Assembly: GCA_038087875.1 (NCBI GenBank)
Contig: CM075988.1
Span: 20,276,001-20,340,000 of the forward strand
Direction: 5' to 3'
From: Malacoraja senta
Lineage: Eukaryota
Length of the DNA stretch: 64,000 bases
The notes beneath the pieces are model-generated. The model saw nothing but the letters and a program-made list of their open reading frames with translations, ran no database searches and had not been told where the DNA came from. Positions within the stretch are counted from its first letter, which is position 1. Each line of letters begins with the position of its first letter. A program made the position numbers and the translations under genes. Positions 1 to 64,000 of the stretch are shown here, one piece after another.

Positions 1-9
1 TTGGTCCTC

Positions 10-209
10 TTGGGTTTTCTCCGGTGCTCCGGTTTCCTCCCACATTCCAAAGACTTGCGGGTTTGCAGGTCAATTGGTCTCTGTAAATTGCGCCTAGTGT
101 GTAGGGAGTGGATACGAAATTGGGATAATGTAGAACTAATGTAAAGATGGTTGGCATCGATTTGGTGGACTGAAGGGCTTGTTTCCTTGCTGTATTTCTA
201 AACTAAAAC
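10..209 (+). mobile_element. HE1-type V-SINE, 3' part (5' end cut by window edge)
   Basis: V-domain-like GGGTTTTCTCCGGTGCTCCGGTTTCCTCCCACATTCCAAAGAC and 3' tail GAAGGGCTTGTTTCCTTGCTGTATTTCTAAACTAAA shared with ~20 copies in the window. Confidence 0.85.
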
Positions 210-394
210 TCCTTGCCATTTGGATTCCAATGTTTCCCAAGGATGTCATGTGTTACAGAAACAATGTACCACCAATGTAACCTGTTCGACAATAGGTAGC
301 ATAGTAAGATTCTAATTCAAGGGAGCTGCCACTGGTAAAATGACCCCAAATAAATGACTGTTATAAAATCCTGATGGGGACATTTCACAATGAT

Positions 395-715
395 AAAACC
401 AAAAGCTATAATTTTCAACAGGTCGGGTAATAACAATGTATGAAATTCATAGGTGATGTTTCCAGTCAACGACTTTTCACCCAAAATGGGAAATGTTAGA
501 GATAAGATGCAGGAAAAGGGAGAATGGGAGGAATGAATAGTTCTGTCATTTGGTGGAATGCCAAAGAGTCCGATTGATGAAAGGGGTGATGGAGCAAGTT
601 AAAGGAGCAAAGGGACAAGCGAAGAAACTGAAAATGGGTCCAGAGGAGGTGTAAATGGGAACATCATGCTAAAATTGTTGAATCCAAAAGCTGCAATAGG
701 CAAATTTGGTCCTCT
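395..715 (-). mobile_element. Old, degraded Penelope-like element 3' remnant
   Basis: Weak arm similarity (CAACAGGTCGGGTAA...GGTGATGTTTCC) followed by purine-rich tract, same layout as 60115-60420. Confidence 0.4.
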
Positions 716-1158
716 TGACCTCTGGATCTCAGAGGTTGAAGCAGGGAAGAAAAATGAAATGACAAACAAAAGTTCCCAAGTACCACCTCACAGTGATCTT
801 CAGGAATAGATTACTTGGATAAGGAGTCCAATTTTCCACTGATTCCATTCATGAGCAATTGGAAAAAAAAATCTTTTCGTTTTTCCTCATTAGAAAGGAA
901 AATAATTTGGTTTAATAATTATCATCTTGCTTCTCTGCTATACCTCCAGTAGAGAGATGTTGTCTGTGCTCATAACTGAAGACTGCAAAAGTTACATTGC
1001 AACCAAAATTACCTTGCAACTTTCTTTTAGATCCCTGCTGTTTGATAAAAGTTGGTTTGCTATAAAAAATATAACACGAGTAAGTGTGGATCTTAATTTA
1101 ATAATTGATACAAATTTATCCTGGACATTTGACGTATTTTCAGATTATTTTCTCACTG

Positions 1159-1322
1159 TGGAAACAAGCTAATAATATCTGATAATATTTTTAGCTTCAG
1201 GATGTTTTACATGGCTAAAGATCTAAGTTGAAAAAGAGAAATGGAAAACAAGCTAACAATTTCTAAAAATATTTTGAGATTTAAGATATTTAATGTGGAT
1301 AAAGATCTGAGAAGGAGAAATG
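1159..1322 (+). repeat. Degenerate ~83-bp tandem duplication
   Basis: TGGAAACAAGCTAATAATATCTG...AAAGATCTAAG (from 1159) repeated as TGGAAAACAAGCTAACAATTTCT...AAAGATCTGAG (from 1242). Confidence 0.7.
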
Positions 1323-1534
1323 AAGACCTTCTATCCCTTTTATCCATCGGTGTCAATGATGGAATAAAACTCTCAAACCAAACTAAACCACATGGGTCAC
1401 ATCCAGTGGTCTTGCTGCTATGTATTGTGCAGATTATCTTGGACTCTTGTAAAATTATTCTATAAATTGTGGCTATAGTATTTGTAAGTCAGGATTGCAG
1501 GAAGTGTCCACAGAGAAAGAAACAGAGGCTACTT

Positions 1535-1858
1535 TCAATGACCTAAATAATGCTAACAGATGCTGTCTGAATATTTCCAGCATTTTCAACTTTATTTCGG
1601 ATATCTAGCATCTGCATTATTTTGCTTTTTAATCTGCTTGGTCATCTAGGACATCATCTTGATTTGGCTAGAGTTCTGAATTCAGATGGTGCAAAAACCT
1701 ACACAAACAATACTTCGAGAGATAGTACATACAGAGATAGTCGATATTTTGGTTTCTAATGCAGGGTCACGACCCGAAACAGGACCATTACTTCTACAGA
1801 TACTGACTGACCCACTGAGTTCCTCCAGATTCCAACATCTGCAGTCTATTGTGTCTCC
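1535..1858 (+). mobile_element. Two Penelope-like terminal-repeat arms (one old; one with decayed hammerhead core)
   Basis: ACAGATGCTG...TTTCCAGCATTTT...AGCATCTGCA at ~1555-1630; GGGTCACGACCCGAAAC...CTGACCCACTGAGTTCCTCCAG...CATCTGCAG at ~1760-1858. Confidence 0.65.
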
Positions 1859-1899
1859 TGATAAATAGCATTTAAATGAGCTATAACTTCCTGATCTTC

Positions 1900-2288
1900 A
1901 TACGTTATAGGAGCAGAGTTTGGCCATTCGGCCGTCAAGTTTACTCCGTCATTCAATCATGGCTCATTTATCTTTCCCTCTCAACCCCATTCCCCTGCCT
2001 TTTCCCCATAACCCCTGACATCCTTACTAATCAAGAATTTGTCCATCTCTGCTTTAAAAATAGCCATTGACTTGGCCTCCACAGCTGTCTGTGGCAATGA
2101 ATTCCACAGAATCACCACCCCCTGATTAAATAAATTCCTCATATTTTCAAAGTTACGTCCTTTTATTCTGAGTCTATGGATTCTGGTCCTAGACTCTCCC
2201 ACCAGTGGAAACATCCTCTCCATATTCACTATATCCAGGCCTCTCACTTTTCACTAAGTTTCAATGAGGTCCCCCGTCATCTTCTAAA
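1900..2288 (-). mobile_element. CR1 LINE 3' fragment
   Basis: ORF 1981-2247(-) ...ESRTRIHRLRIKG...LWNSLPQTAVEA...GYGEKAGEWG is the CR1 ORF2 C-terminus; 3' UTR follows. Confidence 0.9.
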
Positions 2289-2874
2289 GAGTTTGGAGTA
2301 GCTTATTCCAGGTACACCATAATAATGTGCTTTATCTATGCATTTCACCAGGCAAGTAGACTGCACTTGCCTCTGCTTCTCATTATCCTGAATATATATC
2401 TGGGTGGCTGAAAATGTATATCTTGAAGAGCGAACAGAGTGTAACAGGCTCACACTGGGATGCTGGGGTCAATTATGACCCACTTCAGATGACTTGCATG
2501 TGTCTTGGCTACGCAGCGGTTTGGAAGCACGCACATAATCTGATACAAAATGTACTAAACTTGCAGACAGGTCTCAACCTTGCATTTCGATCATCCTTCC
2601 CCAGACATTTTAGTAATTAAATATGTTGTCATTTTCTTTGCTACTGCCAAATAAAAAGTATCTTATTGAACTGGATGTCTGTGGAAGCACATTGCTCAGA
2701 ATCTGGCTTTAAGCTCAGAGTTAAGAGAACATCTTTTGCTAAATAGTGGGGCCTTGAGCCACAACCACTGTATTAATCCATTAACCCCATGGTTCTTCTA
2801 GATTTCTATTAGAGCATAATTGGACAAAATTAGAAAGATTATTTTGCAATGAGTTATTTAAAATAATCTAAGAT

Positions 2875-3312
2875 AATCTAGTCATGGAGTTGTACAGCTT
2901 GGAAACAAGCCCTTCAGCCTAATTTGTTCACGCCAATTTAATTGTATAATCCAACTGGACATTATTTGTATTTTGATTTATATTTTTTCCTTTTGTATGT
3001 CTTAAGATAATATTCATTCCTCTTAAAAAGGTGTATCAAATTATGAGGGTAATTCTTTGGGTGAATGGACAGAGTATTTTACTCAGGGTAGAGTAGATTT
3101 AATAAGAATCTAAGGGGCATGATTTTCACTCAGAGGTCAGGTACAATAGCGTTTGAAAAATTGTTGGACAGCTACATGGATAGGAAAGGTTTAGAAGGAT
3201 ATGGACCAAATGCGGGCAAATGGGACTAGCTTAGATGGAACATCTTGATCGACATGGATGAGTTGGGCTGAAGGGCCTGTTTCCGTGCTGATTAATTCTA
3301 TAATTCTGTGAC
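2875..3312. mobile_element. Degraded CR1 3' fragments
   Basis: GGATAGGAAAGGTTTAGAAGGATATGGACCAAATGCGGGCAAATGGGACTAG...GAAGGGCCTGTTTCCGTGCTG tail on +; a short inverted tail precedes it. Confidence 0.75.
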
Positions 3313-3634
3313 ATGAGGGAATTAAAGTTTAAGGGCTACAGGCATGGAGGGGTGGAAAGAGACTATTGGAATGTAGTACTGACTGTCGGCATGGACTCGG
3401 AGGGTCAAGTAGCTTCATCTTGTTCTGTATTACACAATCCAAACACCAAGATTTGATCCAGCCAGCACAGTTATACTGTAGATTATTTTCTCTATCGAGT
3501 TAACAATTTGCACTTTTCCATTCAGTTACCTTATACAACCCAGCTTACTCAGTTCCCACCTTCTCTGACTGGAGAAGAATTTCACTTTGACCGTGTATCG
3601 GTAGTGTCCTTGCTGTAGCAACTATGATTTTCAT

Positions 3635-3725
3635 GGATACAAGGAACTGCAGATGCTGGTTTCCAAAAAAAGACATAAAGTGCTGGAGTAACTCAGCAGG
3701 TCTTGCAGCTTCCCTGGAGAACATA
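3635..3725 (-). mobile_element. Penelope-like solo arm
   Basis: ACAAGGAACTGCAGATGCTGG...AAAGTGCTGGAGTAACTCAGCAGGTC. Confidence 0.8.
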
Positions 3726-4649
3726 GACCTTCTACGGATTTTGTCTTTAGTCCCACCAAGGACATAATTTTTTTTCACTATTACCATTACCTAGTATTAC
3801 TGTTATTAATTTGATGTACTTTTGATTTGTATATATTATCTGTGTTACTGTATTTACAGGCCTGTGGATCTGCAGCAAGTAAGAATAGTATTGTTCCATT
3901 GTCGGCACGTATGACAATTAAACACTCTTGAAACCTGTGCCAACTATTGCAGCTGATGCATCTATTCTAACAGCAAGCCCCCTTTAGAACAACAGCTGCC
4001 ACGTAAATCTCATCTTTCAGCTCAGGCCCTGTAAAACAAGACTGTTCTTCGGCTTTGTTGCGTAAGGAGTGGAGCTCACTGACGGAGTTACCATTATCAA
4101 TGAAGAGGGCTGGTGATCACCGACCAGATATCACAGCAGCATCAAATGCAGACCTGCGCCTCCTGACGGCATTGGTGACGCTACAGAGTGGGGTCACGCG
4201 GATTCTTTGGATGATTGACGTTGCTACTATCGAGCAAGGGGAATGTGTTGTTGGATGTTTGTGAATCAGGCAGGCAGCTCAAATTCAACTGTGTAGCCAT
4301 GCACAACATTTCGAGCTATCACAGGGGCCTCCAGCTCATCAGGTGCCAGACGTACCTTCCCACATTACAGCACAATAACATCAATAAGCCGAAAGTGGAC
4401 TTCATTGATCATAAACATTATCCACCTCTTCAGCACCACTGACCGGAGGTGCAATTTCTTCTTTTATAGTGATGAAGTACAGCAAAGTCAATGTCTAGTT
4501 AAGTTTATTATTGTCATATGTACTGAGGTACAGTGAAAAGTTTGTTTGTTGCATGGGATCCAATGCATGTCCTTATTGATGCAACAGGTCAAAAGGAAAT
4601 AATAAAATATTTGGAAATTTAGTTTATAGAAAGACAAAGGGAAGGGAAG

Positions 4650-4830
4650 CATAAGAATCTACAGATGCTGGAATCTTAAGCAAAGCACAAAGTACTGGAA
4701 TAACTCAGCGGGTCAGGTAGCAACGTCAACAATTCCTTCTCCCCAGAGATGCTGCCTGTCCCGCTGAGTTACTCCAGCTTTTTGTGTCTAGCATCTGGGG
4801 AGAAAATGGACAGGTGACATTTCTTTAGAC
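4650..4830. mobile_element. Penelope-like inverted-arm element, rearranged
   Basis: TACTGGAATAACTCAGCGGGTCAGG versus CCTGTCCCGCTGAGTTACTCCAGC in opposite orientation. Confidence 0.8.
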
Positions 4831-5029
4831 TATGAGCCTAGGGCAGAACATGGTCGGAGAGCAGCAGTCCTCTTGATCTGTTACATCAATTAGGGTTCAT
4901 CAATAAAGGCTCAATTGACTACATAAAAAAACAGGTGTGATTGAGAAATATCTCGGGTTAATTCCTAGAATGGGGGACTGGCGCTCCAAGTTCAAGAAAT
5001 GGTTCAGTTTCATGGGAGCAAAGGTGAAA

Positions 5030-5262
5030 CTATGACAGCAATCACCGAGGGCGAGCAGAGAGAGGCTCTCATTGAACAGAGAGGAGGGTGAACTTCTTCA
5101 AACTTCTCCCTCCCTTCTTTGAAGGATTATCACAGTGGAGCAGTAAAATAGGGACACAGATGGTGGAACCTCAAGCGAAGTGCTGGAGGAACTCAGCAGG
5201 TCAGGCAACAACTATGGAAGGAATGGACAGATGATGTTTCGGTTCAGGATCCTTCTTCATAC
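5030..5262 (-). mobile_element. Penelope-like arm, possibly with extended flanking element sequence
   Basis: GTGCTGGAGGAACTCAGCAGGTCAGGC...GATGTTTCGGTTCAGGATCCTTCTTCA; junction GCAGTAAAATAG resembles GCAGACAAAATG at 25645. Confidence 0.6.
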
Positions 5263-5769
5263 TCTCAGGTGGTGAGAGGTGTGGATTAAATAGAAAGGTT
5301 AATTGTGATAGATGAGAAAATCCATTGAGCTAGAATGAGATTCCGGTTTGGCAGTTTCTGTTCCCAATTACTGGAATATAGTGCAAGAAGAGATCAATTT
5401 ATTGGCTGTTCACCAAGAACACATTAGTTTGTGGCAAGATGACAAGATCTTTCCAGCGAGTTGTTGTGATGATTCTTTGCGTGGAGCCAGCTGAGTGCTG
5501 TTGACGGTCACAGGAAGGTCCAGCAATGGGTGGGAGATATCAGCAGCAACAGCTGCAGCCCTCTTCCCAGCTGTTAACATCTGCACGTTTACTAAAGCAA
5601 CAGCAGTCCAAGGAGACGATGGAACAAACCAAACACATGCAATGGAGAAAGGTCAGTTGAGATCCGTGGCCACAGAAGAGCAACACTTAGCACTTTGTCC
5701 ACCATTTCAAACCAGCTGAACTCAAGGGTCTAGTCTCAAATTCAGCCAAACTGTCAAAGGTTACTTGTT

Positions 5770-5945
5770 GAGACACAAGAAACTGCAGATGCTGGAATCT
5801 TGAGCAAAAAGAGGCAATACAGTATCTGTGGAAGGAATGGGCAAACACATTTTTTCAGGTCAGGACTCTTCTTAAGAAGGGTTCTGACCCAAACTTCATC
5901 TAGCTGTTCCCTCCACTGTTCTGCCTGACCCATTGGGTTACTCCA
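5770..5945. mobile_element. Penelope-like fold-back element
   Basis: Inverted arms centred on GACTCTTCTTAAGAAGGGTTCTGACCC. Confidence 0.75.
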
Positions 5946-5989
5946 AAGTTTCCTTCGAGCAATTAACCATCTGGATACATTGACATTAA

Positions 5990-6118
5990 AGTCATAGAAT
6001 TATACAGTGTGGAAACAGGCTCTTAGGCCCAACTCTTCCATGTCGACCAACATGCTCATCTACACTTGTCCCACCTGCCTGCGTTTGGCCCATATCCCTC
6101 TAAACCTATCCTATCCTT
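5990..6118 (-). mobile_element. CR1 3' UTR fragment
   Basis: GGAAACAGGCTCTTAGGCCCAAC...GGCCCATATCCCTCTAAACC. Confidence 0.8.
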
Positions 6119-6614
6119 ATTCTCGAAGCTGCTAATACATTTTTCTCTTAACCAGGTGATTTTCAAAAAGGAATTTTCTGGTCTTAGTTTGCTACTTTTA
6201 AATGTATGTTGTTATGCAGTTTGTTATTGGTGAATTTCAAAGATTCATGTCACTTTTCTGTTTGATGTTGGTACTGTAGCTTGTGTAGAGAATAGCAGAA
6301 AGATGGAAAGCACAGAGACTAACCAGCAGGTAGCTATGAAATCGTGTCAATCGACCATCCGGTGAGTAACAAAGTAGATTTCAGAACTACAGAGTCAGAA
6401 TAACCCTGCTGATGTAAATGTCCATTCATAACGCTTCTAATTATTTATAAACATAGCTGATTATTTTGGTGTTGACACTTGTGGTGTCACGAGGAGAGTT
6501 TGAATATCTAAATTAGTCGACTGAGAATAACATCTGTCCGAGGGAATCGTGAGAATCTATTACGGAATATGTTATAGCAGGACAATCTAGCATTGTCAAG
6601 GTAACCAGGCAAAT

Positions 6615-8015
6615 GCATAGGACCATACAAAATGGAAACATGTCCTTCAGCTCAACTCATCCATGCTGACCAAGATGCCCCATCCAAGGTAGTCCCATTT
6701 GCCCGTGCTTGGCCCATATCTCTCTAACCTTCCCTATCCATGTACCTGCCCAAATGTCTTTTAAATGTTATTATCTTTCCTGCCTCAACCATTTCCTCAG
6801 GTAACATGTTCTATATGCCCACCACCCTCTGTGTGAAAAGGTTGCCCCCTTTCACTTTAAACCGATGTGCTCTAGTTCTTGATTTCCCTATCCTGGGTAA
6901 AAGACTCTTTGTATTCACCCTATCATTATTCATATATTCCAATAGTGCCACATTCCAATAGCCCTTTCCCCCCCTCTATGTCTGTAACCCTTCAAGTTTA
7001 ATTCCCTCAAGTCACAGAATCATCGAGTCATACAGCACAGAAACAGGCCCTTCGGTCCAATTCGTCCATGTCGACCAAGATGCTCCATCTTAGCTAGTCC
7101 CTTTTGCCTGCACTTAGTCCACATCCCTCCAAACCTTTCTTATCCATGTACCTGGCCAAGAGACTTTTAAATATTGTTATTTTACCTGCCTCAACTCCCT
7201 TCTCTGGCAGCTCATTCCATATATCCACCACCATCTGTGTGAAAAAAGTTGCCCCTCAGGTTCGTATTAAATCATTTCCCCCTCACCTTAAAACTATGTC
7301 CTCTGGTTCATGATTCAGAGTCCGGGACTCTTGCGACTCCATGCATTCATCCTATACATTCACATAATTTTATGTACCTCTATAAGATCACCCTTCAGCC
7401 TCCTGTGCTCCAAGCTCTCCGTATAAGTTCATAAGTGACAGGAATAGAATTTGATCATTCGGCCCCATCAAGTCTACTCTGCCATTCAATCACGGCTGAT
7501 CTATCTCTCCCTGCTTACCCCATTCTTCTGCCTTATCCCCATAACCTCTGACACCTGTACTAATCAAGAATCTATCTATCTCTGCCTTAAATATATCTAC
7601 TGAGTTGGCCTCTACAACCTTCTGTGGCAAAGAATTCCACAGATTCACCAACCTCTGACTAAAGAAATTCTTCCTCATCTCCTTCCTAAAAGAGCGTCCT
7701 TTAATTCTGAGGCTATGACCTCTAGTCCTAGACTCTCCCACTAGTGGAAACATCCTCTCCACATCCACTCTATCCAAACCTTTCACTATTCTGTACATTT
7801 CAATGAGGTGCCCCTTCATTCTTCTAAACTCCAGTGAATACAGGCCCAGTGCTGACAAACGCTTTTTAAATATAGCTAGCAAGTCCTGGCAAATTCTCGT
7901 AAATCTTCCCTGCACTCTTTTCATCTGAATGGTATCTTTCCCTCAGCAAGTTGATCAAATCTGAACACAACACTCCAAGTGCAGTCTCGCCGACATTTTG
8001 TACAGCTGTAAAGTA
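6615..8015 (-). mobile_element. Cluster of CR1 3' fragments; younger CR1 (~7420-7862) nested in an older one
   Basis: ORF 7490-7924(-) LGLYSLEFRRMKGHLIEMYRIVKGLDRVD...ESRTRGHSLRIKG...LWNSLPQ; older copy resumes after ~7863. Confidence 0.9.
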
Positions 8016-9309
8016 ACTTACACAATTTCAACATAGCTTTGTGAAAGGGAAAACATGTTTGAATAACTTACTGAAATTCCCTAATGAAGCTACTTCTGCT
8101 CTGGATGCAAGGAGCAGTTGATGCAGGGTGCAGAAAACTATTTATGTTCAGGAGCTAACAATAGTCTGAATAGAAGATCGAACATAGAAGAGTAGCGCCC
8201 AAGAACGGGCTCTTCAAGCTACAATGTCTGTCGACCATGATGCCTATTTGAACTGTTCAGGAAGGGGGGGGGGAGGGTGGAGGTGAAATCTGTAGTTTCT
8301 TGTTATTATGTAAGTTGAAGTGCAATTGGATTGCCACATTTCAGAGAGAATACTTTGAATCGTTGGATCAATTCCAACCATGGGCCTGTCCAGAATTAAA
8401 GATTGCTGTTGAGGCAGTTCACGAATATCCTCTCACAGAACATAAATAACAGATATCTGCTATCAACATACTCGATTCCCACATTGGCTCATAGGAACAC
8501 AAGGCCACAAATAGCTTACAACAGTTCTGCAAGAAACTCCTGATGTGATGAGGTGCTATTTATCGTGATTGGGGAACTTTTACTGAAACGAATATTTCAA
8601 CAGTTCACTGAGACAACATCTCTCCACAGGAACCCAGTGCAGCGAAGGGTTTGGACACTGGAAGGATTGAAGGTATTTTCATGTCAACAGTGTTTTATTG
8701 TCATATGTCCCAAACAAAATAATGAAATGCTTACTTGCAGCAGCACAACAGAATATGTATACATAGTAATCTGTAAACAATATAATAAATGAAAAGAAGT
8801 TTGGAGGTGTTCTGCAATCCAGCACGTCATTTCTGGAAAGTTCCAACGATAATAATGTCCAGGAGACGCCAAGAGATAGAGAACACTGTTTTGTGGACTA
8901 ATGAAAAATAACACACGTGCTTGTGTCATGTGTAGGATGATATCGCTGTGATTATCAGTGGGACCATGATAATCAAATGGCTTACTTACATTCTTACATA
9001 AATATTTGCTACACTCGACACATATCCAGAGCAATTCCAGGTTTGGTCTGTTAGCATGCTTTCAGATGCCTGGATCTTATTAACTATGTTTGGGTCTTTG
9101 ATGTTGCTTACTTCTTGGTCTGAAGATTGATAGAACGTAAGACAGAACAGCACACAAACACCACTCTTGACGCTCGACCATGTAGATAAGTTAAATTGTA
9201 GGTCTGCCTGCACATAGTCTATATTCCATAGTCTATGTTTGTCTAAATGCTTCTTCACCTGGGTGACACTATCAACTGTTTTTGACTTGGTGGAGTCATA
9301 GAATCACAG

Positions 9310-9880
9310 AGCTCCTGGGATGCCCCGCAATGGCAAAAGGCTCCTGGAACCCGTCCAGGAGACCCGGAGGCCAGACGAAGGAAAACCCAGCGGGCCGTGG
9401 CCAGTAGGGGGTGCCGCTGAGCCCTCCGCAGCCACATGCGGCAGCAGGCAAGGCTCACTGCCACGAAGGAGGAAAGATCCGGTGGGCCACAACCTGCAGG
9501 GGGGAAGCCGAGCTGGGCACTGAAGACTGGAGAGCCGAGGATGAGGGAGCCGCTGGCGACGACGGACGCGAGGAGTAAGAGAGGGACCAGGGTATTACCT
9601 CCTGCATCTTCAAGGCCAGCTGCAGGAGGCATCCCCGGGGCACAAGCGGTCGGGCGAGGAGAAGGATGTCAGTTGGCGGGCCGATCCTGTCGAGGGAGAT
9701 GGAGGAGGGCCAGCAGCAGCCTGGGGCCTACCTGGATCAGGAGCCGCTCCAGTACATTGGGCGCATGGGCCAGACTTTGGACTTTTTTGTAAATTACACC
9801 AAAATACGGTGACTCGTGTGACATGTGTGATCTTTGCAAAAACAATTTCATTGTGCAGTGCGCACATGACATTAAAGCAT
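9310..9880 (+). mobile_element. Unclassified GC-rich non-autonomous retroposon, copy A
   Basis: CpG-rich island in AT-rich DNA; colinear with 29015-29480(-); ends in a LINE-like tail AATTTCATTGTGCAGTGCGCACATGACATTAAA. Confidence 0.7.
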
Positions 9881-9899
9881 TTCTCTTTTACGTATCGTT

Positions 9900-10013
9900 A
9901 GCTTTTAGATAATGTGTGAATGGTGCACTGACTGGTTGGCATTTTTTAATTTCGTTGTACATGTTTACATGTTATAATGACAATAAAGTATTCATTCATT
10001 CATTCATTCATTA
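9900..10013 (+). repeat. LINE-type 3' tail with (TTCA)n microsatellite
   Basis: AATTTCGTTGTAC...AATGACAATAAAGTA followed by TTCA repeats. Confidence 0.7.
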
Positions 10014-10565
10014 TTGAACCATTGAAATCCTTCTAAACCTTTCTTATCCATGTACCTGTCCAAATGTCTTTTAAATGCTGTTATAGTTTCTGCCTCAACT
10101 ACCTCCTCTGGCAGTACATTCCATATACCCACTGTCCTTTCCTATTTCACTTTTCCTACCAAAATGGAGAAATTCACATCGCGTTGTTCTCCATTAGCCA
10201 AATCCCCGTCCACTCACTAACTGTATATGTTGTAACCTCCTTAGGTTCTCTTCACATTTTACTTCCCCACCTAATGTTGTGCCATCAGCATAATTAGCAG
10301 CCACACCATTGGTGACCATCCAAGTCATTTATGTAAATTGTTAAAAGTTGAGTTTGGCTCACCACTCGTCACATCTAATGCTCACGTGTTTCCTGTTAGC
10401 CAGCCTATCTCATATTCATCTCGTAAAAGAGTTCATAAAATGATGACAGGCACAGATAGTGTAGACAGTCTCTTTGGGTGGAAATGTCCAAGACTAGAGG
10501 GTATAGCTACATGGTGAGAGGGGGAAACTTTAATGGAGATATACTGGGCAAGTTTTGAACAAAAC

Positions 10566-11170
10566 GTCAGCACAGTAGCGCATCATTATAGTTGTTGCCT
10601 TCCAGCGCCAGTGACCTGGATTTGATCTGACTATGGGTGCTGTCTCTACGGAGTTTGTACGTTCTTCCTGTAACTGCGTGGGTTTCTCTGGGTGCCCTGG
10701 TTTTCCAAAGACATGCAGGTTTGTAGATTAATTGGTATCTGTAAATTGTCCCTAGTGTCTACGATAGAACTAGTGTATGGCTGACCAATGGTCGGCCGGG
10801 ACTCGATGGGCCGAAGGGCCTGTTTCGAACCATCTAGGCTACACCATTACATCGATGACCCCATGGACGTCCCTGGCCAAGACCTGCCCCGAAAGCAGTG
10901 GACAACCCTCAACCGCTTGAGGACAGGCATCGGACGCTATGGGGTAGGGATGAAGAGGTGGGGCCTCGTGGACAGCGCCTCCTGCGAGTGTGGGGACCCA
11001 ACACAGACAGTGGAGCACATAGTCACCAGTTGCCCCAAACACCGGCCACCGAATGGTGAACGAGGTCTGATTGACCTGGACAATGACACGTTGGCCTGGG
11101 TCGCCTCAACGGAGCTGCAGGTCTAAAAGACACACGACAGAAGAAGAAGGGCCTGGTTCCATGCTGTATC
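10566..11170 (+). mobile_element. HE1-type SINE, tail interrupted at 10827-11145
   Basis: tRNA-like head, V domain, tail GAAGGGCCTGTTTC duplicated around the insert. Confidence 0.85.
10827..11148 (+). mobile_element. Vingi/Ingi-clade LINE 3' fragment with open C-terminal zinc-knuckle ORF
   Basis: WTTLNRLRTGIGRYGVGMKRWGLVDSASCECGDPTQTVEHIVTSCP (CxC...H...C knuckle), stop at 11124-11126, short 3' UTR CACACGACAGAAGAAGAAG, 14-bp TSD with 1 mismatch. Confidence 0.8.
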
Positions 11171-12699
11171 TGGGGGCCTGGAATGCATTGCCGGGAATGG
11201 TGGTGGAGGCAGATACCATAGTGATGTTTAAGAAGCTTTCAGATAGGCACATGGATGTGCAGGGAATGGAGGGATATGGATCATGTTCGGCAAATGAGAT
11301 CCGTTTAACTAGGCATCATGTTTGGCACAGACATTGTGGGCCAAAGGGCTCGGTCCTGTGCAGTACCGTTCTATGTTCCAACTGGGTGAACTTGGGGATC
11401 TGAAAAATAGTGTAACAAATTAATTAATCTTATTTGCCTCCACTCATCTCCTGCATTTCAATTATCTTCAAATGGTAGCTGCAGATAATCACAGAGATTT
11501 TGCTGGGCATTTAGACTGTGGATGTATATTATCCAGAGCAGGCCTTTTATAAACACGGATAATGCATTTCTAGTCTAAATTAATCCTTTCTTTAATGCTG
11601 ACCCGGGCTTTCTGTGATCAATTTGTCAACATTTGAAAGGGCCCCGTGTTTCAGCATTCAGCCTGAGTTTGCTGCTCCGCCTACAGAAATCAAATGTTCA
11701 AAATCTCAGTTGACAGCTACTCAAAACTGATCAAATTCATCAGCCGCAAATGAAAAACAGTTGGAAAAGGAGGGTTTTATTTTAAAACAGATCAGTAGGG
11801 TCAGTCAAGAAGTGAAAAATGACCATAAAATTGCTGCTTGGTTCTCCTGCCAAGGTGATTGTTTTGAGTGGCAAGATCCTATACTCCTCAGAACAAAATT
11901 ATTTCCTGATGTGGAGTGGTGTGGATGGTTTTAAAGTGATTAATATTTGGTGTAACTCAATGCTGATTACCTTTCATTTTTAACCTGCTTTCTTAGCCTT
12001 ATCCAGTGTGTTTGCTTTACTTGGTCAATGAGCGATGTCTCTCGATGGGCTGTAAGAAACGTTCTTTGAATAATTTGCATCAGATTCCCATTACATTCAG
12101 TTGGACAGAGTATCTTTGGATGAAGGATAACTCTTATGATCTAAGCCATTCATTCATATCAACGAGTGACTGATGATCGGGTGTGACGTAGTTGCATTAA
12201 GCGATCTCTGTTACAATCCTGTAACAGTAATGTGGCAAGGCAGTTGTCCAAGCAGACACCTCTTCTTAACTCTTTGCCATCCAGGGTCGTTATCTTGGAT
12301 CAGCCAACAGCGAGAAGGAAATCCTCAACCTCAGACACCTCATTCACCCTCTCACCACTTAATTTAAGACTGTAGTCCTAGAGGAGAGATCATATTAACT
12401 CATGTTCAGCAGATTTATGGAAGATTACTGGATTATGTCATGACTTTGAACTAAGGCCTTGACAAAATACACATTGGAGCTCCCTCCATTGTCCCACTGA
12501 TAATATTCACTGTGCTCTTATATTAACTGATAATTTAGGTGTGGAGAAGGTTTTTTATATCAAAGCTGTTAGATGTTTTGGCTGAGAGAAAAAGTAGCCA
12601 CGCAAAGCTACTGCTGACTTGCTTCTCCCACTTAGACCAATGACATAAATGAACGTAGAAAGGTTAACACTCTTAACTCTTGACGTGTATTCATACCCA

Positions 12700-12956
12700 T
12701 GGTAACAGGCCCTTTAGCCCAACTCATCCATGCTGACCAGAATGCCCCATCCAAGCTTTGCCTGTTTTTGGTCCCCATATCCCTCTAGAGGTATCCAACT
12801 TTATTTTCTATGTACCTGTCCGAATGTCTGAAAAAGTTGTTATTACACGTCCCTCAACTACCTCCGTTGGCAGCTCGTTCCATATACCCACCACCCTCTG
12901 AATGCAAAAGCTGCCCCTCAGGTCCCTATTAAATCAATCTTCCCCTCTCGCCTTAA
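12700..12956 (-). mobile_element. CR1 3' fragment
   Basis: AACAGGCCCTTTAGCCCAACTCATCCATG...CACCACCCTCTG...CCCCTCAGGTCCCTATTAAAT. Confidence 0.8.
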
Positions 12957-13609
12957 GTTGTCACCCACAAGTTGTGTTGTCACCAGCTGGAGGATCTCAG
13001 CTGGTTGATTGCTCCATCACATTCCGGCACTTTCTGCACAATGCTGAAATCTCTCTAGGACTGCATTTAGAGGGAGGTTAATTGGGTAAAGTTTATTGGG
13101 TTGCAGTGAAGCAACTTTAAATAATGTTCCGTTAAATGACAGAGATTCACTGTTGAACAGAGAACGCTGAAATCACTTATTTGGCACTGTCTTGCGGTTG
13201 TTGCTTGGATTTGAATCTCCTTTTAAGGCTGTTGTCCATAAAAAGTCATGCCTTGGGAATGAAAAATGTTACATTTTCGTTGTGTTCTAATGATTGGATG
13301 CAGAGGCCTGTGCGAAAGACCACATCAGCAAACTTGCTGCAGACTTCAGTGATCTTGTTGTTGCTCAGTTTGCAGGGAAATCCGAAGCTTGTGTTGGATT
13401 CATAAACCTTGGTGAAAGTTCTACTTGTAAAAAATATGCGTGTTTCAATGTGTGGACGTGAACATAATACTCTATGACTGGGTCCAGTGGATCAATAAAC
13501 ATTTCCGTTTATACTTCCTGAGGGTTTAGTGAAGCCAAGTTGAATTCAGCAAATTGATTTCCTGAATTGAAAGATCCTTTTAAAAACTTATTCCAGAAAT
13601 TCTATCAAT

Positions 13610-15365
13610 TCCATCACGCAGACCAGACTGCCCACCATTGACTCCATCCACACCACGCTGCCTCGGAAAAACAGCCAACATAATCAAAGACTTGTCACAC
13701 CCCGGTCATTCCTTCTTCTCTCTGCTCCTTGTTGGGCAGAGGTACAGAAGCTTGAAAATGTACACCAGCAGACTTAGGAACAGCTTCTTCCCTTCAGTTG
13801 TCAGGCATCTGAATGCTTCTTTCATACACAGTTTTTGTACACGGTATTGGGGGTTGAGTATTGATGTGGATAGAGAACTGGCTGGCAGACAGGAAGCAAA
13901 GAGTAGGAGTAAACGGGTCCTTTTCAGAATGGCAGGCAGTGACTAGTGGGGTACCGCAAGGCTCAGTGCTGGGACCCCAGCTATTTACAATATATATTAA
14001 TGATTTGGACGAGGGAATTGAATGCAACATCTCCAAGTTTGCGGATGACACGAAGCTGGGGGGCAGTGTTAGCTGTGAGGAGGGTGCTAGGAGGCCGCAA
14101 GATGACTTGGATAGGCTGGGTGAGTGGGCAAATGCATGGCAGATGCAGTATAATGTGGATAAATGTGAGGTTATCCACTTTGGTGGCAAAAACAGGAAAG
14201 TAGACTATTACCTGAATGGTGGCCGATTAGGAAAAGGGGAGATGCAACGAGACCTGGGTGTCATGGTACACCAGTCATTGAAAGTAGGCATGCAGGTGCA
14301 GCAGGCAGTGAAGAAAGCGAATGGTATGTTAGCATTCATAGCAAAAGGATTTGAGTAAAGGAGCAGGGAGGTTCTGCTGCAGTTGTACAGGGTCTTGGTG
14401 AGACCACACCTGGAGTATTGCGTACAGTTTTGGTCTCCTAATCTGAGGAAGGACATTCTTGCCATTGAGGGAGTACAGAGAAGGTTCACCAGACTGATTC
14501 CTGGGATGTCAGGACTTTCATATGAAGAAAGACTGGATAGACTCGGCTTGTACTCGCTAGTAGTTAGAAGATTGAGGGGGGATCTTATAGAAACTTACAA
14601 AATTCTTAAGGGGTTGGACAGGCTAGATGCAGGAAGATTGTTCCCGATGTTGGGGAAGTCCAGAACAAGGGGTCACAGTTTAAGGATGAAGGGGAAATCT
14701 TTTAGGACTGAGATGAGAAAAACATTTTTTACACAGAGAGTGGTGAATCTCTGGAATTCACTGCCACAGAATGTAGTTGAGGCCAGTTCATTGGCTATAT
14801 TTAAGAGGGAGTTAGATGTGGCCCTTGTGGCTAAAGGGATCAGGGGGTATGGAGAGAAAGCAGGTACAGGATACTGAGTTGGATGATCAGCCATGATCAT
14901 ATTGAATGGCGGTGCAGGCTCGAAGAGCCGAATGGCCTACTCCTGCACCTATTTTCTATGTTTCTATAAGCCTGGGTACTGTCCAATTCACCTCTACCCC
15001 ATTACAGACATTGGACATGTCTCTGGCACTGTTGCGCTACAATGCTGAGAACTGTATTCTGCACTCCATACCTTCCCCTTTGCTCTACCTATTGTATTTG
15101 AGTTTGGATAAATTGTATTAAAAGGAGGAGGACTGACTGAATTTTGTTGCCTTCCACCACGGTGAAGAATGCTGTGGTGGATGTTTATGTTAAATTCTAT
15201 TGTGTATTGTGTGTTCTTTTTTCAATTGTGTCGCTGCATGACAAACAAATTGGACTTTGGCTTTGACTTATGTATAGTATCATCTGATCCGAATGGATAG
15301 CATGCAAAACGATGATTTTCACTGTACCTCAGTACTCATGACAATAATAAATCTAAACTAAACCT
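13610..15365 (+). mobile_element. Rex1/Babar LINE 3' end, interrupted by CR1
   Basis: RCLGKTANIIKDLSHPGHSFFSLL..GQRYRSLKMYTSRLRNSFFP in ORF 13638; 3' UTR resumes at 14968 and ends TTTTCACTGTACCTCAGTACTCATGACAATAATAAA. Confidence 0.85.
13837..14967 (+). mobile_element. Young 5'-truncated CR1 LINE (RT C-terminal half plus 3' UTR) with one nonsense codon
   Basis: SGVPQGSVLGPQLFTIYINDLD...SKFADDTKL; ORFs 13861-14358 and 14383-14877 share one frame, separated only by TAA at 14356-14358; tail TTTCTATGTTTCTAT. Confidence 0.95.
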
Positions 15366-15524
15366 AGGCTGGCGAGATTAAATGTGTATCGCACTACCTG
15401 ACAGTTCAGGTGAGAAGAGACTAGTTTGGTATCCGCCCCCAAATTCTGGATATACGCTATTTAGAAGAAAAGATAAAAGGATTGGTAGCTCCCCGGTTTC
15501 ATCCACTGGCAGTCCAGCACCTGG

Positions 15525-15712
15525 AGGGAGATACAAGGAACTGCAGAAGCTGGAATCTTGAGCAAAACACAAGGTGCTGGAGGAACTGAGCGGGTCAAGC
15601 AGCACCTGTGGAGGGAATGGACAGACGATGTTGCAGGTTGGCACCCTTCTGCAAACTGATGGAGTAGAGGGGGGAGAGCTGGAAAAGAGAGGTGGGGTCA
15701 GGACAAACCTTG
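15525..15712 (-). mobile_element. Penelope-like arm plus adjoining purine-rich segment
   Basis: ACAAGGAACTGCAGAAGCTGGAATCTTGAGC...CACCCTTCTGCAAACTGATGGAGTAGAGGGGG. Confidence 0.8.
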
Positions 15713-15949
15713 GTTGGAGACATTGACTCTACCTCGTCTGTGGAGCCAGCAGACTGGCAACTCATTCTGATTTCTCTATCCATTCGCTTCATGACTTGAT
15801 GATTCCACCATCCCTTCCCTGAAAGAATGTTTTCCAACAGAAATCCACCAACCTGGTCAGTTCCCCCCAGCCTGAAAGACAAATTTAACAAATGGCCACA
15901 TACATTACAGTAATGGGGCAAATGTAACAAAGAGAGCAAGTCAACTGGC

Positions 15950-16152
15950 AAAAAAACACACAGTTCTGGATCATCTCAATGGGTCGGGCAGTTTCTTTGG
16001 AGGGAATGGAAAGACGATGTGTTGGATCGAGACCCTCTGAAGAAGGGTCCTGATCCGAAACATCGTCTGTCCATTTTCCTTCACAGATGCTGCCTGAGTT
16101 ACTCCACAGTGTTTCGCTTAAGATTCCAGCATCTTCGGTTCCTTGTGCCTCC
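15950..16152. mobile_element. Penelope-like fold-back element with hammerhead core
   Basis: Core CTGAAGAAGGGTCCTGATCCGAAACATC at 16037-16064; degenerate flanking duplication CAAGTCAACTGGCAA / CAGGTCAACTAGGCAA. Confidence 0.85.
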
Positions 16153-16295
16153 AGGTCAACTAGGCAACTGGTTTCTTTGCCATATTTTGTTTTACTCATT
16201 TGTTATTTTCAGAAGGAAAGCAGATGTTCGCACTATTTTTTTTCTGATGGAAGTGCTGAGATCTCAGATGAAGCCCTTGAAGTTTTTTCCAGTCA

Positions 16296-16405
16296 GTTTT
16301 AGTATTATTTTTTGAGATACTGCATGAAAACAGGAACACCAAGTCCACGCTGACCATCGATCACACGCTCACACTAGTGCTCTGTTATTCCACTTTCTCA
16401 TCCAC
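16296..16405 (-). mobile_element. HE1-type SINE tail fragment
   Basis: GAGATACTGCATGAAAACAGG...GACCATCGATCACACGCTCACACTAGT. Confidence 0.7.
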
Positions 16406-16521
16406 TAAGATAATTTATGGTTGAATGGTAGTTTGTAGAGGTTGAAGGTGGAAGTAAGTGGTTGGATGACACAGGGTTGAAAGGAAATAGGCTTGACCAG
16501 AAATATTACGGTCCTACTGTT

Positions 16522-17100
16522 GGTTTACAATTGTCACGTGTACCAAAATATAGTGAAAAGCTTTGTTTGCATGCTATCCAGTGCAAAGAGAAAAATATCA
16601 GTGTACAGAATATAGTGTTACAGCGTTACAGTTACAGAGAAAAAGTCCCAGGTCTGCAATGAGGTAGATTGGAAGATTGGTACACCCTAGCTTCTGGGAG
16701 GACCGTTTAGTAGTCTGATAACAGAGGGGAAGAAGTTGTTCCTCAATCAGGTGATATGTGCTTTCAAGCTTTTGTACCTACTGCTCAAAGGGAGCGGGGA
16801 GAAGAGGGAATGACCAGGGTACTTGATTATGTTGGCACTGTAAAATGTAAATGGAGTCAATAGTGAGAAGTCTGATCTGTGTTATGGTCTGGGCTCCATC
16901 CATAATTCTCTGCAATTTCTTGCGGTCTTGGGCAGAGTTGTTGCCAAACCAAGCTGTAATGCATCTCAATAGGAAGCTTACTACAATGCATCTGTAGAAG
17001 ATGGTAAGAGTTGTTGGACATCCGCAGTCTTCCGCAGTCTTCTGAGGAAGTAGAGGCATTGGTGAGCTTTCTTGGCCGTAGCTTCAATGTCATTAGTCCA
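16522..17100 (-). mobile_element. Rex1/Babar LINE 3' fragment
   Basis: TLTIFYRCIVVSFLLRCITAWFGNNSAQDRKKLQRIM in ORF 16778-17059(-) resembles the Rex1 ORF C-terminus; 3' UTR present. Confidence 0.9.
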
Positions 17101-17454
17101 ACCTATATTCCCCAACAATAATAATCAATACCTTAAGAGACAAACTATTTAATCATCAGCCAAGAAGCCATGATGCTCTTGTGGAAACCTGCTTCTGTTA
17201 GATTTCTGCTGATGTTGCAGGAACTATGTGCAGTGTGAGCCGTGGTCTCATTCAGTGCCCAACCAACGTCAGGAGAGCACCATCATGATAAAATGAATCA
17301 TGTACAGTAAAGATGGGCCTAATTACTAATGTGCGCGATTTTACCTGTAAGGGATCTAATCCAGGTGATCTAATCTAATGCATGATGAAATGTACAAGCA
17401 GTTCCAATTTATTTTTATCTCTTCTGGCCTGTTCACCCTGAATGTGATAAAAAC

Positions 17455-17660
17455 TAACTGCAGATGCTGGTTTATACCAAGGATAGACACAAAGTACTGG
17501 AGTAACTCAGCGGGTCAGGAAGCATCTCTGTAGAAAATGAATTTGGTGACGTTTCGGGTCAAATCTGAAGTACGATCCCGACCCGAAAAGTCACCTATCC
17601 ATTTTCTCCAGAGATGCTGCCTGACCCACTGGGTTACTCCAGCACCTTGTGTCTATTTCT
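17455..17660. mobile_element. Penelope-like fold-back element
   Basis: TAGACACAAAGTACTGGAGTAACTCAGCGGGTCAGG...GGTGACGTTTCGGGTC mirrored by GACCCGAAAAGTCACC...TTACTCCAGCACCTTGTGTCTA. Confidence 0.9.
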
Positions 17661-17687
17661 GTTCACACTGAAGCGACCTACTTCATC

Positions 17688-18018
17688 TCCAGAACCAGGG
17701 GCCACAGTTTAAGAATAAGGAGTAAGCCATTTAGAACGGAGACGAGGAAACACTTTTTCTCACAGAGAGTGGTAAGTCTGTGGAATTCTCTGCCTCAGAG
17801 GGCGGTGGAGGCAGGTTCTATGGATGCTTTCAAGAGAGAGCAAGATAGGGCTCTTAAAAATAGCGGAGTCAGGGGATATGGGGAGAAGGCAGGAACGGGG
17901 TACTGATTGGGGATGATCAGCTATGATCACATTGAATGGCGGTGCTGGCTCGAAGGGCTGAATGGCCTACTCCTGCACCTATTGTCTATTGCCTATTGTC
18001 TATTGTCTATTGTCTATT
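17688..18018 (+). mobile_element. CR1 3' fragment with (CTATTGT)n tail
   Basis: SRTRGHSLRIRSKPFRTETRKHFFSQRVVSLWNSLPQ...GYGEKAGTGY. Confidence 0.92.
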
Positions 18019-18061
18019 ATCTCTGCGGTAATGTTGATTACACGGAAGGGAATCTTGAAAG

Positions 18062-18394
18062 GAGACACGGAATGCTGGAATCTTGAGCAAAACACAAAGT
18101 GCTGGAGTAACTCAATGGTTTAGGCAGCATCCGTGGAGGGAATGGATGGATTGGAAAATGTATATAGTTTGCAGAACTACATTGTACAAAACTGGGAGAT
18201 AAAGATTTGGATAGGAATCACTTGGTACTGTAACCATGTAATGTGAGAATTGAATGAGAATAACTGTGGGCAATGCTCACATTTAGACCATGAAGAAGTC
18301 TGATGAAGGGTCTTGACCCAAAACATTGACTGTCCATTCCCTCTACAGATTCTGCCTGGCCTACTGAGTTCCTCCAGCACTTTGTGCTTTGACC
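18062..18394. mobile_element. Penelope-like inverted-arm element with unrelated filler and 14-bp TSD
   Basis: GGGAATCTTGAAAG at 18048-18061 and 18395-18408; decayed core CTGATGAAGGGTCTTGACCCAAAACATT near 18300. Confidence 0.88.
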
Positions 18395-18534
18395 GGGAAT
18401 CTTGAAAGCATGGTTTACATGTAAAAGATCACGCAGGGGATGCAGGATTGATCTCAGTCTGAAATCTGTTCTGAATTTCCCACTCTTCTGAATAAACTTG
18501 ATTTTTAATAGTAACAAGTTTGAAAACCTCATGT

Positions 18535-18652
18535 CACAAGAGCAGAGTTAGGCCATTCGGGCCATCGAGTCTACACCACCATTCAATCATGACTGATCCA
18601 CAGTATCTTTCCCTCTCAACCCCATTCTCCTGCCTTCTCCCCGTTACCTTTG
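18535..18652 (-). mobile_element. CR1 3' UTR fragment
   Basis: GGCCATTCGGGCCATCGAGTCTAC...CCCCATTCTCCTGCCTTCTCCCC. Confidence 0.85.
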
Positions 18653-19079
18653 AAGGCTGATTAAACCTGCAGTTTATTTATTGAGCTTCAGCTAAATTTA
18701 CAGTGCTTGATTAGGTGTGGCCACTAATAATAAATACAAAAAACCTGAACTTTCCTTATCAATTAATTCCATTATATCTTAAAAAGAAAGTAGATTTGCC
18801 AAGGGGTTTCAGCTTTTGCTAAACATTACGATGATCAAACTGTCTTATTTCTGGACTGATCTGCAGATAACAGTTGGAAATTTTAACTTGAATTAATTGA
18901 ATAATCTGGAATGAAAAATAAATGGACTAGTCATGCCAAACTGTTATACAAGTTATTTTTCTTCAAAAATGTTCTTTAGCAAAGGACATCTGCCAACCTC
19001 ACTGCTCTGGACCATTCTGTAACTGCAGACTCAGGCCAATGTAATTGATCTTTATCCTCTCGGAAATATTCTCAGCAAT

Positions 19080-19670
19080 CATTCAATTCTGCATACAGTT
19101 CTGGTCGACCCATTACAGGAAAGGTTGGACAAATGTGGATTTATTTTCTCAGGATTGCTGGAGGTTGAGGGGAAATCTGATAGAAGTATATAACATCTTA
19201 AGAGGCATAGATAAGATAGGCAGTCCGAACATTTTGATTAGGATGGAAATATCAAATATTAGAGGGCGTAGTTTTCAGGTGAAAGATGCAAAGTTTAAAG
19301 GAGATGCGTGTGGATGCCAGGAACGCACTGCTGGGGGTAATGGTGGAGGCAAATATGACAGTGGTGTTCAAGAGATTTTTAGATAGGCACATGGATATGC
19401 AGGGAATGGAAGGATACGGATTAAATCTTCTCGACACACTTTTCAGCTAAACAACATCTTTCTTATACCAAAGCTGAACACAATACTCCAAACTTGGCCT
19501 CACCAATATCTTGTACAACGGTAACATAACCTCCAAACTTCTATGCTCAACACTCTGATTGATGAAGGCCAATGTGCAGAAAGCCTTCTTGACCACCCTA
19601 TCTACCTGTGATGCCACTTTCAAGAAACTATGTACCTGCACTCCGAGATTCCTCTGCTCTACAATACTGC
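19080..19670. mobile_element. Two CR1 fragments in opposite orientation
   Basis: + CIQFWSTHYRK...RLRGNLIEVYNILRGID; - QVHSFLKVASQVDRVVKKAF...LEYCVQLW. Confidence 0.85.
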
Positions 19671-19679
19671 CATACTCTA

Positions 19680-19871
19680 TTTTCCTCCCACATCCCAGAG
19701 ACGTGCAGGTATGTAGGTTAATTGGCCTCTGTAAAAATTGCCTCTAGTGTGTAGGGAGTGGATGAGATAGTGGGATAATCCAGAACTAGTGTGATCGATG
19801 GTTGGCGTGTTCGGTGGGCCGAAGGGACATTTTCCATGCTGTATCTCCAAACTAAAATAAACTAAGCTAAA
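19680..19871 (+). mobile_element. HE1-type SINE 3' half
   Basis: TTCCTCCCACATCCCAGAGACGTGCAGG...GCTGTATCTCCAAACTAAA. Confidence 0.85.
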
Positions 19872-20904
19872 TACTGGGTCTACTTAGTGACCCATGATTA
19901 CAGTAAATTTCTGCATTTAAATTAAATTACGATTTAAGCATTTCCTTATGTGTGCTTTGCTTAAGTAGCATTTGCTGCGCCAGACTGCAACTTAATTCAT
20001 TCCCCTCAATCTGCAAATGTTCAAGCGTGAACATGCTTTATTGCTAATGGTTTGATATTTCATGAAATATAAGAATCCCAAACTTTGTTACCAAATAAAC
20101 ATTTCATACATTCTTTTGGGGGCAAAAAAATGAATTTTATTCTAGTTTCGTGAGTGAATGCATGAAATGCATGGAATCCCACGAAAATACAAACCCTACG
20201 TATCTTGGAGCAATGTGTTCAGTTAAAACGTGGCAGGAAAGAGCTACTCAGTTCTACATTCTTTTCGGAGTAACTGCAATTAAGCCATTATTCACGATAA
20301 TATAAATCAAATGTGTTACTTCCCGAAATTAACTCTTATTGCTTGGGTTAGACACAAGGCAACTGCATCATATATATACTGCTGGAATGATATGGGGTGG
20401 AATGTTATTATCAGATGCCTCATATGATGCAGGCAGAAAAGGCCAAAATAAACATGTAACATTCCCCCAAAAAATGGAATAAAAGGGTTGTGAAATTCCA
20501 TAGTTTATGTGAGAGAGATAAAAGGTTAGTAATCTCATCCTGATCCACATGGCAGCTGTGGACTGTCCAGGTTTTTGCCTATTGCTCTCTAATTCCTTCT
20601 GAACCCTGAGATGAGTTTACTGAGTTGTAATCACTCCCAGCTTTGACTAAATTGTGTGTAACGCTTTATAAATTTGCAATCCATACCTTGTTTACCAGTT
20701 GGAATTGGAGCATTCAGTTTTATTTGACACGCGTTGTCAGATTTTTTAAACAGTCAGCACTGTGAGCCAGCCCCAGTGACATTAGTTTATTTATTTGTTC
20801 AAAGGGTTTGTGTCTTGCTGGCAAAGAGCAATACTGTTCACCCATTTCCAGTTACTCTTGAACTGAGGTGGGTCATTTCAGAGGAAGGTTCAGAGCCAAT
20901 TCTG

Positions 20905-21108
20905 AGGGTATTTTTAAGGCACGAGATGGATCGATTCTTGATTAGTAAGAGTGTCAAGGGTGATGGGGAGAAGGCAGGAGAATGGAGTTGAGAGGGAAAG
21001 GTGGATCAAACATGATTGAATGGCAGAGTAACATCTCTCACCCATTCTATCCAGGCCTTTCATTATTTGGTAGGTTTCAACAAGATCGCCCCCTCATCCT
21101 TTTAAACT
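20905..21108. mobile_element. CR1 3' fragment joined to an inverted CR1 piece
   Basis: + GAGATGGATCGATTCTTGATTAG...GGGGAGAAGGCAGG; then - ACATCTCTCACCC...CCCCCTCATCCTTTTAAACT. Confidence 0.75.
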
Positions 21109-21377
21109 GTCCATTGACTCGGTTCTACATTCTTTTCGGAGTCTAGTGTGTCTGCAACAGTGACTTATAAATGCACTGTAACACTGGGGTCGTAAATAGG
21201 AAAACCATTAAAAATTAAATTGTTAATCTCATGAATAAATACATTACAATGATCGATGGAGGTAAAATAGAGATGATGAAGATCGCTGATATATATTCAT
21301 TCGGCAATTTACTTCGCATCATATTTGGCACAGATTTTTTGGGCTGAAGGGCATGTTCCTGTGATGTACTGTTCTGT

Positions 21378-21510
21378 CTGAAGAAGGGTCTCGACCCGAA
21401 ACATCACCCATTCCTCTCTCCAGAGATGCTGCCTGTCCCGCTGAGTTATTCCAGCATTTTGTGGCTGTCTTTGATTTAAACCAGCATCTGCAGTTCCTTC
21501 CTACATATTT
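21378..21510 (+). mobile_element. Penelope-like solo arm beginning exactly at the hammerhead core, inserted in a CR1 tail
   Basis: CTGAAGAAGGGTCTCGACCCGAAACATC 21378-21405; flanks TGTACTGTTCTGT (21365-21377) and TGCACTGTCCTGT (21511-21523). Confidence 0.88.
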
Positions 21511-22174
21511 TGCACTGTCCTGTGTTCTATGTTCAAGTATATCTTAGTGCATGCGACTGAGAATAACTTACTACTTTTGATACGTGCCAGATTGCCTTTC
21601 TTCCGTAGCCAATGGTCATCTTTCTGACATAGTGAGGAAGCCACTTGCTGATTTTTCACAGTTTAGGACCAGGCATCATCCTTGCCCAGATAGACACAAA
21701 ATGCTGGAGCAACTCAGCGGGACAGGCATCCTTGCCTCTATCACCTTCCTCCCTTGTCTCAGAGTCTGGAGCAAAATTGAATTAAAACTTTTCTTAGCAC
21801 TTAATCTAAGTGGCAAAGATCTCGTTTCACATGATGTAAAACTTGATGTAAATATCAAAACCATTGAATGCAATGAGTGTGGATTAGAGACAAATGTGGA
21901 AGATTGTCAGGACAGAATAAACAGTAGTGACCTGTTGGGAATGATGTTGGCCAGGAATAGGGAAGGTTGGGATAAACAGATGTATTTTTGAAATAAAAGA
22001 ATAGATTTTAGTACATTGATAGATACATGGAGCGTGACTGCAGATTGGTGGGAGCAACCACAGATAGTTCCTTGATAATTCCTACTATTTGCCCAATCTT
22101 CCCCTCAGAATAATTTCCAGTGCTATTGAATGCGATCATTTCTCCTTTTAGATGTAAAAAATATAATGTGGCCA

Positions 22175-22790
22175 AAACACAAACTGCTCAAGGAACCTCA
22201 GCGGGTCAGGCAACAAATGTGGAGGGAATGGACAAGCGATGTTTTGGGTCGAGACTCTTCTTCAGATTGATGAGCTTGCTAGTCTTTAGCGGACCCCTAC
22301 CTCTCTCAACCCACTTCCTCCCCTCCCCTCTACTCCGTGTCCCAACCTATCTCCAACTCTTCCAGTCACCCTGTTCTGTTCCCCTCCTCTGTACATTCAT
22401 CTCCTATCCTTGAGTCCCTTTTAAGCCCCCTATATTTCCCCTCCCCCAGTGCCTTCCAGCTCCGACTTTACATTTCACTCTTCCTCATCTTTCCGTACCA
22501 GATACCATTTATGTTTCCTTTTTATCAAGCCTTTGTCACTTACTCCACCCATCCTCCAATCAGACCCCCCTCACATACGTACCTACCACTTGCCAGGCTT
22601 TGTCCCACCCCAACCTCTCTTTTCCAGCTTTCTCTCCCCTACTGCTATTAGTCTGAAGAAGGGTCCCCCACCCAAAACTTTGTCTGTCCATTCCCTCCCC
22701 AGATGCTGCCTGGCCTTCTGAATTCCTCCAGCACACTGCATTTCGCTGAAGAATCCACTCTCTGCAATTTCTATCCTTGTGTCTTCATTT
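22175..22790 (+). mobile_element. Longer Penelope-like 3' end: inverted arm, pyrimidine-rich region, direct arm
   Basis: Inverted arm ~22175-22270; CT-rich spacer resembling 53215-53335; GTCTGAAGAAGGGTCCCCCACCCAAAAC at ~22651. Confidence 0.85.
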
Positions 22791-23019
22791 AAAGCGGACT
22801 GTGCTCAGTCCTGGTCTAAAATTCAGCAGCTGTCCAGCCGTGCGATGGAACGTATTTCACGCTAGGTTCTTTGCCCGAGCTACATTATTAATGCCGGCCT
22901 TTTGTAATATAAAAGCAAAATTTCAGCAAATTAAAAAATGTATTTAGGATAGGAATAAAATAAATCACTTTCTCTTTCAGAATGTGATTAGAAATGGTAT
23001 GAGCTGGCTTTCAGATCTC

Positions 23020-23310
23020 TTTCTGTCCTCCTCCCCAATTCTGGCCCCTTCACTTGCACATCCCTGATTCTCATCACTTAATGATTGCTCTTCATTGCTG
23101 GGCTCTGAAGCTCTGGAATTCTTTCCCAAACCCACTGCCCCTCTAACCCTCTCTACTTTTTTAAAGAAGTACTTTAGAATTCACTTTGATTAAGATTTTG
23201 ACCAGTTTTCCTGATGCGTCTCATTGTAAGATGTTACATAGTTGCTGCAATGAAACATCTTTGGACATTTTTACTATATTAAAAGTGCTGAATTAACATA
23301 AATTGGTGTT
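23020..23310 (+). mobile_element. L2-clade LINE 3' end, old
   Basis: CCAATTCTGGCC...GCTCTGGAATTCTTTCCCAAAC...TTGGACATTTTTACTATATTAAAAGTGCT; related to 25890-26035. Confidence 0.7.
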
Positions 23311-23439
23311 TCTTTTAACTCGGAGCTTTGCAAGGTTTCCTTGGGTCCGAATCACAAATAAGAACTTCCATTAGTTAGCATAGATTGTACACAACGTCCA
23401 TTGGCTGCCAGTTACATTGGGTAAACATATAGAAGCCTC

Positions 23440-23565
23440 AAGAACTAAGGAACTGCAGATGCTGAAATCCTGAGTAAAACAAAATGTGCTGGAAGAACTC
23501 AACAGACCAGGCAACATCTGTGGAGGGAACGGACAGATGATGTTTCGATCGAGACCTTTCTTCCT
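23440..23565 (-). mobile_element. Penelope-like solo arm
   Basis: AAGGAACTGCAGATGCTG...GGCAACATCTGTGGAGGGAACGGACAGATGATGTTTCGATCGAGACCTTTCTTC. Confidence 0.85.
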
Positions 23566-23657
23566 CGTAATAATGTGCCATATTCTGGTGTTGTAACACA
23601 ACAATTATATATTGTCTCACTCTCTTATAAGTCTGTCTTAAATCTTGTATTTGATGA

Positions 23658-23942
23658 GTTTAGTTTAGAGATACACTGTGGAAACAGGCCCTTCGGCCCA
23701 CCGAGTCAACGATGACCTTCGACCACCTGAATACTAGTTCTATCCTATGCTCTAGGGACAATTTACAGAAGCCAATTAATCTACAAACCTGCATGTCCTT
23801 GGTATGTGGGAGGAATCCAAAGCACCCAGAGAGAAGGCACGTGATACAGGAAGAACCTACAAACTCCATACAGACTGCTCCCGTAGTCAGAATCGAACCT
23901 GGGTCTCTGGCGCTGGAAGGCAGCAACTCTACCGCTGTGCCA
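23658..23942 (-). mobile_element. HE1-type SINE, near full length
   Basis: Reverse tail GTTTAGAGATACACTGTGGAAACAGGCCCTTCGGCCC; reverse B-box GAATCGAACC; head GGCAGCAACTCTACCGCTGTGCC. Confidence 0.92.
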
Positions 23943-24034
23943 TTGATATTAATTATCAATGTAATAAAACAACACAAAATTCAATAAATATATCCTGAAG
24001 ACAATGAAGATAATTCATTGGATCCAGCTAATTG

Positions 24035-25145
24035 GAGTCATGGAGACATACTGTGAAAACAGGGCCCTTGGCCCAACTTACACATGTCTAATCTAGTCCA
24101 ATTTGTCTGTATTTGGCCCATATTCCCCAAACCTTTCCATCCATGTATTTGCCGAAATGTCTTTTAAATGTTGACATCGCACTTGCTGCAACTACTTCCT
24201 CTGGCAGCTCATTCCATATACCCACCACCCTCTGTGTGTAAAAGCTGCCCTTCAGGTTCCTAGCAAATATATATTTCTCCCTGTCACCTTAAACTTAGTT
24301 TAATTTAGTTTATTGTCATTGGTACCGAGATACTGTGAAAAGCTTTTGTTGTGTGCTAACCGGTCAGCGGAAAGAGAACATATGATTACAGTCGAGCCAT
24401 ATGCCCTGACAAACCTATGCCTTTTAGTTCTTGATTTCTGTAAATTGTGTATTTTATCAGTCATCTGTTCCTGTTTTGGGATTTTCTTTCCGTGCCAAGC
24501 CCCTGTCTTTTATCCCAGGTGGATATTAAAAATATCACAATGAGATTTTGACAAGGAGATTAGCCTCTGAGGCCTTGGCTGATACTTATTCCTTAATCAG
24601 CATAAAGAGTCACGGAATCATTAGGTTATGCAGCACAGAAACAGGCCTTTCAGACCAATTGGACCATGCCGACTGTTGCCTATCTAATCTATTCCCATTT
24701 GTCCGCATTTGGCCCATATCCCTCAAAATCATTTAGATACATAAATACATAGAAAATAGGTGCAGGAGAAGGCCATTCGGCCCTTCTAGCCAAATGTATT
24801 TTAATTTCTATCCAAATGTCTTTTAATTATTTTATTTGTGCATGCCTCTACCACCTACCCCAGGCAATAATATTCTTATGTCTTTTCTGCACCCTTTCCA
24901 ACTGAATCACATTCTTCCTATAGGTGGCGATCAGAACTGCACACAATATTCCAAGTGTGGTCTCACCAATGTCTTGTGCAGTTGTAACATGATGTCTCAA
25001 CTGATGGCACAGCTGATAGAGTTGCTGCCTCGGAGCGGCAAAGATCCGGGTTCGATCCTGACTTTGGGTGCTCTTTGCGTGGGGTTTGAACATTCTCCCT
25101 GTGACTACATGGGTTTCCACCGGGTGCTCCAGTTTCCTCCCGCAT
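24035..25145. mobile_element. Mosaic of CR1 (-) fragments, a Rex-type tail and an HE1 5' half (+, ~25004-25145)
   Basis: CR1 UTR motifs; CAGAACTGCACACAATATTCCAAGTGTGGTCTCACC (reverse VRPHLEYCVQF); HE1 B-box GGGTTCGATCC. Confidence 0.8.
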
Positions 25146-25589
25146 ATTTCCTCACACTAACTTTTAAAATTAAATAACCGGTTCCCTGTGGGAAGATCTC
25201 AGAGAAAGGTCCTTCACAGACTGTGACTCATCTGAGAAGGCTACTGACTTGAAATGTCACCTATCCATATCCTCCAGAGATGCTGACTGACCTGCTGAGT
25301 TACTGTGTGTTCAATGCAAGATCCCAGCAATTCCTTATGTCTAAACTCATTTGATGTGCTGCTGAATCCCAAATAGCAAAGTAGAATGTATGTCTTGAAG
25401 CTGTCGTGGCATTGTAACTTCCTGCAAAGGATTATTAAAGGTATATCCTATCTCTCAGAATGGTCTGTTGGTAGGTCAGTGGTCTATGAGCACTGATGAC
25501 AGTCTAGATCATGAAAATGGTGTGCAGGATCACACACTACATTCTGATCAGTGACCTTAACCATCTCTCAGTTTGGCAACACTTTGGTT

Positions 25590-26035
25590 TTAATATTCTC
25601 ATCCTATTTGCAAATCCTTCTCTTTCTCCAGTTCTTCAGAGTTAGCAGACAAAATGTGTAGGAAGGTAACTACAGATGCTAATTTCTACCGAAGATAGAC
25701 ACAAAATGCTGACGTCACTCAGCGGGTCAGGCAGAATCTGTGGAAATAAGCAATAGGCGACGTTTCGACCTTTCTGAAGAGGGGTCTTGACCCGAAACAT
25801 CACCCAAAGCATCTTTATACAAAATTGCTGCCTGACCTGCTGAGTTACTCCAGCATTTAGTGTCTACCTTCAGAGTTAACTATTCTTTTCCAATTCTCTT
25901 TAGCTTCCCTGATTTTAATTGCTTTTACATTGGCGACTGTACCTTCAGTTGGCACGGTTCTATGCTCTGGAATTCCTTCCCTGGCTCTCTCCCCTTCTCT
26001 AAGATGCTCTTTAAAACATGCACTTTGACCAAAAA
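25590..26035 (+). mobile_element. L2 3' fragment interrupted by a Penelope-like fold-back element (25645-25867)
   Basis: CTTCAGAGTTA at 25634-25644 and 25868-25878; core CTGAAGAGGGGTCTTGACCCGAAACATC 25774-25801; L2 motif GCTCTGGAATTCCTTCCC. Confidence 0.8.
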
Positions 26036-26574
26036 AAACTCAAGCACCGTTCTCTGCAATGGGATGATTTGTGATGATTGGCTACATTCCAAATGGTTCC
26101 CAAAAAGATTGAGCATTGAAGTCGGTGCAAGAATAATTGTAAACTTGGCAGCAGGAAGAAAGAGCGCACTCCATGACTCGGAACAAAATTATTGGTGAAA
26201 CAGCAAAGACTTTGTGTCATCATTTGATAACCATGTTTGATCTCTCCCGCAGCTGGAGTCTGTGATGGGGAATGCGGCCAGGTGGCAGGTTTGGGACTTA
26301 GGTTCGGAGTAGAATCTGCTAACTGCGGAGAATGGAAGGTTTACCAAGGCTTAGGGAGATCACGAGATGAACAGCAATGTATCGCAAGTGACCAACTGTG
26401 GAAAATAGTTAACCCCTTGTCTAAAACAAGCAGCCTTTTGCAATTCATTCATGGCTACTGATTATATCAAAGGCCATTCAAATTGCCACCTATTGAAACA
26501 TTATGCTTGTCTTTTGAGTTGCTGTTTGGAAATTCATGGCTCTCAAATTGGAGAAACTAGCAGCCACTGGAAAG

Positions 26575-26805
26575 ATTTAGACACAAAATGCTGGAGTAAC
26601 TCAACGGGTCAGGCAGCATCTCTGGAGAAAAGGAATAGGTGATGTTCCAGGTCAGGAACATTCAACAGACTGATGCCTGATGAAGGGTCTCACCCGAAAT
26701 GTCACCTATTCCTTTTCTCCAGAGATGCTGCCTGACCCGCTGAGTTACTCCAGCTTTTTGTATCTATCTTTGGTGTAAACCAGCATCTACAGTTCCTTCT
26801 TACAC
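26575..26805. mobile_element. Penelope-like fold-back element with CUGAUGA hammerhead core
   Basis: ~65-bp near-perfect inverted arms; CTGATGAAGGGTCTCACCCGAAATGTC 26677-26703. Confidence 0.9.
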
Positions 26806-27389
26806 AATCTGTTCCATTTGTTTTGGTTTTATAAGATTGGTTCCAATGCCAAGTGTTATACCAGATTTTAACTTCAGCTGAAGTTTTCCAAAAAATGTCA
26901 AATCTCCCACCATTTAGAAATGCGTCTTTTTTCACTTTTCCTGTCAAAAAGAACAATTTCACCATTCTTTTTTTTTACAATATATTTCATTTGCCAGATA
27001 TTTGTCAACTCACTTTAGCAACCTCGATCTTGTATGAACTAACCTTCCTGCCTAAGTTTGAGTCCTCAGGAAAGTTAGCGATCTGGTCCCCTTCACATTG
27101 TCAATTTTCAAATGAGAAAAAATTAAAAGCTGGAACAGGTATATTATGTTTGGCTAAATGAGTAAAAAAAATAGCCAGAGCCGAGCAATTTTCATGTACT
27201 AATCATTGTGTTTGTTATTGTCAGGATTTGATGGGAAGTTGAGGATAATGAGACTGTTTCATAGCCAGAAGAAAGAATTAGAGATTAGTCCAGTGCTTTG
27301 ACAGATTCTGAGAAACCAAATTTTGTGCAGGATTGTGCATTAAAGAGATATCTGCAAGTGCAAACAGGCCTTGACAGAAGGCAAGTACC

Positions 27390-27570
27390 GGTTTAGTTTA
27401 GAGATATAGGCCCTTGGGGCCAACGAGTCCACACCGACCAGCGATCCCAGCACATTAACACTATCCTACAAACACCATGGACAAATTTTACATTTACACC
27501 AATTTTACACTTATATCAATTAACCTACAAACCTGTATGCCTTTGGACTGTGGGACGAAACCAAACATCA
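27390..27570 (-). mobile_element. HE1-type SINE 3' half
   Basis: GTTTAGTTTAGAGATATAGG...GACCAGCGATCCCAGCACATTAACACTATCCTACA. Confidence 0.85.
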
Positions 27571-28785
27571 TGGTAGGCTGGAAGGTTAGATTGCATGGGA
27601 TCAAAGGAGAGATAGCTGAATGGATTTAAAAAATTGCTTCATGGAAGGTAAGCAGAGGGTGATGGTGGAAGGTTGCTTCTTGGACTGGAGGCCTGTGATT
27701 AGTGGTGTGCCTCAGGGTTCAATTCTGGGCACGTTATTGTTCGTTAACTATATCAATGATTTGGATGAGAACATCAATTGTGTCACTGCATGGCAAATTA
27801 ATTTCACTGTGCCTTAGTTGGTGCATGTGATGAATAAATTTGACTTTGACTTTGACTACACGGCACGATTAACAAGTTTGCAGCTGATACAAAGTGGGTG
27901 GTTTTGCAGATAGTGAAGATGGTTGTGAAAAATTGCGACAGGATTTTGATTGATTGGCTAGGTGGGCTGAGGAATGGTTGATGGAATTTAATGCAGAAAA
28001 ATGTGAGGTGCTGCATTTTGGGAAGTCTAATAAGGGCAGGAACTACCCAGTGAATGGTAGAGCTCTGGGTAGTGTTGTGGAGCAGAAGGATCTAGCAGTG
28101 CAGGTGCATAGTTCTCTGAAGGTGGAGTCGCAGGTAGATCGGGTGGTCAAAAAGACTTTTGGCACATTGGCCTTCATCAGATAGGGTATTGAGTATAGAA
28201 GTTCGGAGGTCTTGTTGCAATTGGATAAAACATAAGTGAGGCCATATTTAGAGTATTAAGATTGGTTCTGGGCACCGTGTTATAGGAAAGATGTTGTCAA
28301 GCTGGCAAAGGTATAGAGAAGATTTATGAGGATGTTGCCAGGATTAGAGGATCTGAGCTATAGGCAGAGGTTGAGTCGGTTGGGACTCTATTCCTTGGAG
28401 CACAGGAGGATGAGTGGTGATCTTATAGAGGTGTATAAGATCATGAGAGGAATAGATCGGGTAAATGCACAGAGTCTCTTGTCCAGAGTAGATGAATCAA
28501 GGACAAGATGACATAGGTTTAAGGTGAAGGGGAAAATATTTAATAGGAATCTGAGGTAATTTTTTCACACAAAGGGTGGTGGATGTACAGAACAAGCTGC
28601 TAGAAGAGGTAGTTGAGGCAGGGACTATCCCAATATTTAAGAAACAGACAGGTACATGGATATGACAGGCTTGGAGCGTTATGTACCAAATGCTGGCAGG
28701 TGGGACTAGTGTAGCTGGGACATGTTGGACGGTGTGGGCAAGTTGGGCCAAAGGCCTGTTTCCACACTGTATCACTCTATGACTC
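27570..28785 (+). mobile_element. CR1 LINE fragment (RT to 3' UTR), frameshifted, with a small tail insertion at ~27780-27860
   Basis: SGVPQGSILGTLLFVNYINDLDEN; WAEEWLMEFNAEKCEVLHFG; LGLYSLEHRRMSGDLIEVYKIMRG. Confidence 0.92.
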
Positions 28786-28912
28786 TATCTCGAATAAAAC
28801 CCACGCGGTCACGGGGAGAACGTACAAACTCCGCACAGACAGCACCCGTAGTTGGGATCAAACCCGGGTCTCTAGCGCTGTAAGCGCTGTAAGGCAGCAA
28901 CTCTACTGACAT
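28785..28912 (-). mobile_element. HE1-type SINE 5' half
   Basis: ACCCACGCGGTCACGGGGAGAACGTACAAACTCC...GGCAGCAACTCTAC. Confidence 0.85.
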
Positions 28913-29014
28913 CGATAGTTTTTCTGTTGTAGTTGTATCCATGACGATATTCATTTGACATTAATGAATTAAACTTCAGAGAGAAACACAGATAAGAAAT
29001 ATAGTTCAACGGAG

Positions 29015-29480
29015 CTTTGTCTGTCACATGTGCAACTGCGCAGTGTAATTCGTTTTGCATATTTACACATGCAGGCACCACCATGTTTTGGCGCCATTTC
29101 CAAAGTCTAAAATCCATTCCATCCGTGCACTCAGTCTACTGGAGGGGTTCCCAGTCTTGGTTAGCCCAGGCCCCTGTCGGGCCTCCTCCATCGCCTTCAA
29201 CCGGATCGGTCCGCGAACTGACATCCTTCTCCTCGCCCGGCCATCTTTGTGTCCCGGGGGTGGGCGGGGTGGTGCCTCCTGCAGCCGACCCTGAAAGCAC
29301 TGGAGGCATTATCCCGATTCACGTTCTTATCGGCCCTTACTCCTTGCGTGCGTCTCTCCAGTGGCTCCCTCCTGGTTCCACCAAAGATACTAGTCCGCTC
29401 TAGTATCTTTGGTTCCACGGCCCACAAAGCCTTCGGGTCGCATCGTTCGACGGGATCCCAGTTCCACGGACGCGGCACTT
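29015..29480 (-). mobile_element. Unclassified GC-rich retroposon, copy B
   Basis: Reverse complement shares GGGCGAGGAGAAGGATGTCAGTT..GCGG.CCGATCC and the tail with 9310-9880. Confidence 0.7.
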
Positions 29481-30464
29481 CGGGAAATATTCCTTACTTA
29501 TTATGCTGAACAGAAATAATGACGTTATTATCACCTGCCCCTGACACCAAATGTAGTTTCTCTCTAGTATATTAGACTGAGGATTCACTGAGAACCACAA
29601 AGATTCTCTAATGTTGAGTTAGTAGCTGGTTATTTGGAAAGTGGAAATACAGATAGCTCTGCAAAAATGTGTGATTTAGAGTTAGAGTCAGAGAGTCATA
29701 GAGCTAGACAGCATAGAAACAGGCCCGTCGGCCTACCTTGTCCATATCGACCAAGTTTGCATACTGCGCTAGTCCCTTTTGCCTGCAATTTGCCTAAAAG
29801 ACAGTATACAAATACGAGTTCCTCTGCCTGTCTTAGAAAATACTGCCCTTCATGGATCACGTTAAGGTCAGCCCGAGACATGGCAGTCTGTGCTTATTTC
29901 AGTGGAATAATGTCCTTCCCATCCATGCCTGAGGTCACTAGACTTCTCTTCCCATGCACAGATGCTGATTAACGTACGTGCCATGTCTGCAGGGACATCG
30001 AACCACTTCCTGTCAGCACAGCTGCGCTGGAATACCAGCATACTGCTCAAACAAAAGCCATAAAACGTCGACCCCATGTCCACAGTAGGTCTGATCCGGA
30101 TTTATTTCCATAGTAAATTAGCCACTCGCGAATGATCATAAGCTGTGTGTCGATTGCCAGGAGCTGATTAAAATAATCGACACTAAAATGTTCACGTGGG
30201 ATTAATTTGCGAGTCGAGAACTCAAGCGCGATTGAAAGGGTTCAATTGTTTGGATTCTATTATGTCATCTTTAATTTAGCGGGACAACATTGCCAAGGCT
30301 TCTGACTGAATGAGTTGGACAGCATTCATTTACCTTCCTCTGGCCACAGATTAGCTGCGGATGCAATGTTGAGTCCAGCCTGTGTGCAGGTTTAGTTCAG
30401 GTTGGCTCAGCTTCCTCATGTTGCGTCATGTCTGAGGTTAGAAGCAGACTCCAATTGATTCAGT

Positions 30465-31250
30465 CATAGATCTGTAAAGGCCCAACTACCCACCTTGTTG
30501 GTGCTGACCAAGTGGCATATTGGGCTGGTCCAATTTACTTGCATTCGGCCTGAAGCCCCCAAACCCTTCCAATCCATACATGGGCGGCACAGTGACGTAG
30601 CGGTAGAGTTATTGCCTTACAGCGCCAGAGACCCAGGTTTGATCCTGACAAGGGATGATTGTCTGTACGGAATTTGTACGTTTTCCCAGTGACCTGTGTG
30701 GCTTTTCTCCGGGATCTCCGGTTTCCTCCCACACTCCAAAGATGTACAGGTTTGTAGGTTAATTGGCTTGGTATAATTGTAAAATTGTTCCTAATGTGTG
30801 TAGGATAGTTAGTGCGGGGATCGCTGGTCGGCGTGGACTCGGTGGGTCGAAGGGCCTGTTTCTGCGCTGTATCATTAAAAACAAAAAAAACAATCTCTCC
30901 AAATGACTTTTAAAAGTCGTAATTTTATCTGCTTCTATAGCTTTGTCTGGCAGCTAATTTGAGATTCGTAAGACCCTCTGCGTGAAAAAATTGCCTGTGA
31001 GGTCTCTCTTAAATATCTCCCCTCACACCCTCTAGTTTTTGGAATCCTCTTCCCTGGGAAAAAGATTGTGAGGGTTCACTTTATCCATGTCCCTCATATT
31101 ATCGTACACCTCAATGAGGTCACCCCTCAGCCCCCTGCACTCCAAAGAAAAAGTCCTGCCCATCCAACTTCTCATTGTAGCTCAAGCCCGCAAGCCCTGG
31201 TAACATCCTGAAAATTTCTTCTGAATTCTTTCCAACTTAATGACATCCTT
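30465..31250 (-). mobile_element. CR1 3' fragment interrupted by a full-length HE1 SINE
   Basis: AAACCCTTCCAATCCATA (~30561) resumes TCTCCAAATGACTTTTAAAAG (~30896). Confidence 0.8.
30582..30890 (+). mobile_element. Full-length HE1-type tRNA-derived V-SINE
   Basis: Head GGGCGGCACAGTGACGTAGCGGTAGAG (A box), GGTTTGATCC (B box), V domain, CR1-like tail, A-rich end. Confidence 0.93.
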
Positions 31251-31473
31251 TGTGGTTTGCTACCGCTTAAGATCCCAGGTGCCATCAGTGCACCACGCAG
31301 TGGTCGTTGCACTCTTCCTCCAGGCTGGTTTGTGCAGTGAAGGGTTCACTTGAATCAAGCTCGAATCCAGTTTCAAGGCGATGGCTTCTAACAGAAATGA
31401 TTATTGATGATGTTTAATGTCACTCCGAGTAATTAAGCAGTTTGGGCATTGGCAACACGGTATAAAATAACCA

Positions 31474-31641
31474 AGGAGACAAATGAAACAGCAGTCGCTG
31501 TAATCTTGAGCAATTGCTAGAGTGTTGGAGGAACTCAGTGGGTCAGGTGGCATCTGTGGAGGGAATGGACAGGCGATGTTCCAAGTCTGATTCAGCCTGA
31601 AGAAGTGTTTTGACCTGAAACGTTCCATGTCCATTCCTTCC
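31474..31641. mobile_element. Penelope-like asymmetric fold-back element with perfect 12-bp TSD
   Basis: ATAAAATAACCA at 31462-31473 and 31642-31653; decayed core CTGAAGAAGTGTTTTGACCTGAAACGTT. Confidence 0.88.
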
Positions 31642-31849
31642 ATAAAATAACCATCCTTATTTCATGCAGTGACTGTTTCTCCAGAGTGACTATAGTAGGG
31701 TTGGGTGTCCTGCGGTGAGTGATTAATCACCGACAACCCCAAGCCGTGCACCGTCTTAGTTGGATCTGCTTCACCATCTCTTGACACCACTCACGACATA
31801 CCACCTTCTTTGGGTGGTCACCCATCTACCACTTAAAATATTCCTTCCT

Positions 31850-32722
31850 TCCACTAATGCTCCGTGGCTGCAGTGTGTGCCAAAATACACTGCATTTATT
31901 TACCTGGGTTAATCCAGCAGCTCCCTCCCATCTCATGATCTTGCTCAAGATGAACAAGGGCAGCAGGCATGGAAGAATACTGCCACATATCCCCTCCAAG
32001 CCACACAGGTTGGATATATATCGCCGGCCCTTTGTCAACACTGGCTCTAAATCCTGGAATTCCCTCCCCAAATTTGGGCAGCACAGTGACACAGCTGGTA
32101 GAGATGCTGCTCACAGCACCAGAGACCCAGGTTCGATGCTGACCTGATCTCCACACTGTTTGTGTGGAGTTTGCATGTTTTCCCTGTGACCGCGTGGGTT
32201 TCCTCCAGTTGCCCCAGTTTCTTCCCACATCCCAAAGACATGCGGGTTTGTAAGTTAATAGGTGTCTGTAAAATTACCCCCAATGTGTAGGTGATGAATG
32301 AGAAAGTAAGACGACATGAGTCTATTGAGAACTGGTGATGGGTTGGTGTGTACTCAATGGGCCGATGGGCCTGTTTCCATGCTATGCCTAAACTAAAGGC
32401 AACTTTACCTGAAGGACTGCAGCATTTCAAGAAGATGATTCACTCCCAACTTCTCAAGGACATTTACAGACTGTTAATAAATGCTGGTATTGGTGACACA
32501 AAGAACTGCAGAAACAGGAATCTTGAGCAAAACGCAAAATACTGGAGTAACTCAGCAGGTCAGACAGCATCTGTGGAGGGAAATGGACAGAGTAGATTTC
32601 AGGATTTGACAGCCCTGCCTGGATTAGAAATTGGTATGTTATTGTCAAGTGTACCAAGATATAGTGAAACCCTTGATTTGGAAGAATGCTAGCCTTATCA
32701 GCATCACCTTGTCCAAAAAGAG
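31850..32722 (+). mobile_element. Old CR1/L2-group LINE 3' end interrupted by HE1 (32076-32397) and a Penelope-like arm (~32495-32600)
   Basis: IYRRPFVNTGSKSWNSLP then, after the SINE, GGACTGCAGCATTTCAAGAAG...CTTCTCAAGG...AATAAATGCTGG. Confidence 0.7.
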
Positions 32723-32739
32723 GAATAAAAAGACCTTTG

Positions 32740-32902
32740 GATATCAGTGGTCACGATAAGATTGCTGCGTGCAAATTGTTTGCTGCATTTCTTGCATTTT
32801 ACCGGTGACAGCATTGCATTTAATACTTGATTGGCTGTGAACTGCTTTGCAGTGTCCTGTTGCCGTGCCAGGTGCTAGATAAATGCAAATTCTTTCCTCT
32901 TT
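32740..32902 (+). mobile_element. DeuSINE (SacSINE1/AmnSINE-like) 3' relic
   Basis: TTGCTGCGTGCAAATTGTTTGCTGCATTTC...ATTGGCTGTGAACTGCTTTG...GGTGCTAGATAAATGCAAATTCTTT resembles the recalled Deu-domain and tail consensus. Confidence 0.65.
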
Positions 32903-32939
32903 CAAAGATACATGTTCCACGTTTTGGGAAATAACAGAC

Positions 32940-33140
32940 ATTCCTGTGGCGGTGGAGGCCAAGTCTTTGGGTATTTTTAAACCGGAGATTGACATGTACT
33001 TTTAGTATTGGTGTCCAAGGTTATGGGGAGAAGGCAGGAAAAAGGGGTTGAGATGGAAAGATAGTTCTGCCATGATCGAATGGCAGAGTAGACTTAATGG
33101 GCCGAATGGCCTAGTTCTGCTCCTATGACGTGAACATGAA
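32940..33140 (+). mobile_element. CR1 3' fragment
   Basis: GGCGGTGGAGGCCAAGTC...GGTTATGGGGAGAAGGCAGG...GGGCCGAATGGCCTAGTTCTGCTCCTATG. Confidence 0.88.
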
Positions 33141-34032
33141 TTGTTGACGTACTTTCAGACTGAGATTGTAATTTGGTTAAACCATTAATTTATCTTGCTC
33201 CTGAAACATGTCTATTTTCGGGAAACCAACCCAGCTCGTAAGGCAGTCTGCAACAAACTTTATTCCTCTCAATGAGAGAATCAGAGAAGGTTTACACACT
33301 ATACTGTGTTTGTTCGTCTCAATTCCACAACCTTCAGGATTGCTTCATATGAAAGTAAAACGTGTTTCAGTTGATTGGTGCCTACACAGAGTTGGAGGGT
33401 CTTTATGGTGGACATGATCTGTGGGGAGCCACTGTACCTGTAGGATTTGGACAATCTTCCCTTGATGACTTTGATTGTCACCAACTTGAGACAGGGTCTA
33501 TTTCGGACACACGAATGGAAGCAGCAGGGTGCAAGGTCCTGGAAAGAGGAAAGGTATCAGCAAAAAAAAACTTCCAGCTTGAAATGTAACACCAACCAGC
33601 GAGCTAATCTTTCATACTGTCATCACCAGCAACATGGATATCAGCTGTCAGGGACTTGGCAAAATAGGAGTTGGGACCCTGATTAAAGAAATGCCAATGG
33701 GATTTAGTTGTTCTTTGGTGGGGAGAGTGGGAGTCCAACCTTTTCCAAGAATAAATCTGAAAATACATTGAAATGTAAAGTGGCCAAGACAGGGGCATAT
33801 CGGGTGCTAAATAGACCGCGGTTGTTGTGCAATGGTGCTGAGTTGATGCCTTCATCTTTATCATTGGGCATCTTAATCAGTTTCATGTCTGTGTCTGGAA
33901 ATAATTATGTGGCATCTTTATAGGTCTTCTTCTCTTAAAATTTATTAGCAGAACATAAAGGTATTGTGTTTAATTATCTTTATAAAATTACCCCAAAGCC
34001 GGTAGACGTCAGACTTTACAGGTACAATGCGG

Positions 34033-34398
34033 AAACATAGAAACATAGAAAATAGGTGCAGGAGTAGGCCATTCGGCCCTTCGAGCCTGCACCGCCATTC
34101 AATATGATCATGGCTGATCATCCAACTCAGTATCCTGTACCTGCCTTCTCTCCATACCCCCTGATCCTTTTAGCCACAAGGGCCACATCTAACTCCCTCT
34201 TAAATATAGCCAATGAACTGGCCTCAACTACCTTCTGTGGCAGAGAGTTCCAGAGATTCACCACTCTCTGTGTGAAAAATGTTTTTCTCATCTCGGTCCT
34301 AAAAGATTTCCCCCTTATCCTTAAACTGTGACCCCTTGTTCTGGACTTCCCCAACATCGGGAACAATCTTCCTGCACCTAGCCTGTCCAACCCCTTAA
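34033..34398 (-). mobile_element. Young CR1 3' fragment inserted into an HE1 tail
   Basis: Near-identical to ~14607-14967; KGLDRLGAGRLFPMLGKSRTRGHSLRIRG. Confidence 0.95.
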
Positions 34399-34675
34399 AA
34401 TAGGCCCTTCGGCCCACCGAGTCTGCACTAAACCTCGATCACCCCGCACACTAGCACTATCCTACACATTAGGAACAATTTACAATTTGACCAAAGCCAA
34501 TTAACCAAAAAACTCTATGTCTTTAGAGTGCCAGAGGAAACCGAATCATCTGGCGATAAACCGGAGAACCCGAGATAATGTACAAACTCCGTACAGACAC
34601 CACCTGTAGTCAGGATCGAACCCAGGTGTCCAGCGTTCTAAGGCAGCCAATCTACTGCTGCGCCACTGTGCCGCC
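34399..34675 (-). mobile_element. HE1-type SINE
   Basis: AGGCCCTTCGGCCCACCGAGTC...CAGGATCGAACCC...CTGCTGCGCCACTGTGCCGCC. Confidence 0.9.
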
Positions 34676-35149
34676 AGCAGCTAATATCAGTCAATTCATT
34701 TGGTTTCTTATTGTGATAGAAAAGGAGTTGTTCTGGAAATTTCATTTCAAGGGCAAAGCTTTCATTAGCTGAAAATTGAAACCTGTATCACGGAAATATA
34801 TTGTGTCAGAACGATAGTTACTTGTTAAATAATTGATGCTATGGTTGGAAAAGGCTAGACACAAAATGCTGGAGTAACTCAACAGGTCAAGCAGCATCTC
34901 TGGAGAAAAGGTTATTCACGTTATTCTCTTTATCATGCATCTGTACACTGTGGATGGCTCGATTGTAATCATCTATTGTCTTTCCGCTGACTGGTTAGCA
35001 CGCAACAAAAGCTTTTCACTGTACCTCGGTACATGTGACTAAACTCAAATTCACACATTGTTAAATGCTTAATAGAATTCTAAACCTATACAAAATATAT
35101 TCTGGTGATTTCAGTAACTAAGAATGACGATATACTTAACAAGAACAAG

Positions 35150-35465
35150 AGAGGCAGTCAGCACTGCTTGAAGGAATACTTTCAGCTGTGACCTTGGCGT
35201 GCGTGCCCTGACAAGACACTCCAGCATCCAATTCAGTCTGTCCCACTCACACCCCTGACTGACAGCTTCAAGAGGCCGCGTGCCAATTAAAGAACAAAAA
35301 GGCTTTTGTGAGGAGACACTATCCCTAAAACTCAATAGTGAAGAAGTTCAGTCCAATATCTACAACTGGTCTTGCCCATCTTGGAAGAGGGGGATATGCT
35401 AGGATCTCAGAGATGCCATTATTATGACCATCTTCAAAGAAGAGAGGAAGTCCGACTGCAGTCCA
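35150..35465 (+). mobile_element. RTE-clade LINE relic (start of RT domain)
   Basis: DLRDAIIMTIFKEERKSDC at 35403-35459 resembles the RTE motif DLRDAxIxTxxKxKGDxSDC. Confidence 0.65.
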
Positions 35466-35539
35466 GTAAAGTCCGTTAACCAGTTCCACAGTTCTCAACA
35501 ATGTAGCCCTCTTAGTCATGCACCTGACTCTATCCAAAA

Positions 35540-35900
35540 ATCAGCCTATCAGGGAACCTCCTTGCCGGATCTGATTTGTTCTGTTTTTTTGCATTTCCAG
35601 TTCTTTTTCCCCCATCGCCCCTACTACAATCAATCTGAAGAAGGGTCCCGACCCGAAATGTCACCTTTCTATTATCTCCAGAGATGCTGCCTGACCCACT
35701 GAGTTACTCCAACATTTTGTGTCTATCACAACTACAAAGAGAAAAGAACCAGAGGGCAGAATATAGAGTTACATCTAAAGGACACAAAGTACTGGAGAAA
35801 CTCAGGCAACATCGATGAAGAGGTAGGTCCATGTTCTCCAGAGAAGCTACCTAACCTGGTGTCCTCTTATGTATTAACCAGTATCTGCAGTTCCTTGTTT
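35540..35900. mobile_element. Penelope-like 3' end with hammerhead core, plus a second degraded fold-back copy
   Basis: Pyrimidine tract then CTGAAGAAGGGTCCCGACCCGAAATGTC 35635-35662; second copy ~35780-35900. Confidence 0.85.
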
Positions 35901-36834
35901 ATATATAATGTTGCAGCTACAGAGAAAGTGCATTTAAAATAGTGCAAATAACTTAGCAAACATTTAGATAAACATTAACGTATGAGGAAAATATTCTAAC
36001 ATTATTCATATCTAAAATAGACAAGTCATGGGGCACAATATGTAAAGGTGCTGATCTGATCTCTGTGCTTGCAAGAATGCCTACTGATCCCCAGTAAGTA
36101 ACTTTGCCGTTGCTCCTGCTGTTTATCCGAGATTCAGGAACAATGCAGCACCGTGTAATCCTCAATGCGTTTTGTTCATTTTCCCACTCTGTGTCTGTGC
36201 ATGTTCTGGCTTCCCACAGGTAACAATGCAACCATTGCTTCCTCTCTGCAAGAGATCAATTTAGGCACTTCAACTTTCCATGAAACTTGATTTAATTCTG
36301 GTCTTTCTCAAGACATAATTGAAAGAAAATAAAGACAAATTAACCATGGAGCAGGTTTTTATTTCTCTTACCGCTGAGACTTGTTTGCAACTGTCCCTCA
36401 GGATAAGGAGTTGAAAATTGCAATACTGACAGAGCAGGAAGGGAAAGGTTTATTTTAATTAATTCATGCGGAGTTGCTGGCTAGACGTTTATTGCCCGTT
36501 CCAAATTGCCCCTGAATTGAGTGGGTATTTCAGAGGGGATTTCTGCATCAAATACTAGTGAGGGGTTAGTGCAAATGGCTGCCTGATAGTCAACAACGCC
36601 TGGATGGGCTGATGGGTACTGATGTTCTGTATGATTCTGTAAATGGCAATTATATATGCTTTGGGGGTAAAATGGAGAACACTTTTACATGATGCCGTTA
36701 AGGGGTTATTGAGTAATCACTGGATGTCGTTGTATTGGCATTTTGTGGGATGCACATGCTGAAAATTATAGAAAACAAACATTGAAGCGAGGCGGGGGAT
36801 CCAAACTAGTTGGATTCAACTTCTTCAAAAGATT

Positions 36835-37135
36835 GTGTTTAGTTTGCTTTAGTTTAGAGATACAGTATGGAAACAGGCCCTTCAGCCCTACGTGTCCACG
36901 CTGACCAATGATCACCCATACACTAGTTCCATGTTATCCCAGTTTTGCATCCTCCACAACAAAAGCCAATTCAACCACAAACCGACGTGTCTTTGGAATG
37001 GGGGAGGAAACCGGAGGAAACCCACGCGGTTACAGGAAGAACGTTCAAACTCCGTACAGACAGCACCCTGTAGCCAGGATCGAACCTTAGTCTCTCGCAA
37101 CGTTAGGCAGCAACTCTACCGCTGCGTCACTGTGC
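36835..37135 (-). mobile_element. HE1-type SINE
   Basis: Reverse tail, V domain, CAGGATCGAACC, GGCAGCAACTCTACCGCTGCG. Confidence 0.9.
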
Positions 37136-37629
37136 TATCAATGTAAATTAAAAATGTATCTCCTGTTTAAAATAATTAACTCATTTGGCCCATGACAGTC
37201 ATGTGTAGCATTTAGTTCCAGTGGGGATTTGGTTCACCAGAGCTGATGTTACTTAATTATGATAGTCTCACTCCAGAACAGCTTCTTTCAGAAGCAGGGT
37301 GGAAGTCTAACTGTACAGCACCTTTTACCCAGTAATCACCCATCCACTCCTCATGGATCCCACAACTCACAGGTTACCAATCCAAAGAGCCACCCCACCA
37401 AACACTCATCATGGCCTGAGACTTTCAATTTCAGTGGAACAACCTCCTCAAATTCAATTGGCATGAAAAATTACTCATCCTAAATTTGCGTGCAAGTCAT
37501 GTCTCTAATGAATAGAGTCAATCTCAGGCAAGGCTACATCATTGTCCCAACACTTCATCCAATCTTTCTTCTCAATTCTCTTCAACCTGCCTAAATGCAT
37601 TAGTGTTGCTTGTTGTGTTGCTCTTTGAG

Positions 37630-38135
37630 ACCCAACACCAATCACCAAAACCCACCCTCATTCTGCACAACTCACACCACCACCCCTCCTTTGTCCTATT
37701 TACCCCACGCTTCCCCATCCCCAGTCTCACTCCACCCTGACCCTCATGCCAGTCCACATTTCCCTTAGCATCCAATATCCGCCCTGATTTTCATTTGCTC
37801 AGATCTTCACTTCATCATCTGCCCCATATCCTATCCTAATCTACTCTGCACCACCCCATCATGACCTGCCCAAATCCACCCTACCCTCTCGCTCTGCCCT
37901 GTCCCACACCTCTCAGCCCTGTCCCACCCCATCAAACCCCCACCATCCTCTCGCCTCGCCCGCTGTACACTGCCCCCACCTGCCACACCGCACCCCACCC
38001 CAACGGCGCACCGCACCCTGCCCCGCCCCGCCCCAATCCAACCCACCCACTAGGCCCTGCCCCGCCCTGTCCCACCCAACCAAACCAACCAAAACACCAC
38101 CCACCCAGCCCTAATTCCCCTCAATCCCCCAAACC
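37630..38135. repeat. C-rich low-complexity tract
   Basis: Runs of CCCCA/CCCCG/CCCAA/CCCTG pentamer-like units. Confidence 0.8.
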
Positions 38136-39099
38136 ACTTCTGGCTCAGCTGCAAGCCATTACCTTTAACGTGAGTCTTGTGAGCATTGTTCATTTAAACC
38201 AGCACTTTAGCAATGAGTTGGGCTCTTTAATATTAATGTGCTAGTTTGGATACTGGGTGTTTGGTTGACCTGCTCCTCTGCTCTGAGGTAAGTCCTTGCT
38301 ACAATTCTGAATTTTTGTGTTGAGTAGGTAAAGATGAATGTAAGTTCATTTTTTTTTAGAGAGATGCCAATGTACTTAATGTTCATGTTAGAAACAATGA
38401 ATAGAAACACATTGGTGGATTTGGTTTGCTTGTGATGATTTGGTTTGAATTTCAAAATGTTTGAAAATGGCTTTTTGCACTTTTAAGTCACATTTGTATT
38501 AAGCCCCATTTAACGATTTGCTGTCAAATAAACCTCTTCATTCACTGTGTTTATCACTCCTGAAGCAAGTGCAATGCTACTGGTTTGTAGTCATGTGTGA
38601 CTTGGTTGGTGATTACACCACCATTGTATAAGTGTAGGTTGGTGTAAAATCTAACTCCTGGTTTGGAGAGCCTGAAATTAATTCTCAGGGAATTGCAGAT
38701 AACATGTTAATCAAAAATCTCTAAAATTTGAAAAAAAAAGAAAAAATTGATGCAGTTAGCTTGCCTTTAATACCCTTAATGAACACAAATCACATAACTC
38801 TTTCTGACTGCAGGCTCTGAGAAACGTTCATAGCTTAAACCGTCTACCTGGTGTCTTTGGGTCATTGAGCAAATCTGATGAGCTGCTTAAAGAAAAGTAG
38901 TGACACAGATGGACTTGCTGTATTGAAGGACTCGGCATAATTTGAAGACTTGTAATGAATTTGTTGGTTAATTGATTCTGTAGTGGGATGAAAGCTAAAG
39001 TCCATGATTGAACTTCTGCTTATAATAATCTTCTTCATTTAAACCACTATCTGGTCAACTGAATGTGAAATCCTGTGAGTGAAGAGTACACTACATTTC

Positions 39100-39560
39100 T
39101 TAAGAGGCCAGAATATTACACAGTTAGTGGGGCATCGATGAAGTGTAGTCGCTGCTGTAATGTAGGAAAAGTGGCAGCCATTACCAACAATAAGCCCCCA
39201 CAGCTGGATATAACGATCAGATGGCGTTGAAGGAGTGAGATATATTGGCCAGGATACACGGAATAACATGTGTCGGAAAAGAGCTGCAGATGCTGGTTTA
39301 AATCGAAGGTAGACACAAAATGCTGGAGTAACTCAGCGAGCCAGGCAGCATTTCTGGAGAACACAAAATGCTGGAGTAACTCCGCGGGACAGGTGGCATC
39401 TCTGGAGAACACAAAATGCTCAAGTAACACATGGGACAGGCAGCATCTCTGTAGTCTGAAGAAGGGTCTCTCCAGAGATGTTGCCTGTCCCGCTGAGTTA
39501 CTCCAGCATTTTGTGTCGACACTGAATAACGCCCCGGCTCTTAAAAATAACGTCACTGGA
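39100..39560 (-). mobile_element. DeuSINE (SacSINE1-like) relic interrupted by a Penelope-like array
   Basis: GTAGTCGCTGCTGTAATGTAGGAAAAGTGGCAGCCA...ATATTGGCCAGGATAC [insert] GAATAACGCCCCGGCTCTT. Confidence 0.65.
39268..39518. mobile_element. Penelope-like element with three tandem ~48-bp arm units, a half core and an inverted arm
   Basis: Units start at 39313, 39361, 39409; TCTGAAGAAGGGTCTC 39455-39470; TSD ACAC(G/T)GAATAAC 39256-39267 and 39519-39530. Confidence 0.88.
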
Positions 39561-39669
39561 CTTGATCAGTTGTGAGCTTGCGTTACTGCCTCAATAGGTC
39601 AGTGTTCACTCTAATGCAACCTAGAGCTTTGCAAACATGTGTTTGGAGTGAGACGAACGCTGCGACTGA

Positions 39670-40230
39670 GTGCAGAAAAGAGTTATGAGAATACTGCTGG
39701 GACTTGAGGGCCTGAGATATTGAAATAGGTGGAGCAGGCTAAGACTTTATTTCTTGGCGCGCAGGTGGTCTAATAGAGGTGTATAAATCGTAAGTTGAAG
39801 AGATTGGGTGTATGCAGCCTTTTCCAGGGTAGGGGAATCGAGTACTGGAGGACATGGGTTTAAGGTTAAAGGGGAAGTGTTTAGTAGGATCCTGAGGGAC
39901 AACTTTTCACTCAAAAGGTGGTGGGTATTAGGAACAAGTTGCCAGTTGAGGTACACAAAAATGCTGGAGAAACTCAGCGGGTGCAGCAGCATCTATGGAG
40001 CGAAGGAAATAGGTAACGTTTCGGGCTGAAACCCTTCTTCAGACTGCCAGTTGAGGTAGTTGGGGCAGGTGCAATAATAACATTCGAAAGACAATTGGAC
40101 AGGTACATGGATAGGAAAGGTTTAGTGGGGTAAGGATCAAACATGGCCAAATGAGACTAGCCTAAATGGGGCATTGTGGTTGGCATGGGCTGAAGGGGTC
40201 TATTTCCAGAGCATATGACACTCTGACTTG
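39670..40230 (+). mobile_element. CR1 3' fragment hosting a 91-bp insert
   Basis: FSRVGESSTGGHGFKVKG; sequence continues seamlessly when 39954-40058 is removed. Confidence 0.88.
39954..40044 (-). mobile_element. 91-bp hammerhead-bearing mini-retroelement with perfect 14-bp TSD
   Basis: TGCCAGTTGAGGTA at 39940-39953 and 40045-40058; minus-strand core CTGAAGAAGGGTTTCAGCCCGAAACGTT 40042-40015. Confidence 0.92.
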
Positions 40231-41294
40231 AAGGCTTGAGATCAACTGAGCTCTGGTGTAGTTTGTACCCAACTAACGTGACAGGTTTTCATTGACTCAA
40301 AGTTTCTTGTGTACATTATTAGATATCGGAATGGATGTATGTTAAATATAATGAACATATATGGTTCACAAAATCAGTGCAAAGTGACCCAAAAAATGAA
40401 TGGCAGTGGTTCCCCATAGCATTTATGCATGTCTTTGTTCATCCAAAGAGGGTTACTTTTAACATGTCCTTCCAGCAACATCTTAAATAACAAAGTGTAC
40501 TTTGTAATTCCATGCTTGCAATAATGTTCCTGTGTGTTGGTGTCCAGTGACACTAGTTGGGCACCGCCAGTTGGTGAACGATGAAAGACAAGGACAGGAC
40601 TTGGTGTTCTCATTGTTGGCAGTCTAGGCTGCCTCCCAGCACCTTGGGTTACAAGAGGTCACTGAACCTGATTGTGACACTTTATCCAGGAGTTGGAGAC
40701 TGAGAAAAAGATTTAAATTCAACCTCTTCAAAAGTTTATTTTTATTGTTGAGTGTCTTGTATTGGATTTCATTTAAACTGTCAAGTTGTCTTAACAATCG
40801 CAAGCTCATTCACAGGATGAGCTGCCCCGTTCAAAACAACCTCACAATCTGTCCTCTTATATAAAATACTTTTAACATCTAAAGACACTGGTGTGTAGAT
40901 GGCTATTCTGACTGTTCTTCACGAAAGGAACTCCAGTGTTGGATAAAGCAGTAATGCTCTAATGACTAGATTATGGAAGACAAGATCAGAGATTGATCCG
41001 ACTAGATATGCCAATACAAGATCTGGGATTAGAGATGATTTATGGGTTGGGAAAGAAGGCTAGTGATCCTGAACCACAATTGTAGACATTTCAGGCAAGT
41101 TGCTGGTGTGGGGTGGAGATTAGAGTCACTTTTGGGGCACCTCGTGGGATCATTGGGTCGTGCCTTGGAAGGCACCCCTCTGGAAGAAGGTGGTGGGGTG
41201 AAGTTTTTTAGTTGATAGAGGGCAGCTCTGGAATGGTCAGGGGTTAGGGCTGTGGCCCAATTGGTTGGGAGGAAGTGGGTAGTGTGGGAGGGTC

Positions 41295-41515
41295 TGAAGT
41301 GTGGGATTCCCTGCCACAGAGCGCAGTGGAGGCCAAATCACTGGATGGATTTAAGAGAGAGTTAGATAGAGCTCTAGGGGCTAGTGGAATCGAGGGATAT
41401 GGGGAGAAGGCAGGCACGGGTTATTGATTGGGGACGATCAGCCATGATCGCAATGAATGGCGGTGCTGGCTCGAAGGGCCGAATGGCCTCCTGCACCTAT
41501 TTTCCATGTAACTAT
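41295..41515 (+). mobile_element. CR1 3' fragment
   Basis: TGTGGGATTCCCTGCCACAGAGCGCAGTGGAGGCC...GGGATATGGGGAGAAGGCAGG...GGCTCGAAGGGCCGAATGGCCT. Confidence 0.9.
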
Positions 41516-41599
41516 GCGAGTTGTCTTAGTGGGAGCTTGGTGTGATACTACACTGTGCAGAACTCTGGGTTAGAAACTAGATTACGCACCACAGCAATG

Positions 41600-42060
41600 A
41601 TACATTATTGTCACCTTTTCCTAGGTACAGTAAAATTATTTTCTGGCATACGATACACAAAGTACGCAAAGTTGTTGCGCATCTGGTGCCGTCAAAGTAG
41701 CAATAGTATTCATTAGATTCCCGATTGTCCCACTTTGTTCTCGGTGGCTCGATCGCCTTTCTGCGCTTGTCCTCGGCCTGACTGCCTCTCCCCCTCGTAC
41801 GGTCCCTCTCTGGCCCATCAGTCTCTGTGCCTCCTACAGTTAACCTTTAAGGTGCGGGAGGTTAGACCACACCCCCTCACCCTCCCTCCTGACCTCCTCC
41901 TACCGGCCCTTTGTTCAGCGCCCGCTGGACTCATCGACTCGCTCCTCCTTCCGTTTCTAGTCTTTGAGTGGGAGATGAGAGTCGGACCCACTGCAGGTGG
42001 GTTCCGCGGCTGGTTGCCTGTCGGGTTTGGCAACCACCCTCGCGGTTCCGTATCGGTCAA
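41600..42060 (-). mobile_element. GC-rich retroposon-like element with LINE-type tail (copy C, different body)
   Basis: CpG-rich body; minus-strand end ACTTTG..GGCACC...AATTTTACTGTACCTAG...GTGACAATAAT. Confidence 0.5.
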
Positions 42061-43317
42061 TGCCAGTGGCTCAGGGCTGAGTTTGGAGGCAGCACTGTAC
42101 TATTCAATTGATTGCCATTGAAATGTGACATTGACCGTTTCTGGGTTGTTTTGCATTGATACCGTTTCATTCTGTGAGAAGTACATTTTCAATGAAATAA
42201 ATAGTGCGACGCGATCAAGTTCCAAACCCACTATCTCTGTATAGCATTACATTGGATTGGGAGATTTCCATTGTTGCTGACACGTGCGTCCGGTACAATT
42301 CCCAGGGACGTGAAATGTTGGCATTTCTCAAGTTTCTAAGCATTTTGTTCTTCACAGCACAGTGCCACAGTAAACCAGTGCCCTTAATGACCTTCCATCC
42401 TTCAGATTCACCTACAGTGTCTACCTCCTTCCAACCAGCCCCAATACAGACTTTGGAGCCCAGTGAAGATATTTCTCCACATTGTCCTGGGCATCACCTT
42501 TCCTGCCCTGTTGTATTTTTTTTCTGCTTTTGTTGGCGATGGTACAGTTTTCAGTCTTTACCTGGTAGATGTGGGACCTTTGAGTCATGCAAGTGTGGCA
42601 CGGTGACTTGTACATGGGTCTGTAGTTTTCCCCTCTGAGCAAAGTGGTGCTGGAAAAGTAACTGTATTGGGACACTCGTGAATTTGGCTGGAGATTGAAT
42701 TGGAAATAGTTGTTTATTTCTGAATTAAGGGAGAGACAATGGTGAAATTGGCTCAGTTTTAAACAGTTAATGTAAGTGTTCTAACTAAAAGATAAATTAG
42801 ATGGCCATTGGCTCCAGGGGTTTTAAATAGCAATTTCAAAATATATGCTAAAGTATATTTTTTTTAAAACTTGAATAAATCAAAGGAATTGATTATCAGC
42901 TGTGAGTTTTATTCCATGAATTCAGCCTTGTTTACAGACAGACATTTCTGACATTCCTGACTTCAAAGTTGCTTCAGCTGTATGTAGAGGCAGGCTGGGT
43001 TGGTGGAGACAGGAGACAGGCGAAGATTTGTGTGTTGCAGCTGCTGACTCCTCATTAATCTCTGTGAAATCAGAAGTTTAAGTTCCTCCACCGGACCGTG
43101 CAGATGGCCACCTTCAACCTCTGGATGATGAAGACAAAATAAATCCATGCCTCGGAATATAAACCGGCCAGGTTGGATTTAGTCGGAAACCAAGCAATGG
43201 CTTAAACTTGCAGTCGAAAGTAATTAGTGGTAACGCAATGTAAACTGGGTTTGACTAATCTGCCTTTCACACCTTTGAAAATCTGTCATTATTAATTAAT
43301 GGAACTTGACGACAAAA

Positions 43318-43560
43318 AGTTCAGTTTGGAAATGCAGCATGGAAACGGGCCCTTCGTCCCACCGAGTCTACGCTAACCATCGATCACCTGTTCACACTAG
43401 TGCTATGGTTATCCTAATTTAACATCCACTCCCGACACATGAGGGGCAATTTACAGAGATCGATTAACTTTGAAACCCGCATGTCTTTGGGACATGGGAG
43501 GAACCTGGAGGCAATCCGCACGGTCACAGAGAACGTGCAAACTCCACACAGTCACCACTC
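43318..43560 (-). mobile_element. HE1-type SINE
   Basis: GGAAACGGGCCCTTCGTCCCACCGAGTC...GAGAACGTGCAAACTCCACACAG. Confidence 0.88.
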
Positions 43561-44689
43561 GAGATCTGGGACCAGTTCCTATTGTGGAATATAAATTGCA
43601 CTTGTACAGCAGATTATAACGTGGTTAAAATAGACCACGTTATTCCACAAGAGTATGGGTATATAATCGTTAGTGGGGAAGTTGGAAGTATGGAAACGCT
43701 TCCCAATTTCTGAGGTCATGGTGATGGGGTAAGAGGTCTGGGATGGATCTATGGAAGAATTTTTTCATCCATGGGTGGTTCAGATGCAATGGCTGAAGGA
43801 ATGGTGGGGGCAGGTGCTCTCTTAACCCTTTAAGTATCTGGACGAGCACTTGAACTACTAACACACAGAAGAATGCAGAGCAAGTGGTTTGAATAGGATT
43901 AGTATGGAGGAGTACGTCATGGTTGGAATGGACATCGGGCCTGTTTCTGTGTTGTACGATTCTCAAGCAAAAACTAACGCTGGACCACATAAATTAAGCT
44001 GAGACCAGATGTCCAAAAGCTTGGTCAATGTGGTGTTGGATGGAGAACGGAAGAAGTGAAAGGTTTGAGAGTAAATTGCAGAACTTTCAGCCAAGACAGC
44101 TGAAGATGCAGCTGCCGATGATAGTTATAAAGAGATTAAAACTGTTTTTACAGTTATTCTTCTGACGCATGAACTAATATCTTGAACCATTTTCTGCTGT
44201 TTTCAAAGGCCATAATTGTACAACCATTTTTTTTCAACAAATGCAGGTCCTGGTATGACTCCAAGCCACTCCATGTTGATTATGTCCGTAGGGTGCATAT
44301 TAACTGCTGTCAACTTCGGGTGGTGCTTGTCAGTGAGTGGTGGGGTTGGAGCAGGACAGTGGTTGGAGGGATTGAATCCTCTTGACTTCATTATCGAGCA
44401 GAGCATGCTAGAAGTGAGTTGAGCTGATGTGGGGAGTGAGCTGTGAATCTTGTGCTAAACGAGCAAAAATAACTAGTGCATAAATCGATCTGGTTTGCGT
44501 AACATAGTCTTCACCACTGGGCTACCTAACATATTAGATGCCATTGTGGTGCGACTGACTTCCAGAGGGTGTCTTGTACGTTGGGCTTGTCACAAAATAC
44601 AACTTTCCTCCGGACTGAAGTATGAAGTCACTTTGGATCCCCCGTGAATATTATAAACTGATTGCTTAAAGTCAACTACTCCATACCTT

Positions 44690-45175
44690 TCTGAGCTAGT
44701 TGCACGTGGCCTATATTCCTCTGAACATTTCCGATCCATGTACCTGCCTCCATTTCCTCTGGTAACTCTTTCCACATACCCACTACCATCGGGTAGCCCT
44801 TTTATATCTTTCCCCACGTACATTAAACTCCAGTATGAGACCCTCCTACCTTTGGAAACGAGCTGTGACAATCCACGTAATGTATGCCCCTCATGATCTA
44901 ACCTCGAACACATCATTTGCTCAAGGGAAATGCCAGACAAACCTGTCTGGGTTCGATCCTGATTATCGGTGCTGTCTGTGCGGAGTTTGTACATTCTTCC
45001 TGTGGCCGATTTTCTCCCACAATCCAAAGACGCACAGGTTTGTAGGTTAATTGACTTTGGTAAGTTGTAAAATTGTCCCTAGTGTGTAGGATAGTGTCAG
45101 TGTACGTGATAATCACTGGTCGGCGCGGATTTGGTAGGCAAAGGGCCTGTTTCTGCACTGTATCTCAAGTCTAAA
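44690..45175. mobile_element. Old CR1 (-) fragment followed by an HE1 SINE (+, ~44945-45175)
   Basis: GGCCTATATTCCTCTGAAC..TCCATGTACCTG; GGGTTCGATCCTG...AAGGGCCTGTTTCTGCACTGTATCTC. Confidence 0.8.
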
Positions 45176-45554
45176 GCTGAAATATGTCTCTACTCTACAA
45201 TGCCTTTGAAAGTTACGTTAAAACTGAATGCATTCTCCTGGCGTTAAGTGACCAGATGCCGAGTGCAGCTCGTGGTGATGTGAAAGTCAACAATCGTTCA
45301 GCTGTTGTGCACTCCTCCATTGTGTGAATCTTCTTCCTCGCACTCCACCACTCTCGACAATCGAGCAGGAAAAGCTCGGCCACTACTTTCCATTTTTGTA
45401 AATAACTTGTCAGCTATGACTTGGTTTGTGGCATTCTTGCCTCTTTACTCAAAAAGGATTTGAATGCAAATGAGACATTAGTCCAAGTTCAAGTGAGTTT
45501 ATTGTCATAGTTTATGGAGTCTTAGAGTCACAGTCATACAACATAGCAATATGA

Positions 45555-46322
45555 GTGGCGTATAGAAGTTGGGAGGTCATGTTGCAGTTGTGTAAGACGT
45601 GGGTGAGACCACATTTAGAGTAGTGTGTTCAGTCCTGGGCACCATGTTATAGGAAAGATATTGTCAAGCTTGAAAGGGTTCAGAGAATATTTGCAAGGAT
45701 GTTGCCAGGACTAGAGGATGTGAGCTATAGGGAGAGGTTGAGTAGACTGGGTCGCTATTCCTTGGCGTGCAAGAGGATCAGGGATGATCGTATGGAAGTG
45801 TATAAAATCATGAGAGGAATAGATTGGGTAGACGCACAGAGTCTCTTGCCCAGAGTAGGGGAATCGAGGACCAGAGGAAATAGGTTTAAGGTGAAGGGAA
45901 AAAGATTTAATAGGAATCTGAGGGGTAATTTTTTTCACACAAAGGGTGGTGGGAGTATGGAACAAGCTGCCAGAGGAGGTAGTTGTGGCTGGGAGTATCC
46001 TAGTGTTTAAGAAACAGTTACGCAGGTACATGTAGGACAGGTTTGGAGGGATATGGACCAAGCGCAGGCAAGTGGGACTAGTTGTCCCAGCTACACTAGT
46101 CCCACTTGCCTGCGCTTGGTCCATATCCCTCCAAACCTGTCCTAACCATGTACCTGTCTAACTGTTTCTTAAACACCAGGATAGTCCCAGCTACAACTAC
46201 CTCCTCTGGCAGCTTGTTCCATACTCCCATCACCCTTTGTGGGCAAGTTGGGCCAAAGGGCCTGTTTCCACACTGTATCACTCTATGACTCTAAATAGGC
46301 CCTTCGGCCCAACTTGCCCATT
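45555..46322 (+). mobile_element. CR1 3' fragment with internal fold-back inverted duplication
   Basis: LPGLEDVSYRERLSRLG...ESRTRGNRFKVKG; 46096-46237 is the reverse complement of ~45942-46082. Confidence 0.92.
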
Positions 46323-47224
46323 CAAATCAATCAATAATCCTAGCTCTGGAGTAGTGGTGACGTTGGTTGAACAGATTCCCATGGATTTGATCCATACCAG
46401 CAGCATCGTTGCTGCCTCACTATTTTTAATTGTTCTCAACGCGATGCTGCATCGTATTTTTAGCAAACTTCCTGCCAGACTGGAACTAGTCTATGTGTGG
46501 CACAGGCACTTGGACAAAATGTGAAGTGTTAGGAGGAGGAGAGGTGGGGAAATGCAAAGAACAATGATCTTCCAAGGTGGCAGGGGTGCACGTTATATTT
46601 GATGCCATTTACTCAGTTTTCCTTGACCAAAGGAATTCTGCCAACGTGTAGCTGATTCTCGTCTTCCCATGAGATGGAGCATTTTCCTTAACAGGTCTGA
46701 GATGAGAAAAGTTGGAAAACCTTCTGAGAGCCTCACCGGAGATTAACATTCGGGTAGAATGCCAGGTTACCATTCCAAAAGGAATTCATTGTTATTAAAC
46801 AAGGTCTTGGAATGGCAAACAACGATCAAAATGAAAAATACATTTAACTAAAAATATTGCTGATTTTGGTTTTATCAGGTTTTGTGTTATCTTCCAACAG
46901 GTGGTTCTGATAAGGTACTGTTTGCAAATCAGTTGCCTGTGGAAATATATGTGACCCGAGTTGAAATGAAAGGCCTGGTGCTGCTACTTTCAGCGGTGCA
47001 ACTAGAAGTCTGGACCATGAAAGACACTCATTTCTGCCCCACCTTTCAGTCTCCGATCATTATTGTCAATGAAGGGCTGCATGGTGGTCCATCCATATTG
47101 CCTCCTGAGATGGTGCTCCAGTAAAATAGATGGAAGCTCTAGTGTTGCACTTGGCTGAAGATTGTCTAGTCTGGATGTCTGACTGCTCTCATTTTATGGC
47201 ATTGACCGGATTCCATAGTGACAC

Positions 47225-47525
47225 TATTGTTTAGAGATATAGCGTGGAAACAAGCCCTGCGCCCCCCCCCCCCTCCCCCCGAGCCCATGCCGGCCATTGA
47301 TAGTCCATACACTAGTTCTATATCCTACATACTAGGGGCAGTTTACAGAAGCCATTTACCTACAAACCTGCACATCTTTAGTATGTGGGAGGAAACCGGA
47401 GCCCCTGCAGAAAAACCATGCTGTCATGGAGAATACACAAACTCCACAGGCAACACCAGAGGTCGTGATTGAACCCGCGTCTCCGGTGCTGTGAGGCAAC
47501 CGATCTACACCAGCACCACCGTGCT
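47225..47525 (-). mobile_element. HE1-type SINE
   Basis: TTTAGAGATATAGCGTGGAAACAAGCCC...GTGGGAGGAAACCGGAGC...GATTGAACCC. Confidence 0.85.
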
Positions 47526-48224
47526 GTTCAAAGTAGCATGTGTGTTTGGTGCACATGTATTTATGTGTGTGCGTATTCGGGGTACATGACTACAGCAAGA
47601 ATCAGATCTTTTATGGACAAGTGGGTAGGCCAACTGTATTTGGGGTGAGTGCACTCCACATGCAAACAATACTGGCATTTGTGGTTATAGCAGCTAGGGT
47701 TCTGAACCATGATTATCTGAACATGGGACTGGTGGATTGGAGGGGACTTCCTGGCCACAGAACAATGCCAGAGGCCATTGCCTGGAGCATTGTCCTCAAA
47801 TCCTGCTGGACTTCCCTGAATGAAGCTGCTGGATACAAGACAGCCTAGCATTGAATCCACTTCACCTGCCAACAATTTGGGATATAACCCACCCACCCAT
47901 TTGGAACCTGACACACTGAGGACTGGATAATCCCCAGGAGGGTAATTTCACATTCAATTGCAGCAATCATTGCCTTTCCTTCCTCTGACTTGCCAGTCTT
48001 TCCATTTTGTTGTTTCTTCAAGCAATTGGATAGATTTGTGTTGAACAAGGAACTACACAAGCAGGGCAATATAAAGGGAGCCTTGATCCAATGCGATCAG
48101 TTTAGAACTTGGCAGAAGTTGTAGCTGTCACCTGTAAATGTGAGGTTCAGACATTGTGGGAGCTGCTTGGTCAGTTACTAGTGAGGCCACTTCTAGCTTA
48201 GGCAATCCGGAAACTCGGCAACCC

Positions 48225-48520
48225 TGAGGCATAGAAAGGATAGACAGTCAGAATCTTTTTCCCCCAGGGTGGAAATATCAAAGACTAGCGGGCATAGCTT
48301 TAAAGTGCGCGGGGCAAAGTTTAAAGGAGATGTGCGGGGCAAGAGGGTGCACAGAGGGTGGTGGGTGCCATGATAGGCGTGTTTAAGAGGCATTTAGTTA
48401 CACATGGATATGGAGGGATATGGATCATGTGCAGTCAGCGAAGATTAGTTTAACTTGACATCATGTTTGGCATAGACATTGTGGGTCGAAGGGCTTGTTC
48501 CTGTGCTGTACTGTTCTATT
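48225..48520 (+). mobile_element. CR1 3' fragment
   Basis: AAGACTAGCGGGCATAGCTTTAAAGTG...GAAGGGCTTGTTCCTGTGCTGTACTGTTCT. Confidence 0.85.
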
Positions 48521-48629
48521 TCAGTGTTCAGTAACGCAACACTGGCTTCAGGTTAGGAAGACTGTTTTAAGTGATTACAAAATAGTTTTTAATAGCTCTT
48601 GGGTCAATGTCATTAGAAATGTTTTGGAT

Positions 48630-48800
48630 AAAATGCAAAGTGCTGGAGGAATTCAATGGGTCAGGCAACATCAAACTAAAGAACTGTCCTGACCTGAAGC
48701 ATTGTCTGCCCATTCCTCCCCACAAATGCTACCTGACCCACTGAGTTCCTCCAGCACTTTTTGTACAATATTCTAGCATTTGCAGTTCCATGTGTTTTGC
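48630..48800. mobile_element. Penelope-like fold-back element, degraded
   Basis: AAAGTGCTGGAGGAATTCAATGGGTCAGG versus CCTGACCCACTGAGTTCCTCCAGCACTTT. Confidence 0.8.
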
Positions 48801-49344
48801 ACACTTTGGACATTTATTTGAGAAGGATCTGTAAAATGTACCCCTCGATGCCCATTATCCACCTGAGCAGTGAAAGGTACAAGGTGTAGACTTTGCTCTC
48901 CATTATAAACAGTGCTCCATTGTATAAAGCTGACTCATTCTCCTGTTCCTTGCCCCAGCTTCAAACATCTACTTGTGAAGCTTTGACTTGAATCCGTCTT
49001 GCTCTTGCCAAACGTTCACATTAGATTAAGTAGAGACATCGGTCTTTAATCTGTCTCGGGGCGTGTTTTGATAAGACCAAGAGAAGGATTTGTATTAAAC
49101 CACATTTGACTGAACGTTAAAGGATAAAGCTGCATTGTGTAAAGACAGCTTGGATGTGACACAGTAGAAGTTCAGAAGTGCCTAATTGGTAACAGATTTT
49201 ATCTTCTGAGTTGTACAACTAGTTTACCTATAAACTGTATGGATCCATTCTAGGTTTAGGCAGTTGCAATTGCAGAGGATATGACAGCACCTTAGTCCGA
49301 GGACAGTGCGAGCCGCAGATTCTGCAGTCACTTGTTAGTGTTTG

Positions 49345-49925
49345 CTTGTTTAGGTTTATTGTCGTATCTACTGAGATACAGGGAAAAGCTTTGTTTTGCA
49401 CTCTTTCCAATCAGATCATAGATACATAGATACATAGAAAATAGGTGCAGGAGTAGGCCATTCGGCCCTTCGAGCCTGCACCGCCATTCAATATGATCAT
49501 GGCTGATCATCCAACTCAGTATCCCGTACCTGCCTTCTCTCCATACCCCCTGATCCCCTCAGACAATGCTATACATAAATACGATCATGTCAAACTCCAG
49601 TGCAATAGATGGAGCAAAGGGGAAGACACAGAGTGCAGAATATAATTCTCAGTCTTGTAGCACACCAGTTCCATAGACAAAGTCCAATGTCTGCAATGAG
49701 ATAGAGGTGAATCATGACGGTACTCTAACTAGTGCAAGGACATTCAGAAGCCTGATAACGGAGGACAAGAAACTATTCCTGAGTCTGGTGGTATGTGCTT
49801 TTGAACTTCTGTACCTTCTGCCAGAGGGGAGCAGAGAGAAGGACAAGTCTTTGATTATGTTGGCTGCTTTGCTGAGGCAGACTGAAATGGAGATAGGGTC
49901 AATGATGCGGAGTCTGGACTGCATC
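49345..49925 (-). mobile_element. Rex1/Babar 3' end with a nested young CR1 tail (~49417-49558)
   Basis: CLSKAANIIKDLSFSLLPSGRRYRSSKAHTTRLRNSF in ORF 49712-49924(-); CR1 piece matches ~14840-14967. Confidence 0.88.
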
Positions 49926-50174
49926 TAAAACGTTGAGTTTGGCTGCGAACTGGCCATCTTTCACTCTTGACGCTTTTAAATGAATGATTAATTATTTGGT
50001 GATATAATGGAGCTGACTGCAATGGGTGAATTGATGAATGGAGGAAAGATGAGAAAATTAGAAGAGAAATGGCTTTTGTAGTTAAATACATTGGAGTAAT
50101 GTGAACCACCTGTGCAGGAGCTGTGAAGCTATTACTGGTTAATGTTTCGGGTTCACCAGGGCTTTTTTTTAATG

Positions 50175-50442
50175 TAGAGATAAATTGAGGAAACTGGCCC
50201 TTTGGCCCACTGAGATTATGCTGACCAGCAACCATGTGTATGCTGGTTCTATCCTACGCAATAGTGGCAATTTGCAGAAGCTAATTACCTGCAAGTCTGT
50301 GGGATGTGGGAGGAAACCGGAGCACCCGGAGGGAACCCACGTGGTAATGGGGATTACATATAAATTGTACTGACTGCACTCTAGTCAGGATCGAACCTAG
50401 GTGTCTGCCGCTGTAAGGCAGCAACTCTACCACTGTGCTGCC
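50175..50442 (-). mobile_element. HE1-type SINE
   Basis: GGGATGTGGGAGGAAACCGGAGCACCCGG...CAGGATCGAACC...GGCAGCAACTCTAC. Confidence 0.85.
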
Positions 50443-52741
50443 CTTGGTTTTTTCTTATTGATTGACTACAATAAAGCAGAATATCTGAATATTGCAAATG
50501 GCTGTGGGGATGAGATCTCCTTCAAGCCAGGATTGGATGGTGAGACACGATTGCACCAAATGCATGAAATTTGAGATTTGGGATTTGCCATCTGAAGTGG
50601 AAAATGATCCTGTTGAATGTGCTAGTTTCTTTTTGTGCTGAAGTGACTTCATGTGAGAGGTTTGGAGAGGCACTTTCCTTCTGCATTGGTTCTCAATTAA
50701 AGAATGGTGGCCCCCATTGGGGAAAATGCCTAATAGATTATAGAAATGTATGAATGGAGGAACATTCAACATGTTCCTCCATTCTGTGTTCAACATGATC
50801 ATTGGTGATACTCAACTCTGTACATCTACTTTTAACCATTCTTTAGTGGTTTTGTTTCACAGAAATCCCTCGGATTTCAGAACAATGGCCGAGTGGCCTC
50901 TCTATGCAATTGTTAATTCTGGCCAAATTGGAGCTGCCAGGACACTAAAATTGAGTAAAGGCTTCTGTGCTGTTAGGCCATTTAGTCAATTTAAATGTGC
51001 CTTCTGCAGAAATGGGACAAGCTGCAGAATGGTGCCAGCTTGTCTAGATCCCAGATAAGAGTTGCAGGGAAAGAATGGGACATCTGCAGATTCTTACAAT
51101 TAGGTGTAAATTGCATGAAACGGATTGGGTGATTGCAAACCAGACATACACATTGTAAGTATTGTTGCGAAGCTTTACTTTGCTAGATGTTGATTGGGAT
51201 AAGTGTTGAGTGTTGTCTGAGTTTCTTGAATATCTGGGCAAATGTTGCTATGTTTGCTTCCTTCCAGAAGCTCCGTTTAAATACAATGTATTGGTTACTG
51301 TATTATTGGGTTAGGGGAATGTCTATCATGTACTGTGTTAATCAATATCTGTTATTGGACTATAAAGAGACCATCCCCATATGGTTCGGCTCCTCAAGGT
51401 AGCTCCCACGAGGTCCTGTGTCCATCTTCTGGAAGAATGCTTGGGACTGCGTGACCTTTTGGAGTGTCTCTGCTTGCACGAGGCTAGAAGGTCTTGGCCA
51501 AGCAGATACAAGGATCGAACCCGCGGTGGTTAGGTATAGTAGTGGGGAACTGTTATTGTGTTTTTCCAAAATAAAGTTTAGATGCGCAAGTGCTTGACTC
51601 AGTATTTTATTGACTGAAACTAGACTGGGGGGGGAAGCTTAGAATGAGCTATTTACACAATTACAGAAGTAAGCGGCACTATTTGTTCCACCTGTATGTG
51701 AATGTCTTTCCAGAAATTCCAAGCTCCAGACTCCCATAGGAGGCTGGACATAAAGCAAAGATTAAACAGTAACTTTGTGTGAAAGCTGCCAATTGTTTAC
51801 TCCTAGTTCTTAACATTTTTTTACTTATTCCTCCCTACTTGTTCCAAAACATGTTGTACTGTTATCAACTGTCTGATATGCATTTTTAATACAAAACATT
51901 GTTGCCTATCCAAGTGCTGGTAATGCCATTGCAGACAGTTACAGGTATGTTATTAAAGGCAGGGCACTAGTTACTTGAGGTGAATGTGTGATTGGTTTGT
52001 TCCATACAGTCATGCAGTATGGCAACTGGCCATATAAGCTAGTCCCATTTGTCCATGTTTGGTCCATATCCGTTTTAGACTTTCCCATCCATGCACCAGT
52101 TCAAATGGTTTCTTCTGTTGAGTTCCTCCAATTGGAAATCTCCTTTCAGTGGCCAATATATTTCAGTCATTCTATTGTTGCCAAAAGCCCATTTAACCTT
52201 GATGATGGGAAACTTTATCAAACACGAAAGGGTCAAAGATATGACAGGAGAAACTCCGTGTTTCCCGAAGGAAGTAATAGTCACACCACGCAGAAATTGG
52301 CCCAACTCGTCAATGCCAAGCAAGAAGCCCCATCTACACTAGCCCCACTTGCTCACTTTGGCCCATATCCATCTAAACATTTTCTATGTAGTCTTGCAAA
52401 TTTACCAAATCTGTTTTTTGATAATTGACTTTTTGTGTGAATAGAAATGACTCTTGTACAGTATTTTTCATTTCGGTCGCAAAGCCTTTTCAGCAAATTG
52501 ATGCAAAAACAAAAAAAATTCTGTGATTGTACACATCGGTTCAGTCATGTATTAATCATGCGTGCAGGGCCTTTTTGCACAAAAAAAGCGCAGAATGAAA
52601 AAGTAAGAAATATTCAGCCGATCACTGTGGAGGGGGAAATGGTTAATGTTTAATGTTTCAATCAATGAGTTTTCTTCAGCTGGGCAAATTGCAGCCCTTG
52701 ACACTAGGCAACACTTTGACTTCAAACTTTCTTGCTGTTTA

Positions 52742-52768
52742 TCTCTCTCTCTCTCTCTCTCTCTCTCT
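52742..52768. repeat. (TC)n microsatellite
   Basis: Uninterrupted TC run. Confidence 0.95.
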
Positions 52769-53045
52769 AGGTCTGGTGAGCAACTTGGGAAATCGGAAAC
52801 AAAAACAGAAAATACCAGTGTTGTCAGCAGTTTAAAAAAAAAAATTGATATTAAAGTGTCTTTGGTGTGCTGGGCCTGATCTATCACCAGGCCCTAAAAT
52901 ACAAGAATGAATCATTTGAATTGCAGTTGATTTGCATCACGCCTGAGAAGTTGTTGACACGCCTGACAGTATGTTGTTGAATCTTTCACTGACGGGTTCC
53001 CATCAATTTCTGAGGCACTTTTCCGATTGACATTGCCTTAATACA

Positions 53046-53370
53046 TACATTGGTAAGACAGAGCACAGACTCGGCGATTGTTTCGCTGAACACTTGTACT
53101 GGGTCTAGCAAGGCCGGCTGGACCTCCCGGTTGATAGCATCTCGTATTCTACTTGGGTCGATTGCAGCAACACTGTGATTGTGTGAACTTTGAATTCCCC
53201 AATTTTGGGTAGCTACCCAAACTTCTTCACTCCCCACCCCCCCACCCCCTCACCTGTATCAACATAATTTGCAGGCTTTGGCCTGCCCCTCTTCTCTTCA
53301 GCTTTCTTCTCTTTTTATCCCCCACCGGCCACAATCGGTCTGAAGGTCCTGACCTGAAACGTCACCACAT
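53046..53370 (+). mobile_element. Penelope-like element 3' remnant: GIY-YIG endonuclease pseudogene fragment, 3' UTR, hammerhead relic
   Basis: YIGKTEHRLGDCFAEHLYWV*QGRLDLPV from 53046; HLVFYLGRLQQHCDCVNFEFPNFG* 53138-53212; CT-rich UTR; CTGAAG-GTCCTGACCTGAAACGTC 53340-53363. Confidence 0.8.
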
Positions 53371-54104
53371 CAGGTTCTCTAGCTATAGCTGCCTGACCTT
53401 GTCTGTGACCAGTACGAGTCTTGGTGTGCAGCAGCATCGCTTGGGGAACAAGCTTGCCCCACCCACTGGCCGGCAGTTCTGGGATTAACCACCGGGACTT
53501 GTTTTTGCTCAGAAGGTTGGTGGGTGACTCTCCTTAGAAGGGGAGGTTTATTCATGGTTATGTCCGTTAAGCTATATACCTGTGACAAAGAACTTGACTA
53601 TTGATTAAATGTGAATAATTGTACAGCTAGCAAACACAATGTAAAAACAGCAAAATGTGACCTGTGTGTCACTTTCCCATTGAATAAAATAGGGGTACTC
53701 TACCAACATGCAGAGTGTGGAGGAGAGTTTCATGCAAATTGTATGTCTTCATTAATCTCAGTCATTTACAGTGGAATTATTCAATCATTAATCTCTTAAT
53801 TTGTTGGATCAATTTAAATTACCTTTGGAAATTGTATTGATTTGATTCCAGGGGGCACGGGTGCACTGGATTGTGAAATAGTGTAACTAATTGTGGTGCA
53901 TTTTATCTCTCATCTCCCTTAATATAAATTTACCTTGGTCTGCTTTATTGATGGTGCCATCTGCTAAGCAACGAATGTTAGCTGTTGAGGAGGGTGATGG
54001 GTTGAACTGGTCTCCTGGTAGGAGAGTCTGAACACTTGTTGTCGGCAATAGACTGGGGACACAGGGATGTGTCTCGTACCAAACTTTAACACGACAAAAG
54101 ATCC

Positions 54105-54295
54105 AGCCACTGAGTTGTGGATGGTGGAATCTTGAACAAAACAGTGCGGCTCAGACAGAATCTGTGTAGGGAATGGACAGACCACGCTTTGGGTCGGGAA
54201 GGTGTAATCTGAAGAAGGGTCCCGACCCGAAACGTCACCTGTCCATTTCCTCGACAGATGCTGCTGCGTTCCTCCAGCGCTTTCTGTGTTTTGAT
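54105..54295. mobile_element. Penelope-like fold-back element
   Basis: Inverted arms GGAATGGACAG / CTGTCCATTTCC around the best-preserved core. Confidence 0.85.
54209..54236 (+). ncRNA. Candidate minimal type I hammerhead ribozyme core
   Basis: CUGAAGA, extra A, helix II GGGU-CCCG-ACCC, GAAA, palindromic ACGU, GUC cleavage triplet; helix I pairing is weak. Confidence 0.7.
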
Positions 54296-54845
54296 ACAGA
54301 TTCTGAAGTTGTTTCCACGCTAAATGTAACTGTTGGCATTTGATATTCACAATATTTCATTCTGTGTTGAAATGAGCATGTTTCTAATTTCTGATTTTGA
54401 AAGTGATATTGGCATCGCTGATGAGAATGGAGACACAGTCCAAGGCTGAACTGTCAAGCCTTTGTTAATGTAATGAAGAACAGAGATAATGCAGTGCTTG
54501 GAGATTAGAAAACTTAGAACAGTGTGTTCTGCTGGTTTCCATCAAATGTGCAACAACGAGTCGAATTTCTGCCTCTTCTTCTCTTTTGTCTTTTAAATGT
54601 TAATTTTGTGAATTTAGCGCTAAGATGTTGCTTCCATTTTCTTGTTTTATGTAGATGTTAAATGACTTGTGTTGGCAAAGAAAATGTTTCTTCACACAAC
54701 AATGCATTTGCCATAAAATTCCTTTTGAGGGTAAACTTTTAAATGCAGCACTTCAGAAATCTATTAACACAAGGTCAAACTAAATAAATTCAATTATAAT
54801 GGCAAACTTCATCAATAGCAGATTGTCTTTGATTCCAGCAGGTGA

Positions 54846-55045
54846 TCTAAAACACAAAGTGCTGGTGGAACTCGGTGGGTCAGGCAGCATCTGTGGAAGG
54901 AATGGACGGGTGATATTTTGATTCTGGACCATTCATCTGACCCAGGATGTCGTGTCCATGTCCTCCATAGATGCTGCCTGACCTGCTGAGTTCATCCTGC
55001 ACTTTGTGATTTGCTTAAGGTTCCAGTATCTGCAGTTTCTTGTCT
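54846..55045. mobile_element. Penelope-like fold-back element
   Basis: Inverted arms; possible TSD TCCAGCAGGTGA (54834-54845) / TCCAACAGGTAA (55045-55056). Confidence 0.82.
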
Positions 55046-55624
55046 CCAACAGGTAAGTGCTTGTCATTCACACAAGATAACATGATTTTTTGATAATGTC
55101 ACCGTCCGGTATCAGTTGCTTCTTGGTTCCTCCAGACCGATCCAGACTTGATGGTAATCCAACCTGACAACGTGCTGCTGTATAGAGTGAGTGTTGCACG
55201 GATCGAGCCATTGCCTTTCAGATGCCCTACTAAATCTCAGCCCTGTCCGCTCCTGAGGGTTGTAGCTTGAACTATCTTGAATAAAATCAAAGAGTTTGGC
55301 ATGAAATCCTGGTGTTTGTACCTTGCTCATGGACTTGATCAGATTATTTAATCATTATATTGGTCTTTCTATGCATAATTTGGCCTGTTTTGTACATTAA
55401 AATCATGACTACGCATGCAGACAAAAATCTTCATTGGCTGCAAGGTGCAGCAAAGCCTACAAATGGGGGAATTGTGTCCATTATTGCCAATCGTCAGCTA
55501 TAACTGAGTGTAATATGGCATTTCAAGAATAGGGAAACAACAATAAAATTGCTCTGGTAAAGGTGCCTTGTTTCAGATGAAACATTAAAGCAAAGCCTTG
55601 CCTGCCCGAAGCTGCGAAGGTCGT

Positions 55625-55975
55625 AAGGTCATAAGTCATAAGTGATAGGAGTAGAATTAGGCTATTTGGCCCATCAAGTCTACTCCACCATTCAATCATG
55701 ACTGATCTATCTCTCCCTCCTAACCCCATTCTCCTGCATTCTCCCCATAACCTCTGACACCCGTACTAATCAAGAATCTATCTAGCCATCTCTGCCTTAA
55801 AAGTGTCCACTGACTGCCTCTACAGCTTTCTGTGGCAAAGAATTCCACAGATTCACCACCCTCTGACTAAATAAAATTCTCCTTATCTTCTTTCTCAAAG
55901 AATGTCCTATGATTCTAAGGCTATGACCTCTAGTCCTAGACTCTCCCACTAGTGGAAACAGCCTCTCCACATCCA
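55625..55975 (-). mobile_element. CR1 3' fragment
   Basis: Highly similar to ~7425-7765, e.g. GGCTATGACCTCTAGTCCTAGACTCTCCCACTAGTGGAAAC. Confidence 0.92.
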
Positions 55976-56559
55976 AGGTCTCAATACAGACGGTGGTGTC
56001 GGGAGAGGCTGCCGAGAGAAGGGGCAGGCGTGCCCAGGGGCTGCCGTCAGCATACCGACCTGGCGGTGAAGGTCCGTACGTCTATTCATTATAAAGAGGT
56101 TTGTTTAACAACAGTTTACTGTCCTTTCAAACAACAAGAGATGCTTTAGAAACTGAACCTTGCTTTCTCTCAACTAACACTACAGAATTTTCTGCTAAGC
56201 CCTTGGCAAGTTGACACTTGTGCGGCAATGGTGACCATCATTCAGATTTGCACATGCTGTGAAAAGTCTAATGCGGATACAAGTTCTGGAGTTGGAACAT
56301 TGGCCCATCTCTCCTCATCCTTCCTCTCTGTCCCCAAAGACTTGGCGTTCTCCTAATGTACCACCATTCCACTTAGTATCTGTCTGGTGGAGTTACTGAT
56401 AAAAACCTTGTGTTTGGGCCTGAGAGAGTATCCAGAGAGAGTTCCCCCCAGAGCAACGGATCAGCTGTTCCTTGTCGACTGACATGATGCAGAAATGCTA
56501 CTGTTGACCCTTCATTGTAACATAAAAAATAACAAGTTCAAGGTTGCCTGAATCTTGCA

Positions 56560-56890
56560 TAAAAACATGGAAAATAGGTGCAGAAGCAGGTCATTTGTCC
56601 CTTCGAGCCAGCACCGCTGTTCAATATGATCATGGCTGATCAATCAAAATCAGTACCCCGTTCCTGGTTACCCCCCCCCATATCCCTTGATTCCATTAGC
56701 CCTAAGAGCTATATCTAACTCTCTCTTGAAAACATACAGTGAATTGGTCTTCACTGCCTTCTGTGGCAGAGAATTCCACAGATCCACAACTCACTGGGTG
56801 AAAAAGTGTTTCCTCCTCTCAGTGCAATGTCTTACCCCTTATTCTTAAACTGTAACCCCTGCTTCTGGACTCTCCCAACATCGGGAATCT
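56560..56890 (-). mobile_element. CR1 3' fragment
   Basis: AAAATAGGTGCAG...CTTCTGTGGCAGAGAATTCCACAGAT...TTCTGGACTCTCCCAACATCGGGAA. Confidence 0.9.
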
Positions 56891-57454
56891 TGCCAGTTAC
56901 CTGTTGCTAATGGCCGTTGTCATTTTTGGAATGATGATGTTGGTTTTATTTTTACCTCTTGTTCGGATCTAGTTGGACATCCTTCTGTTTTCACAGATTT
57001 AAAAGTACTTAATATCCCAAAGGCTTGCATTTAGCTCCCGTAATAACTCCTGGTCAGGTTGCAGAACCCTATCCAGTGCTCGGGGGATGGCAAGCACTTA
57101 ATGTACTGCATCAAAGGCTTGGAATAGCAGCATCTTGTGATCCCGTAGTACTCTGTGTACCATTGCTTACTGCAACGGGGAAATAATTTCTTTTCATCTC
57201 TGTGTGCCCTTCGGACAGAAAGTGATGCTTTTCACAAATCATCATGTGATGACCACTCTTGACTCATGAGGCGAGGCAAATGAAAACACTGAGGCATTTT
57301 GAAGGGTGCACAGGAGTTACATTGTGGTGAATGCTAATAATGCACACAGCTTGTTTCCATGATGAAACCAAAATGGTATGATAAGCAGTGCAAAATGCAT
57401 TGTGGTAGAGATTTGAATGATTTTTTTGCTATAGCAGAGAAAGCAAGAACTTGG

Positions 57455-57712
57455 GTGATGCAGCTGGTAGAGCTGATGCCACATTGCTGTCTCTGTGGAG
57501 TTTGCACATTCTACCTGTGACCGTGTGGGTTTCCTCTGGGTGCACTGGCAAAGAAACGCACGGGTTTGTAGGCTAATTGACCTGTAAATTTACCCTAGTG
57601 GGGAGGGAGTGGATGAGAAAGTGGGATAAGATAGAACTAGTGTGAATGGGTGATCGATGGTCGGCGTGGGCTGAAGGGCCCCACTTCCATGCTGTATCCC
57701 TAAATTAAACTA
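57455..57712 (+). mobile_element. HE1-type SINE with internal deletion
   Basis: GCAGCTGGTAGAGCTG...GGAGTTTGCACATTCT...GCTGTATCCCTAAATTAAAC. Confidence 0.85.
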
Positions 57713-58074
57713 AGAGACATTGGTCAAGGACAGATGTTCCAGATAGTGAATCTCTTTGTAGCAAATTGTAATAGACTGAACGTTCACATGTCAAGGAAAA
57801 CTGGTAAATACGAACAACAACATCTGTGCAGTCACATTGTAGCTGTTCCTATCAGACTAAATGATTATTTACCTCTTGCCAATATATAATACATAAGAGC
57901 CACTTCTGATTTGGATCAAGGTTATGGATAACATTAAAATAGAACTGTACCAATCAAGTCTCAATTTTAATTTCAAATAAAGTGCAGATTTGTCAACTAT
58001 TTTGATAGATAAATTTATTGGAATAACATTGAACTAAATGATAAGACATGTCATACATGTCTGATTGTGAAGCA

Positions 58075-58275
58075 TGTCCATATCTACCTATCGCTTACCA
58101 GATTCTGCCCACCCTCATCTCTTTTCAGCTTCCCCCTCCCGCCATCATTTTGAGAATGTTCCTAACCTGAAACATCGGTCCATTCCCTCCACAGATGCTG
58201 CCTGACCTGTTGAGTTCCTCCAACACTTTGTTGTTTTTCTTAAGCTCCCAGCATCTGCAGCTCCTTCGTATCTCC
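58075..58275 (+). mobile_element. Penelope-like 3' end (pyrimidine tract plus arm)
   Basis: CCTGAAACATCGGTCCATTCCCTCCACAGATGCTGCCTGACCTGTTGAGTTCCTCC. Confidence 0.8.
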
Positions 58276-59429
58276 ATACCTATTAAATTGCTTGCTCAGA
58301 TTCTCTGTCTATAAATTTTTCTGGGTGCGTGGGTTTGATTTTCTCTTGCTTTCTATCATTTTGGATCAATATCAGTAAAAATATCTGCTGATTAGTAATT
58401 ATCAGGTCTTCGTACTTCCATTAGTGGTGGGAAGTCACAGGTTCAGGAGATACTTCAGCAGCTGAGACTATATCCTATAGACCTACATCTATATCCTAAT
58501 CCGTAGTGGTGGAGATGCTATTTTCAAGACGAGTCATTAATCTATGATCCTGCCTTTTGTTTCTGGTGATCAAATGAATGTAGAAGATCTTTATTTCAAA
58601 CAAAACACTACATCTCTTGATACTTTGGCCTCCATTTCTATTTTGATAAATGCAATCAAACAGATTATTGCTGTCACATTCGGCCCTTTAAAGTAGTGGA
58701 ATGATTCAGAAATGGATTTGATGACTGTTGTCATCCTTGCCCCACCTGCTGGGTTGGCGGTTCATGGATGAGGGTTTATGGATTACATATTGATTAAGGG
58801 TGCAGAGGAATCATGTGCATTCCACTGGATATGTTAAATCGCCATGAGATGTCCATATGTGTGGATATTTGAGATATCCATTTTGGAATAAGGAATCTGA
58901 ATCATGCTCCCTGCATGACGACAATGATAGAGAACAAGCCTTGCACTTCCTCACTACAAGGTAGGAAGGCGGCCCCTTGCCCAAAGGCTCACTCCAGGTT
59001 AACTGGCTATTTAATCTCATTTTTTATACTTTCTGAGTATTGGGTCAAGTGGCAGATGGTTTTGTTTAATGAGTATCAGTGGAGAAGCACAGTAAATCTA
59101 CTCTTTAGTGGATTATAAACTCATGCCTCCAATTTCTTGGAAATCTTGAAAGATTGAAGTGGTTTGTGTCGTGTAAAGAAAAAGATAAGATTTGTAATTC
59201 CAGACACTCCCCGACTTGCGTAAGGGTTGTGTACCGCAGATCCTTGCTGAAAGTGGATGTTATGCAAGTTGGAAACGGAATAGCTACTGTGCATGTGTAA
59301 ATTCACTGCCTGGCACAGAGACCACGTGGGTGTCAGTGGGCTGAAAGAATTGTTGAACTAAGTCGGGGCGTGCCTGTAATTAGTTTTGCACAAATGGCGC
59401 TTCATCCTCTGAAATCAGGATAATGGATA

Positions 59430-59632
59430 ATGGAGAAACAAGACTGCAGATTCTAGAATGATGAGCCTGAAACAGTGCTGGCGGAACTCAGCGGGTCGGG
59501 TAGCGTCTGTGGAGGGAAAGGCTGGCGATGCTTTGGGTCTGAAGAAGGGTTCCAGCCTGAAACGATGCCTGTCCATTTCCCTCAAATGCTGCCTGACCCT
59601 CTGAGTTCCTCCAACACATTGTATTTTGCTTT
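59430..59632. mobile_element. Penelope-like fold-back element
   Basis: Core CTGAAGAAGGGTTCCAGCCTGAAACG from 59539 between inverted arms. Confidence 0.85.
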
Positions 59633-60114
59633 AAATAAGGATGTGTAAATGAGAATTTCATTGGATCCAATCCATGGTAAACCTTTAGAGTTGAGGTGAT
59701 CGTTGCTACCAACGCCCTCTAGTGGTTGGGTGATTACAGAACATTTTAAAATGGCTTGACACATACTGGAGTGCAGATAAGCGATGGTCTTAGCATCATG
59801 TTTGGCACTGGGCTGAAGGGCCTGTTGCGCTGTACTGTCTGTGCCAAACAGCAATAGTTGGTACAACTATGTATCAAGGTCATGTTATGTAGGGTAGATT
59901 CTTAAGTGTAGCCTAGATGTTCCAGTTATGCTTCACATTGATGGCCATTCACAGATACAGCAACAGTTCATCAATTCTGACTGATCATTGACCTGAAGTA
60001 TTATTTAGTTATTATTTGATTGCACTGTTGACCTATATTAAATTTCTTTTTTTATAATGGTCCATAAATTGCAGGGTCATGGACGAAAGGCAGACACCAA
60101 ATACATTTCTGCAG

Positions 60115-60420
60115 AATAAATTGCAGATGCTGGACTCTGGAGCCAAAATAAAGGAGAGCTGCTGGCAAAACGGTGTGCCAGGCAGCATCTGTGGAGGGAG
60201 ATGGATTGACAACAATTTGGGTTGGGACCCTTCACCTAGACTGAGTTTGGGGGAAATAGCCAAAGTAACGAGGTGGGGGGGGGGGTGAGGTGGTGACTGG
60301 AGAGGTGGTGTTCATTGGCGGTTGAGTGGAGTGAAGGAACGAGTTGGCGGGGTGGTGATGAGTGAAGAACAAAAGACTGCAGATTCTGGAACTGGATTGG
60401 GATGGGAGGTGGAGAATGGA
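60115..60420 (-). mobile_element. Penelope-like 3' end (arm plus purine-rich strand)
   Basis: TGCAGATGCTGG...CAGGCAGCATCTGTGGAGGG...GGGACCCTTCACCTAGACTG then G-rich tract. Confidence 0.7.
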
Positions 60421-60697
60421 CCTGTATGGTCCATGCCAACCAGCAATCACCTGTTCTCGCTAGTTCTATGATATTTTACTTTCATATCCACTCGCTACAC
60501 GCAAGGGGCCATTTACAGTAGCCAATTAACCTACAAACCCACACATCTTTGGGAGGAAACTGGAGCACCTAGAGGAAACCCATGCGGTCACGGAGAACGT
60601 GCCTAGGCCACGCAGACAGCACCCGTGGTCAGGATCGAACCTGGGTCTCTGGCGCTGTGAGGCAGCAACTTTACCTGCTCAGCCACTGTGTCACCCT
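60420..60697 (-). mobile_element. HE1-type SINE
   Basis: GCCAATTAACCTACAAACCC...CAGGATCGAACCTGGGTCTCTGGCGCTGTGAGGCAGC. Confidence 0.88.
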
Positions 60698-61754
60698 TAG
60701 TTCATTGTCATTTTGAGAACAATGTTGTGTGAAGTCAAATTGATGGAAGCACGCTGAAGAATTGAATCTTTATTATTCACTGGCAGGTTTAATCCCTGGT
60801 TATTTGATTCCCAACAGTTGCAGCTTCCAACACATTTTAACAGTTAACATAACCTAATGTTCTCTAATTGTATTTAGATTGATTCATTTCAGTGGCATGT
60901 TTTAGCCCAGGTATTTGGTTGCGCAGGTCAGAGTCACTGTGGCATGCGCACAATCGCATTTACTGAGAGCTGTATTTGAAGATTTATCAAGTGGAGCTTT
61001 GAATCGGCAAAGCTGCCGGCTTTATCGGGAATTCCTGAGCAAGTGAGCCGACGGCCTCACTGAAACAGATACCGCTGGTATGTGTTGCTCTGCAGTAGTC
61101 CGCCCAATGTCACTGTGCACTCTCCGGGGCTCGGAGGTGGAAAATGCAAAATCTTTCACGCAATTTCCTGACGACACTTGTGACACCTTCGTCCTAGTTA
61201 CAATTCAGACTGGACTCTGAGCTTCCAGGAAGGAAGTCTGTGCACGGGAAAGTGTGAATGACATGAGTCTCGCCGACCTCTTCGAATGAGCCATATAAGG
61301 AGCGCTATAAGGCTGCTGTACTTGTTTGGCAAATGAGCATAAAAGTGTGCATGGCGTTCAGTTTGACAATGCAATAAAGTTGTCAACAGCTCATCGAGCA
61401 CCTCAACGGGACAGAACTTTATGTTCCCTGGTAACTCGTACTTGTGTCACTAGTTGGCATTATCTGCAGGACCATAGGCAACTGTTTGAAGACGAGAGAG
61501 CAGCCAAGAGTTCCCACTGCCAAACGACCCTTCATCTTACACTAGTCTCCCCTGCTCGGGTCCTGTGTTTTATTAACCACGGCAGCTGACAATAAATCAG
61601 CAGGATATCTTTGCTCAGACTATCAGAAAGGAAAGTTAAATTGTTTCTCAATCCTTGAACAAACCAGCACAACTGAACAGAAGAAAAAATCAAATCTCCA
61701 AGCAACAAAAGGGGGAGGGGAGGGGGGGGGGAGCATATTTGTCTTAAAACATTC

Positions 61755-62580
61755 ATGCTGTTGGCATTGAGTATAAGAGTCTGGAAGTCATGATAGAGCT
61801 CCTAGACCTAATTGTCCGCACGGTGGTGCAGGGGTAGAGTTCTGCCTTACAGCGCCAGGGACATGGGGTTAGACCATGACTACGGGTGCTGACTGTACAG
61901 AGTTTGTACGTTCTCCCTGTGACTGCGCGGGTCTTCCTCGGGTGCTCTGGTTTCCTCCCGCGCTCCAAATCTTGTCTGTTTCCACCATACCAAACAACAT
62001 TTTGGTGGTTCAGCATTTGGAGCAACGTGTGCAGTTCTGGTCACCTCATTACAGGAAGGACGCGGAGGTTTTGGAGAGAATGCAGAAGAGGTTTCTCAGA
62101 ATATTGCCTGAATTGCAGAGTATTAGCTACAAGGAGATGTTAGACAAACTCGACTTGTTTTTTCTGGAAAGGAGACGATGGAAGTTTATAAAATTACGAG
62201 AGGCACAAATAGGGTAGACAATCAAACTTTTTCCCAGAATAAAAATATCAAAGACTAGAGGGCATAGCTTTTGGGTCAGAGGGGGCAAAGTTTAAAGGAG
62301 ATGTGCAGGGCCATTTTAAAAAATATATATATCCAGAGGGTACCTGGAACGCGCTGCTGGGTTGGTGGAGGTAGATAGGATAGTGGTGTTTTTTGTTAGG
62401 AGGCTTTTGGATAAGCATGTTTCCTGGTAGTTAATACCCTGCAATCCAGGCAGTATTCTGGCAAACATCTTCTGCATTCTCTCCAAAACCTCCACATCCT
62501 GCAATGAGTCAACCAGAACTGCACACTCTAGTCCAAATACAGCCCAACCAAAGTGTTATAGAGCTGTATCACAACTTTAA
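61755..62580. mobile_element. CR1 (+) interrupted by an HE1 5' half (~61815-61970), followed by an inverted CR1 piece
   Basis: HLEQRVQFWSPHYRKDAEVLERMQKRF; reverse copy QDVEVLERMQKMFARILPGL at ~62425-62504. Confidence 0.82.
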
Positions 62581-63094
62581 TGTTCCTGCAAATATCAGGT
62601 TCGTAAACCAACCACACATCCCTAATCCTAACACTACGGCCCACCTCTTGAACAGCTATGAACCTTTTTTTCTATTTACATTTTTATACTAATTTCTTAT
62701 TTTTGGACCGACTTTCTTTTAGACGTTCATGTGTAACGTGTGTATCATTTGTTTTTTGTGTTTGTCTGTGTGCCTGTGATGCTGCTGAAAGCAAGAATTT
62801 CATTGTACCTGTCCCTCTGCACTTGTGCACATGGCCATGAACTTGAGGTGGACCTTTGGGACCCAGTCCTGACAGTAATGGATAGCCAGCAGGTCCTTAG
62901 AGGCCTACTGTCCACCTGCAGTGTGCTCTAGACTTCACCTGTGGAACATGATGGAGATCACATCTGACCTCTGAGTTGGGGTTGAGCTCAGAGTTGGAAC
63001 AATCAGCAAGGCTCCAATCAACCGCGCCGACAGATCACATTGTTGCTATCGTACTGCCTCTGGCAGCTTGCAACAGAACCAGCCCATCTCACAG

Positions 63095-63520
63095 ATCAGA
63101 CTCTCATCACTGACTACTCTGGGAAAGCAGCCAACCTAATCAAGGACCTTTTCCACCATGGCCTCATCTCCTTGCTGACCTTGGGCAGAAGATACAAAAG
63201 CTGGTAAACGCACACCAGCTGACTTTTGGCACTTTGGCCTTCATCAAGGCTTTTGGCAGGAGGATGAGGGGAGATCTTATAGAGGTGTACAAAATCATGA
63301 GAGGAATAGATCGGGTAGATGCATAGTCTTTTGTCCAAAGTAGGGGAATTGAGGACCAGAGGACATAGGTTCAAGGTGAGGGGGAAATAATTTAATAAGA
63401 ATGTGAGGGGTAACTTTTTCACACAAAGGGTGGTAGGTGTATAAAACATGCTGCCAGTTTCCACACTATCACTCTGACTCTATGACTCTGGAACAGCTTC
63501 TTTCCCTCTTATCAGACTAC
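63095..63520 (+). mobile_element. Rex1/Babar fragment interrupted by a CR1 fragment (~63225-63490)
   Basis: GGAAAGCAGCCAACCTAATCAAGGAC...GGGCAGAAGATACAAAAGCT [CR1] GGAACAGCTTCTTTCCCTCT. Confidence 0.78.
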
Positions 63521-63523
63521 AGT

Positions 63524-63815
63524 TTTTAGTTTAGTTTTAGAGATACAGCGCGGAAACAGATCGTTCGGCCCACCGAGTCAGCTTCGACCAGCGGTCCCTG
63601 CACATTCAGAATATCCGACACAGAGACACAGAGACACTTTTACAAAGCCAAGTAACAAATCTATACGTCTTTGGAGTGTGGGAGGAAACCAGAGCACCCA
63701 GAGAAAACCCACACGTTCACGGGGAGAACGTACAAACTCCATACAGAAAGCACCCATAGTCAAGATCGAACCCGGGTCTCAGGCGCTGTAAGACTAATCC
63801 TACTGCTGTGCCGCC
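63524..63815 (-). mobile_element. HE1-type SINE
   Basis: TTTAGAGATACAGCGCGGAAACAG...CAAGATCGAACCCGGGTCTC...GCTGTGCCGCC. Confidence 0.9.
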
Positions 63816-64000
63816 TAAATTTTCTGTATTTTTTTACTCTGCAAGCTTAGTCAGATAATTGACTCCAGAAACTCTCTTCACCTGTCAGATACAAAGGGCA
63901 AGAACCATGTTTAAAATCTGAGTCAACAGGACATTAATGTTATAACAGGTGTTTATATGTACTGTGCCTCCACATATGCTCCACAAGGACGATGCATTTA

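Follow-up and report, generated by a model that had tools for sequence, protein, structure and literature searches.

Minimal hammerhead ribozymes have been described in metazoan Penelope-like elements, and most of these motifs are dispersed as single copies, which were ascribed to truncated elements (Cervera and De la Pena 2014, PMC4209133). Earlier work has also described target-site duplications (TSDs) of 8-10 bp, solo terminal repeats, tails and inverted 5′ copies, besides the lone, scattered hammerheads that stem from truncated Penelope-like elements (PMC4209133, PMC3846280, PMC8557442, 10.64898/2026.07.22.740005). Where activity has been reported for such motifs, it was low or aided by protein (PMC4209133, PMC11167929), and PAc, a Poseidon element of Anolis carolinensis, inserts in vitro without need for ribozyme cleavage (Frangieh et al. 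2024, PMC11167929). A CX2-5CxxC linker is a feature of Neptune and Nematis (Craig et al. 2021, PMC8557442). Our literature search, which left most subscription papers and Repbase outside its scope, found no published work on the family described here; nor did it find any report of 5′ ends piling up at the hammerhead, or of priming by microhomology, in Penelope-like elements.

We analysed a short hammerhead-bearing insert in a window of 64 kb, the whole stretch of DNA under study, from a host that is probably a ray, a cartilaginous fish. The insert is very probably the last ~95 bases, i.e. the 3′ terminal repeat, of a young and very abundant Penelope-like retroelement.

A young insertion in a host repeat

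The features of the locus are given below, the C of CUGAAGA (40042) being numbered +1 and the preceding base -1.

~39660-40205, plus strand: host repeat fragment (LINE 3′ end) split by the insert; paralogs align across the site, limits are approximate and contig depth is high
39940-39953, plus strand: left TSD copy; its last 5 bases (39949-39953) are also the element's own 3′ continuation
40045-40058, plus strand: right TSD copy; its first 2 bases are also element positions -3 and -4
39949-40046, minus strand: pLTR stub of a Penelope-like element, positions -4 to +94, 97/98 identical to element copy L099
39954-40012, minus strand: remainder of the terminal repeat 3′ of the hammerhead, up to the first 3′ end site of the family (~+93 to +96)
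40013-40044, minus strand: predicted minimal type I hammerhead, from its sequence, with the architecture of PMC4209133
40044-40043 with 40014-40013, minus strand: helix I, 2 bp, GU with AC
40042-40036, minus strand: core CUGAAGA, followed by an unpaired A before helix II
40034-40023, minus strand: helix II, GGGU-UUCA-GCCC, followed by GAAA
Helix III, minus strand: palindromic ACGU, for which a dimer is required
40015/40014 (+29), minus strand: predicted cut, after GUU
40027, minus strand: the one base at which the stub departs from the active element, a CpG G-to-A change within the loop of helix II

The duplicated sequence, TGCCAGTTGAGGTA, does not continue beyond 14 bp, and the 64-kb window has no third copy of it. 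It encloses 91 bp (39954-40044), whose minus strand starts GT-CUGAAGA-A-GGGU-UUCA-GCCC-GAAA-C-GUU, and the exact 14-bp duplication around a 91-bp insert reported by the first-pass annotation is thereby borne out. The inserted DNA amounts to 91-98 bp, since five bases of the left TSD copy and two of the right also match the element. The annotation's start, 2 nt before CUGAAGA, agrees with the letters, but this start at -2 is uncertain by two bases because 40045-40046 match the element too. The optional tail of ~35 nt found in the family is missing from the window stub, which ends at the first 3′ end site.

The host repeat, which we take to be a CR1 LINE, was compared with 15 other copies from the window and from fetched loci. 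All 15 are collinear across the site and lack the insert, with gaps of 0 bases in 12 copies and of -1, -4 and -9 bases in the other three, against 105 bases in the window copy; the repeat indeed reads through once the insert is removed, as had been claimed. Both TSD copies hold a TT that is present in none of the 15 paralogs, which dates the duplication to after this host copy had decayed.

Ortholog contigs of public runs were then examined. Contigs of runs X3 (organism C) and X16 (organism F) align up to 39953 and leave 50 and 55 letters unaligned, stopping there despite 15 available insert bases, and the contig of run X8 (organism D) aligns up to 39948 with 54 letters left unaligned; flank identity is ~92-94%. 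An empty site in organisms C, D and F is inferred from where these contigs cease to align. In run X1 (organism A; 4 differences over 435 bases) the left contig enters the insert and reaches 39974; at the left junction, which is what this run covers, no longer allele was seen. The site lay beyond the reach of X14, whose unique flank is uncovered, and of X2, whose contig ends at 39873. The runs listed as containing the locus include no RNA run. No joint across the insert was found among the 15 joints listed of 229. As far as visible, no empty site carries the 14-mer twice and the host-repeat consensus does not hold the insert. The claim of a recent, TSD-flanked insertion is thus upheld by paralogs without the insert and by ortholog contigs that depart from the window at or just before it, and the insertion is real, young and lineage-restricted.

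About 30 matches to the terminal repeat lie within the 64-kb window. Older copies at 39310-39520 comprise three partial inverted arms in tandem, then a direct arm with an internal deletion, and head-to-head inverted pairs of older-subfamily stubs are found at 17491-17644, 25703-25858, 26585-26761 and 59476-59616.

The parent element

An exact search with the 28-base core of the window copy, which has A in the helix II loop, returned 749 places in the 1.94-Gb genome, and the same core with G in the loop returned 19,101 exact copies. A 42-mer from the 3′ part of the stub was found at 23,348 places genome-wide. In about half of the first 30 loci the upstream sequence passes a pyrimidine tract and enters a frame with GIY-YIG and reverse transcriptase (RT) motifs. 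We selected 20 copies by the length of their open frames (968-1,302 codons). They are 97.4-99.9% alike over 2.86 kb, and their frames end ~120 nt upstream of the hammerhead core. The first ATG of the ORF stands at +164. A single ORF carries Pfam RVT_1 (E 6.7e-6) and then GIY-YIG (E 0.0015), in that order, both scoring below the curated cut-offs (26.4 of 29.6 bits and 19.2 of 22.6 bits, respectively). Between RT and endonuclease, the ORF linker CNRKRCNTC fits CX2-5CxxC. In 8 of the 20 copies the hammerhead repeat is also found before the ORF, in a partial tandem (pLTR), and an inverted arm accompanies 15 of 100 young copies.

The hallmarks of EN+ Penelope-like elements were all found, namely an ORF with RT and C-terminal GIY-YIG, pLTR tandems, inverted 5′ copies, an optional tail and a TSD; judged by its sequence, the family is an EN+ Penelope-like element with a Neptune-type linker. 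The linker motif points to Neptune or Nematis as its clade. The frame of L099 is open over 1,250 codons, and the 97/98 match of the terminal repeat to this intact-ORF copy identifies the insert as the end of an active Penelope-like element.

The ORFs of these long copies (L095-L114) are unusually long, ~1,210-1,290 amino acids from the first methionine, and at residues ~180-490 they contain a repetitive insert, rich in proline, serine and threonine and variable in length, ahead of the RT.

The predicted hammerhead and its helix II

The insert has the sequence features of a minimal type I hammerhead: the CUGANGA and GAAA core, a helix II, an NUH triplet and a palindromic helix III. Helix I reaches at most 2 bp in both the element and the window copy, against a criterion of 4-5 bp. 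Helix II forms in the computed fold, at -3.7 kcal/mol. An Rfam scan of the whole window gave no match at the gathering score, and the stub folded alone did no better than shuffled sequences (z 0.89), helix II being the only stem.

The young family has GGGU-UUCG-GCCC as helix II, and the A of the window copy leaves the computed stability unchanged. At the loop CpG, genome-wide counts are 19,101 copies unchanged, 749 with A for G and ~1,650 with C to T; 1,700 copies lack the C of the CpG, with a T in 97 of the first 100 listed. This pattern is that of methyl-CpG decay following insertion. Older subfamilies carry GGGU-CUCG-ACCC or GGGU-CCCG-ACCC and the triplet GUC. From older to young copies a U-A pair becomes U-G, a one-sided change, in a set of 299 contexts mostly fetched with the young core pattern, and no compensatory pair of note was found in this set dominated by young-pattern copies. 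The first-pass annotation had described a variant helix II and a GUU triplet. The letters are as it stated, but the helix is the family's own with one CpG transition in the loop, and GUU is the usual triplet of the young subfamily. Its reading of the helix II difference as a sign of structural constraint found no support, given a CpG transition in the loop and a one-sided U-A to U-G change; the latter is consistent with constraint, yet it provides no evidence for it.

In L099 (reverse strand) a pyrimidine tract at -27..-19 is predicted to pair with +3..+11 (GAAGAAGGG), with a probability of 0.83-0.99. Such pairing would mask the hammerhead core in long RNAs, and an RNA with its 5′ end near -3 would escape the mask, but the predicted pairing may be a matter of composition only.

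A sharp 5′ edge

Detailed examination covered 100-250 of the ~20,000 copies. On contig C1 we recovered every one of the first 100 exact-core matches and sorted them by rule, with two or three borderline cases decided by eye, into 45 long copies, 40 short ones and 15 short ones with an inverted arm. Short stubs thus make up 55 of these 100 young copies, and most of them begin at most 6 bases from CUGAAGA and not at the cut site. The upstream match is 0-6 bases in 39 of the 40 short copies (4, 6, 13, 6, 3, 3 and 4 copies, respectively; mode 2) and 13 bases in the remaining one. Past this edge zone, 31 of 47 scored long copies reach 290 bases upstream (a few neighbours being scored twice), and the stop rate per base is roughly 60-fold lower. 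Among the 19,101 copies genome-wide, 3,066 have a base other than A before GT, 1,980 a base other than C before AGT and 6,883 an exact long upstream match, from which we estimate that about a fifth of all copies start at exactly -2.

We counted 169 starts at the predicted cut site (+29) and, as a control, 86 at a position four bases further on. When 30 of the cut-site loci were viewed, many proved to be inverted joins or internal deletions, and ~3 have a TSD ending beside +29. Given these counts and the many deletions and inverted joins, ribozyme cleavage accounts for at most 1-2% of 5′ ends. The 5′ end of the window copy was not made by the predicted cut of the ribozyme. Cleavage at the AUC before -3 was ruled out by eye, helices I and III being unable to pair there.

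Many 5′ junctions of the family carry filler bases. In five of the 40 short copies the first bases are partly repeated, e.g. GAAGAAGG before GT-CUGAAGA, as if synthesis had run off the end and then re-primed. For the tail-ORF junction, 28 loci out of 339 matches were examined; 6 of them stop at -5 to -1 and 16 continue further upstream. None of the 8 long-ORF copies with an upstream hammerhead starts at -2/-3.

Two-part insertions were seen at four loci (L152, L155, L156 and L164), where a longer piece (to ~+225..+283) stands ahead of a stub from -3/-4. The longer pieces often start at -4/-5 themselves, a short run of A is found at some of the joints, and the arrangement resembles template jumps from a 5′ end to the 3′ end of another RNA.

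3′ ends, duplications and microhomology

We also tabulated the ends and TSD lengths of the solo arms, as the first-pass annotation had advised. Of 116 short contexts, brought together from several sets of loci of which some were picked by their 5′ bases, only 46 have an exact TSD of at least 10 bp. These 46 distinct duplications have a median of 13 and a mode of 14 bp, 44 of them measuring 10-17 bp. Their 3′ ends fall into two clusters ~35 nt apart, at 89-96 (35/46) and 120-129 (11/46), and both clusters are common to stubs and long copies. The start of the TSD overlaps the continuation of the element by 1.58 nt on average, compared with 0.74 ± 0.15 nt by chance (n = 43, three cases with extra bases being dropped), an overlap reached in none of 10,000 simulations under a two-sided chance model. 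This excess of 3′ microhomology suggests a short pairing of the nicked target with the element RNA. The window copy, which stands outside the set of 43, has 5 overlap bases at its 3′ junction, 1-2 being typical. In the target-site logo (n = 35 and 11) the upstream side is only weakly biased, being rich in A and C and poor in T, and microsatellite targeting was not evident in the listed duplications.

Other arrays carry the terminal repeat. At L119-L129 (G000:C1:27817300-27818750) at least 10 tandem units of 138 bp each run from the predicted cut site (+29) to the ORF ATG; they are without the catalytic core, and the array could stem from an RNA that was cleaved or circular, or else from duplication by microhomology. 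At L130-L142 and at G000:C1:256829076-256831586, 231191669-231192207 and 381271263-381271788 the terminal repeat is arrayed in tandem, with periods of 384, ~275, 254 and 165 bp. The 384-bp unit contains the entire hammerhead and forms a retrozyme-like array. Tandem arrays on C1 with a 2.45-kb period were considered as full-length elements and rejected, being a tRNA-bearing host repeat that carries a stub. In three of them (L061, L062 and L064; G000:C1:3.87-4.03 Mb) the 2-2.45 kb host unit has tRNA-like sequences and a young stub with its own TSD, and since every unit has both stub and TSD, the array expanded after the insertion.

Mechanism of insertion and competing explanations

The identity of the insert with the end of an intact element, the duplication around it and the family-wide pattern of ends are direct observations. 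The window copy likely arose by target-primed reverse transcription, with endonuclease and reverse transcriptase both supplied by the element. The first-pass annotation had called the insertion consistent with this route, and it is supported as the most likely one for a recent insertion with a true TSD. The GIY-YIG endonuclease of the element would nick the target, and the freed 3′ end would then probably anneal over a short stretch (5 bases here) to the element RNA, at an internal start site close to +93. Reverse transcription would pass through the hammerhead and halt at about -2, near where about half of the young copies halt. A second nick ~10-14 bases away, followed by repair, would generate the duplication, and one CpG transition would have occurred afterwards.

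The annotation had further proposed that the hammerhead arm integrates as an independent unit. This would make the insert a non-autonomous, retrozyme- or SINE-like ribozyme unit, with its own RNA released by the hammerhead and mobilised in trans, which we consider improbable. More than half of the young copies are indeed stubs with a sharp 5′ edge, but the same 98 bases terminate about half of the young copies of an autonomous Penelope-like element and precede its ORF in tandems, and the stub has no diagnostic base of its own relative to the autonomous element except one CpG change. [quoted passage not shown] An RNA released by the hammerhead would likewise begin at +29, where only 169 starts against 86 at the control were counted, ~1% of the family, and a cleavage-released unit is already largely refuted. 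The many 3′ repeats could also be transcribed into a stub RNA that is copied in trans; against an independent unit of any kind, stubs and long copies have both 3′ end clusters in common.

Two other origins are less probable still. In double-strand-break repair of the polymerase-theta type, an RNA or DNA copy of the element would serve for a templated insertion and the fill-in of staggered ends would create the TSD. The microhomology of 5 and 2 bases at the window junctions and the filler bases at many 5′ junctions of the family speak for it, but fixed 3′ clusters, a narrow range of TSD lengths (44/46 within 10-17 bp) and a copy number in the tens of thousands are in keeping with a mechanism encoded by the element, and we regard repair as very improbable. 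Least probable of all is a longer copy shortened later, by deletion or by terminal-repeat recombination, to a solo repeat. Solo terminal repeats of rotifers have been ascribed to recombination or deletion (PMC3846280), but those lack a TSD, and here a TSD adjoins both ends of a copy only ~1% diverged. Recombination would moreover retain the start of the 5′ repeat, which in full-length copies varies widely and has no pile-up at -2.

If target-primed reverse transcription is retained, the stop near -2 calls for a cause of its own. As the most likely one we tentatively favour, as a matter of judgement, a genuine 5′ terminus of the RNA at the initiator-like TCAGT. Such an RNA start fits the restarts and the 6 of 28 tail-ORF junction loci that stop at -5 to -1, but with 16 of 28 running further upstream and none of 8 tandems starting there it also needs read-through RNAs or template jumps. 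A cap-derived extra G at the 5′ end was sought as well and is unsupported, the G before GT coming mostly from restarts and inverted joins. A block to the reverse transcriptase is, as we judge it, a possible though less likely cause; the fold of -300..+170 leaves -18..+2 unpaired, which counts against a structural block at -2. Processing at an acceptor-like polypyrimidine-CAG site we judge the least likely of the three. The polypyrimidine-CAG ending at -2 resembles a splice acceptor, the intron of the D. virilis Penelope ends at helix I (PMC4209133) and both an intron and a promoter have been reported for that element (PMC2377424); no shared upstream exon sequence was found before the stubs in the short copies listed.

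A more speculative extension, rather unlikely as a whole, would take the pile-up at the first paired base of the hammerhead as the true 5′ end of the element RNA and the stubs as integrated "strong-stop" cDNAs. Priming by microhomology at the tail site would lie near the RNA 5′ end and synthesis would run off at that end. The stub would be fixed when the jump to the 3′ repeat copy fails, and a successful, retrovirus-like strand transfer would yield long copies and pLTR tandems.

Comparison with known systems

The window copy is one of thousands, and its own value is that of a lineage-specific presence/absence marker. The family, by comparison, is young and has intact ORFs, and its ~20,000 near-identical ends form a large natural record of Penelope-like priming and of how insertion is finished. 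Two features go beyond the papers compared here: the sharp 5′ stop at the front edge of the hammerhead and the short microhomology between target and template at the 3′ junction.

The motif has the same core, the same unpaired base before helix II, the same palindromic, dimer-type helix III without a loop and the same terminal-repeat location as the minimal hammerheads in metazoan Penelope pLTRs (PMC4209133). Its helices II and I measure 4 and 2 bp, compared with 7-8 and 4-5 bp in Schistosoma, and in D. virilis helix I is also 2 bp (PMC4209133). We mapped TSDs and stub ends, whereas the available text of that report maps neither. Like non-LTR retrozymes (Li, Clavereau, Pollet 2026, 10.64898/2026.07.22.740005), the family has a type I hammerhead that comes from a Penelope terminal repeat, and monomers scattered along chromosomes. 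Retrozymes are defined by tandem hammerhead units with a cleavage-defined monomer, an organisation not found at the window copy; this is a single TSD-flanked unit, the end of an autonomous element outside any tandem array, and it starts 30 nt before the cut site.

The closest parallel for the ends is PAc. There too, tails arise from two internal start sites 30-40 nt apart and copies end away from the ribozyme cut site (PMC11167929). The ORF begins inside the ribozyme in PAc (PMC11167929) but at +164 here, and the cysteine-rich linker points to Neptune or Nematis, unlike PAc. In vitro, PAc primes without homology to the cut DNA (PMC11167929); the genomic copies studied here have an excess of microhomology, and it is in the proposed pairing of the nicked target with the element RNA that our scheme departs from that system.

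Follow-up and report, generated by a model that had tools for sequence, protein, structure and literature searches.

The locus at positions 54,105 to 54,295 of the 64-kb stretch of Malacoraja senta DNA analyzed here (the window) holds one copy of a short dispersed repeat with a hammerhead-like motif, which raises the question of what kind of mobile element has scattered this motif. The original prediction regarded the repeat as a very high-copy, non-coding, retrozyme-like parasite of a Penelope element. Our analysis favors another reading, namely that the repeats are 5'-truncated insertions from successive subfamilies of one autonomous, endonuclease-bearing (EN+) Penelope-like element (PLE), and we place the probability of this explanation at roughly three in four.

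Abundance and Decay of the Repeat

A profile of the repeat arm was built from 88 natural copies, with reversed sequence as a control. In the window, the profile search matched 47 arms in 30 loci, or one locus per 2.1 kb, and it gave no matches in the reversed sequence. The ~30 copies that had been predicted, at about one per 2 kb, were thus borne out, and the seven cores listed in that prediction were all found where it had placed them. The 30 loci comprise 16 single arms, 11 simple head-to-head inverted pairs, an arrangement that had previously been overlooked, and three more complex loci. The same search of 40 stretches of 10 kb from chromosomes C1–C14 gave 146 arms in 103 loci, and the arm alone accounts for ~3% of the sampled DNA (12,428 of 400,000 bases). 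When extrapolated to the 1.94-Gb genome from these C1–C14 stretches, with small contigs left out, this corresponds to ~500,000 loci (bootstrap 370,000–640,000), in keeping with the very high copy number that had been expected and above the 4,000–9,000 copies reported in PMC4209133. Exact searches of the genome returned 9,214 matches to one 32-letter core pattern and 19,101 matches to the 28-letter core of the youngest subfamily; in each case the pattern read backwards gave none. Direct tandem arrangements ('++' or '--') were rare, at 5 of the 133 loci in the window and sample. A tRNA scan found none, so no tRNA-derived head was seen in the repeat copies.

A strict test for an intact core was passed by two of the 30 window loci, 54209 (+) and 40042 (-), and by 12 loci in the 400-kb sample. 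Here and below, positions are numbered from C3 of the hammerhead core as 0, which puts the predicted cut between +27 and +28. Among 303 arms, the least conserved positions of the core region were the CpG positions +19, +20, +24, and +25, as anticipated from the CpG-type decay noted in the original prediction.

The focal locus and the window copies characterized individually were as follows:

54209..54236, + strand: minimal hammerhead core of the focal copy, one of the window's two intact cores
54206..54316, + strand: right arm of the focal locus, a stub of the PLE pseudo-LTR (pLTR) (profile search)
54105..54199, - strand: inverted arm on the left side of the focal locus (54139-54199 matched by the profile)
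53046..53399, + strand: longer decayed copy (nucleotide similarity and profile search)
39945..40046, - strand: youngest-subfamily stub with intact core 40042-40015, starting at -4
15530..15713, - strand: tailed stub with part of the upstream pyrimidine-rich 3' UTR
22574..22771, + strand: stub with upstream 3' UTR (~130 bases of common upstream sequence)

The profile search located these further copies:

1755..1859, + strand: pLTR stub
3637..3724, - strand: tailed pLTR stub without core
4651..4823, no strand: three-arm inverted locus
5156..5263, - strand: pLTR stub
5766..5952, no strand: inverted pair
15949..16149, no strand: inverted pair, core at 16037
17448..17662, no strand: inverted pair, one arm tailed and the other short
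18072..18390, no strand: two opposed arms with ~150 bases between them
21375..21512, + strand: tailed solo stub, core at 21378
21687..21732, - strand: short stub without core
22173..22269, - strand: pLTR stub
23443..23563, - strand: tailed stub
25231..25338, + strand: pLTR stub
25649..25876, no strand: inverted pair, core at 25774
26552..26811, no strand: inverted pair, core at 26677
31478..31644, no strand: inverted pair
32489..32603, - strand: tailed stub
34847..34915, - strand: stub without core
35631..35903, no strand: stub (core at 35635) beside a decayed inverted pair
39276..39525, no strand: three tandem minus arms facing one plus arm
48633..48796, no strand: inverted pair
54845..55048, no strand: inverted pair
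58153..58270, + strand: tailed stub
59435..59635, no strand: inverted pair
60104..60236, - strand: tailed stub

The focal core is laid out as CUGA-A-GA, an extra A, helix II, GAAA, the palindromic ACGU, and C17, and its cut is predicted to fall after 54236. The right arm of this locus starts 3 bases before C3 and carries an internal deletion, and the decayed tail of the left arm past the profile match was judged by eye. The copy at 40046-39945 belongs to the youngest subfamily, and the remaining window copies come from older subfamilies, in which the arm is the same. The tandem arm fragments at 39276-39525 are 48 bases each, which reads as repeated template jumps within one insertion.

The Hammerhead Motif

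The motif has the minimal PLE hammerhead core (CUGANGA, GAAA, and NUH) and, as had been proposed, is of the minimal type I Penelope kind, with an extra A after A9 and a helix III reduced to the palindrome ACGU (15.2-16.2); a G10.1-C11.1 pair is present as well. Read from the sequence, there are 4 bp in helix II and 2 bp in helix I (U-A or U.G, then G-C), within the 1–2 bp previously estimated for helix I. The minimal PLE hammerheads described in PMC4209133 share the type I core, the extra base between 9 and 10.1, the G10.1-C11.1 pair, and the palindromic 15.2-16.2, and they likewise occur mostly as dispersed single motifs that are ascribed to truncated PLEs. Both pLTR hammerheads of PLEs and their dispersed truncated copies were already published in that paper, so that an element of this kind is not new. 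The helices reported there for Schistosoma are longer (7–8 bp for helix II and 4–5 bp for helix I), and helix I of D. virilis has 2 bp. The hosts of PLE hammerheads in PMC4209133 include fishes, coelacanth, and Xenopus; cartilaginous fishes are not named among them in the available text.

Subfamily consensuses were derived from 303 near-complete arms, with arms of >8 gaps dropped and small clusters unused, and each well-filled cluster had the same single arm architecture. None of 11 core positions varied between the consensuses, as against 23 of the 65 positions downstream (Fisher p 0.03), which is the direction of difference foreseen in the original prediction; with a coarser clustering (8 clusters), 20 of 65 downstream positions varied (p 0.06 with a core gap artefact set aside). 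Within the motif, the changes affected loop II, gave U.G in place of U-A in both helix I and helix II, and alternated C with U at 17, and the exception to such changes at tolerated positions was CpG decay in the oldest clusters. The conservation of the core modestly suggests that it may be under selection in the source elements.

The covariance-model check that had been proposed went against the motif, as an Rfam scan gave no hammerhead among its 10 matches at E ≤ 10. In addition, the hammerhead fold was not the minimum-energy structure, either of the monomer (z -0.2 to +0.9) or of a co-folded dimer. The putative ribozyme probably acts as a dimer or with the help of protein.

An Autonomous Penelope-like Element Behind the Repeat

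The coding end of a GIY-YIG domain was found upstream of many exact-core copies, including copies of the window's older subfamilies. A search with one GIY-YIG frame gave 150 scored places, with 92–100% identity and open frames of up to 1,302 codons. In all 12 long-ORF loci that were examined, the hammerhead lies 120 bases past the stop codon; in five of these 12 it is also present ahead of the ORF, and four have an inverted truncated copy. Two partial tandems (L121 and L122) have a period of 3,918 bases and an overlap that is 99.7% identical. Full units are such 3,918-base partial tandems, in which the hammerhead flanks both sides of the RT-GIY-YIG frame. Because the hammerhead repeat lies beside RT-GIY-YIG frames and in these tandems, the repeat is the pLTR of an autonomous, endonuclease-bearing PLE. 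The predicted tie to Penelope therefore stands, but a separate non-coding parasite does not: it is the autonomous element that carries this sequence as its own terminal repeat.

The protein encoded by this element (P0001) is 1,212 aa long from its first ATG and is the product of a single ORF with an RT and, at the C terminus, a GIY-YIG domain. Its Pfam matches to RVT_1 (E 7e-6) and GIY-YIG (E 1e-3) are both slightly below the curated cut-offs, and GIY-YIG clears its cut-off in related frames. P0001 also has a DKG motif and a CX4CxxC linker (residues 1079-1087), and a zinc-finger-like CX2-5CxxC linker between RT and EN is a trait of Neptune and Nematis (PMC8557442). From these motifs, and not from a tree with named references, the element appears to be of the Neptune type. 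EN+ PLEs of the Neptune clade have the same single frame with RT, C-terminal GIY-YIG, CX2-5CxxC linker, and DKG, as well as the same partial-tandem pLTRs, inverted 5'-truncated copy, heavy 5' truncation, and optional 30–40-base tail at one end (PMC8557442). The M. senta element differs from Neptune PLEs in its ~5x10^5 loci, and its protein, with a proline-rich middle part, is longer than the ~700–1,000 aa of most relatives (240 were found at E ≤ 0.001). All eight of the other long copies compared were 98–99.6% identical, and the element family is therefore young.

In the L121 copy, residues ~160–480 of P0001, which separate the N-terminal part from the RT, form a long region rich in proline and serine; its length varies among copies (frames of 1,224–1,302 codons), and a region of this size is absent from most relatives. 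Between the stop codon and the core of the same copy (L121:3739-3836) lies a ~100-base pyrimidine tract that ends in CAG directly before the core. This ending is like a 3' splice site and resembles the intron of the D. virilis pLTR, and in older subfamilies GTAG or GTAA is present at the stop codon.

The window is linked to the element through nucleotide similarity only: a tblastn search of the window and sample with the young protein gave 28 matches, none of them in the window. The copy at 53046..53399 provides a direct in-window link to the autonomous element. It contains a remnant of the GIY-YIG coding end (53046-53106), a pyrimidine tract, and a degenerate core at 53340, and is 79% identical to the young ORF over 48 bases (E 3e-5), with E values down to 1e-8 against older subfamilies. 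In an all-against-all search of the older subfamilies, which undercounts low-complexity upstream sequence and is of supporting value only, upstream similarity was absent in 51 of 77 non-inverted core-bearing arms.

Insertion Sites and Ends of the Truncated Copies

Flanking duplications of ≥7 bases were observed in 27 of 34 solo stubs, 21 of which were 11–17 bases long including microhomology, and target-site duplications scoring ≥9 were found in 23 of the 34 versus 6 of 200 control pairs. The copies are single insertions with target-site duplications, and not tandem arrays. Short duplications of the target site are also a trait of EN+ PLEs. The insertion pattern bears on whether the repeat could be a true retrozyme, in which the unit is set by ribozyme cleavage and a circular RNA is inserted as tandem arrays. 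Retrozymes derived from PLE repeats have been reported, including in one cartilaginous fish (bioRxiv 10.64898/2026.07.22.740005), and animal non-LTR retrozymes likewise carry a type I hammerhead within a short repeat that is akin to a PLE pLTR (PMC7229834). Retrozymes, however, form tandem arrays with circular RNA and usually canonical ribozymes (PMC7229834; bioRxiv 10.64898/2026.07.22.740005), whereas the M. senta copies are inserted singly or as inverted pairs, with ends that bear no relation to the cut site, helices without canonical sizes, and a sequence contiguous with a coding element. A few tandem duplications are present (L030/L031, L034/L035, and C1:28,902,285-28,903,859, all described below), but direct tandems are rare. 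The copies thus form neither a tandem array nor a non-coding unit delimited by cleavage, two marks of a retrozyme. We regard a true retrozyme as scarcely credible, and the retrozyme reading of the window copies is already largely refuted.

The 5' ends were mapped in 77 youngest-subfamily arms, all drawn from the initial 8.2 Mb of C1. More than half of them (42) lay at -6..+7 and 13 lay beyond -490, with none at -489..-201, five at -200..-137, none at -136..-17, two at -16..-7, six at +8..+26, five at +27..+32, and four at +33..+52. The anchor was a stretch of 41 bases lying 3' of the cut site in the youngest subfamily, with 20,323 exact matches genome-wide. Breakpoint patterns that demanded two non-reference bases before a given position matched the genome 2,296 times at -2 and 1,380 times at -3, compared with 201 times at the cut site (+28), where the pattern permitted two letters at the first position, and 86 times at a control site (+36). 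Ends at the ribozyme front edge are thus ~10 times commoner per position than ends at the cut site. The next 12 upstream bases were kept in 6,543 of the 19,101 exact cores genome-wide, although some of the loss is point mutation.

That 5' ends gather near the ribozyme's front edge, and not at the cut site, indicates that templates were mostly uncut, and young copies span the predicted cut site. Their start at the front edge suggests that they were copied from uncut RNA to its start. Breakpoints at the cut site are ~2 times as frequent as at the control site, which is compatible with a minority of cut templates. In Neptune PLEs, by contrast, truncation points are spread (PMC8557442).

Two further observations concern the junction itself. 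A G preceded the -2 breakpoint in 52 of 100 among the matches listed (counted by eye; p 4e-6) and the -3 breakpoint in 35 of 100 among the matches listed (p 0.06), and the single extra base after the duplication was G in four of five cases. The excess at -2 is as expected from copying of a cap, and microhomology with the element's own GG runs can also account for it. The sequence at -5..+1 reads TCAGTCT, which we take to fit the initiator consensus YYANWYY. Four contigs from presumed RNA runs of related organisms had loose ends at -6..-3 with a step in depth there; since such ends also fit divergence of the upstream sequence, we did not count them as evidence for the pile-up.

An element of PLE origin could also produce this pile-up if it marked a site of stalling or template switching and not the RNA start. 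The RT might fail as it exits the ribozyme, at the palindrome TCAG-T-CTGA, or at the pyrimidine tract; alternatively, the RNA might be opened at the CAG|T junction that resembles a 3' splice site. In line with this, the palindrome is centered on -1 and often used by inverted junctions, the core is preceded by a long pyrimidine tract ending in CAG, the D. virilis intron ends at helix I (PMC4209133), and a further small cluster of 5' ends at -200..-137 (5 of 77) might reflect a start farther upstream. Against it, none of the 77 ends falls within the tract (-136..-17), most solo stubs are without an inverted partner to pair with, and one guessed spliced junction had no matches genome-wide, nor does a dominant common exon stand before the -3/-2 breakpoints. 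Overall, we consider stalling or switching unlikely, though far from negligible.

At the other side of the copies there are two fixed 3' ends, at +92/93 and +127-131 from C3. Among the adjacent inverted events, which number 17 with L152 and L153 taken as one, 13 pair a short with a tailed arm, two do not, and two are ambiguous; if both ends were equally likely, pairing in 13 of 15 would have p ~0.004 (hand calculation). Solo arms were short in 37 of 49 cases. These ends also weigh on the antisense-template model proposed for rotifer PLEs (PMC3846280), in which antisense RNA would prime itself at the palindrome and the cluster at -6..+7 would be the priming end. That model was put forward to explain the palindromes of inverted junctions, but in M. 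senta it is the 3' ends that are sharp (+92/93 and +128-131), the 5' junctions show extra bases, 5'-end repeats, and random truncation, and in the anole the enzyme begins at the tail sites of a sense RNA (PMC11167929). We view the antisense model as very improbable for this family.

A Model for Copying and Insertion

Under the reading that we prefer, truncated insertions of an autonomous PLE, the mRNA of the element would start at -2/-3 in the initiator-like TCAGTCT, a position taken from DNA breakpoints, and the element protein would use nicks in the target to prime reverse transcription, beginning at two internal sites in the repeat. With a start 2–3 bases before the core, a cDNA primed in the mRNA's 5' repeat would run off the RNA start after 95–135 bases and so yield a stub. 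Priming on the 3' repeat would yield long, randomly truncated copies, and priming on both target strands, from one site each, would yield inverted pairs. The template would be uncut RNA, and the ribozyme would be maintained in source elements and decay neutrally in stubs. We lean slightly toward the mRNA start, the two internal priming sites, the run-off stubs, and the two-strand priming being correct together. That the half-million stubs are 'strong-stop'-like run-off products, inserted at a high rate with one start site per target strand, is to our minds an even call, and a fraction of the stubs may themselves act as sources.

Several steps have published parallels. In vitro, RT of an anole PLE starts at two internal sites that match tail ends, both target strands are nicked and extended, a 5'-shortened template gives a shorter product, and uncut RNA is the main substrate (PMC11167929). 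The same green anole element, Poseidon, resembles the M. senta family in its two internal start sites corresponding to tail ends, in the priming of both strands, and in the uncut template that we propose. It differs in that its ribozyme overlaps the start codon and priming is inside the ORF, whereas in M. senta the ribozyme and both 3' ends are in the 5' UTR, 163 bases before the first ATG. A term search of the available text of PMC11167929 found no discussion of solo stubs or target-site duplications. An internal promoter with an initiator and a downstream element is known from D. virilis Penelope (PMC2377424). Against run-off, the RNA start is read entirely from DNA breakpoints, and the near-palindrome at -5..+3 could attract junctions.

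Short and long young copies were not fully alike. The +28 allele was G in 28 of 42 short versus 6 of 18 long young copies (p 0.02; this is one among the eight sites listed), and mean divergence was 2.4% in short versus 0.9% in long copies, which argues against a single shared source at one time. These differences in one allele frequency and in divergence are among the grounds for supposing that some stubs constitute a non-autonomous, SINE-like family that is self-transcribed and copied in trans by the PLE protein. Such stubs would hold the initiator, the ribozyme, and both priming sites, and in rotifers pLTR sequences suffice for mobilization in trans (PMC3846280). However, both +28 alleles occur in the short and in the long class, no site is private to the short class in the 42 short copies examined, and an older age, or loss of long copies over time, explains the same difference. 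In addition, the in vitro activity of the anole protein depends on ORF sequence downstream of the repeat (PMC11167929), and stubs would be without it if that requirement holds here. We therefore judge a SINE-like family to be improbable.

Relation to Other Penelope-like Elements

The repeat thus belongs to an ordinary but extremely successful PLE family, the value of which is as a test bed for open questions on PLEs: how they insert, how inverted ends with a one-sided tail arise, and what role the hammerhead has. Near-identical full frames and ~20,000 identical 3' ends supply statistics from in vivo insertions that are consistent with the one in vitro study, and the statistics of the young copies predict a specific RNA start and a rule of one priming site per strand. 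If run-off is true, thousands of young copies would record the RNA start, two priming sites, and an uncut template.

PLE hammerheads and the way in which truncated elements disperse them as single motifs are already published, as are inverted ends and tails (PMC8557442), and a PLE expansion in a shark genome has been mentioned (bioRxiv 10.1101/443036). For the pile-up of 5' ends of young copies at the front edge of the ribozyme, we found no published counterpart. Our literature search, which also covered hammerhead retrotransposons of cartilaginous fishes, found no paper on such a pile-up; nor did it find one on the ribozyme of this PLE family, with subscription papers, Repbase, and Dfam lying outside the search. 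The M. senta family may already be listed in Repbase, Dfam, or the supplements of preprints.

Other Observations in the Window and Genome

Repeats make up ~40% of the window. Fragments of non-LTR retrotransposons, which we presume to be CR1/L2-like, are present at 13858-14877, 7490-7942, 45624-46010, and elsewhere, with an RT match (E 2e-13) at 13858-14355. No credible Pfam domain of a host gene was found in 146 non-repeat frames (of 235 listed, plus two LINE frames).

A second PLE family was observed in the genome as tandem arrays, several of them near contig ends, with long TAACCC telomeric runs in sense orientation; its sites include L061, L067, L068, L069, and L074 (C4451, C5550, C14:18.39 Mb/18.49 Mb, C4472, and C2147), and more exist. 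It has an intact 759-codon RT and GIY-YIG frame, which shares 31.5% identity with P0001. An upstream frame overlaps this one and weakly matches a GDSL lipase (E 0.004), and the family also has a hammerhead-like motif in which no clear NUH is seen. Judged by these features, this would be a telomere-associated yet endonuclease-keeping PLE in a vertebrate; our literature search found no paper on one.

Exact young cores, at least five of them and together with upstream sequence, recur at C1:28,902,285-28,903,859 with a period of 383–384 bases, and this pLTR array is a retrozyme-like satellite born from the element. Direct tandem pairs of cores were seen 38 bases apart at L034/L035 (C1:3,997,405-3,997,474) and 173 bases apart at L030/L031 (C1:3,601,827-3,602,031), and both are natural dimers suited to a cleavage test.
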